From Schmidtea nova (lineage: Eukaryota): DNA of 57,279 nucleotides. The stretch lies in contig CM097883.1 in NCBI GenBank assembly GCA_044892505.1, positions 408,152,722-408,210,000 of the forward strand, in the 5' to 3' direction. The notes beneath the pieces are model-generated. The model saw only the letters and a list, made by a program, of their open reading frames with translations. It ran no database searches and was not told the origin of the DNA. This document shows, piece after piece, positions 1 to 57,279 of the stretch (its first letter is position 1; every line of letters starts with the position of its first letter). The position numbers were made by a program, and so were the translations under genes.

Positions 1-12986: not shown

Positions 12987-13695
12987 CGTGGTGCGCCCAA
13001 TAAGTCCGTGTAATGTGTAGGACGAAAATGTTATTTTGTCGTGTAATTAAACTTTTATTGTAGTTATATTATTATAGGTTTAATTTGTGTAGTTTGTTTT
13101 AAATTTTCACTACAGTTTATATTGACATTTGCGAGATTTTTAAATTTGGTGCAAGTCATTATTTATGCAGTGAATATCACAGCGTTATAAAGTTTCTGTT
13201 ATTACGCCATGTTCCAATTGACCGAATTATTTCCCAATCGGAGGAGACATATGACAAGGAGTCTCCATTACGCAGAGCAATGTACAATTGGATTGCACTG
13301 TTTAAACATGAGTGTCAATCAGTTTTTGATGAGCAAAGGACTTTACGCCCATGTGAAATTCTGACAAAATTAAAGAAATTTGTGAATTTTTACTGCAAGA
13401 AGGTCGTCAAATCACAACCCCGGCACTAGCTGATGCTGTGAATGTGAGCAAAGGAACCATACAAGCAATCCTGCATGAATTAATTAGTGAGAAAGTTGGT
13501 GTCCAAATTTGTTCCCCGCTTTCTTTTATCAGAAATGTGTGTGAAGCGACTGGAGTGCTCTCAGGCAACCCTCCTCTCTTTCCAACGGCACGGTGAGGCG
13601 TTCCTGTGTCATATCATAACGCAAGATAAAATCCATCTCAGTCTGTATCTGCCAGAGTCTAAAGCGAGTCAAGAGAGTGAAAATTTGGTTGACTA
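12987..13695 (+). mobile_element. 3'-truncated mariner transposon with transposase pseudogene
   Basis: TA followed by a mariner-like terminus cgtggtgcgcccaataagtccg. Translated fragments YNWIALFK, VSKGTIQAILHE, RKLVSKFVPRFL and FLCHIITQDK..LYLPESK match the mariner HTH, WVPxxL and first-Asp regions. Confidence 0.85.
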
Positions 13696-14203
13696 AATAG
13701 GCTGATCATGTTAGGAAATGTGCTAGTATCTCTGATTTTAAAATATTTGCAAAATGTTTAAGTAATTATTGCGAACGATTAACTTGTGAGGCATTGTTGA
13801 TTAGATATTTAAATCCAAAGATTATTTTATTTTAAAAATTGAATTTAGATACAATTTGAGTATGATTATTAATGAATAATTTGTTTTAATATTTACTATT
13901 TTCTATTTATAATTGATTATCCTGATTGCTGGCCTGAAGATGACTGTTAGTCGGTCGAAACTAAACGCGATCATGTGGAATACAATTAGTTGGTGTTTAT
14001 CTATTAATAATAATAATAGTAACCATAATAATAATAATATTGCGAGAGGATGTGCTAGACAAGAATGAATGCAGAACCATTGACGCGACATGCGCATCCG
14101 TACAGATGCAACGTCAAATGACCGACGGATATAAAGAGGAATGAAGAGTTATTAATTGCAGTAAATAAGTCAAATAAATTAATCAGATCACATAACAGGA
14201 TTT

Positions 14204-15698
14204 ATGAATATTTCTCGCTGCGAATTCGACTTATTAAATGGGAATATTCTCAATTTGCACAATGAAATTAAATCGCTGAAGGAGGAAATGGGCCTCGTGA
14301 AGAGGGGCAGATCGGCAGGTGAAGTATGTCACTCATCATTGGATTTTACCAGAATGATTTACAAATTTTAGGAAACAGACAAACAAATAATATCAGTATT
14401 CAATTTAATCAAACAAGAAATGGCAAGTTTGAAAAATGAGAACTTCGCTATGAAATTGGAAAATCAAGATTTAAAAGTTGTTTTTGTTGTTGTTGTTGTT
14501 GTTGTTGTTGTGTTGTTGTCGATGTGTTGTTGTTGACATTGTTGTTGTTTGTTGATGTTATTGTTGTTATTTGTTGTTGATAATGTTGTTATTGATGTTG
14601 TTGTTTATATTATTGTTATTTGTTGTTGTTGATATTGTTGTTTGTTGTTGTTGTTGTTGATATTTTTGTTATTTGTCGTTGTTGTTCGTTGCTGTTGCTG
14701 ATATTGTTGTTATTTGTTGTTGTTGCTTGTTGTTAATATTGTTGTTATTTGTTGTTGTTGCTGATATTGTTGTTATTTGTTGTTTTTTGTTGATTTTGTT
14801 GTTGTTGATATTGTTGATATTATTGTTTGTTGTTGTTGATAATGTTGTTATTGATGTTGCGGTTGATGTCATTTGTTGTTGTTTGTTGATAAGGAGAAAG
14901 AAATGAATATACTAGTCCTTTGATTTTATTAACCGCTTATTTCAGCAACAAATCGATGTTTTGAATGTGAAGATCGAATCAACAGCCAATGAAACTAAGC
15001 TATTATTGAACAATAATCGCAAGGAGCATTTTAAACAAGTGCTAATTTTGCAATAAAAGTCAGATTTATATATTTTCCCATAGAATATATTTAGAGCGGC
15101 AATGGATCACAGTTGTACTGAAACGGCTGCTAATTGGGAGAAGTGGACAGAACTGGATAAAATTGTCAAATTCACCAAATCAGTCACACACCAGCTGGAG
15201 ATGAAAATGATAGATATCGAATTGGCAATTGAAAGGTTGGATTACGGATCACAAATATGGATCATCAATGATTAGAAGGAGAAAATGGATCTTTCCAAAA
15301 TTGGGTTAAATGCTGAGATTTTTAGTAAATCGTTTTATTCTCACAAATATGGTTATAAAATGGGCCTAATTCTCAACCCAAAGGGATTCAGTAAAGGGAA
15401 AGGGTCTCACTTGTCTGTGTTTTTCGGGATAATCAAAGGAGAATTCGACGATGTCTTACCGTGGCCGTGCAGAACTAATGTTACCATTGAACTCATTGAT
15501 CAAACCAACGGATCAGTTCACACGAGGAAAACAACAAAGTTTGAAAGAAATTCAACTAACGAGGCCTACCGAAAGCCGATAGTTGAGAGAAACGTTGGAA
15601 TTGGATTTTCAAAATATATAAAGTATTCAGAGCTGCTAGCAAAGGAGGGACTCACGAAAAATAATAAAATCATTCGTAAATGTAAATTTATAAAGTGA
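14204..15698 (+). pseudogene. Second TRAF-family locus (coiled coil and MATH), probable pseudogene. Exons about 14204-14323, 14372-14476, 14946-15038, 15084-15698
   Basis: MATH motifs FYSHKYGYKMGLILNPKG, GSHLSVFFGIIKGEFDDVLPWP and NVGIGFSKYI. There is an in-frame TAG at 15273-15275, a GTT-repeat block at 14477-14887, and no recognisable RING upstream. Confidence 0.8.
14477..14887. repeat. Degenerate (GTT)n/(AAC)n low-complexity block
   Basis: Directly visible. Confidence 0.95.
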
Positions 15699-15899
15699 AA
15701 TATTGTATTGTTATTATTAGCCCTTGCGTTGATTTACTGGGGAAATGTTAAATATTGTCAATATTCACAAAGGTTCCCAACTTCTACTTCATCGACCTCT
15801 CGAGGGTCCGTGACCATTTGTTTTAAAACAAAATATTTATATTATTTAAAATTCAATAGCACAATATCGCGGAATATATGTCAACAAAGCGTTTCAGTA

Positions 15900-17430
15900 G
15901 GAAAAGCGGCATCGTATTATTTCCAAAAAATATTTTGAATATCTTGAATATAGAAAACTATGAACTATATCCAACACTACTTTCCCTTTATACAATAAAA
16001 ACATAATAGACTTTGATCTTAATTTTGAAAGTTGATTGGCGAGCAAGTGCGAATCCAGGTGGGCGATCGCCCCATCCCACTTAGACTTCACATTAGATAG
16101 TTTCAGTTTGAGAATATCTTACTGTATTGCATTTCATGTTTGCTGAATTGCTTTAACTTTGCCCCTCTATCTAGTAAAATACTGACTGATTTATCAAATC
16201 GATAAATTCAATTATGCAGAATAACTTTAAAAATACATTGATCATCTATTTGAAATACTGCAGTTAGACTAACCAGCTTGCCAAATCAATCAATGATAAT
16301 TACCAAATATTCTGTTAGCTTCTGTATTATCCATATATGCAATATCTACTACGATTGGTTAAAGGAAATTTCTACTTTGTGTCTGAATTAGTATTTTCTT
16401 AGTTTTTTTGATTTATCTATATTTTCCCGCATACAAGATGTACCTTTAACTCTATCTTTTATAGTATTTAGCAGAGATAGCCAAAAATAATGGTCTTTAA
16501 GATAATTATAAATTTTCCATTAGATTCATCCTTAAAGCATGTGTCAATTAATTTATATATTTGACTCAAGATTCGGAACCTTCAACTTATTGTTTTGTTT
16601 GACATTGCCAGTATAAAGATTCCCTAATTCTTGATAGCCCATCTAAATTAGTATATTCGCAGCATTTTCTATATTGAAGATTGATGTAATATTATTTTAG
16701 ATTAGTTATTCAAGTTTGAAATTGATGACTTTAGTATTTTTGCTGTATTCATAAAAACCGATGCTCAGTGATCCGTTACATGACCATGCCATAGTTGCTT
16801 TCTAGTCACATAATAACACTTTTCGTGATCCATAAGAAACTCTGCTTCATCGCCATTTTCTTTAATCTGACTCAAAACTGCTCCGAATGCCCCAAAGCTA
16901 GAATCTATATCTTAAACAAATGTAATATTTATTCTAGAAGACTAGATTGAAGATTCTAGATTGATACTGCATAATTTCATCTTTAACTCGTAGGAACCTT
17001 TTCGCTATTTTCAGTCCGTTGCAAGTTTTATCCCTACCAAAAGTTGCCATATAAAGTGGTGCAGTTATTTGGACATATCCTTTAATAAACCGATGATAAT
17101 AATTAGCTAAACCTACAAATAATCTTAATTTAAACGAACGCTTTAAAATTTCAGCGTTTAAAATTTCATCAATTTCAAAAATATTTGTTCTTATTCCTTC
17201 AGAAATTATTAGAATGACCCAACAATCACGAAATACTAAAATCACAATCAAGGCAGTCTTTTAATTTGCAAAGGTTCGATGAAATTCTATCAATATTGCA
17301 ATCTAGCATTTGTCCTTGAGATTTCAATCCGAATTCCACCGTTGGTTCACGCAATTCTCTCCCATGCTACTCGTCAGAGGTTATCAATTCCGGTAGATGC
17401 GTGCCACTCACAGGAGTTAATGCGCATTTT
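15900..17430 (-). mobile_element. Decayed Ty3/Gypsy pol relic (RT connection, RNase H, start of integrase)
   Basis: LRLFVGLANYYHRFIKGYVQITAPL, DSSFGAFGAVLSQIKENGDE, VTDH and NLDGLSR, with many stops and frameshifts. Boundaries are approximate. Confidence 0.8.
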
Positions 17431-17522
17431 CGAATGATGCCTGGTAATTCTAATTTATAAAAGAAAAATATCAAATTATTGCAGGCGCAATTACGCAATC
17501 TCCTTAGTTCAAGTATCTAAAG

Positions 17523-17923
17523 CAGCACCCCGCAAGCTATGACCCATGGACCACTGAGTGACCCAAAGCATCATTTCATGTTAGCCGCTTCGAAATTGTA
17601 AAGAAATTTCCAAATCAATTAATATTTTTTTGTTTACAAAAATTGCATATAAAATTGAAAGTTAAAATATTAAATGTTGGTTTTGTTGTTTTTTAATTGT
17701 TTTTTTACTATTTTTTTTTACTAGTTTTATTTACTATTTTTTACTATTTTTTCATTTACGTTTAAATAAAATTTGTTTTGCTGGATAATAAATGAATTAA
17801 CTTTTAATTTAACTATTTTTTAAAAATTGCTTTCATATAAAATTGTTATTGACCCACTACGAGTTTAAAAAAATCTCATCTTAGGCGAATTTACCCGTGA
17901 CAAAAAAAGTTTGCCGACCCCTG
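17523..17923. mobile_element. hAT (Charlie-like) MITE, 401 bp
   Basis: Right end agtttgccgacccctg with a degenerate left end. The 8-bp flanks are ATCTAAAG and ATTTAAAG (7/8). Confidence 0.7.
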
Positions 17924-20331
17924 ATTTAAAGAAATATCAATGCAGACAATAGGAATATATGGTCGCGAAACCAGGATAACACAATAAACTAATTATTCAA
18001 AATGGAGGTTATTGTTATTCAATGGAGGGCATATCATAGTTATATGAATAAAATATCAAGTCCTTTGTAAATTCAAGAAAAAATTAAATTTTTTTTGTTT
18101 TCAGACATTCTGTTGTTTTTAAATATTGGAATATTTATAATATATTCTTAAAAAAATATTTTTTGTAATAAAAAGAATATTACATTTTTAAGATTAATTT
18201 ATTTAAATTAAAAATTTTTTAATTGTTTTAAATTTTTTGACTGATATATGAAATTTATAATATATATTTTATTTTAAAAATTAATTTTAATTTTGTTTGA
18301 AAAATCGATTTATTTGATTTATAGTTGAATGTAAGATTGGGTAGCACCTGATGAAGAGAATTAAGTTCTCGAAAAATATTGTGCAAAATATATATTTGGA
18401 TTGGCGTTTGTTTTTTTATAAAATAAATATTTGAAATATTCAATGGAAAACTATGCATGTTAGTGACTCAATATAGCTGTATGACTATCTATTGATTATT
18501 ATAAGCAATATAAAATTTTATAAAATTATTTATTATTATAATAAATAATATTGAATTAAAAGATCCGATCTACATCAGTAACGCAGGAAGATAATACTCC
18601 GATCGCTCAAAGTAAAAAAAACAATTTCCGTTCAGACTATTTGTATGCGATATTAATATTGTCATTCGGAGTTGTTGAATATGAATTAGAAGTAAATGAA
18701 GAAAAATCGATTTTAAATGCTTCAGAGGTTATTATGCATTTTAATTGATAATTAAACAAACGACTGTAATATTTGACGGGCTATATACCAAATACTAATC
18801 AGAGATAAGTGTTAATCTATAGGTAACATTGTAACTATTTAAATCCTTCACCAATATTCTTATCGAACAATAAATAGGGTATCATGTTCATAATTATTGC
18901 TTTCAGGAGTTAAATGAACACAATTTTGAATCGCAAAATAAGATGTGTCACTTGGTCGCTTGTCCAAATGATTCCTTATGAAACCCATTTATAATGCTCA
19001 TCAAAGTTCTCGCTTCAAAATTGCAGCTTCTGAAGGGAAAACTTTCATGAATGTTTAAGTTCATAGGCATTCAAAATAACCTATTTATATGGATCGATGT
19101 CACAAAGTGCTTTTCCAGAGGTTAGTGCGGTCTGTGCTTAAATCTGAAGGTCTCCTTTGCCTTGTTGATTACAAGTGAGTTGCCATCAGTTTCATAAGAA
19201 TGGTGGATTTCCTACTCAGTAAATAATTCAGTAAGTTATATCATTACAGATTAAACAATTCTGTTTTACCTTTGATGCTAGATCTGTACACATCAACCGG
19301 AACGGAACCCTAAATCCCAAGATCAGCTGATTTTGGATTTTTTCAGCTCAAAGTTTGAGTTTTTGAAATCTAGGACAGGAAAAGTGAACTTCTTCTTCAT
19401 CTCTATCAGAAGAATTAATAAATATAAATTATTTACGCATAGTGACCGACTAAATAATTTATCAGTTTTCATAAAATTATCCACCAGTAAATTGGAAAAC
19501 ATTTAAGTTGATTTTTCTCTCACTTCGCCAACTGGCTGTTGAAGCCAAGCTATAATAAAAGCAAGTGAGGGAAAAATAACTTTGCCAGTTAAGCCGAAAC
19601 TAAAAATATAGAAATAAAAGAAAATAGGATTAAGTAAAATAAAAAAAAATCAATTCAAAGAAAAATTAAATCAGAATCATTACGCAGTTTTATCTCACTC
19701 ATCAGCAGGCAATTTACCGGCATCCGTCGGGTAAACGGTATTACAAAAAAACTCTATTTAGTTTTATTTATCAAGTGTAAACTTCAACGATCGTTGTGAT
19801 TAAATTTGTGTACAACTCAATCAATTTCTATTTGCAATGTCAAGTTGCAATATTTGGAACGCCATATTTGAAAGTTTGATTTTTTCTGTCTTTATATTTT
19901 TGACAAAAGTTGTTGTCAGAAAATTTTCTATAATGAAGTCTTATTCCATTCCAACCGATTATAATTTCCTTAACATTTCATAGCCAATGATAATTTTACC
20001 ATATAAAAATTTTCTTATTTCGTTGAGGCCTTGAAATTCACCTATTTGATTCAGGATTGATTCTGGACTTACTCGAATTCTTTCTGGATAAATTACCAAA
20101 TTCTTGTTCTTGTAGTAATTTTTTTATGGAATAGTTCACTTTTACTGGTCTGGAAATCGCTTTTGCAATCTCCAATTACTTTGATATCCATAAATACAAT
20201 TTTTTCTCTTCTTTCATCTGTTGATATTTTTATTTTTGTAAAAATAGTTTTCGTTTGAATATTCACTGCAATATCTGTTTCTACTGCTTCTAAGTTTTGG
20301 AATGGATTTTCCATCATTGAAATGTTTAGTA

Positions 20332-20731
20332 CAGGCCTGGCAACCCCAAATCGAATGAAAAGCCAAAAATAAAACGTCTCAAATTTCATGAGCCACAAAA
20401 AATCCACAAAACAGTTTTTAAAATAAAATTTAATTCATTTGATTATACTACATAACAATAAATTTTTAATGTATATAAACCTATATCATTTGTTAATATT
20501 TGAAAAATCAATACATGTCGAGGTTAATAAAAGGATTACTGATATCGATTTTGAATAAATTAAATGAAGGGAAAATAAAATAAAATTTTCATTTACACTG
20601 AAAATGATGTTCAGTTACATATAATTTGTTTTAATTAAATTTTTTTTGATTTTTATAATATTTAAAATATTTATTAACTGTTTTGTGAGCCGCAAATTTT
20701 CAGGCAATGAGCCGCGGGTTGGCCAACCCTG
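20332..20731. mobile_element. hAT MITE, 400 bp, inserted in a decayed coding region
   Basis: Ends caggcctggcaaccc and gggttggccaaccctg, with exact 8-bp TSD GTTTAGTA (20324-20331, 20732-20739). Confidence 0.8.
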
Positions 20732-21139
20732 GTTTAGTACTTCAATTGTCATTACGCATGGAATAGTATGAATTTGTATAGTGATATCGTTGAATTTGGT
20801 CGACATCTTTCTTTATTTGATTGTCGGAATAATTCTTGACATATTGTTCGGAGTTTGTACTCTTTGATCTTTTTATTTTACAGTTATTTTTGTTTTGTTG
20901 CATGCAAAGTAATCATGTGAGGTATATTTATCCCTTCTGTTAAAACTTCATCTAATTTGGGATATTCTTCAAAATAACCAAATAATTCTTGGAGTTTCAG
21001 TCTGCTTTGATGTGTCAAATTTTATAATTAGCATTTATCTTTCTTCGATGTTTACTTTCAATTGATTTGGGAAATCTCCGAACTCTAATTTGTTAATTTA
21101 TCGGAAAATATGACATTTTGAATGTTAATATAGAAGGAA

Positions 21140-21940
21140 GCAGAATGCTTGTAGAGGGGACGTGTAAATGGATCCATATCTGTCTAGATTGACACTTTGG
21201 ACATTTGAATTTCAGAACCTGTTTGAATTTGTGGATTGCAAAGATTTTGATGATTTGGCTTTGGAACGACGCGATTGCAATCTTATTTCAAGTGAAGACA
21301 TTTTAAATTTTCTTTTTAAGACTCTTAAGGAACAAAATAAGATTTGGCCAATGAACTGCTACAAACATTAAAAACGAAATTGATGGAAAGACGTACTAAA
21401 AATTTGATCTTGGAAATTTGTCCTTGCAATTTCTGCAAAATCCAGAAAATTTAGACACAATTTTTTTTCAAAAAAAAAACAAAGTGAAGCTTGTATTCTT
21501 GTTTTAGCTAAAGAATTAATGACAAAATTAGTGTTACGCGCTTGTGCTGATTGAATCCGGGAATGGTGCAGAAACAGAAGCACAGAAAATTAATACAAGT
21601 CTAACAAAACTGATGAATTGGAACTGAAGATTGTTTCGAGAAAATGCCCATTAAATTAGATTATGTTAATAATTTAAAAAAAATACAAATTTTTGAATTA
21701 ACTGGTAAAAGAACTGGAAATTTACAAAAATAATTTAATTGCTTAAAAACAATAATTTGTGATGCATACATTTATAATTATAATTTTGTATATATATTTT
21801 TAAAAAATATAAAATAATTACCTTTTAATGTTGATGTTTATTATTATTCTTGAAAATTTTCTGAAAAATCCCGGAAAATGTAACTCAAAATTCCCCATAT
21901 CCTGGGAAATTAAAAAGTGTCGGGAAATGGAAATCCCAAT
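21140..21940 (+). mobile_element. hAT transposon 3' remnant (transposase fragment and right end)
   Basis: CNLISSEDILNFLFKTLK...ANELLQTLKTKLMERRTKNL resembles insertion-domain segments of hAT transposases. Subterminal CCCGG/GGGAAA repeats end in gggaaatggaaatccc. Confidence 0.55.
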
Positions 21941-22379
21941 AATATATCATTTTCAGTTTTAGATGGATTTAAATACTATACTAAAATTAGATAATAAAAT
22001 TATAAATTATGATTATAAATTAAATATAAATATTGACTCAATAATTTCCATAATTTTATGACTATATATCAATAATTTTTTTGATCTATTATTTAATTAT
22101 TGATATAAATAAAAAGAGATCAAAGGTGAAACAAAAAGGTAATTATGATACATATTGAAGTTATTATTTGGCTTGACTGTAAAGTTCATATTAATAAATG
22201 ATTGAAAATTAAAATATAAAATATTTATTAAATGCTTGCGTATGAATATTCCCTATTCAAGTATTAACTCATGCTTGCAAAAATATCCTCAAAGATAAAA
22301 AAGAAATTATTTGAATAATATCAGAAATTTGTGTTGTGTTTAAAAAGTAGTTTTAAGAAATTGTGGATGCTATTAATTT

Positions 22380-22650
22380 AAGAAACCAAACAAATAATAT
22401 TGATTATTGCTAAGATTGCTACAATCATCACGGTACTCCGACATTGTATTATGAGGTTATATTTATGTTGTTTTAACACTGTAATATCGGTTTCAGCGGT
22501 TTTACACCTGTTGACATGTGGAATGATTGGATCTTCATTTTTACTTTTCCGTAAGTTTAGATTTTCATTAATCAATTTCATAATGTTAGAAAATGGGAAA
22601 ACAATATGGATTACAAAATCGTTGGGGTCACGTTAAATAAATATGAAATA
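22380..22650 (+). CDS. Possible 3' exons of a small unknown gene with two micro-introns
   Basis: Removing GT-AG introns of 41 and 39 nt (the second starts GTAAGT) gives ILIIAKIATIITVLRHCIMSGFTPVDMWNDWIFIFTFPKWENNMDYKIVGVTLNKYEIK*. No homology recognised. Confidence 0.3.
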
Positions 22651-22899
22651 AAATAAAAAGCACAAAGGCTATGTACAAATCAATGAAAAAACACAAAAAT
22701 CTAAAAATGATAATTAAAGTGCAAAAATTAATTAAAAATTTGAAAAAATTAAAAAATTAAGATTTAACTAGGAAACCTGGGATGGGAGGATGCTAAATGA
22801 TGAGACGAATTCAAATATGTTAAAATAAAATTTAAAAGGATTTCCTATTAGGAAATATTAAGAAAAAAACAAATTAAGAAAATTAATTATCGAATGGAA

Positions 22900-23600
22900 A
22901 ATCTGAGCTAATGGGAAACCCAAGCGGTATAGGAAACCCGAGTCGTCAACAAAATTATCTATTTACCAGGATAAATTGGATGAGTTAGATGAGCTCGGTA
23001 AACAACAACTAACCCAATTTTACCCAGACCTAATTAATTATCGGGAAATCCCGTGGTAAAAAAAGAAAAACCCGAGCGATAAGGAGAATCCAATTGATCA
23101 ACAAAATGATCCAATTAATTTAAGAAAAATCCCAGAAACAATTCGGGATTGTCACCAAAAATTTAATTAGAGCCCAATTAACTTGAGTGACAGTAGTCAC
23201 TATATAAACCCAGATAAAATTCTTAAAAATTGCAAGTTGGTCGAAGCATGAAAATTTAATTCCAAAATTAGCTAAAGAATTTTGAAAGAAAAGTTTTAAA
23301 GTTATAAAAAGTTTGTGTCGAATCAATTGTTTGCTTACCAGGAAGGAGCATCTCCAATTGGAAGACCTACCTCTAACGCTTGAAGAGTGCAGATTAGTGT
23401 GTAATGGTAATTGTGTAGTGAAATTTGAAAATAAAGACTATTGTGTTGGTTTTTTTAAATTTGTTTATAATGAAAGGACACGAGGAGTTAGACAGTAACT
23501 GGCTATTTAATAATAATCCAACAAAATTAAAATATTATATTATAGGAAATAACAGGAGTAGGATAAACACGCATATTTAATAAAACGACGTAGGAAATGC
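22900..23600 (+). repeat. Unclassified repeat, copy 1 (paralogous to about 31050-31700)
   Basis: Shared aaacccgag(t/c)(c/t)gtcaa and ga(c/t)ctacc(t/c)ctaacgc, and a coding-like relic DLPLT.EE....K.YCVG in both copies. Confidence 0.55.
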
Positions 23601-25483
23601 CATGGAGTAACAGTCCATCCTGATGATGAACAATTCGATTTAACAATATGAATTTGGTGATAACTTTTGATTGGTTGTATTATGAATTTAATATTGATTG
23701 ATTATATTAATAATATGTAAGTATTTATTTTTTTATTTTTTTTATTAATTAAAACATCTATTTAATTTTTTCATATTTATTTGATTTTAGTGTATTTTAT
23801 TTTAATTNNNNNNNNNNNNNNNNNNNNNNNNNNNNNNNNNNNNNNNNNNNNNNNNNNNNNNNNNNNNNNNNNNNNNNNNNNNNNNNNNNNNNNNNNNNNN
23901 NNNNNNNNNNNNNNNNNNNNNNNNNNNNNNNNNNNNNNNNNNNNNNNNNNNNNNNNNNNNNNNNNNNNNNNNNNNNNNNNNNNNNNNNNNNNNNNNNNNN
24001 NNNNNNNNNNNNNNNNNNNNNNNNNNNNNNNNNNNNNNNNNNNNNNNNNNNNNNNNNNNNNNNNNNNNNNNNNNNNNNNNNNNNNNNNNNNNNNNNNNNN
24101 NNNNNNNNNNNNNNNNNNNNNNNNNNNNNNNNNNNNNNNNNNNNNNNNNNNNNNNNNNNNNNNNNCATGTTACAGAATATACCAGTATATAATACACCTA
24201 AATTCACCCAAATCAGATAACAAGAATAATAAAGTATCAAGATCAAGATTAAAAAACCCCTCATACCACAAAGGAATTATTTAAATAGATACGCCTGATC
24301 AAAGAACGATAACAAATATAAAGTTTACGGACATTGATATATCCAAAGGACTAGATAATAACTGATAACAGTACCTGCCACGTTGAATATATAAAAACGC
24401 AAATAAATAGTTCATATGTAGCACTAGTGGCGAAAGGAGCTATCAGTATAGCGCTAATATTTTTATTATAGCGTTTGAATGTTCAATTTGCAACGAGACT
24501 TCATATATAGTAGAACCATGTTTATAAGCTCAAATGAGCAATGTAATGTGCAGGTTAATCAATTTACTTCCAAGTATTGGTTCTATCCCAGAAGGGTAGA
24601 TAAACCCGCTGAATTGGAAAAACACAATAAACTTGACATGTGTTACTCAGATGGTATGCAAGTAATAAGAATAAATGGCTGGAGATACTCAACTACATGA
24701 AACACTACTACAATCATGAATTCAGATGAACTGTCACGAATTTATAGCACCAATAAAACCGATCTGTATCGAGTAAATCTTTAGTTCAAAAGAAGCTGAC
24801 TAAAGAGGAAGATCACGTAGCGACAGTGTTTATAGTGACTAGATTTGCAAAATTAGGAGTGGACATGCAGAAACGTCCATCAAGATTGCAATTTTGGACA
24901 TTAAAAGAAATCAATCTGAGAAAAGGATAAGTCGGTAGAAAACACGCGATGTTTATAATCCAGAGACAGCGCTCTAATGAGATCTAGACTAACACTGCTG
25001 CTGTCTAGGGTGTAGTGTCTCAAAAAGTGCAGAAACAATGATCATTTTTTAAATAAACTTTTCTAAAATCTTTGAATTTTCACTATTCATAAGACATTTT
25101 CCTATAATATATTATAATTTAAAGGTCCATTTAAAGGTTCATATACTGTCTGTGATGCAACAGCAACTAATTTGAAGCTACGTCCAATTAATAATAAAAA
25201 AGCAGAAACAATCGTAGTTCACGCGAATCGACGTAAAAAGGTATCTGAAAAAGAATATCAATTACGATCAAAACAAAACAAACTTAATGACGAAACCATC
25301 ATTAAGCAAAAATTTCAAAAACACCCAACTCCAATGAGTTACATGAACAAAGTTTTATTCATAACCACAGTTTTATTGAGCATAATAATAAATACGAAAG
25401 AGATGAATATTGATCTACCTTATGAAGTAAATAAAGTGTCATTATTGGATAAAATTGATATATATATATTCAAACTTTACTAG

Positions 25484-25618
25484 TATAGATCAAAATTTCT
25501 TTAAATAAGTGCACAATATTTCGGCACAGCCTTTATCAAGTTTGTATTTGATAAAGGCACACTTGATAAAGGCTGTGCCGAAATATTGTGCACTTATTTA
25601 AAGAAATTTTGATTTATA
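25484..25618. repeat. 58-bp-arm inverted repeat (1 mismatch, 19-bp spacer) made of PLE terminal sequence
   Basis: Arms 25484-25541 and 25561-25618, read directly from the sequence. Confidence 0.95.
25563..25590 (+). ncRNA. Minimal type I hammerhead-like motif, U3:A8 variant (best copy; antisense copy at about 25512-25539)
   Basis: cac-TTGATAA-A-GGC-TGT-GCC-GAAA-TATT-gtg, with palindromic AATATT at stem III. Confidence 0.55.
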
Positions 25619-26898
25619 GTCCTACCATTATTGGAATTAGTGATATTAATATTAAAAAAGATCAAAATTGAAACAAAAAGATAAATTGATAGTATAAAAA
25701 CTTGTTTAAAAATATTTGAATAAAACTGGGAGATATGATTTTCATAATAATGTTTGAAATACAGAACGAAGTCTAATAAATTACACGTGACAAAGGAATT
25801 CCCATAGAAAGACACTTTGGAAAATCAGCCCAAATAAATCAGGCAAAATCTCTTTTAGGTTGCCAATCAGTGAATAAAAACGATTTTAAAGTGAAAGAAT
25901 GCAATCACATCAAGGCAACTTCAAAAACAGCAGTTTGTTAAGTTAAAACTAAGAATCGCCTAAAACTTAAAATCTAAACATTTCACGGTGAAGACAAAGA
26001 TACTAACATTGAAGCTGATGGAAATTTTGAAGGTTTGTTTCATAACATCATAAAAGATTATGATATTGATGAAACTAGTCTATCTTGGCACCTATTGTAT
26101 GATGTATAATGATACTTGGAACGGTCGACAAAAAAACATCTGCAGTGTCCGAAAAAAGACTTACGCTTAAAACAAAGCAAAATGAGTTCTTAAAAATAAG
26201 ATCATCAACTAGTCAAATGGAAACAGAGTTTATTCATGAATATGACACAGAAAATCCCAGTACAGTCATTAGTTCAATTTGTTAGAAGATGGACAAATAT
26301 TAAAAATTTAAAAATTAAAATATTATATAATAAGGACAGACAAATACAGAATAAATGTACATATACAAAATTAAATATAATCGGCTGAAAAATGGATATA
26401 TTCGAGAAGCAGCAATATTCGTGAAAATGATGACAATTTTATGATAACAATTGTGACTATATTGATAACAACAATTTGATGTGATCAATTAATTATATTT
26501 TGTTAATTATGTGTGGTTTTGGGGATTTTTATTTTTGTGAACAATAAATTTTATTTTTTAATTGATTTGTGATAAATTGCGATAGGAACGATTTTTGTAA
26601 TTAAGAGACAAATTAAAAACAAAAGGANNNNNNNNNNNNNNNNNNNNNNNNNNNNNNNNNNNNNNNNNNNNNNNNNNNNNNNNNNNNNNNNNNNNNNNNN
26701 NNNNNNNNNNNNNNNNNNNNNNNNNNNNNNNNNNNNNNNNNNNNNNNNNNNNNNNNNNNNNNNNNNNNNNNNNNNNNNNNNNNNNNNNNNNNNNNNNNNN
26801 NNNNNNNNNNNNNNNNNNNNNNNNNNNNNNNNNNNNNNNNNNNNNNNNNNNNNNNNNNNNNNNNNNNNNNNNNNNNNNNNNNNNNNNNNNNNNNNNNN

Positions 26899-27005
26899 CT
26901 GTTGACAAAGTCCACAGTTGAAAGAGAAAGGCACTTAGTGCCAAGATAGACAAACAAAAAGGCACTTAATGCCAAGCAAAAGAAAAACAAAGCACTAAGT
27001 GCTTA
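26899..27005. repeat. Minisatellite containing near-palindromic GGCACTT(A)GTGCC, running into the gap
   Basis: aaaggcacttagtgccaag, aaaggcacttaatgccaag, aaagcactaagtgc. Confidence 0.65.
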
Positions 27006-28089
27006 TTTTTTAAACTTAACTCAAAAAAATCACAAAAGTGCAAATCCTAATTATAATTTATATAATATAATTTATCTTTTTAGTAATTTTTATAATATAA
27101 TTTAAATGTGTAAATAATAATTTTTATAATAAATCATTAATTTTACCGTTAAAATATTAATAAAATAAATCTAATAAATTCATAAATAGGAAAGAGTTGG
27201 TATTACAAATTCATAGCATTCTTGACAATTCAATCATTTAAAACAACTGAAAATTATTTACACGGGTTTACATAAGAAAATAATCAATAGGAATTTAGAA
27301 TAGAATCAAATAAATTTTAAAATTTAATACATAATTTTATTAATTATTTTGTTATATTAACATTTTTAAATATTTATAAATATACTTTAACCATCATTAA
27401 CAAATAAATTTCCAAAAGCAAAATTTATCTGTATTTTCTTTACAAATTTATAAAAGCCAACCGAATCAACATATAATAATAAAATACAGATTTTTAATCG
27501 GATTGAATTATAAAATATATAATAATAAATAATTAAAATTAAAATATGACAATTAAAACAAAGAATTATAATATTGATAAAAGACAATTAAAGTTGATAC
27601 ATATGAAAATTAATATAACTTATGATTTATAAATATCAATTAAGTGTAGAGAACCAAACTTTTAACCTCCGGGATGCTGGTAAAAGGGATGATACCAAAA
27701 ATAGTAACTACGTTTTGTACTTTAAAGAAAATAATGGAAATTTCGCTGAGTAAACTGCAAAATGTTTACATACAAATTAAGGGGTGACACAAATTTTACT
27801 ATATATACGGACTGATTTTTCAGTCAAACGACCCAATAAATCAAAAGCTTTAAAGAAGAATTGCAAATTCAGTAGTTGATATTGCAATATAATTTGAGCA
27901 TACCCATTTACACATCCGAGCTCAGGAAGCTGCGAACATTCACACACACACGCATGTATATATACATATATAAAATACAAGTCGAAATCTTATATTTTTA
28001 TTTTGAGGTAATTGGTATTTATTGAATTGTAATTTGTATTAAATCAAAAAAAAGTTTTGAAAGAACCAGTGTCTGGCTTATTTATTTAT

Positions 28090-29700
28090 ATCGGCTCATC
28101 AAGTTGAGATTCTTGGAACCTCAACAAATTGAAAACACCTTTCAGTTTGGTCTTGATGATTCCGAATCCGAAAAAGAAGACAGCAACCAAAACAGAGGTA
28201 AATATCCTTGCATAAGTGCAGTTATGGACAGAACAGACGTTAGCAATTGAGACGCATGTAAAATTATTAATACATGCTTGCACGAAATGGAACTTGCTCA
28301 GCCGAGCAATATACTGGAAGCGACAAAACTCAAAAGACAGAGAGTGTATTGGCGTGAGAAGCACGTAGAAAGTCAAGCAGAGCAAGAACAGGGACTAATA
28401 TGAATTGTGTTCGATGTCAGAATAGATAACACAAAAGTGGTAGAAACAAATAATGTCAGAAGAACATGCAAGCAAGACCTTTACGTCGTTATCTCATTTC
28501 ATGGTGATCAGCACATTGATCATGTGTCTCCTCAAAGTGCGTAGTCAAGCGATATAACCATAGAACTGTTGTCCGTAATCCGTGACACCAAGTCTATGGA
28601 TTCATTATGTGCTGTAGTATTCGATAGCACCAGGGCAATACAGGCAATACAGGCAATACAGGGCAACGCAATGGGCTCATACGAAAGCTGGAGATGAGCC
28701 TTAATCGCCCCTTGGAGGGGCTTATTTGCATGTTGTATTTGAATGAATTGGCCTTTCAAGATGTCTATAAACTAATCGATGGTAAAACTTCGATGAGAAG
28801 CTGAGAAGCTCCATTTTAAATAAACTCAATTTAGACCCTTGCTCAATACCCATTGTGTCATTTTGCGCAATTTCTAGTCAAGTGGTGAATTTGGATGCTG
28901 ACTTTGAGGATAATCTCAGTCAAGACCAAAAATATCTTCTAAAAGCCTATCTTGTCATTCAATTCGGATATAAATCCGCAAACGAAAGAGAAACTCGCTT
29001 TTTAAGTACGGCTTCTCTAGGAGCACTATGTCATGCGAGATGGCTCACTCATGCAAACCGAACACTTTATCTTTACATCGCGACCAAGGAGCCGTCTGGG
29101 CAGCTGATTAAACTTGTATATTTCATAGTCAATATTTATGCTCCCTCTTGGTTTAATATCAAAAAGCACCCGAAATTTAAAGATGGCTCGTGGAAGTTTT
29201 TGCTTTTTAATGGAAAAATGCCAGAAACGGGTGGAGGCCAACCTAAGGAAAACAGTGGAATGTTCACTAGTGAGAAACTGTTATTTCGCTCATTCAGAAA
29301 ATATACTTCCAGTGACATTCGTAAAGATACGATCCTCAAGATTTCAGCTGCACGTAGAGCACGGGGGGGAAATGAAATTCGTAAACTTTGCAAGTCAGAA
29401 GCACATTTAAATTTTCATGCCACAAACTTCTACGAGATGATAAACAAGGAACTGTCAAAAATATATCCACCTCCCATAATTGCATCTTTCACAGACAAGG
29501 AATTATTCTTACAAACAAGCAGTGGCCCTCTTTTCATTATAAACTTATATTGTCATTCTCAATTTGTTGAGCGAGCAGTGAAAAAAGTTACAAGAATATC
29601 GTCTAAAGTCTTTGGTCACAATTCACGTCACGGATTTACTGATCTCATCGGAAGTCTCGTTAAAGAAAGCTCCAAGACTTGATTCCAAAAAAAAGACTAT
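28090..29700 (+). mobile_element. DDE transposase pseudogene, hAT-superfamily-like (hATm/hATx type)
   Basis: MDRTDVSN, IVFDVRIDNT (first D), AVVFDSTRA(N)TGQRNGLIRKLE...ICML (second D and CxxH region), CHARWLTHANRTLYLY...YAPSWFNIK and CHSQFVERAVKKVT (E), with stops and frameshifts. No TIR pair found. Confidence 0.75.
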
Positions 29701-30229
29701 TTGCTTTTTAACTAAACTCTGTGTTAATAAACATTCTATCTTAATTAGAAGCTTACACTTCCATTATCAGAAAAAATATTCTTCTTTGTTTCTCTTCAAA
29801 TGTGTAATTTAAACGGGTAAGTCTAACGAAATATTACAGAAAAAGTTGGAAACCCTGAAAAGCAATTAAAAATTACTTAAACATCGTTTTTCCATATAAC
29901 TCAATACGGAACAACTTTTGAAAGTAGTAATAAAGCCATAAATAATAAATACTATTTTATAAAAAATGAATAAATAAAAATATTTTAATGATTTCCTAAA
30001 TTTTTCAACAGAAAATTTACACAAATCGATAATAACAACTGTAGTGCCTCTACTTTATGCATATTTATAATATCCTATATATACTAAATTATAATATATA
30101 ATAATAATCCCGATAAAAGAAAAAATGCACGTTCAATAAATAAAAGATGGAGCAACCAGCACCAGAAAACTATTTCATGTTTAATAAAATTTTGCTTTTC
30201 GTTACAGTGTATTTCCAGTCACGATAATC

Positions 30230-30246
30230 GGTGTCAGAAGTGGGAT
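30230..30246 (+). other. tRNA-Leu-type primer-binding site of a decayed LTR element
   Basis: GGTGTCAGAAGTGGGAT is complementary to the 3' end of animal tRNA-Leu (ATCCCACTTCTGACACCA), with the first T mutated. The reverse strand lacks the rest of a tRNA. Confidence 0.6.
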
Positions 30247-31049
30247 AGTGATTAAATTTCAAGTGGGATGTTAAGTTATTGACAAAGATTAATTGGAGGA
30301 TATTATTGATTGATTGCTCGGTGATTTGAAGTCGTATATTGTGAATGATTTCATCCTTCCCATTAATGGCTATAATCCTAGGTCGATTTATATCTTTGCT
30401 TGAAATATCCCGTTTTCAAGAAAAAACATCAGTTTCTGCAAAAGTAATTGATCGTTTAAATTTATTTCAGAAAAACTAGAAATTCGATTCGGCTGTGGAA
30501 TTTATTAAAAAGTATTGGATATTTTCCGTTAGTTTTGCAAACTTAACAACTTTGTAATAACTCATTTGGCGAATTCCTACGACGAGACCAGCTGAGTTAC
30601 GACGGAAGGGAATGTAAAACGAAAGGATCTAGCTGATAACTTGGGAACTAACTAGAATTAGTGAGATCTTTCACATAACTAAAATTTTGACAGGTTTTCA
30701 TTTTTTCATATTTGTAAGAAAAACAAATTGAGAAATTGCTAACTTTTTATATATGTTGAAAAGAAAAAAAACTGATATAATAAATTGCTCCAAAAATATA
30801 TGAAAAATTTTAAAATAAAGAGTTGGAGTTAGTCTAAACAAGCACAAAAGAGAAAATTAAATTTACACAAATCGCGTGTAAATTGATCAAATAGCAAAAT
30901 TCAAAATGTTACAAAAAATGTGCCAAATTAATAAAAAACTTGGAAAATTTGGAAATAAATATTTTCCGGGGGAAATTGATATGGGCGGATGCCAAATGAT
31001 GAGAGGATCTCAAATATATTAATATAAATAAATGGTCGTCCTTGAAATA

Positions 31050-31700
31050 AAATAAGACAAAACAAAACAAAACCGAGCCAATTCGAAAACCGAAGAAACC
31101 CGAGTTGTCAATAAATTGATTCAATTACCCCAAACAAATAAATTGTATTGAAATCCCGAGATAAAGGAGTACCCGAAATGTAAGAATAATATAAATTGTA
31201 GATAAATTAATTTGTTGTAGACCAATTACCGTAGAAAAGGACATCCGAAGAATGTGAAAAACACATTTAGAATAGAGAGGCGCCTTTCAACAATCAAATT
31301 GAAGAAGGATGTAAATCATTGTAAAAAGGAGGAAACAAATTTTCGAAGTTCGAAAGAAATAAATAATTTGAAGTCGAAGAAATAAATTAGAGTGATTTAC
31401 TGGATTCAAAGAGATTAGTAAGATTATAAAGAATAAAGCGCATATCTCAGCCAAATTAGCTCAATTCATGCGTACAGAAGTGATCTCCCTTTAAAGGATC
31501 TACCCCTAACGCAAGAAGTGTTATTGACAAAGTGTATTGATTGTGCTGAACGTAAATAAAAGTTATTGCGTTGGGTATTATTAATTATTGGAAAGACAAG
31601 AGCACGAAGAGTTCGAGAATAATACCGACTTGCATTAGACAAACCAACAATATTAGGTATAATAGATAAAGCAAACGCAGACTAAAATTCAGAATAAGAC
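31050..31700 (+). repeat. Unclassified repeat, copy 2 (paralogous to 22900-23600)
   Basis: Same shared motifs as copy 1. Confidence 0.55.
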
Positions 31701-32399
31701 GACAAAGGAGAATATATTAACAATAAACTTGATAAAAAAGAAATGAAAATTAATACAGCTATAAGGCTAGAATTTATAAAATAAGAGATCTGGGAATAAA
31801 TTACCGCGCTTGGTTTCAAGATTTACTGAAATTCGAAAAGTGCAATGAACATTGAAATACAAATAAATTAAAATAATAAATATTAATTATATTCACAAAT
31901 AAAAAATATTAAAATATTAAAAAAAATAAATAAAAAAATAAAAATAGGGGAAAAAAATAACTTTAAATACCTTTCAACATTAAATAATTACCTAAATTAG
32001 AATATGTTTATTTATAGAAATTGTTCCTCATATATGACTAAAAATAGTAATAACCTTGTTACTAAATTTAGAACCCTTGTGGTTAAATTAATATAAAAAA
32101 ACCCTGTTAATTAAATAATACACAAAGTGAATAAATAATTAAGAACCTACGAGAAACATTAAAAATAATAATAGAAGTTGAAAAACATTTAGGAAATAAT
32201 AACCAGAAAAAAATACAATTAGAATGAAAAATAAAATAGAAAATTCGATGGAAAGTGGTAAAAATATATAAATGAGAGTAAATTGAGAGAATAATAGGAA
32301 TTAAGAAACTTAATTAAACTAAATAATAGAGATAATAAATAATAACAAGAGTAGAACAAATAATAACGAAAAAATTAAATAAAATAAAATTTGGATTAT

Positions 32400-32470
32400 C
32401 TGGCCAATAAAAAGGCCAGGTCAATTCTGATTGGCAGCTTGAGCACCGAATTTACTATATAAGGAAGCGC
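32400..32470 (+). promoter_or_regulatory. Pol II-type promoter module (CCAAT, inverted CCAAT, TATATAA)
   Basis: CCAAT 32404, ATTGG 32430, TATATAA 32456. It is followed by a leader, a GTAAGTAT donor at 32600, an AG at 32675-32676 and an ATG at 32680. Confidence 0.55.
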
Positions 32471-32679
32471 TCAAGTCAGTCTTAGCAATGTCATTTTTAT
32501 ACCAACATTGGTCATTTTCACTTACAACAACTTTTCATTTATTTACAACACTCGAGGAGTACCGAAATTTATCTCTTAACGTGAATCACAGAAAACTTTG
32601 TAAGTATATTTGTTGGTAATTTAATAAATAGTTTATGTTAAAAATGTGGTTATGTTTTCTTCTATAAACGACATAGATA

Positions 32680-33050
32680 ATGCCAGAGCCTGGACGATCG
32701 TAGGGATTGTCGGCTCTCCGGGGACGTCACTCTCTGTTTCGAGTCTCGGCACGGGGCTGAGATGGATATCTCCGTAAAAGACCTTTTTTCTAATGGGAGT
32801 AGATTGTGAATGTCAGAAAATTGGGCATGGCAGCGTTCCAAATAGATAGTCACAATGTAGAAAATCCAGAACAGAGTATATCTAACAATTTTCCTATAAC
32901 GACTTTAGTGCAAACCAGCCAAATTTTCATTATTCTTTGTTGGGTGATGAAGGTAAGCCCATCAATACATTCCTCCTATCAGAAAATTATAGTGTGGGGG
33001 CAACAAATACAGAGTGAATGTCTATGCAGAGCCCGTCGATGCAACTAATA
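32680..33050 (+). pseudogene. Decayed ORF homologous to the unknown protein at 56524-57003
   Basis: FF*WE*I...RKLGMAAF aligns with IIYWGHI...CKLGLQAF, and the DNA matches too (aaattgggcatggcagcgttcc vs aaattgggactacaagcgtttc). Confidence 0.45.
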
Positions 33051-34167
33051 TTCAAGAAGAAGCAAATCCAAATATCAATTAGTACCTAATACACAATCAA
33101 TCCCAATACCGATCAGGATATCAATATCCATTTGACATTTAGTATTTGGTTCTTAATATTCGACAATTGACATTATTATCCTTAGTGCAAATATTTAATA
33201 TGAATATTCGACATTTGATATTATTATTGAATTTATTGTTTATTGGGAATGTGATATATTATTTCTTGTATATATTTTATTTCTTTTATTTTAAATGTAT
33301 ATATATTTTAGGAATTTATTATTAACAATTATTTATTTTAAAATGTACTTTTTAATGTTGATATTATAATTGATAATTGGGGCAACATAATCGCAACATT
33401 GATAATCAGAGAAAATAGCAATTATTTTAAGTGCAGTATTGATAATCGGGAAAATATCAAAAATGAAATTATTTTAATTGTTTTATGAAAAATTTTGGTA
33501 TATAAGGAGACCAAAATTTTCAAAATTCGCCCACAATTTTTCTGAAATTTAATTTCAGCCAAAATTTGCAACTCATCTTTCTCAAAGGGTAATCCTGCGA
33601 GAACATTAACTTTTCGGACAGCACAAAGACTTCCAACAAAATAAAAAAATAATTTAAACAAAACCGCATTCAAGAAATAACAAGCACACATTAAAGCACA
33701 TTAAAGAAAAAATCAATCCTTTAATAAAATTTTTAGTGTAAGAGTATCGATTAGAAATTTATATTTTGAAAGGTGTAAGATTGTCAATTTATTAACTATT
33801 GGTAATTTTTGTTGTTTAATAAATTCTTACAAAAACTCGATTTTTTATTATAAATAGTAACACAAGTGCACGTTGAGGTCAAGAAATTACAGACCTCAAC
33901 ATCTTTAAGAAATCGTAATTCTTTAAGAAACTCTGGCGGTCTTCAACTTTAATAATTTCGTTTGATTCTCTGTGTGCTATGCCAACAGTTGAGTCAATAT
34001 TAATTTGTTATTAGCATATACATATAAGCGACATTAAACAAATATTATCCTTTTGCATATGATACATTTGTGTGAGATAAACAGCCAATTTGTTAATTAT
34101 CTTATTATATATAATAACTAGTTATAAGGTGCGTTAAATAACGGTCACATTCTTTTAAATTTATATA

Positions 34168-34964
34168 TGTTACGGTCAATATAAATAATTGGGCATTATT
34201 CATAAGGCCCGGTCATTATGAATAATGCTGGAAATTGAATGGGCAATTTGAGAAATTTTTTATTCATTTTTTATTCATATTTTATTACATACAAAAATAA
34301 GAGGATATTATATTAAAGTAAATAAGTATGAAAATGCATACGCCTAACAAAAGAAACATGTACATTTACACACAAAATGTCAAATCCAAGAGTTTATTTA
34401 TTAGAGCAGCTTCCTTTTAGATGACATTTCGAGTTACATAGCTTTTTTTCTTTACGGCATTTGCATTTGTCAGATTTACATCCAAGTTTGAAGCCACATC
34501 GACTATAACCTTGGACCCCCAGTCTTGGATGACATTCTTCCACATTCTCTTAGTGACATCTCGGACCGAGGAATCTCTTCGGCAGAAATAAACTTTTCAT
34601 TACATATTGTAAATTGGTTCCTCGCTTAAAGTTGATTTATGATTCTATGTTTCGTGCCTAATTTATAAAGATTGGCATCTGTTATTTCAAGAACAAATGC
34701 CATAATATTTCTTCCATCGGTGCAACCTCTGTCAACATCTGGGACTCGAACTCTTACTGTGTCACCCTTCTTAGCGACAGGATATTTTGAATTGGAGATT
34801 CGAAGCATATTAAAGTGACCAGAGAAATTGTAGAGGTATTAATATTGACTTGGATTAATATTATCCTATATTGTCGTAAAATTTATCAAATTGACCATTC
34901 AATATCCAGCATTATTCATAATGACCGGGCATTATTGCCTAGAATAATGAAATTGACCGTAACA
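34168..34964 (-). mobile_element. Ginger2/TDD-like deletion-derivative transposon, 797 bp
   Basis: TGT...ACA ends, about 85-bp imperfect TIRs, and 4-bp flanks TATA/TACA. The internal fragment GDTVRVRVPDVDRGCTDGRNI...YKLGTK...RNQFTIC...SLRE...CNSKCH matches the C-terminus of KRBA2/Ginger-type transposases. Confidence 0.8.
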
Positions 34965-35065
34965 TACATATTTATATGTGTGTGTGTGTATTTATTATCA
35001 TAAGTAGATAAATCAATAATTATATAATTATATAATATAAATTCATGGAATGAAATTTGCCTTCA

Positions 35066-35803
35066 ATGACACCCCGCCAACCATTGATGCGTGTTTGCAT
35101 TAACATTTGCGATTATCTCACAAAATCTGCGAATGATTTAGCTCACAAGGGTTTCTATTTGAAAGCCGTCCATTTCCATGAAGCTAATAAATTGATTATC
35201 AAAAATCTTTTCACCGAAAATAATTTGCTCCCGAGTGAAGAAGCAAAGATTGAAGAACTACTGAAACTGACCGACGAATATATCGAAGGTCTGAAGCCCC
35301 ATTGTGAACAAGAACTATTCCCAAAAGTGATTAGCATCAAATCTGGCGACACCGGATATAATTATTACAAAATCACAAAAGACGCATTAGATGGATGTGT
35401 GAAATCAGCACAGATATATGATCCATACATCAGATCACAATATCAGATAAATAATTTGTTCCGCCTAGTAAAAGTGTTGATTGATCACGAAAAGAATTTG
35501 ACACAAATAAATTTGTTTACGGGTCAAATTCAAAACAAGAAGCATATTGGCCAACAGGTAGACGGATTAGAAAACATCAAGTCACACTTGTTACTAACTC
35601 AACCGGAAGTCCATTTTCAGTATAAGTTTAGCAATGATTTTCATGATCGTAAAATATTATTCAGCAACGGTTTCGTGATCTCACTGGGAAGGGGTCTAGA
35701 CATCTTTTCTGATAACAATATTAATGAGGATATTGAAGATGAGAGGAAACGTTGCAAGGAAACTGACATTTACATTTTTCGATCTCTTTCTCTCTACAAA
35801 TAA
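35066..35803 (+). CDS. MITD1: MIT domain-containing protein 1 homologue (MIT and PLD-like MIT_C), intronless, about 245 aa
   Basis: TGYNY, IYDPYIRSQYQINNL, FHDRKILFSNGFVISLGRGLDIF and RCKETDIYIF match the MITD1 C-terminal domain. The N-terminal helices are MIT-like. The start could be the ATG at 35066 or 35087. Confidence 0.9.
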   Translation: MTPRQPLMRVCINICDYLTKSANDLAHKGFYLKAVHFHEANKLIIKNLFTENNLLPSEEAKIEELLKLTDEYIEGLKPHCEQELFPKVISIKSGDTGYNYYKITKDALDGCVKSAQIYDPYIRSQYQINNLFRLVKVLIDHEKNLTQINLFTGQIQNKKHIGQQVDGLENIKSHLLLTQPEVHFQYKFSNDFHDRKILFSNGFVISLGRGLDIFSDNNINEDIEDERKRCKETDIYIFRSLSLYK

Positions 35804-36269
35804 CTCACAAATCTTATTATTACCTACCTTTTTTAGGATATTTACATTTTGACTCTCATAAATAACATTTTAATTTTACGGAAATAGCTTTATTTCACAT
35901 AAGATTAAATGTAGAAGAATTATTTTTTTAATTTATTTCGAATAGCGTTTCGCTTTAAAAAACTAGATTGAAATATCTGTAATTTTGTAGAGACCTTTTT
36001 ATCTGAGAAGGCAATGCGAAACTGACCAATAAAACGTACTTTTTCGGGTTTTCATTAAATAAATAATAATAGTAGATATCTCTGACTCTTCTAACTCTTT
36101 AATTCAATAAATAATAACACTAAACGTATATTTGTATTCAATTTATTACAAACTAGGATTAAAGTATCCACTTTACTGATAAGATATTTTTAAATAAATT
36201 CAATATTTCCATTTAAACTTACTTTAGTTTTCTTCGTCCTTGCCTTAGGCAAAATGCTTAATTAATTTT

Positions 36270-36540
36270 TATAGTAAAATAATCCTTTTGATTAACAGTA
36301 GGCATTTAGTGGCCATCTGGCTCACCCCCTTCCGATCCAAATGATGTCCAAAGAAATTTTTGAAGCAAAAACAGCAGTTTACCAGTGCTCAGTTAGTTGA
36401 ATGTCTTGCTATTGACATTCCTAGAACTGGGCAGAAAATTTTCACCTAAACTTAAATAATAACTTCGTTTACACTACATGTAAATAAGGAGGCCTGGGAA
36501 TAACATCATCTATAGACGAATACCTTATTCAATCAATAAC
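36270..36540 (-). mobile_element. Highly decayed Gypsy-like RT fragment
   Basis: SIDDVI...HV...FFGHHLDRKGV resembles YIDDILI...FLGH.I...GI. Confidence 0.35.
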
Positions 36541-36699
36541 CCACATGATTAGAATACTTAACTCTAAAGATACCCATATGAAAAATTTCGATATAGGTGA
36601 AATGAAACTTGTAAAAGAAATAAGATTTAAAAATCAAAGAAATGACCTAAATAGCCCCCTTAACTGAATAAGTGGTGACGAAAAAGGTGATTTGGAAGG

Positions 36700-37140
36700 C
36701 CCTAAATGTCCGATATACGCAATTAATTGCAGAGGTTTCCTTTCCAAATACTGTCTCAAGTACAGATATTTCCTTTCCTTTGTTTCATCTGTGTCCTCGA
36801 TGCAAGCTCTCACAATTGCTCGCCATCAAGAATATTCCATGACCCTTCCATTGAATACCGTAAGCTATAAGGGTTTCATCCCTGTCAACAGTTTTGGTCT
36901 TTCCTTAACCTTCTTAATCTGAAAAGATTGTTCCCCAATCTTAAATGATTCCATTTTAATACTTTCTTCTTTTTTACTGAACGCTAGCTCTCCTATTCGA
37001 TTAAATTCCGCTTCCAGTCGGCCGATGTCTCTCTCAATATCTTTAAGTTCGCTTCCTCTCTCTTATTCCCGAGCTTGCTGCTTCAGCTTTTCGAATTCTG
37101 TCTGCTCAAACTTTACTCGAGATTTCATTAACATTATTAG
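36700..37140 (-). mobile_element. BEL/Pao-like gag fragment (DUF1759-like)
   Basis: KPL*LTVFNGRVMEYS*WRAIVRACIEDTDETKERKYLYLRQYLERKPLQLI matches the L.LP.F.G...Y..W...F....EK..YL.QYL pattern. Confidence 0.65.
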
Positions 37141-37166
37141 TACTGTAAATAGATTTAACTTTGTTT

Positions 37167-37776
37167 TTAAACCATGGCTCCTTCCTTGTTGAAAATATCA
37201 GTATTAACTCTTAAATCATCACTGCATTGTTGTGTGAAATCTAGGAAAAGATATCCATGAGAAGCTTTTGTAGCCTTTTGAAACGCATCAATCAGGAAGT
37301 TCCGATTTGAAGGGTAAGCTTGTCTTGCCAGAAAATCAATAACTGTTGCATCTCTAGGATTTTTAAAAACAGCAAGATATTGAACATTAAAATTCCGGGT
37401 TCGATGACTACATCCCTGATGAAATAAATTCTGAGTAATAAAAATAATTGTAACACCTTTGTGTCTACTGATTTTCGTAAATAAATTATTAAAGTCCTTT
37501 TCTTTGTTGGCTTTTTGATAAAAGTCATCAATAATAATGACTTCCTTGGCGTAATCTAGATGACCAGTTTTTATCGAAACATTTTATGATTGTCATTTTT
37601 ATTTTACAAAATTGATCTTGAGTCATTCCATGTTCATCATCAGCTCCCCTATGCCAATATATTTAATTGAATTTAGATTTGAATAATTTAGATTGCAACA
37701 ATTTACAAACAAATAAAGTTTTCCCACTCCCGCTCGGTCCAATAATTTGAAACACTGCATCATTTCTTTATTCCAT
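37167..37776 (-). pseudogene. Polinton/Maverick-type DNA-packaging ATPase (A32/FtsK-HerA family)
   Basis: Walker A GPSGSGKT (37717-37740), Walker B VIIDD, then LFTKISRHKGVTIIFITQNLF, RTRNFNVQYLAVFKNPRD, FLARQAYP, AFQKAT...HGYLFLD and RVNTDIF. It has two premature stops and one frameshift, so it is absent from the ORF track. Confidence 0.9.
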
Positions 37777-37869
37777 ATTTAAAAATTATATTAAATTAGT
37801 ATTATTGTTTATATTTGTTATAAATACTAGTTGTCATTGTATTTGTTTCATTTAAAAATATTTTCAGTA

Positions 37870-38483
37870 ATGATTAGAAACATTAATTATAAAGGTAAGA
37901 CATATGTGAATTTTCCAAATGAGAAACCACAGCAAATTGTAGATAGAAGTGGGAAGTATCCAATAATATACTTTAAGACAGGCATTTATAGAATAATGGG
38001 ATGCAAGGAATTTATTAGTGATGAAAAAGTAAAGTTTGACGATTTAACAATACAATCGATCACTGTAACTGCAGATTTATTTGTAATTTAAATGAATTAT
38101 CTAAATTGATAGAATGTGTTTACGAGCCAGAATTATTTCCAGCTTTGAGATATATCAAATATAATCCCATGTGTGTAATTATATTTGCAAGTAGTAAATT
38201 AGTCATTTTAGGATTAAAAAACAAAGACTATTCAAATATAGTTGATAATATTATTAATGATATAAAATCAATTATCGAAGATAAAGCCTTTGTTGATTTC
38301 ATACTAACATGTGACTGCAATATTGATGCAATAGAAATGCACGATTATGATTGGTCCAGTATGTATTTCGAGAATAAAGAAATGTTGTGCATGCTTGAAT
38401 CTGATTGGTTCAATGTGTATTATTTTATACATGTTGTGTGTTTCTATCATATATATATTTATTGTATGAACATTCTATCATAG
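37870..38483 (+). pseudogene. Divergent TATA-binding-protein-like gene (copy 1, frameshifted)
   Basis: LTIQSITVTADL, YEPELFPALRY and IIFASSKLVILGLK correspond to TBP repeat 2 (FKIQNMVGSCDV, YEPELFPGLIY, LIFVSGKVVLTGAK). The first half IYFKTGIYRIMGCK resembles a shortened repeat 1. A 7-bp deletion near 38080 relative to copy 2 breaks the frame. Confidence 0.75.
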
Positions 38484-38570
38484 TTTATATCTAAAAAAGG
38501 TGCTTAAAAGAAACTATGCTAAAAAGTGGTAAGGATAACACTTATTATTTTTCAATTTTAATATTATTTA

Positions 38571-38679
38571 TGTGAGATAATAAGACAATTTAAATATTTA
38601 TTCAGTCAATAAATCTACTTATTTAAACAACTTTATTTTCTTTTATAAATCATTATTTTAAATTATTCTTCTTTATACA
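38571..38679 (-). repeat. 3' LTR
   Basis: Identical to 42029-42137. Confidence 0.97.
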
Positions 38680-41405
38680 TCTCCCCGAGATTCTAACAAA
38701 TCTTCATTCCTGTGCCTCAAGTCAGCTACATGACGCGGCATTGCCACGGTTCCGTAATCGACGATTGCTTTATGCGGAGACAGCAGCTTCATGATTCTTC
38801 CTCTCATCCAGGAAGATGTACATGGTTGATTTTGCGAGGGTTTCACCCACACCTTGTCGTTAATCTGAAAGCCATTGTCTATTTGTTGAGCCGTTCTTTT
38901 CGTTTCATTAAATCGAAGTCTTAGGTCATAAGCGTAAATGCCTTTTATCGGAGGTCTGGAAGAACCATTTACTGGTGTATTATTGTACCAGTAAATTGCT
39001 TCTTGCACTGAGCATTCCGATCGCGTGACTGCAGCTTTTATTGTTTTATGGTTCCTCTCAATAATGCCGTTGCCTGCTGGTCTATTAGCGGATCTGAATT
39101 CAGTTCTAATTCTCCACCTTTTCATTAGAGAAGTGAAAGTTTCTGACCTAAACGATAAGTAATTGTCCAACAGAAGCTCGTCAGGAGGTCCTCTTTCATA
39201 AAATACCTGTTCCAACTGCTTGCAAATTTCGTCTGCGCTTTCGTTTCGTATTTCTCGCCAAATCGCAAATCGAGAAGGCCCACAATCTATGATTGTTAAA
39301 AATTTTCTTTGATGTAATTTAGTCACATCGATAGCTAATCGTTTCCAAGAATCTTTTACCTCTAATTGCCCTTTGCTGATCTTAACCGGATGAGGGTCTA
39401 TTGATTGACATTTGTCACACTTCTCGACAATCTCTTTTAACTCATTTTGAGAAAGGTTAATTCCTGCTTCCTCGGTCAAGAACCTCAACCGATCTCCTCC
39501 GAAATGGCTTAATTTGTGTATTTCAACTGCGTTCTTGATGGGATCTTCACCCGGGTCTAGCAACGCCGTATTACACGTATGTTTCGTAATCCAATTTGAG
39601 GGAATTCTGGTTAATATGTCGGATTTATTTTTGTCTGTTGGAACGTATTCTATTTCAGCCTTTATCTCATATTCAATAATTAATTCTTTAATTATGTTGA
39701 GCCTTCTTTTTACTAACATTTCTGAGGAAGCTTTAGTTGAAACCTTTCTCTCGGATGTCAAGGCATTATGTACCCAACTTACCACGGATTTGTTATCCGA
39801 CATGATCTTAACAGTCTTTAAATTCCATTTGATGCATAAGTTGATGCCTTTAACGATCGCCTCAAGTTCGCACAGGTTAATGTGCCTAACGTCCTTCTCC
39901 TTTCTCAACCAGCATGCGTCTTCCATAATATTTCCGTCGATTTCTAGCGCTGCTCCTATGGCGATAGAGCTGGCATCACACCATAAAATATTTCCTCTGT
40001 CCATTGGTGCTTTCCATATACCATGAGCTGGATCATTCTTTTCAACCTCCTTTATTAACCATTTAACTTTGTTTAGTAATTGAACGTCGATTGGCCGGTC
40101 CCATTCTCCTTCGCTTAATCGTTTGAGATAAGAGCACGCGGGTCGTAACCAACCTGCAACTGGAAGAATTCCGGTTAATTGACCGCATAACGAATACAGT
40201 TCTCGTCTGTCCATTCTCTTTTCTTCAAATTCGTACCGGATGACATTGGCTCGGTTCCATTTTAATAAGTTATCCTCAATATGAACTGATAATCCAAGTA
40301 TTCTTAGAGCTTTTGTTGATGAGGGGCGTTCAATTTCTTTCGTCATCAAGTTAACTTTTTCTAGCCAGGCTTTTACTTCTTCAGCTGGGACAACTTCTTC
40401 GTCGATAAAAATATCGTCAATGTACGCACTGGCTCCTTGTTTTATTCTGTCATTTAAACCCAACACGTAGTTAACGATCTCTGTCATAATACTGGGAGCG
40501 ATATTGATTCCGAAGCCTAGTCTTGTCAATGCATATCGCCTTCCGTTTACAATGCATGACTGGTACTTCCACATACTCTCATCAACCCGGATTTGCATGT
40601 ATGCATCAGATAAATCCAAAATCGCTATTTTCTTTCCCTTCTTTCTCCAATCTCTTATTGTTTCATTGCAAACTACTGCTTCTCCACTATAGACGTCTAA
40701 ATAATGATTTAAAGCTCTAAAATCGAACACTGGCCGTATTTTGCTCTTGTTCTTTTGCATAACCGGAAATAAAGTTACTGCTCCAACAGGCTTACCGAAC
40801 CGGTTTTCGTCATATTCGACTAACCATCCATTTTTGACCCACTGCTCGATGACTTTGAGAGCCTGGCCTGCTTTGGGCTTATCTGGATCTAACTTGGAAT
40901 ATCGATCTGACATTGATACTGAGGGTTCTGTGTTCCAATTCCATGATACCATCCATTCTTTGTTGAACGTTGCTTCGAAGTTCTTCCTTTGAATTAAAAA
41001 ACTCTGAGCTTCGTTTCCGTTTACAGCCATCAAACATTTCAATTCACATCCGAATCTGACGTCTTCACTGATTGTCACTCCTCCTAGTGCTATAATGGCG
41101 TTCATACCTAATATGACATCATATCCCGCTATCATTTTTCTAGAAATAAAACAGTCAATGATAAAGTACTTTCCTTCTAATTCGATTTCTGCCTTGCTCT
41201 GGCTCACTGGCAGTATTGATCCATCTGCTAGGAACACTTGAACGTTGGGTGATGTGATGGCTTCTCCGCGTATAATTGTTGTCGAGCAGCCGGAATCTAT
41301 AAGACAAAGACGTTTTGATCCATTTATGGAAAGGAGTCTTTCTTTTAACATCTTTTTGGGATCGAGAGAGACTCCTGAATATTCTCGATCCCGTTGTCTT
41401 TTCCC
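38673..41405 (-). CDS. pol: Pol polyprotein (PR-RT-RNase H-integrase), probably entered by a -1 frameshift from gag
   Basis: PR LIDSGCS; RT LDLSDAY, TRLGFG, YIDD; RNase H CDASS, ELEA, SDN; integrase H-x3-H...C-x2-C, IDVT, LDN, IERNH; Gypsy domain order. The stop codon lies inside the 3' LTR. Confidence 0.95.
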   Translation of the reverse strand, partial: GKRQRDREYSGVSLDPKKMLKERLLSINGSKRLCLIDSGCSTTIIRGEAITSPNVQVFLADGSILPVSQSKAEIELEGKYFIIDCFISRKMIAGYDVILGMNAIIALGGVTISEDVRFGCELKCLMAVNGNEAQSFLIQRKNFEATFNKEWMVSWNWNTEPSVSMSDRYSKLDPDKPKAGQALKVIEQWVKNGWLVEYDENRFGKPVGAVTLFPVMQKNKSKIRPVFDFRALNHYLDVYSGEAVVCNETIRDWRKKGKKIAILDLSDAYMQIRVDESMWKYQSCIVNGRRYALTRLGFGINIAPSIMTEIVNYVLGLNDRIKQGASAYIDDIFIDEEVVPAEEVKAWLEKVNLMTKEIERPSSTKALRILGLSVHIEDNLLKWNRANVIRYEFEEKRMDRRELYSLCGQLTGILPVAGWLRPACSYLKRLSEGEWDRPIDVQLLNKVKWLIKEVEKNDPAHGIWKAPMDRGNILWCDASSIAIGAALEIDGNIMEDACWLRKEKDVRHINLCELEAIVKGINLCIKWNLKTVKIMSDNKSVVSWVHNALTSERKVSTKASSEMLVKRRLNIIKELIIEYEIKAEIEYVPTDKNKSDILTRIPSNWITKHTCNTALLDPGEDPIKNAVEIHKLSHFGGDRLRFLTEEAGINLSQNELKEIVEKCDKCQSIDPHPVKISKGQLEVKDSWKRLAIDVTKLHQRKFLTIIDCGPSRFAIWREIRNESADEICKQLEQVFYERGPPDELLLDNYLSFRSETFTSLMKRWRIRTEFRSANRPAGNGIIERNHKTIKAAVTRSECSVQEAIYWYNNTPVNGSSRPPIKGIYAYDLRLRFNETKRTAQQIDNGFQINDKVWVKPSQNQPCTSSWMRGRIMKLLSPHKAIVDYGTVAMPRHVADLRHRNEDLLESRGDV
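41332..41405 (-). other. -1 programmed ribosomal frameshift signal (slippery site and H-type pseudoknot)
   Basis: G GGA AAA in the gag frame, a 6-nt spacer, a 10-bp stem 1 and an 8-bp stem 2. Confidence 0.8.
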
Positions 41406-42016
41406 GATTTACAATATCGGGATTGGTGTCCAAGCATTTCACACCTAGAACATTGAATTTTTTTCTTGTTCGGACAGTTACGGGCAAAATGATTTTCATT
41501 ACAAATATAACATTGCATCTTCTTTATCTTCGCCACAAAGGCAGACTGATGTCCATGAGTTAGATTCAGTCGTGAAACGATGTCACCGATTGCGTCGATC
41601 GTCGTTGATCCTTGTCGTCTCACCTCAGCTGCGATTTCTACTGGCAAGGATTTGATTATAATGTTTATTAAGAGATCTCCAGCGTTACAAGCCAGATTCT
41701 TCATTTCTGATAAATGAATGTTAATATTGTCCCCGATCTGGAATCTCTTGTTTAACAACTTGGAAAAACATGCTTCTGGGGGATCGCTGAAAGCTCGTAT
41801 CAATGATATTTTAATTTCTTCATAACTAATATCTTCGTTTTTCGCTGCTTCCTTCAAGGTGATAAATGCCTTCCCCTTCATGACAGCAGGTAAAATTTCT
41901 TTTTTTCCATTGAATTTGTGAAGCTTGCATATTAATTCAAACTTATCGAACCATTCATCGATTTTCACGGTTTCGCCGTCAAAACATTCGATTGCATTCA
42001 ATATATCTTTTATCAT
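41345..42016 (-). CDS. gag: Gag with two CCHC zinc knuckles (about 223 aa)
   Basis: FDGE...DEWFDKFE, CYICNENHFARNC and CSRCEMLGHQSRYC. The first ATG after the LTR is at 42016. Confidence 0.92.
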   Translation of the reverse strand: MIKDILNAIECFDGETVKIDEWFDKFELICKLHKFNGKKEILPAVMKGKAFITLKEAAKNEDISYEEIKISLIRAFSDPPEACFSKLLNKRFQIGDNINIHLSEMKNLACNAGDLLINIIIKSLPVEIAAEVRRQGSTTIDAIGDIVSRLNLTHGHQSAFVAKIKKMQCYICNENHFARNCPNKKKIQCSRCEMLGHQSRYCKSGKDNGIENIQESLSIPKRC

Positions 42017-42028
42017 GCCCGGATAGCT
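42017..42028 (-). other. Atypical primer-binding site complementary to nt 1-12 of tRNA-Lys(UUU)
   Basis: Sense AGCTATCCGGGC is the reverse complement of GCCCGGATAGCT. Confidence 0.7.
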
Positions 42029-42137
42029 TGTGAGATAATAAGACAATTTAAATATTTATTCAGTCAATAAATCTACTTATTTAAACAACTTTATTTTCTT
42101 TTATAAATCATTATTTTAAATTATTCTTCTTTATACA
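42029..42137 (-). repeat. 5' LTR
   Basis: Identical to 38571-38679. Confidence 0.97.
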
Positions 42138-42154
42138 ATTTATTTTTTAGAAAA

Positions 42155-42459
42155 GCTGATGACAATCGTATACAAGAAAATGGCCAAAATATTTCCGAAC
42201 CTCATGCCAACACTGACCTACGGCACCAGAACTCTTTCCGTATACGATTCAGGTGTTAACAGGGATAGATGTCCACCGGATCATATTGGATCATCTCGCA
42301 AATCTTAACAATGATTTGCCCCATATGGCTGAGCACATCCTCTGTGCATATCAATGCGGGAATTACGTGGAAAGGATCCGAAAATTTCATATTTGGGTTT
42401 TGAGAAACTCCCTCAAACAATATGAAACAGCACAATTGGAAAAAGTTGAAATCCAATAA
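42155..42459 (+). pseudogene. Unknown 'gene B', copy 1 (frameshifted, 3'-truncated)
   Basis: Paralogous to 43073-43545 (NLMPTLT..APELFPY...LTGID...DH.ANLN.DLP.MAEHILCAYQCGN). Confidence 0.7.
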
Positions 42460-42927
42460 TTTATTTTAAGACAAGCAGATATAGAATAATGGGATGCAAG
42501 GAATTTATTAGTGATGAAAAAGTAAAGTTTGACGATTTTACAATACAATCGATCACTGTAACTGCAGATTTAAGATTCATTTGTAATTTAAATGAATTAT
42601 CTAAATTGATAGAATGTATTTACGAGCCAGAATTATTTCCAGCTTTGAGATATCAAATATAATCGCATGTGTGTAAATATATTTGCAAGTAGTAAATTAG
42701 TCATATTAGGATTAAAAAACAGACTATTCAAATATAGTTGATAATATTATTAACGATATAAAGTCAATTATTGAAGATAAAGCCTTTGTTGATTTCATAC
42801 TAACATATTGATGCAATAGAAATGCACGATTCTGATTGGTCGAGTGTGTATTTCGAGAATAAAGACATGTTGTGCATGCTTGAGTCTGATTGGTTCAATG
42901 TGTATTATTTTGTACATGATGTGTTTT

Positions 42928-42966
<39 letters not shown>

Positions 42967-43060
42967 TATGAACATTCAATCATAGTTTATATCTAAAATG
43001 TGTTTAAAAGAAACTATGATGAAAAGTAATTAATATTTTTCAATTTTAATATTATTTATT
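42450..43060 (+). pseudogene. 5'-truncated second copy of the TBP-like gene
   Basis: Highly similar to 37960-38570. It retains ADLRFICNLNELSKLIECIYEPELFPAL in one frame but has its own 2-bp deletion, and contains an expanded (TA)n at about 42931-42965. Confidence 0.85.
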
Positions 43061-43072
43061 TTTTCAGAAAAA

Positions 43073-43545
43073 ATGATGACGAAATTGGCAGAAATCTTCT
43101 CGAACCTTATGCCAACACTGACTTATACGGCGCCGGAGCTGTTCCCGTATAAGAATCAGATGTTAACAGGGATAGATGGCACCAGACCTTGCTGGATCAT
43201 TTTGCAAATCTCAACAGTGATTTGCCCTATATGGCTGAGCACATCCTATGTGCATATCAATGCGGCAATTGTGTGAATAGGATCCGCAAATTCCATATTT
43301 TGTTTTTGAGAAACACCCTCAAACAATATGAAAAAGCTCAATTGGAAAAAGTTGAGGAGGACGAGGACCAAATAAAGGCATCATTGCCCAATTCAACACC
43401 GGAGCCCATAGATGAAAAGTCAAATTCAATTATCGAATGTGATTGTTCGATGAATGTATCGAGTGGAAAACAGTGCGACGAGTCACCCGAATCTCCAGAT
43501 TGTGAAGAATGTCACAGAGTTGTTGAAAAAGAGGAACAAGAATAA
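43073..43545 (+). pseudogene. Unknown 'gene B', copy 2 (about 157 aa, one frameshift), with a Cys/His-containing core and acidic tail
   Basis: Two overlapping ORF-track entries are joined by a 1-nt frameshift near 43175. Differences from copy 1 are mostly at third codon positions. Confidence 0.7.
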
Positions 43546-43849
43546 CAAGAATAACAAAATGAAAATTATTTGTATATAATAATAAATAGGTTTTTAATGT
43601 TAGCAATTTTAGTTTTATGTCAATTTCTTTTAGTTTCATGTCATTTTAGTTTAATCATTTTAGTTCTTTTAATGTTTTGGATTTGAGTTTTAGTTTTTTT
43701 TATTTATTAAACATGTATTCATTTAATTTTAAGTAATTTTTATTATACTTTGAAATATTTATTTTTTATTAAACTTTGGAGTATATTATTATGAAATTTT
43801 TTATTTATTAAGTTTTAGTCTAGCTGTAATTACTAATAAAGAAGATATT

Positions 43850-44071
43850 ATGGCACTAAATAAAATATTTTCAAAAATCAATGTCAATTTAATTTGTAAA
43901 GAAACGATGTATATTAACACCAGAAAAATTCGTTTCCATGATGCTTTTCAAACTATCGAATTCAATAATCAAGAACACTGATTCGTTACAATAATTATTC
44001 AAGGATATAAGATTGATAAAAAGGAAGTGATTACTCCAATTTGGAGAGTTGACAATGTACGATATGCATAA
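43850..44071 (+). pseudogene. Small unknown ORF 'C' (73 codons, one internal TGA)
   Basis: MALNKIFSKINVNLICKETMYINTRKIRFHDAFQTIEFNNQEH*FVTIIIQGYKIDKKEVITPIWRVDNVRYA, co-oriented with gene B. Confidence 0.35.
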
Positions 44072-44494
44072 TTGTGATTTAATAAATTTTACTATGAACA
44101 ATTTTAGTTTTTTACTATGAATTTACTATAAATTTTACTATGAACAATTTTAACTTTTATAAGTTCGACTTATTTAATGTGACAATTAATGATAATTTTA
44201 TTTGTTTTTATTTTTATTTAATGTATAAATTTTTATTGATTAGGTCTTACGAAAATTTTTTATTCATTAAATTTTACAATATTGATATATATTTTACGAT
44301 AATTTATTACTAGATTTTACGTACTTTATTAAAATTGAAATTTTAACAATATGATTAGTAAACAATATTGATAGCCAACAGAATTTGCTCTATATTTTTA
44401 GTATAAATAAAGGAAGTTTATAATAAAGAAATGATATATATACAGTTAAATTTTGTTTTAAAATTTGTAAATAATCAACGTATTCTTAGATAAA

Positions 44495-44644
44495 ATGAGC
44501 AACACCAACAACAAAATGGACATTGACAACAACATCGATTACATCAAAAACAACGATGTCGACAACTATATGAACAACGTTATTGGTTACAATATTGAAA
44601 CAGGTGAGACAATGGATAATTCAATGGAAAAAACTGAACGTTGA
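44495..44644 (+). CDS. Small Asn/Asp-rich ORF 'D' (49 aa), unknown
   Basis: MSNTNNKMDIDNNIDYIKNNDVDNYMNNVIGYNIETGETMDNSMEKTER, in a locally GC-richer island. Confidence 0.3.
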   Translation: MSNTNNKMDIDNNIDYIKNNDVDNYMNNVIGYNIETGETMDNSMEKTER

Positions 44645-45089
44645 AAAGACAAAAGTAAGTAAATGTAAGTGTCGATTTTTATAATAATTTATTTAATGAA
44701 TGCAATTTATAATTAATTACCTTTGTACATAAATATTAAGTAAGCTTAATTATTAATTAACTAGTTTTCTTTATCGATTTTGTAATTTAATGATTATTCT
44801 TTATTTATTCAAAAGGTATTTGAAATTTTGTATCAGGAGGATATAAGCGGTATGCTCCACTACCTCAATGTGTGAACTAATATATTTTTTATTTAATTTA
44901 AAATGAAATGAAATGTCATATTTTTTTATTAAATTAAAACAAAAATTTACTTAATTTAAACAAATATATGTAATTACGTAATTAGAGAAGTAGTCACATA
45001 ATAATTGAGTTTTATTAAACATATTTAATTACCTAATTATTACGTAACCACGTGTTGCATAAAACAATAACGATTATATAATATACTCA

Positions 45090-45960
45090 TGTTGGGCAAA
45101 AACTGAGATGTGTTTAAATAGCGCAGTATTAAAAAATGTAGAGAGTGCGCGAGGAAGTAGGTTTGAAATTCTAGGAACCCAAAACACCAAGTACAGCTCA
45201 GTAGCAGTAAAACACATGAAATAGTTGATTAGAACACGTTGAAAGATTAAAACGAACAACAGTGCATTGAATGTATACGTAAAAAACACATGTATAGTGT
45301 GAGAACATCAATTGTGCAATAGAATAGCACACTAGAAAAAAAAATAAACATCTTTTCGGGAGAAAATTTTCAAATTTTAGTATAGAAATTCAAAAAATAT
45401 GAAAGAAAATTGTTTTAGTTAGAAATTGCGATAAATTAATTAAAATAGGAAAAACTTTGATCTAAAAAAGAAATTTTAGATAAAAAATAAATTATTTAGG
45501 ATTTATTTAAAATTTTATGCAAAAATAATAATTCAATTTTGCGTAATCCTTTTAGAACAATTTGTTTTAATACATCAACGAAAGTAGCAATTCGAACAAC
45601 TATATATACCGCCATCAAAATGGATTACTGACACTTTTTTGATTTTTTAACACTTATTTTCTTCAGAATTTTTGCGGTAGACATCTTGAAATCTACATTT
45701 ATGCGAATCCCTCGACTATTATTTTTTGAATCAACACGATAGCCTTTCCGTACAAAGTCTCATTGCTCAGAGGAGAACTTGCACAAAGTGTCTCGTAAAA
45801 CGATTGAAAATTTTGCAGCTGCCATTTCCAAAATTTTACGGATAGGCGAATCCCTGCTCAAAATTTTACCGAATATCAAACCTGAGAAATACGATGTAAG
45901 AATTATGCTTATATGATTTAGGGCTCGCGGGTCATGCCACCCTTTCCCATACTGGTATCA
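45090..45960 (+). repeat. About 850-bp unclassified repeat unit, copy 1
   Basis: TGTTGGGC(A/T)AAAACTG ... GAACAATTTGTTTTA ... TATATACCGCCATCAAAAT(T)GG ... TCATGCC shared with the copies starting at 49765 and 50622. Confidence 0.75.
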
Positions 45961-46369
45961 TTTTTTTTTATTTATTCTTTTTATGGTGTTTATGATTTAG
46001 CTATTATTGTTACATGTGTTTATGACATTTTTGAACCTTAATTTTGAAAAATTAAAATTTATGATCTATATTATGCTTTTTTGTCATTACCAAATTACTT
46101 TAGTTTTTCCCTTGAATTAAATCGAAAAGAATTTTTAGAAGAACCTGCACATTTACCCATCTGATATTTAATTTGATCTAATGTTCAAATTATTTTATTG
46201 TCATATAATTAATTTATCATATAATTGAATTTCCCTAAAAATCCAAAATTAATGTTATAATAAATTACAAAATTTTTATAAAAATGCACTGTATATTTAT
46301 ATGGTCCTAAAATCCATAATTGATTCAGTGAAAATTAACCCTAATAAACCCATAAATTCCTCTTTGCAA

Positions 46370-48100
46370 ATAATAACATCCATTTCACTCATTAGTAACA
46401 TCCATATATAACACCACATAAAAATCCTTTCATTTATCAAAACACGCACTGTATCGTTTCACTCATTAACATCTAGCAGCATCACACATCCATAAAATAC
46501 ACACCCAAAATACATTTAATAACATGTGTCTGCATCGTACATCCAGAATTCATACAGGCACTCACTTATTAACATTCATTGTAATTTGTTCATTATATTA
46601 ACTATCATCCCTTACACACAAACTCTACCTAGAAAATTCGCATCAATTACCTTAAATTATTCATAAATAAGAACTTGCAATATCGTGACATCCATCCTCT
46701 TTTGTTATCTTTGATAATTTCGATTTTATAGCTTGGAACAGCTTATGAAGGTCACTATCGTGTCCCTAGCATATCATCATTTTAATTATTACCATTACAT
46801 CGGTGGAAGCAAGGAAAATACTAGCATTCATGAAACCCTATAAGACTACTATTTAAAAGAACGTTCCCTAATTGACACGGTAATCCGGGGAATCATCAAC
46901 TAAATAGTCAGACGAAAATATTAAAGAAAAACAATTTACCATAAAAGTTAATGACTTAGGAAAAATTCACTAAAAGCATCAAAGATTTTATTTACTAAAA
47001 TGAAATATTTCGACAACATCACTTACACCAGTTTTGAAAAAATCCGACTCGAAAAATTCTCCGTGATAAATAATATAAATCCCATAAGCAAATTCGTGGT
47101 TGGGAATATAGCTCCATCTGATAACTTGACGAGTTGAATTGCTCTAGCGCGATTGAAGGGGAGCTATTAGGAAATGTGATAGAGATCACAATAGAAGACC
47201 TGCCATCATCGAGTCATCTAAGGAAAGCGATGGATTCTCGAAGTTTGAACCGAACCGATTGACAGTTTGAAATAGAACAAATTTAGAACCTGAAAAATTT
47301 ACCCATATACTATATCTACTGATAACGAGAGAATTACCCATTTTACATGAAGATTGAAATCAGGTTCTCGTTTTCATTATATCCACCTGTTGTCCTGGTT
47401 GATAATCTAAACTGAGTTTTTCGTCTAAAATCATTATATATAAAGTATTACCATAATATCAAATTGCTTAGAAATACCCAGTAAGGGAAAGGAAATCCCA
47501 AAAGCCAAAGTTAACTTCGAAATCAATAATTGTATTATGTAATCAAACGTACACGCTATTGATTATCCAATTAAAATTCGTAAATTTTTGTTTCTCCTTT
47601 ATATAGTATTTTTCTTATAGGGGGCCTGTGGATATTACTGACGGAGGAGTAACCATAATTGGATTTTGTAAGTAAAAATAAGGCTCGGAATTAAAAAATT
47701 ATCATATAAAATTCGGAAAAACCCTAAATAAATTTGTGGAAATAACATGTGTAATTTACGAAGAATTATTTCATTACCTGTTGCTAGGGACGCGGCGAAA
47801 TTTCAAAAGAATTTTTTTGGGGAAATAATAGTTGGAATTTATAATAAGCAAGATAGACACAATGGATATTTCATTAAATTAAAATTTAATTAAAATTTAA
47901 TTAAATTTTACAAAAAAAAATAAAATACAAAAATAGTCATTTTGATCAAATTAGTAGCGATCAAATATCCCCCGAAAAATACATGATTTTCCTGAGTTTG
48001 AGATTCGAATTGAGTCAAATATGCTGAGTAAATATGCTTGTGTCTGTTGAAAATGTGATGTATAGTGATTGATTGAAATGAATTATTTTTCTACAATTCA
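46370..48100 (+). repeat. Internal segment paralogous to about 52640-54400
   Basis: Colinear anchors catacaggcactcactta, ttacctgttg..a.gg.cgcgg..aaattt and aatatcccc(c)gaaaaata. Confidence 0.7.
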
Positions 48101-48390
48101 GATTTGAATCGAAAAAATCGAGAGTTTATTTACAATAAAGACTGATAACATCTCAAAAAACCTAAAGAACTTTGTTACTCTTAGTACGAATGATTATATT
48201 GATTTTTCTCTGTCTTTGGTTGTGTTATATGCACCGCACTTGGGTCTTGATGTGAATTATTGAAGTATGGATGAGGAACATTTTTTTTATTAAACTTATT
48301 CCGATTTGTATTTTATTAACTGTTTTAAATATTTGTAATTTTCAACCATCAGGTTAACTATTCCTAAATTTTCATACCGTTCAGAAAACA

Positions 48391-48892
48391 ATGGAAGCAA
48401 AAATGGACCAGGTACAGGAACCGCTGGAAGAAGAAGCCGTTATACGCCGAGCTCCGAGGGACGACGGAGAGAATGGATAAATTCCGTTCTCGGTGCCGAA
48501 AAGTAGAGTCCACTTGGACGAATGTGGAGGGCACCGAGAAGATGCAGAAAAAAATCCAGGGTCAAGCGGCCGAGGACGTGCTCCAATTGAGGGCCGTAAA
48601 AATGCAATTAAGGCAACGGGATGCCGAAGTTACTCGGTTGCAATTCGACGCTGGCATCGCGGCAGCGGTTTTACCAAAATACGATTTTCCCACTTTGGAA
48701 CTGTTCCCCACTCGGACTACCGAGGAGGTGCAACCTCAACAGTCGGATGACACGCCTCCTCCCAATCGACCAAAGAAGTGGCGTCCCAGCAAAGGAGTTC
48801 GTTCTCGTCGAAAACAACGACATGAGGCTCGACTCCCGGGACAGCTTCGCAAAGTATCGGTCGAAACGATCGATTCGTCACTGATGGATTGA
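48391..48892 (+). CDS. GC-rich unknown ORF (139 aa from 48473, possible frameshifted 5' extension from 48391); predicted coiled coil and basic NLS-like tail
   Basis: About 50% GC island in AT-rich DNA, a heptad-like segment QLRAVKMQLRQRDAEVTRLQ, and basic KKWRPSKGVRSRRKQRH. Confidence 0.5.
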
Positions 48893-49764
48893 CTCAGTTA
48901 ACATTCAGTGTAAATATTGTGAAATTTTATTGTAGCTGAATTTCATGTATTTTATTTAAATGAGTTATTTATTCCTCGAATGAGTGTGGATTAATGTCAT
49001 GTTTGTGCAATCGCTATTGAAATGGTAAATTTAATTGTTGTTTGGCTGTGGAATGCGTGACGAAAATACTTAACGAAAACGGATAGTGATCGGTAGGGAA
49101 AGACCAATCGAGATAGATTAATGAATTCTAGCTGATGAAACCTTTATTTCGCTAATTACACATAAAAGTCGATAGCTGAATCATAGAAGAAGGGACAAAA
49201 TGGGCATTAAACATTCTATCGGTAGCCCTTGTACCCTGGAGATATTCGGTCAATCATAGTTTTGAATTTTCGACGCTCACTGATTGCGAATACCCACCCA
49301 TTTATTGCACTACCAACGTTACATTGTGACGAGCAACAAGATGGTTAATCTAACGTTTTATGTGTTGAGTTATTGATGTGAGCCATAGCAGCGTCAAAGT
49401 AATCTTGACAATCAACAACCCACCACTCATATGGTGGTAGTGGTTTTGTAAGTTCCTAGCCTCCAACTTCAAAACTTCAAACGCCTTATTCTAGTCGATT
49501 AACCGGCCTGGTCGAGTTTTTAGTGAAACAATGAATAGGCAGAATTTTATTGTTTACAATGTTGTGTATCTTGATGTACACACTTGTTTTCTCATTAAAT
49601 TTGTATATTTCACCTAATTAAGATAACTTTTTTGAGTTTTCATTGTAATATTATATAGATAAATGTTGGGAGAGCCAAACAAAAGATAAAGTTGAAAATA
49701 AATAATAAATATTTTTAGTAAATCAATTAATTCAACAGCAAGTAATCTAGAATACCTTGAGAAA

Positions 49765-51430
49765 TGTTGGGCTAAAACTGCAAATTGTTTAAATGAAACA
49801 ATAATAGAGCCAGTAGAAAGCGCGCAAGGTTTTAATTTGAAATTCCTTGAACCAAAACATCAATTAAAACCGAAGTAGTTAAATGAAAACACACCTGGAA
49901 AACTATAATGTACTTGGCGCATTGAAAATTTACGCGGAAAACCCATTTAATAACCCAAAACTCAGTGGTGGGAAAATTAACATATTTTCAGAAGAAAGAT
50001 TGCGATTTTATCTTGAAAATTCGTAAAAACATAAAAGAAAACAATTTTGATCGAAAATGAAACAAAAATTTAAAAAAAATTTTAATTCAAAAGTAAAATT
50101 TTGGATTTAAAATAAATTATTTAAAGTTTTATGAAAATTTTATGTAAAAATATTAATTTGATTTTGCGGAAAATTGTGGAAATTAATTTAGAGAAAATTA
50201 GAAACTCCTAGAACAATTTGTTTTAATACATCAATGAATATAACACACAAAAGGTGGTGTATATACCGCCATCAAAATGGCAAGAACCAGAATTTGCAAA
50301 GAATTTGTGGGAAAATATTTTGAAGTTTTTGTTTGCGCTGAATTTGTGAAAAAAAATTTTTGAACTTTTTTTGGCGCAAAATTTGCGAATTTAATTTGCG
50401 GAGAATTGACAACTTCAGAATTTTCAGAAGATTTTGTAGCAGAAAACCACAAGTCATCTCGAGCTGATTCAGATAAAGCCCATTTCGCTGAAGCCAATGG
50501 AAGAATCTTTTCTTGTTTGGTGCGGAATCATAGAAAAATCATGCCCATTCGATCACCCCGTATCCAGTAATCTGGTTATTTTATATATGGATATTAGTTT
50601 TTTATTGTTTACCATTCATATTGTTGGGCAAAAACTGCAAAAAAGAAGAACGTTTGAAAGTTAGAATAGGCAGAAAACCCATTGAAAATGCCCATAAAGA
50701 ACAGAATTGTGTCATAAAACTTCAGTGCAGAAAAATTAACAAAATTTTAGCAGAAAATTGTGATTTTATCATAAAATTTCACATAAAAGATAAAAAGAAC
50801 TAATCTTGATCGAAATATAGCAAATTAAATCAAATTGAATAAATTTTGATTCAAAAATAAAAATTTTGGATTAAAAATAAATTATTTATGGTTTAAAAAA
50901 TTATTAAGTAAAAATATTGATTTACTTCTGCGGGAAATTATTAGAATTAATTTTGGGAAATTAAAAAAAACATTCTGGAACAATTTGTTTTACTGCATTA
51001 GTGAAGGTAGCACACAATTGATGGTATATATACCGCCATCAAAATTGGCAAGAAGCAGAATTTGTGTGAGAATTTTTCTAAGAATTATAATTTTTAATTT
51101 GGTATCAGAATTTGTGAATTGTGTCAGAGAATTTGAATATTTCTAAGAATTTGTAAGCACGATTTTCGAAAATTTATCTTATTTCAATTTTGGCCGAAGA
51201 AAATCTTTACCGTTTGTGATCAGACTCCGAAGATTTAGAAGATTCTCCAGAATTTGTGAACCTTGCCGAAGAAAAATGTAATGTTTGTTTATTTATTTTG
51301 AGGGGTTTGGGATCATCGAACATCATGCCCGACGATCATCCCATGCCTCGCGTTTTGTCCATTCTTTATTCATTTGTTTTATTTTAATATACATTATATT
51401 ATCTGTTTATCAATCATATTTTAATAGATT
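49765..51430 (+). repeat. Two tandem copies (starting 49765 and 50622) of the 850-bp unit
   Basis: Same anchors as 45090-45960. Confidence 0.75.
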
Positions 51431-51589
51431 TCGTTTTAAATTTTTTTTATTTATTATTATTGTCATAAATTCTCAAATAAATAAAATCTCATTCTAAGAT
51501 ATCTTTATCTATGTAAAAATAAAAATTTTTTTTCCATACAAACTGACAATTCGTCCAGCCTCGCGTTGTGCGGATTTGTTAGTAGCCTG

Positions 51590-51710
51590 GGTGAATCGTT
51601 GTCCGATTGGTAATCGGCCAGCCCATTTGTCCTAGTTAAGGTGAGGCTCATACATCCATAATCACGTCATCCTAACTGGGGAATCGTGGATTTTTTATAT
51701 AAAGAGCAAG
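51590..51710 (+). promoter_or_regulatory. Possible promoter (ATTGG within the palindrome CCGATT-ggt-AATCGG, TATATAAAG)
   Basis: Motifs only; no downstream ORF found. Confidence 0.3.
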
Positions 51711-52639
51711 GATTTTTTATATTAATGATTTTTATTATAATGTAGTAGAGTATTTAGACTACATTACATAAGTAATTCGTCACATATAACATAAATTTGT
51801 CCAGCTCATGTCTTGAGATCTAAAATAGGCACTATCTTACTAAATAAAATCGACTCGCACTCACCTTCGCCTTTACAAAAATTTTTCTTCTCATCTTATT
51901 GGAATACAGTATATTTGAAATTAGAAATCATGAAAAAATGCTAAATCGAAAACCATTTATTAAATAATGAACTAGGTAAAGGAGCGACGAATTATTTTAT
52001 ATGAATTTTAGGTAAAGAACTCGAACTCGTGGAAAATTTTGACGAAGAATATTATTAAAAAATTTAATCTTTTATATGAATTTTTATCTTATTTAATTTA
52101 TGAAAAATTTAATTTTTACATTTTGCATATTTAGTTTTATGTACTTGATCTTGGCATGAAAATTAATTATTTGATTTTGTATAAAATTTATAACTGATAA
52201 AGTAAAAAATGGGATTATAAAATCAAGTCAATAACTGAAAAAGATCTATAAAAAGAATTGATAAAATTTAAACTTCAAAACTTCAATATCATTAAAATTT
52301 TGACAGAATTATAAATTTGAAATATTATAAAATTATTATTATAATTTTAATATTGAATATTATTTCATCTATTAATTCTATAGAATACAAATTAAGGAAA
52401 GAATTCTATTTCTACTTCTAATATAAAAAATTTAAACTTGGAATTTTATTATAAAATTTTTATTGAACTTGAAATTTCAAAAATTATTATCATTATTTTA
52501 ATTTAAAAATTATAAAAATTTATTATTATTATTTTAATTTAGAAATTATTTTTATAAATTATGTCTAGATTAATTATACCATACCCCCTAATATCACATA
52601 CAACCATAATTGCAGAATAATGCACCCACATCATTCAAT

Positions 52640-54400
52640 AACCTCACCCATAATAATAACACAAGCAACATCTATTTAAAACACAATACACACACCACAC
52701 TGTATCACTCATTAACATTCATTAGCAACATACACCCAAACAATTCATACAAAAAATCTACACAGTTAGGTTAGTTAGCATCATGCATCCATAACTCATA
52801 CAGGCACTCACTTAATCACATCCATATCTACATCGTTTAATTCATCAAACAATCCATTCAACATACCATCACACGAAATTATAACAATAGTGTCCGTCTC
52901 AAACTTACAAATAACGTACCAATACACACAAACTGGCGATCACTCTACTGAAAATTTATAATATATCCATCAAAGCAAACATACATGTCACCACAAAATT
53001 ATTACATTTTACCTCATTAATCCATCACAAGACGTAAGAATCCTTTTTGTAAGCGATTTCCCATCCAAGTATAAATTCGCATGAAACCCACATAGAAAAA
53101 TGACCCAAAATTCTCACCCACCCTGATAACTTACCCCACATGTAAAAGGGAATTATTTGTACGAAAAATGAGACTCGATTCAATGGAGTTATAATCTATC
53201 CGGTGAGTAATGAAGGAGCGGATAATTTATTAAACTATCTACCTATCCGGGTGATGAAATTGTGATCCTACGAAAACGTTCTGTAAAAAGGGTTTGACAC
53301 GCAAACCGCCTTATCGTATTGATTTAGAGGGCAGTTTTAACCATCTGAATTACTCCCAAGATTCACAAAAAATTCATTAATTCTTCTAAAAGTTAATTCA
53401 CATAGTTTGGTGCCAAACCAAATAAAAATGTAGGAGATATATAACGAGTTAAAAGACAAAAACACCGAATTAATTTTATTTACTAACGTAATAATAAAAT
53501 GCGAGCTAACAAGTTTCAGGAAAAATAAAAATTTAATTCTTAATAGTTTACTTTGAAATTTACTTTGACATTGTCGATCCTGCAGAGAATCAGAATGAAG
53601 ATTTAAGTGAGGTAACATGAAATATCCACATAGCAGTAAATTTCCAAGAATTGATATTTTGACAATAACAATAAATGTCCACCGAAAATTTTCACAAAAA
53701 AATTGATAGTTGAATAATTCCTTCGTCTGAGATAGTGGTAGAATCGTCGAGAATACCTGAAATAGATTTACTAAAGATTGGAATCATGACAATTTTAAAA
53801 TTACCAATTTAAGGAAGGGAATTCCAATTTAATTTTGTCCAAAAATAGAAATGCAAAATCGATAATCTGATTATAGGAAATTAAATCAGTATATTAGGAA
53901 CGGACCAATTAAAAACTGTGAATCTTGAAACCCGTTTATATAGATTTCCTTTGCAGAGCTTGTAGTCGATGAAATAGGGTCGGGAAACGTTGAGGTTCGA
54001 TTTCATAATTGGCAATTTGTCCTAAAATCTAAAAACAACATTAAATTCTTAATCGTAATAAAATTTTTAGAGCTAAAATTAACATAATATTGGAAAAATC
54101 TACACAGTTACCTGTTGTCAAGGCCGCGGAAAAATTTTCAAAAAAATTAAAATATAAAAATTTTAGTAAAATTATAAATATTATTTTCTAAGCAAGAGAG
54201 ACAATAGGGTTAGGATATTATTATAGTCAGATTGAGTTTTTATTTTATAAAAACAATAATTTCGAAAAAGAAACGAAATATTAATTTTTTGGGTAAATTT
54301 AATGACTATTGAATATCCCCGAAAAATATGTTTTGGTTGAGATTCCGATTCCCGAATTGAGATTTTATAGGCATATCCATGGAAAGACTCGCGATCGAAT
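52640..54400 (+). repeat. Internal segment paralogous to 46370-48100
   Basis: Colinear anchors as listed for 46370-48100. Confidence 0.7.
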
Positions 54401-54629
54401 ATGTGAGAACTCCTTAACTTATTGTAATAATGAATGAAATAATTGATTTTTGGGTATAATGAAAATTTTTGTAATTGTTGTACATTAACCATTCTTGATA
54501 TGTCTTAAAAACATTTGAACATTTTTAGCAATGAATCCAGTGCAACAGTTAGAGGAAATTCACAAGCTATTGATCGAGAATGCAAAACACAATAAGAAGC
54601 CAAAGGGTGTAATGTAAAATTAATAATGA

Positions 54630-54780
54630 TAGAATTAATGATGATGATAATAATAACAACAATAATAATCATTATTATCCCAATAACCACAACAATAATT
54701 AACAATTATTACAATAATTACAATAATAATAATTATAAATAATAATAATAATAATATTGTCACTAGCCATTTTTTATAGT
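54630..54780. repeat. Degenerate (AAT)n/(AAC)n microsatellite
   Basis: Directly visible. Confidence 0.9.
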
Positions 54781-55469
54781 GACACCAATATAATTATAAT
54801 AATGATGCTAATGCAAAAGCAGTGATAATAATTGAAATACATCCGATCAAATTATATCGATAATAATAATGGAAATGGTAACCCCTCTAATCATAGTTCT
54901 GATAATGCATAGGTTGATGATTGTCTTTAATCATTCTTTTATTCTATAATAATACATGTGTTTAATTATTTGATTTATTTATTTGATTTATTTCATTATC
55001 TGATTTATTTCATTATTTTATTCATTTCATTATCTGATTTATTTTATTATTTTATTTTTATTATTTATTTATTTATTTTACTTTTTTACTGTAAGCTTAC
55101 GTGATTCCATCATCCCTACGACGATATAATTGTTGGGCCCGCCAAATCACTTAAAATCACAATAAAAGAACGAAAGTATAAGATAATAAGGAAATAATAA
55201 ACATAAAAATAACAATAAAAAAAAATTAAAAATAAGAATAAAATGACAAATAATATTTGATAAGTTTCCAGCAAAAGGAAATTTTGAAAATAAACCGGTA
55301 AACAACAGCAAAAGGGGGCCTGAAATAAGAAAAGTTAGAATTAAATAAACTAATAGTACAAATAACTAATTAATTACTCGAAAAATCAGGACCACCCAGC
55401 GAGAAACCGGAAAAGGAAACAAAATAATGTTTAGGTTTAAATAAAATAATAAAAATACTTTGATGGACG

Positions 55470-55520
55470 GTCTGATCCTGATTGGTCAATCCAACCAGAC
55501 GGATCAGTATAAATACCGAT
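55470..55520 (+). promoter_or_regulatory. Pol II-type promoter module (ATTGG 55481, TATAAAT 55508), similar in layout to 32400-32470
   Basis: Follows an A-rich tract and precedes a leader with a GTAAC donor at 55668 and an acceptor at 55800-55801. Confidence 0.55.
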
Positions 55521-56523
55521 CCGAAAATCACAACTTAACTGAAATAAAATTTTAGAACACCACAATTTTAACTTATTTATCGAGCAACTAGTTTTATTCA
55601 CTAATTTCGAGAAGCGTTCTTAATTTCACATCCGAAGAAACATTCAACAAAAAACAGAGTACGGAACGTAACATTTTATTTGTTATTTGTTATTTAATTA
55701 TGTATTAATCCTGTAATGTACCCCTGATTTCCATGTATTATAATTTTATAGAAATTTTGTTTTGATATTGTTAATTTAATGCATATAGTTATGCTTTCTA
55801 GGCTGCTCACGCGGCAAGGGAGCCCGAGTCGTCGTTGTGGGACCTCACGGTCTCACATGGCGGTTCTACCTTTTTCCAAAGTAATGAAATCAATTTGAAA
55901 ATCTCATGTTAATCGACAGGTTTACATTAAAAATAATTTTTTTTTGGTTTTATAAATTCGGTTGCACAATGGACATGGCGCGAGAGCTCGCGGAAAAGGA
56001 TTTGAGGGCTCCCAGAAAGTGTGAGGTTTACGACGGAGGGCAGGAAACCGACGTCCGGTTCACCCATTAGAATGCGTATATTTTAAACCCAGGAGAGTAA
56101 TTGGGGAGCGAAAAATTGTGTAAGAATTTTCAGTAAATAATCGATCTTGGTGAAAATTTCGTACAGTTCAAAGTACAAAAATATGACTATCGATACAATT
56201 AACTTGAAATTCCAAATCATGATGACGATTCGAATTCAGATCGTAGTCGACGGAATTCCAATTAGTAATATAAATAGATTTAGGCCGATCGCTGTATATA
56301 GCGCGGTAACCTCGAATATTACTATCCTGATTGTTGTACATGGCACAGGGCAATGTAAAAGATGTTAATCCGACCGTGGTATATCGCGGCGAAGGCAAAG
56401 TAGTTCCCTCAAAATTTTTAAACCATTTTTCTTTACTGAATGCTATATTTATTACCAGTTAATCCCCCGATAGTAGTTTTTGGTAAAATCATATTTGCTA
56501 AAATGTTTAATAAACTAATACAG

Positions 56524-57003
56524 ATGTCGACAGCTGATGTTATGGAAAGATTGACCCAAATTCGAAATTTGGGACAAGGAAGTGTAGGGAGTGGAATGGT
56601 CTCTCAACTCAAGGAGCTACCTGCACCGATATTACGGACCGTAAATGCTCAAATGTACAAGTGGAGGCACGGGTTTGGTCGAAAATGCCCGTTTTCCATA
56701 TGGGCTGGAGGAAACAATCAGATACTCTACTGGGGAGGACCGAATTGGCCAATTTCACAGAAGCCTTATTCGAAGAAATTTGGGCGTATAATCATTGTGA
56801 TAAATGACTCAGAGGGACAACCGAGTCGAATAATTTATTGGGGACATATCCCTCGCCGGGAGCTGTGCAAATTGGGACTACAAGCGTTTCTGCCGCGGAA
56901 ACCGTTTGGCAAAGAATGTCAGGATGGGCAACCCCCATTTTCTTGGGCTCGACTGCGACGGATGCAAATCAACAGCGAACTACACAGCCTATTTCGGCGA
57001 TAA
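56524..57003 (+). CDS. Unknown 159-aa Gly/Trp/Arg-rich protein
   Basis: Intact GC-rich ORF starting immediately after ...aatacAG, with a decayed paralogue at 32680-33050. Confidence 0.55.
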   Translation: MSTADVMERLTQIRNLGQGSVGSGMVSQLKELPAPILRTVNAQMYKWRHGFGRKCPFSIWAGGNNQILYWGGPNWPISQKPYSKKFGRIIIVINDSEGQPSRIIYWGHIPRRELCKLGLQAFLPRKPFGKECQDGQPPFSWARLRRMQINSELHSLFRR

Positions 57004-57186
57004 AATTTTCTGACAATGATAATTACAAATAAAAATCTTATTGTTTATAAATGGTCTTCGTTCTTGATTTTTTTTTTCTCATTGAGACTATCATGTTCTT
57101 GATCTGATAATCATTTACTCATATTGTAAATTTAAGCATATTTTAACCATAAAGCGACAAGGCAGTTATTTTAAATCAATTATAGA

Positions 57187-57279
57187 ATGGATACCGATCT
57201 GGCACAAAGAGAGTTGGAAAAGATGTGGCGAATCCGGAGGGCCCAGGACAAGGAATTGGGTCTCCTCAAAGAACGACTA
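57187..57279 (+). CDS. Start of an unknown GC-rich ORF running off the window (MDTDLAQRELEKMWRIRRAQDKELGLLKERL)
   Basis: Open to the end of the window, ATG 1 nt after ttatAG, coiled-coil-like. Confidence 0.4.
   Translation, partial: MDTDLAQRELEKMWRIRRAQDKELGLLKERL

What the first reader, a model, noticed from the sequence alone, without database searches (positions are those of the whole stretch)
37167..44644. Polinton-like viral cassette pairing a packaging ATPase with its own TBP-like gene
Seen: a Polinton-type ATPase pseudogene (minus) and a divergent TBP-like ORF (plus) lie head-to-head 93 bp apart with TATAAATA between them, followed by co-oriented unknown genes B, C and D. Established: the canonical Polinton/Maverick core is pPolB, retroviral-like integrase, ATPase, cysteine protease and major/minor capsid proteins; TBP is not part of it, although TBP homologues occur in large nucleocytoplasmic DNA viruses. 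Inference: a Polinton-like virus lineage carrying a minimal TBP-fold protein that could redirect or compete with host TFIID. pPolB, integrase, capsid genes and TIRs are not visible here, so the linkage rests on adjacency.
Basis: partly seen in the sequence, partly recalled or inferred. Interest (0 to 1): 0.85.

Follow-up and report, generated by a model that had tools for sequence, protein, structure and literature searches.

The report
Polinton mini-TBP with private promoter box
A virus-like jumping element that is highly repeated in this genome carries its own shortened TATA-binding protein, and most of its packaging and putative capsid genes sit behind a non-standard TATA-like box that this protein likely reads to switch them on; the copy in this window is a broken fragment.

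Summary
Confirmed and extended. The window holds a broken, partly duplicated piece of a Polinton/Maverick with an LTR retrotransposon inserted in it. Whole natural copies elsewhere in the genome (15-18 kb, ~1-kb TIRs, 6-bp target duplications) carry pPolB, integrase, protease, putative capsids, ATPase and an unbroken 155-aa TBP. The protein has the two-lobed TBP fold (Z~11), is under purifying selection (dN/dS 0.19) and is not a host retrocopy (AU p 3e-10). Relatives sit beside Polinton core genes in 19 of 23 metagenomic contigs of 4 kb or more.

New here: a non-canonical box, YATAAACR, lies mostly 30-50 nt upstream of 25 of 27 ATPase and 9 of 12 capsid starts, against 3 of 66 TBP starts, 4% background and 0 of 28 starts in TBP-less Polintons. 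The TBP keeps the TFIIB stirrup but has a changed DNA face. Best reading (0.7, untested): an element-encoded late-promoter factor, like herpesvirus TATT-binding proteins. 'Gene B' is probably a promoter; the remnant at 43757-44068 is a predicted SSB. No RNA or binding data. This scan noted the same system before on other genomes; in print I found only a figure label.

The parts
37104..37134 (-). 5' stub of the basic core-protein-like gene that follows the ATPase in whole copies; left edge of the Polinton fragment
   Evidence: homology to whole copies stops at 37104
37158..37776 (-). Packaging ATPase (A32/FtsK type), broken: frame break near 37543 and in-frame stops
   Evidence: unbroken 207-aa natural copies match Pox_A32 at E 3e-5 and 2e-6
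37806..37813 (-). TATAAACA box 37 nt upstream of the ATPase start; the predicted late-promoter element
37819..37826 (+).
37870..38315 (+). Short TBP-like gene, copy 1, broken by a frame break near 38076-38106
   Evidence: unbroken 155-aa natural copies
38320..38500 (+). 'Gene B' region: probably a host-type promoter (CCAAT boxes at 38347 and 38401, TATATATA at 38450) for gene C
38571..42137 (-). LTR retrotransposon inserted in the predicted intron of gene C: LTRs 38571-38679 and 42029-42137, gag 41345-42055, pol 38673-41408 (RT, RNase H, rve)
42138..42450 (+). Rest of gene C, copy 1, truncated; function unknown
42453..42817 (+). Short TBP-like gene, copy 2 (local duplication), 5'-truncated, with two frame breaks
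42820..43000 (+). Second copy of the CCAAT/TATA promoter-like region (boxes at 42832 and 42886)
43109..43545 (+). Gene C, copy 2, broken; helical protein with Cys/His residues and an acidic tail; no family found
43757..44068 (+). Remnant of a predicted single-stranded-DNA-binding protein (T7 gp2.5-like OB fold)
44444..44809 (+). Separate repeat holding a short Asn-rich frame (ends 44646); lies just upstream of a pPolB gene in 2 of 5 other loci, so probably another Polinton piece

Best explanation
The window fragment belongs to a Polinton/Maverick clade that encodes a shortened TBP with a changed DNA-binding face, which likely works as the element's own late-promoter factor. SHOWN: whole copies carry the Polinton gene set plus the TBP; the TBP is conserved and selected; a YATAAACR box sits at TATA distance upstream of the ATPase, core-like, putative capsid and several other genes, but not upstream of the TBP gene. 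INFERRED: host TBP/TFIID first transcribes the TBP, gene C and SSB genes from ordinary CCAAT/TATA/Inr promoters. The element's TBP would then bind YATAAACR, which host TBP reads poorly, and recruit host TFIIB and Pol II through its intact acidic stirrup. Having lost the N-terminal helices, it would escape the TAF1, Mot1 and TFIIA contacts made there (roles recalled). This would give an early-to-late switch for packaging, integration and capsid genes. The window copy itself is dead.
For: (1) Linkage: whole elements with TIRs and 6-bp TSDs; 36 of 80 metagenomic TBP loci carry a Polinton core gene, 19 of 23 among contigs of 4 kb or more, and 5 carry POL+ATPase+INT+MCP. (2) Fold: pLDDT 93.7; residues 1-143 align to yeast TBP 66-240, Z 11.3, rmsd 3.2, 143 aligned. 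(3) Selection: dN/dS 0.19 over 180 distant pairs among 23 unbroken ORFs. (4) Residues in 152 family members, Arabidopsis numbering: kept F74 96%, F148 99%, F165 99%, E144 92%, E146 98%; changed V80>R 96%, T82>M 98%, L163>N 99%, N117>S/T 98%, V119>T/S 97%, V29>N 73%; F57 lost. (5) ATAAAC at -15..-70: ATPase 25 of 27, core-like 4 of 5, minor capsid 8 of 10, MCP 9 of 12, orf144 6 of 9, TBP 3 of 66, background 0.041; flanks give Y before (57 of 63) and R after (62 of 63), an 8-bp site. (6) Where the box lies in the coding tail of the gene before MCP, Ile-Asn is ATA-AAC in 12 of 12 cases (13 tails examined, one without the pair), against codon shares of 0.32 and 0.27. (7) 0 of 28 gene starts in six TBP-less Polinton contigs carry it. 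(8) A canonical TATA lies upstream of 31 of 66 TBP genes and 7 of 8 SSB genes, background 0.095. (9) GT-AG introns predicted in integrase, protease and gene C imply nuclear Pol II. (10) C:G at that TATA position forces Hoogsteen pairs in TBP complexes (PMC4402545 passage); TATAAACG gave 27% of TATAAATA activity in one plant assay (PMC10005294 table).
Against: There is no binding, start-site or expression evidence. The box was found by looking at these same sequences, and the rows are related, so counts overstate independence. The TBP-less controls are few, partial and distant (five of six look like one lineage), so box and TBP could be co-inherited without one reading the other. The box is missing from 12 of 20 integrase, 7 of 9 PZ-like and 5 of 6 pPolB starts, and is present at 3 of 8 SSB starts, so the early/late split is not clean. 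CCAAT is not enriched upstream of TBP genes overall (10 of 66, background 0.127). 35 of 66 TBP starts lack a canonical TATA. The leucine that clashes with C:G in host TBP (L72, recalled) stays I/L/V here, so how C is read is unexplained. The N-lobe residue map rests on motif anchors, least sure for F57. EBV BcRF1 binds TATA and TATT alike in vitro (PMC4893493 passage), so a cofactor may be needed; none was found among 51 neighbouring ORFs.
Confidence: 0.7

Rival explanations
1. A host factor (a Forkhead protein, or host TBP or one of its paralogues) reads YATAAACR, and the element's TBP does something else, such as repressing its own promoter or binding the termini.
For: ATAAACA fits the Forkhead site RYAAAYA (recalled). 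The host has two divergent TBP paralogues, L116 and L118. Host TBP keeps some activity on TATAAAC. A reverse TGTTTWA lies 43-64 nt upstream of 24 of 66 TBP genes, background 0.032.
Against: GTAAAC, the commoner Forkhead form, is near background (3 of 27 ATPase, 2 of 12 MCP, 0 in core-like, integrase and minor capsid starts). The box is orientation-fixed and at TATA distance. It is shared across loci from many metagenomes and absent in TBP-less Polintons.
Confidence: 0.13
2. The TBP is a decoy or competitor: it sequesters TFIIB or occupies host TATA boxes to dampen host transcription, and the box is unrelated.
For: The stirrup glutamates are kept while the N-terminal helices are lost, as a dominant-negative might be.
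Against: A TFIIB sink would not need a new, nearly invariant DNA face, and a TATA competitor would keep the canonical one. It leaves the box unexplained.
Confidence: 0.08
3. YATAAACR is not a -30 element but an initiator or RNA-level signal (start-site motif as in baculovirus late genes, polyadenylation or processing signal).
For: The box often lies near the 3' end of the upstream gene, and no start sites are mapped.
Against: The base before ATAAAC is A in only 1 of 63 sites, so it is not AATAAA. It precedes the ATPase where there is no co-oriented upstream gene. Its distance to ATG matches that of the canonical TATA before TBP genes.
Confidence: 0.07
4. The TBP-like gene is a host retrocopy or a passenger lying beside a Polinton fragment by chance.
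For: The host has several TBP-family loci, and the window copy is broken.
Against: AU test p 3e-10 against grouping with host rows; dN/dS 0.19; inside TIRs in whole copies; linked to core genes in many metagenomic contigs.
Confidence: 0.01

Closest known systems
Polintons/Mavericks (adintoviruses; Starrett et al. 2021, PMC8502044)
   Same: TIRs starting AGTAG, 6-bp TSD, pPolB, rve integrase, A32-type ATPase, adenain-like protease, putative major capsid related to double-jelly-roll MCPs.
   Different: Adds a short TBP, a predicted gp2.5-like SSB and a shared non-canonical box. Starrett's Fig. [quoted passage not shown] I could not see the figure, so cannot say whether it is this family; the term occurs only in legends.
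Beta/gammaherpesvirus TATT-binding proteins (EBV BcRF1, KSHV ORF24, HCMV UL87) and the viral pre-initiation complex
   Same: Works-like analogue: a virus-encoded TBP fold with a polar DNA face and a variant TATA box before late genes (PMC4893493 passages; PMC12529657 abstract).
   Different: [quoted passage not shown] This one is 155 aa, keeps the TFIIB stirrup, has no identified partners, and the box is YATAAACR, not TATT.
Cellular TBP and paralogues (TRF2/TBPL1 type, archaeal TBP; Pfam PF00352)
   Same: Two-lobed saddle, three of four intercalating Phe, YEPELFP stirrup.
   Different: N-lobe shortened with helices H1 and H2 missing in the model, F57 lost, and six DNA-face residues replaced family-wide. 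It forms a separate branch.
Nucleocytoviricota TBP homologues
   Same: Same fold (best TM about 0.6-0.7).
   Different: Only about 9-20% identity in the top matches. Those serve a virus-encoded RNA polymerase (recalled); this element has none. The donor of the Polinton gene is unresolved.

Membership tests
Polinton/Maverick | Terminal inverted repeats with 5'-AG ends and 6-bp target-site duplication | tested here: met
   AGTAG ends in 4 of 5 copies; perfect 6-bp TSD in 3 of 5, 5 of 6 bases in one, ends unresolved in one. Absent from the window fragment itself.
Polinton/Maverick | Protein-primed family B polymerase | tested here: met
   1340-aa ORF inside the TIRs. PF03175 hits in the genome are 59-67% identical to it. 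A direct Pfam scan of a 1244-aa relative gave only Endonuclease_7.
Polinton/Maverick | Retroviral-like integrase | tested here: met
   rve E 2.5e-8 plus chromodomain; split by a predicted GT-AG intron.
Polinton/Maverick | Packaging ATPase and cysteine protease | tested here: met
   Pox_A32 over cut-off; Peptidase_C5 E 1e-6.
Polinton/Maverick | Double-jelly-roll major capsid protein | tested here: met
   Profile match to Pfam-confirmed DJR proteins, probability 93%, E 2.5e-7, 334 columns. No direct Pfam or PDB hit for the protein itself; not folded.
Polinton/Maverick | Single-jelly-roll minor capsid protein | tested here: inconclusive
   340-aa ORF named by position only; no Pfam or PHROG hit; not folded.
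TBP family (PF00352) | Two-repeat saddle fold | tested here: met
Canonical TATA-binding TBP | Four intercalating Phe and the Asn/Val/Thr/Leu minor-groove set | tested here: not met
   F57 lost; V29, V80, T82, N117, V119, L163 replaced.
Canonical TATA-binding TBP | C-terminal stirrup glutamates for TFIIB | tested here: met
   E144 92%, E146 98%; role from PMC10005294 passage. Binding itself not tested.
Canonical TATA-binding TBP | Basic helix H2 on the N-terminal lobe | tested here: not met
   Only a 3-residue helix in the model; spacing median 24 against 34.
Host TBP/TRF2 retrocopy | Groups with host TBP or its paralogues | tested here: not met
   AU p 3.1e-10 on a quick 31-row tree; split by a 100* branch in a quick 74-row tree.
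Herpesvirus vTBP (BcRF1/ORF24/UL87) | Large multidomain protein recognising TATT | tested here: not met
   155 aa single domain; box is YATAAACR. Fold likeness to BcRF1 only at E 0.017.
Viral late-promoter factor (function) | Binds the box and activates the genes behind it | not testable with these tools
   No tool here folds protein with DNA, and no RNA run was available.

The most novel reading that the evidence does not exclude
A widespread Polinton clade runs its own early-to-late transcription cascade with a minimal altered-specificity TBP: a natural orthogonal TBP/TATA pair (YATAAACR) that plugs into host TFIIB and Pol II while bypassing TFIID. With a second Polinton-type contig carrying an unrelated full-length TBP plus TFIIB (L205), small integrating DNA viruses would have captured the core pre-initiation factors more than once, converging on the herpesvirus solution.
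Probability: 0.6. Interest if true: 0.88.

Novelty: new variant of a known kind. Interest (0 to 1): 0.78.

Why it matters
Maverick particles have not been observed (abstract of PMC8097293), and my searches found nothing on how their capsid genes are switched on. A single 155-aa factor and an 8-bp box make that directly testable, and would explain silent capsid genes as waiting on one early protein. It would be a strong sign of an autonomous viral cycle rather than pure transposition. It would also give structural biologists a natural altered-specificity TBP, and show whether the N-lobe helices are dispensable for Pol II initiation.

Tried and rejected
2. Complex prediction with a host TFIIB-family core was not obtained, so TFIIB binding is untested.
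3. Scans of viral contigs with MCP, ATPase and pPolB alignments found nothing. The TBP scan found one full-length TBP that groups with cellular ones. The integrase scan gave the controls.
4. A first HMM check for TBP in the control contigs on whole six-frame translations missed the TBP in L205; redone per ORF with positive controls it found L205 only, of 15.
5. No TBP-less full Polinton family turned up in the own genome: of 9 pPolB neighbourhoods fetched, 4 held TBP, 4 were pPolB-only and 1 was truncated.
6. Gene C: no Pfam, PHROG or Atlas hit at a usable score. The SSB had no Atlas hit. No TFIIB-like gene among 51 ORFs beside short TBPs.
7. The careful 74-row tree did not finish; quick trees are quoted. 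The donor is unresolved.
8. Gene B as a protein: rejected. Polyadenylation signal for the box: rejected.
9. Literature: searches found no description of a Polinton TBP or promoter box beyond the Starrett legend. Patikoglou 1999 is not held. Repbase, figures and bioRxiv supplements could not be seen and may hold prior annotation.
Full report
OBSERVATION. The window is G000:C2:408152722-408210000 of a 1.25-Gb genome; TRAF-like exons suggest an animal host (inferred, not determined). A broken ATPase (minus, 37158-37776) and a broken TBP-like gene (plus, 37870-38315) lie head-to-head with 93 bp between their starts, and TATAAATA is at 37819. The window TBP frame matches Pfam TBP at E 8e-9. The span also holds an LTR retrotransposon at 38571-42137 (identical 109-nt LTRs, ATTTA duplication) and a local duplicate of the TBP-promoter-gene C block from 42453. 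Homology to whole copies runs from 37104 to about 44115.

THE ELEMENT. The ATPase-TBP junction is highly repeated: all 40 scored candidates (of 6752) matched, the 39 other than the window at 87-93%, and a 19-letter junction pattern occurs 5039 times against 80 for its reversed control. Many copies are probably partial. Whole natural copies are 15-18 kb, with TIRs of about 1 kb starting AGTAG in 4 of 5 examined and perfect 6-bp duplications in 3 of 5. One arm carries ATPase, a basic core-like gene, integrase, putative minor capsid, a PZ-like gene, putative major capsid, protease, orf144 and pPolB. The other carries TBP, gene C and gene D. Families: rve and Pox_A32, Peptidase_C5, DJR by profile at 93%. 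Integrase, protease and gene C have predicted GT-AG introns, so transcription is likely nuclear and by Pol II. Gene D folds as an OB protein whose four best matches of 48161 chains are DUF2815, the Enc34 SSB, ASFV CP312R and T7 gp2.5 (Z 7.5-6.6, rmsd 2.8-3.8, 101-124 aligned). That Z is middling, so SSB is a prediction.

THE PROTEIN. I used unbroken natural copies (L011, L018). Pfam TBP E 1e-13 and 2e-18; 35 PDB TBP sequences matched. The model (pLDDT 93.7, pTM 0.83) aligns over residues 1-143 to yeast TBP 66-240, Z 11.3, rmsd 3.2. The N-lobe keeps its strands but lacks helix H1 and most of H2. Forty of 47 homologues are short relatives, and the representative search gave 64 clusters at E 1e-30 or better. 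dN/dS is 0.19, against 0.07 for ATPase and 0.09 for MCP (pairs not independent). In 152 aligned members the stirrup (E144 92%, E146 98%) and three Phe are kept, while F57 is lost and six DNA-face positions are replaced almost invariantly (the N-lobe map rests on motif anchors). Quick trees split the family from cellular, archaeal and host TBPs (100*, 96*), and forcing the two own copies together with four host rows is rejected (p 3e-10). The donor is not resolved.

LINKAGE ELSEWHERE. The metagenome scan found 137 relatives and kept the best 80. Of these, 36 carry a Polinton core gene and 53 a core gene, SSB or orf144; among contigs of 4 kb or more it is 19 of 23 and 21 of 23; five hold POL, ATPase, INT and MCP together. 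Gene order varies: the ATPase is downstream and co-oriented in 21 of 24.

THE BOX. Reading 90 nt upstream of homologous starts showed a recurring ATAAAC. Counted at -15..-70 after dereplication: ATPase 25 of 27 (22 of them at 31-49 nt), core-like 4 of 5, minor capsid 8 of 10, MCP 9 of 12, orf144 6 of 9, integrase 8 of 20, PZ-like 2 of 9, pPolB 1 of 6, SSB 3 of 8, TBP 3 of 66; background 0.041. Starts without a callable ATG or 100 nt of upstream DNA were dropped before counting. Flanks give YATAAACR. A canonical TATA lies before 31 of 66 TBP and 7 of 8 SSB starts at similar distance (background 0.095), and an Inr-like TCAYW before 51 of 66 TBP against 6 of 27 ATPase starts (no background computed). 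Where the box overlaps the coding tail of the gene before MCP, the codons are ATA-AAC in 12 of 12 Ile-Asn pairs, against shares of 0.32 and 0.27. Six of 15 integrase-bearing viral contigs had enough recognisable core genes and no TBP; 0 of their 28 starts carry the box. These controls are partial and distant.

GENE B. Between the TBP stop and gene C, 20 of 22 copies keep TGATTGG (15 keep two) and 20 keep TATATA; gaps ignore frame (127 shifting, 55 in-frame), and the frame length varies from 10 to 100 codons, with a mode of 39-40 in near-identical copies. It reads best as a CCAAT/TATA promoter whose sequence spells 'SDW'.

MECHANISM. Shown: linkage, fold, selection, residue pattern, box distribution. 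Inferred: host machinery transcribes TBP, gene C and SSB first; the element's TBP then binds YATAAACR, recruits TFIIB through the stirrup and turns on packaging and capsid genes. Host TBP handles C:G there through Hoogsteen pairs (PMC4402545, passages), and TATAAACG gave 27% activity in one assay (PMC10005294, passages and tables). That the N-lobe reads the 3' half of the box, and what binds helix H2, are recalled. Against: no RNA or binding data, a post-hoc motif, related rows, weak controls, an unclean early/late split, and an unchanged L72 position. I put 0.7 on this reading, 0.13 on a host factor reading the box, 0.08 on a decoy and 0.07 on an initiator or RNA signal.

WHAT IS KNOWN. It is a Polinton by every defining feature tested, with the minor capsid inconclusive. 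It works most like the beta/gammaherpesvirus TATT-binding proteins (PMC4893493 passages; PMC12529657 abstract and outline) but is not of that family. Starrett et al. list a TBP label in figure legends only (PMC8502044: passages, section 3.4 whole, one supplement file searched without a hit; preprint passages). Term searches in PMC11161782, PMC10748475, PMC12220804 and two 2026 preprints found no relevant TBP or TATA passage. The mention in PMC10675990 concerns putative mirusvirus elements. Searches gave no description of this system; subscription papers, Repbase and figures were not visible. Three earlier scan notes on other genomes report a Polinton TBP, two of them with a shared box. I had noted the box before reading them; they are unchecked AI notes, not independent support.

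VERDICT. A real feature and a new variant of a known kind. The window copy is dead, but the system it points to is conserved, widespread and testable. Interest 0.78.

Noticed in passing
L205:8011-9209 (viral contigs): A Polinton-type gene set (pPolB, protease, MCP, integrase, ATPase) carrying a different, 181-aa TBP (PF00352 E 7e-14) followed by a TFIIB (PF00382 E 5e-11, zinc ribbon), head-to-head with the MCP. No ATAAAC at 7 gene starts; the TBP falls outside the short clade on a long branch. Possibly an independent capture of both factors.
   Followed up: partly
L176-L178 (G000:C2:401694795-401710548) and L185-L186: Palindromic elements with about 7-kb arms 97.5-99.9% identical, each arm holding a pPolB gene (both 1244-aa frames unbroken in L176-L178) and no other Polinton core gene; several more head-to-head pPolB pairs about 10 kb apart appear.
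   Followed up: partly
upstream of TBP genes in L033-L112 and own copies: A reverse-oriented TGTTTWA lies 43-64 nt upstream of 24 of 66 TBP starts (background 0.032), mostly where a canonical TATA is missing (17 of 24). It may be an autoregulatory site or a third promoter type.
   Followed up: partly
window 38571-42137: Young LTR retrotransposon with identical LTRs, unbroken gag and pol frames and a DUF7047 domain, inserted in a predicted Polinton intron.
   Followed up: partly
L114-L118 (G000): The host has a canonical intron-containing TBP, a second TBP-like locus with a partial inverted copy nearby, and two divergent paralogues that group together.
   Followed up: partly
L144:2106-2687 and L148: One subfamily carries an extra 193-aa gene with a signal-peptide-like start, Cys-rich part and hydrophobic segment near the right TIR; no Pfam hit.
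   Followed up: no
L017:4234-4668 (orf144) and homologues: Conserved gene after the protease with a DEDD-like 'FID..G' start (motif recalled); often next to the TBP in metagenomic loci and duplicated in L104, L105 and L096; no Pfam hit.
   Followed up: no
L041, L042, L077, L078, L089: Accessory genes in short-TBP Polintons: dual-specificity phosphatase, E2 ubiquitin conjugase, RING, KilA-N+DUF3627, PLA2-like.
   Followed up: no
window 471-4381, 15276-15698, 35054-35803: Host genes: TRAF-like RING/MATH exons and a MIT_C (PLD-like) domain gene.
   Followed up: no
L107:3210-3746: A longer (179-aa) member on its own branch with Val rather than Asn at the first DNA-face position; its three neighbouring plus-strand starts lack the box. 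It may have another specificity.
   Followed up: no

Follow-up and report, generated by a model that had tools for sequence, protein, structure and literature searches.

Minus-strand synthesis of an LTR retrotransposon in Schmidtea nova is likely primed by a short 5'-terminal fragment of a host tRNA, 10-12 nt in length. The element lies on the minus strand of the window (the whole 57,279-nucleotide stretch of DNA that was analyzed), and the 12 bases that follow its left LTR most probably constitute its primer-binding site, with tRNA-Lys(UUU) as the apparent donor here and tRNA-Phe(GAA) in most of its relatives. The evidence for fragment priming is genomic throughout. The site reads AGCTATCCGGGC (minus strand, 42028-42017), and is located directly after the CA of the 5' LTR and directly before the gag ATG. 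As a preliminary description of this DNA had pointed out, there is no TGG in these 12 nt; the site neither starts with TGG nor pairs with the CCA of a tRNA 3' end.

The host genes for tRNA-Lys(UUU), which form a tandem array, start with GCCCGGATAGCTCAG (682 pattern matches; ARAGORN identified three loci as Lys(ttt)), and the site AGCTATCCGGGC pairs with nt 1-12 of this tRNA at all 12 positions. The flush 12/12 match to the 5' end of tRNA-Lys(UUU), proposed in the preliminary description, is thus borne out against the host's own tRNA genes, and so is its remark that the CUU isoacceptor is different, since host tRNA-Lys(CUU) has a C at nt 7, unlike Lys(UUU), and forms a weaker duplex. The predicted duplex energies of the window site were -25.5 kcal/mol with nt 1-12 of Lys(UUU), -20.8 kcal/mol with Lys(CUU), and -16.6 kcal/mol with host tRNA-Phe. 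Over the whole element, the 12-nt site is the longest complementarity to tRNA-Lys(UUU), followed by one of 9 nt, and accessory pairing that might help to open the tRNA was not found above 9 nt anywhere in the window element. By arithmetic under uniform base composition, the chance that the bases flush with the LTR match the 5'-terminal 12 nt of one or another of ~50 tRNAs is ~3e-6, or ~1e-5 when four offsets are allowed. Separately, priming by the 3' end of Lys(UUU), Lys(CUU) or Phe was ruled out by a complementarity search of the element, and pairing with the pre-tRNA leader was rejected, as the bases past the site differ among families and do not track the leader.

The element is 3,567 bp in length and displays the regular features of an LTR retrotransposon, i.e., two direct LTRs with TG...CA ends, a target-site duplication within the 4-6 bp range (here 5), and a polypurine tract (Table 1). 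The pol frame is -1 relative to gag. Pfam analysis of pol recognized RT, DUF7047, RNase H (under the cut-off) and integrase, in Gypsy order, and the protease was assigned by reading, from the LIDSG motif; the order PR-RT-RH-IN is Ty3/Gypsy-like, and there is no env ORF. The catalytic residues of pol are near-invariant across 50 aligned proteins, and the four acidic residues of RNase H are invariant in 50 of the 50, as would be expected of any active element. Since many copies in the host genome keep the full 911-residue frame, the window family is considered young. In a PDB search, the integrase matched those of Ty3 (6e-13) and MMTV type, and the RT part matched retroviral RTs, so that the clade is regarded as divergent. 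DUF7047 (PF23088) is situated between RT and RNase H at pol residues 401-457 and was present in 120 of 120 relatives among the matches listed, and it may be usable as a marker of the clade at the protein level.

Table 1 Features of the retrotransposon in the window
Feature	Position	Strand	Basis
Target-site duplication, left copy (TAAAT on the minus strand)	42138..42142	-	duplication found on both sides
5' LTR, 109 bp, TG...CA	42029..42137	-	100% identical to 3' LTR
Probable primer-binding site AGCTATCCGGGC, complementary to nt 1-12 of host tRNA-Lys(UUU), abutting the LTR at zero offset	42017..42028	-	sequence match; 12-bp predicted duplex
gag ORF, ATG at 42016 directly after the site; two CX2CX4HX4C knuckles	41345..42016	-	knuckles read from translation
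Heptamer G GGA AAA where gag and pol overlap, likely site of -1 frameshifting	41399..41405	-	putative function
pol frame, 911 aa: protease, RT (YIDD), DUF7047, RNase H, integrase	38673..41408	-	Pfam; catalytic residues present
Polypurine tract GGGGAGA before the 3' LTR	38680..38686	-	sequence reading
3' LTR, 109 bp; contains the pol stop codon	38571..38679	-	LTR pair 100% identical
Target-site duplication, right copy, 5 bp	38566..38570	-	matches left copy

In the neighborhood of the element, two diverged TBP-like fragments flank it at 38040-38480 and 42451-42927 (Pfam TBP, 8e-9), and a weak Pox_A32-like ATPase fragment (37170-37583; E 0.014) lies beside a TBP-like fragment; together, they are perhaps the decayed remains of a large DNA element. 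Further along, an open frame of 249 codons at 35054-35803 encodes an MIT_C (phospholipase D-like) domain (Pfam, 3e-33).

The site is a repeated feature of the host genome. The Lys(UUU) 12-mer preceded by CA occurs 429 times, against 0 for the reversed-pattern control, and 30 of these matches, on examination, fell into three families of 17, 7 and 6 copies. The 12-mer is, therefore, common to at least three families with unrelated LTRs, and the three diverge at the base right after it, which is where tRNA nt 1 ends. Of 30 copies of the window family that were selected for RT similarity, without reference to the site, 29 had it in exact form; a protein search of the same genome returned only the window's family among the 150 matches listed. 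Host tRNA-Phe(GAA) starts with GCCGCGATAGCT, and the complement of its 12-mer, preceded by CA, is found 686 times (control, 0); 28 of 30 such copies examined match the window gag or pol, and at least seven families could be distinguished by eye. Most families in the host genome thus match nt 1-12 of tRNA-Phe(GAA), not of Lys(UUU). The corresponding Lys(CUU) complement occurs only 7 times, despite the abundance of Lys(CUU) genes. LTR pairs and 5-bp duplications in the host copies place the site at zero offset, the second LTR being found in 13 of 20 stretches. One of the Lys(UUU)-type families, designated C, has two-LTR copies of ~2.5 kb (L217, L218, L222), with no RT stretch long enough for a tree, and is possibly a deleted, non-autonomous family. 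The host genes for tRNA-Phe, tRNA-Lys(CUU) and tRNA-Lys(UUU) are arranged as extended tandem arrays, each with from hundreds up to >2,000 matches to the pattern; such arrays are seen at C1 566.9 Mb, C2 333.4 Mb and C3 72.8 Mb.

Relatives of the element are also found in other organisms. The pol sequence has 233 relatives at E up to 0.001, and the protein matches extend to nematodes, crustaceans, insects, cnidarians and bryozoans, the named sources being Trichuris, Amphibalanus, Macrosteles, Hydra and Watersipora. A metagenome scan yielded 75 loci, in 53 of which a gag start was located, with the use of a gag profile that had been seeded from loci already carrying the site. At RT-RNase H identities of 34-46%, 52 of the 53 have AGCTA plus seven bases at the LTR edge; the sequence of the remaining one (L102) starts 72 nt before gag, with only the final 8 letters of the site visible. 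A TGG site was found in none of the metagenome relatives with a gag start. The other loci consist of two with the site at the contig end, 19 without the junction, and one that is ambiguous (L125). The boundary between site and LTR was confirmed in three two-LTR metagenome contigs (L097, L104, L135). L166, the one distant out-group, carries a TGG site of the ordinary kind, and a scan of viral contigs contributed one distant locus.

Clustering at 80% RT-RNase H identity produced 44 clusters with a site, 36 of them metagenomic and 8 from the host. The most frequent form, in 17 clusters, is AGCTATCGCGGC, the host Phe form, followed by AGCTATTTCGGC (12 clusters), which is contained in a fly tRNA-Phe(GAA) 5' probe (PMC7038984, in excerpt), AGCTATCACGGC (5), the Lys(UUU) form AGCTATCCGGGC (3), AGCTATCCCGGC (2), and five singletons, one of which matches a tRNA-Phe(GAA) gene in L246. 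Exact matches to an attested tRNA 5' 12-mer (host Phe, fly Phe, host Lys(UUU) or L246 Phe) account for 33 of the 44 clusters; the other 11 match no tRNA examined, and tracking of the host tRNA is directly visible only in the host genome, where the CAC form of the site also arises by CpG decay. The preliminary description had offered conservation of the 12-mer in relatives as a check of its interpretation; a tRNA 5'-end site is indeed conserved, but its Lys(UUU) version is in the minority, as most relatives match tRNA-Phe(GAA). Information content over the 44 clusters is 1.73 bits at position 12 but only 0.38 at position 13, a stop due in part to the way in which the sites were picked, since the pattern used for this fixed positions 1-6 of the site and allowed few endings at positions 10-12. 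Judged from these sequences, the middle of the site appears to track the acceptor stem of tRNA-Phe or tRNA-Lys, and conservation appears to stop at tRNA nt 1.

A tree was also built from 66 of 97 rows, leaving out those with <200 residues or without the site, including family C; it is a quick tree from an unfinished search, with SH-aLRT support only and no monophyly test. The Phe-type families of the host appear in four places of this tree, all with the host's triplet, and sister rows from other records differ in the triplet (L141 versus L210/L213; L096 versus L105; L117 among TTC rows). The Lys(UUU) form appears in two separate places, namely the window group and L165.

Three other observations were made on the relatives. 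First of all, the G run of the polypurine tract is repeatedly preceded, in members throughout the clade (L097, L098, L104, L135, L150 and others), by an immediately adjacent motif that resembles GATC. Secondly, L136 contains, between primer site and gag (1845-1950), a tRNA-like sequence that ends in a T run and is flanked by a GCGGCC repeat, and that looks like a tRNA-derived SINE insertion. Lastly, in the broken gag of L162 (625-665), a tRNA-Lys(CUU)-like 3' end in the sense orientation is joined head to head with a 17-nt complement of the tRNA-Lys(UUU) 3' end; the join may have come from template switching onto tRNA, from a Twin-like SINE or from chimeric assembly. The primer site of L162 itself is one base off the Lys(UUU) form.

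Variant copies in the host genome provide a possible footprint of priming. In retroviruses, plus-strand synthesis copies the primer tRNA into the site; if the present elements are primed by a tRNA, the occasional use of a near-matching tRNA should leave the letter of that tRNA in the site. All seven Lys(CUU)-type sites are in fact copies of Lys(UUU) families B (five) and C (two), with a single T>G change at position 6. The other changes at this position among the element copies were two T>A and no T>C, and the control T at position 4 had five T>A, no T>C and no T>G. Substitution rates in the flanks of 30 copies led to an expectation of 1.9 T>G changes at position 6, against the 7 observed (P ~0.003), and for family B alone of 0.40 against 5 (P ~6e-5), all of these being small numbers. 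The G copies do not form one group, as L226 and L224 differ from ordinary copies by 0.2% and 0.7%, respectively, and L261 belongs to another sub-lineage, although two of the five family B copies align poorly in this comparison. The Lys(CUU)-matching excess looks like what copying of the primer into the site would produce. An equal excess would arise if selection favored sites still matching some tRNA, and the conclusion would be supported just the same. Full two-base swaps between Lys(UUU) and Phe were absent from the one variant in family B and from nine variants in one Phe family, a null result that nonetheless fits the weaker duplex with Phe.

The simplest model for these findings would be Tf1-type chemistry on a tRNA. 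The site runs from the LTR edge to tRNA nt 1 and is complementary to a mature tRNA 5' end, that of one or the other of two host tRNAs. In the particle, the element RNA would displace the 3' strand of the acceptor stem as well as the D-stem, leading to a 12-bp RNA duplex; since the acceptor-stem 3' strand recurs as the final seven bases of the site (exactly so for host Phe), annealing would be a strand displacement. The tRNA would then be cut at the edge of the duplex to generate a 3'-OH, probably after U12 and, with clearly lower likelihood, after G10. In 43 of the 44 clusters, tRNA C13 is opposed by the A of the LTR; because pairing ends at U12 and a primer needs its 3'-OH at the LTR edge, the cut would have to fall at or before nt 12. 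The most likely cutter, in a choice that we consider evenly balanced, would be the RNase H of the element itself, by analogy with Tf1, in which the RNA's first 11 bases pair with the site and RNase H cleaves between bases 11 and 12 (PMC7175516, in excerpt).

As suggested by the variant counts, plus-strand synthesis would subsequently copy the primer to its 5' end and thereby rewrite the site, which would account for the abrupt end at nt 1, for sites that follow the host tRNA and for the Lys(CUU)-matching excess. A 12-nt primer copied to its end would create the nt 1 boundary without a modified-base stop. At the element's opposite end, a pyrimidine is found two bases ahead of the 3' LTR in six loci (L107, L127, L134, L217, L219, L222), a hint of a 2-nt spacer, with integrase trimming two bases. 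The AG after CA could be the trimmed pair, in which case the primer would end at nt 10 or RNase H would leave two ribonucleotides.

The same 5' fragment could alternatively be made by a host nuclease, through a tRNA-fragment pathway or over-processing by RNase P, and be packaged ready-made. Half-tRNA priming is known from Drosophila copia and yeast Ty5, and RNase P has been proposed as the source of the copia half-tRNA primer. Host nucleases are, moreover, described in part of the literature as producing 5' tRNA fragments, but the reported sizes of 16-35 nt (PMC7515703, in excerpt) are longer than 10-12 nt. The length of the duplex is also the same as in Tf1, where RNase H makes the cut (PMC7175516, in excerpt), and its geometry is constant across many hosts, which fits an element-encoded cutter; a host origin of the fragment is thus regarded as unlikely, though deserving of serious thought.

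Binding of the tRNA 5' end could, in principle, serve packaging, translational control at the gag ATG, or silencing by tRNA fragments, with another primer being used for synthesis. The evidence for a primer is indeed indirect here, and the gag ATG lies 0-11 nt past the site in most host copies examined. However, several relatives in which gag starts 100-280 nt from the site still have the site at the LTR, which is exactly where a primer site must be, and the element offers no alternative in the form of a TGG or a self-complement. Mere binding of tRNA would also leave the Lys(CUU)-matching excess unexplained, and we consider this role improbable.

It is more doubtful still that the 12-mer survives as an inactive remnant of a tRNA end captured in the past, or that it acts as DNA bound by a protein, for example as an integrase or Pol III signal. 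The first bases of the site do adjoin the CA recognized by integrase, and pieces of tRNA do enter these elements, as in L136 and L162; nonetheless, the 12-mer is letter-perfect in families that share only ~35-60% protein identity and no LTR similarity, and the middle of the site switches between two host tRNAs within one genome, by which this possibility is largely refuted. The tRNA-sense strand reads TAGCTTGTG, and the A-box bases past nt 12 are lost. Lastly, Tf1-type self-priming from the 5' end of the element's own transcript, which the site resembles in its flush position and 11-12 nt length (PMC7175516, in excerpt), was already judged unfit in the preliminary description for want of a complement in the LTR and is refuted in the window element, where the best match to the site complement spans 3 nt within the LTR and 6 nt within the element as a whole, making it the most remote of the alternatives.

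Three primer types have been distinguished, namely a whole tRNA, a half tRNA produced by a cut in the anticodon stem (a type limited in plants to Ty1/copia), and a self primer (PMC6317226, in excerpt), and the window clade falls outside the defining property of each, and would work like a cross of half-tRNA and self-priming. It resembles half-tRNA priming in the putative use of a 5' piece of a host tRNA, in the internal cut, here predicted, that would provide the 3'-OH, and in the lack of TGG. However, the cut in half-tRNA priming is in the anticodon stem, and the plant elements of this type (Osser, Bryco, Gymco-II and Bianca) use tRNA-Met or tRNA-Ile (PMC6317226, in excerpt); the match in the window involves nt 1-12 of an elongator tRNA-Phe or -Lys and not the anticodon arm, the primer would be wholly paired, and the integrase follows RNase H in the Gypsy order, unlike in Ty1/copia. 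As in Tf1/Sushi, the first 11-12 nt of an RNA pair at the LTR edge, with a putative freeing cut in the present case, but the donor would be a host tRNA acting in trans, the LTR is devoid of a complement, and Pfam detected no chromodomain.

Canonical Ty3/Gypsy elements share with the window element the PR-RT-RH-IN order, TG...CA LTRs, polypurine tract and CCHC gag, and the 5-bp duplication is as in mosquito Mag. Nevertheless, Mag, CsRn1, Osvaldo and errantiviruses prime from the CCA end of tRNAs (PMC3286476, PMC2582038, PMC13524379, all in excerpt). The window site is unlike those of Mag, which are complementary to tRNA-Leu, -Ser or -Arg (PMC3286476, in excerpt), and differs from the CsRn1 site given in PMC2582038 (in excerpt). 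Troyka is likewise an LTR element of aquatic animals with short LTRs and an equal domain order, but its CG...CG ends, 3-bp duplications and CX2CX8-10HX4C knuckle have no counterpart here; primers are not mentioned in the available portion of its main text (PMC12440569). Similarly, the accessible main texts of two surveys of mollusc and annelid Gypsy clades present no primer sites, and the motifs were absent from the supplements examined. No description of this site in a retrotransposon was found in the open-access literature, including by its literal motifs, with Repbase and GyDB outside the scope of this search; it is rather unlikely, although by no means far-fetched, that the site has been noted before. 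From the sequences at hand, a 5'-terminal tRNA-fragment primer is best read as a class beyond the three in PMC6317226.

Priming is a defining step of every retrovirus and LTR retrotransposon. In the fullest form of our proposal, which we advance tentatively and at somewhat less than even confidence, a widespread animal lineage would be defined by a fourth priming mode, in which an elongator tRNA (Phe or Lys) is caught by its 5' end, the element's own RNase H cuts after the 12-bp duplex, the primer is copied whole, and the site is rewritten in every cycle. If this is true, the 5'-terminal 10-12-nt tRNA primer would be a fourth type that bridges half-tRNA priming and Tf1 self-priming, and would bear on how tRNA priming arose. 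On the practical side, since only the 3'-terminal 12 nt of tRNAs were searched in the available portion of PMC13524379, pipelines of this kind would score the clade as primer-less; the site offers a one-motif marker for an unnamed clade that annotation based on tRNA 3' ends would miss. A further prediction is that blocking of these elements at the site is not possible with 3' tRNA fragments, whereas fragments from the 5' end could either prime or block them.
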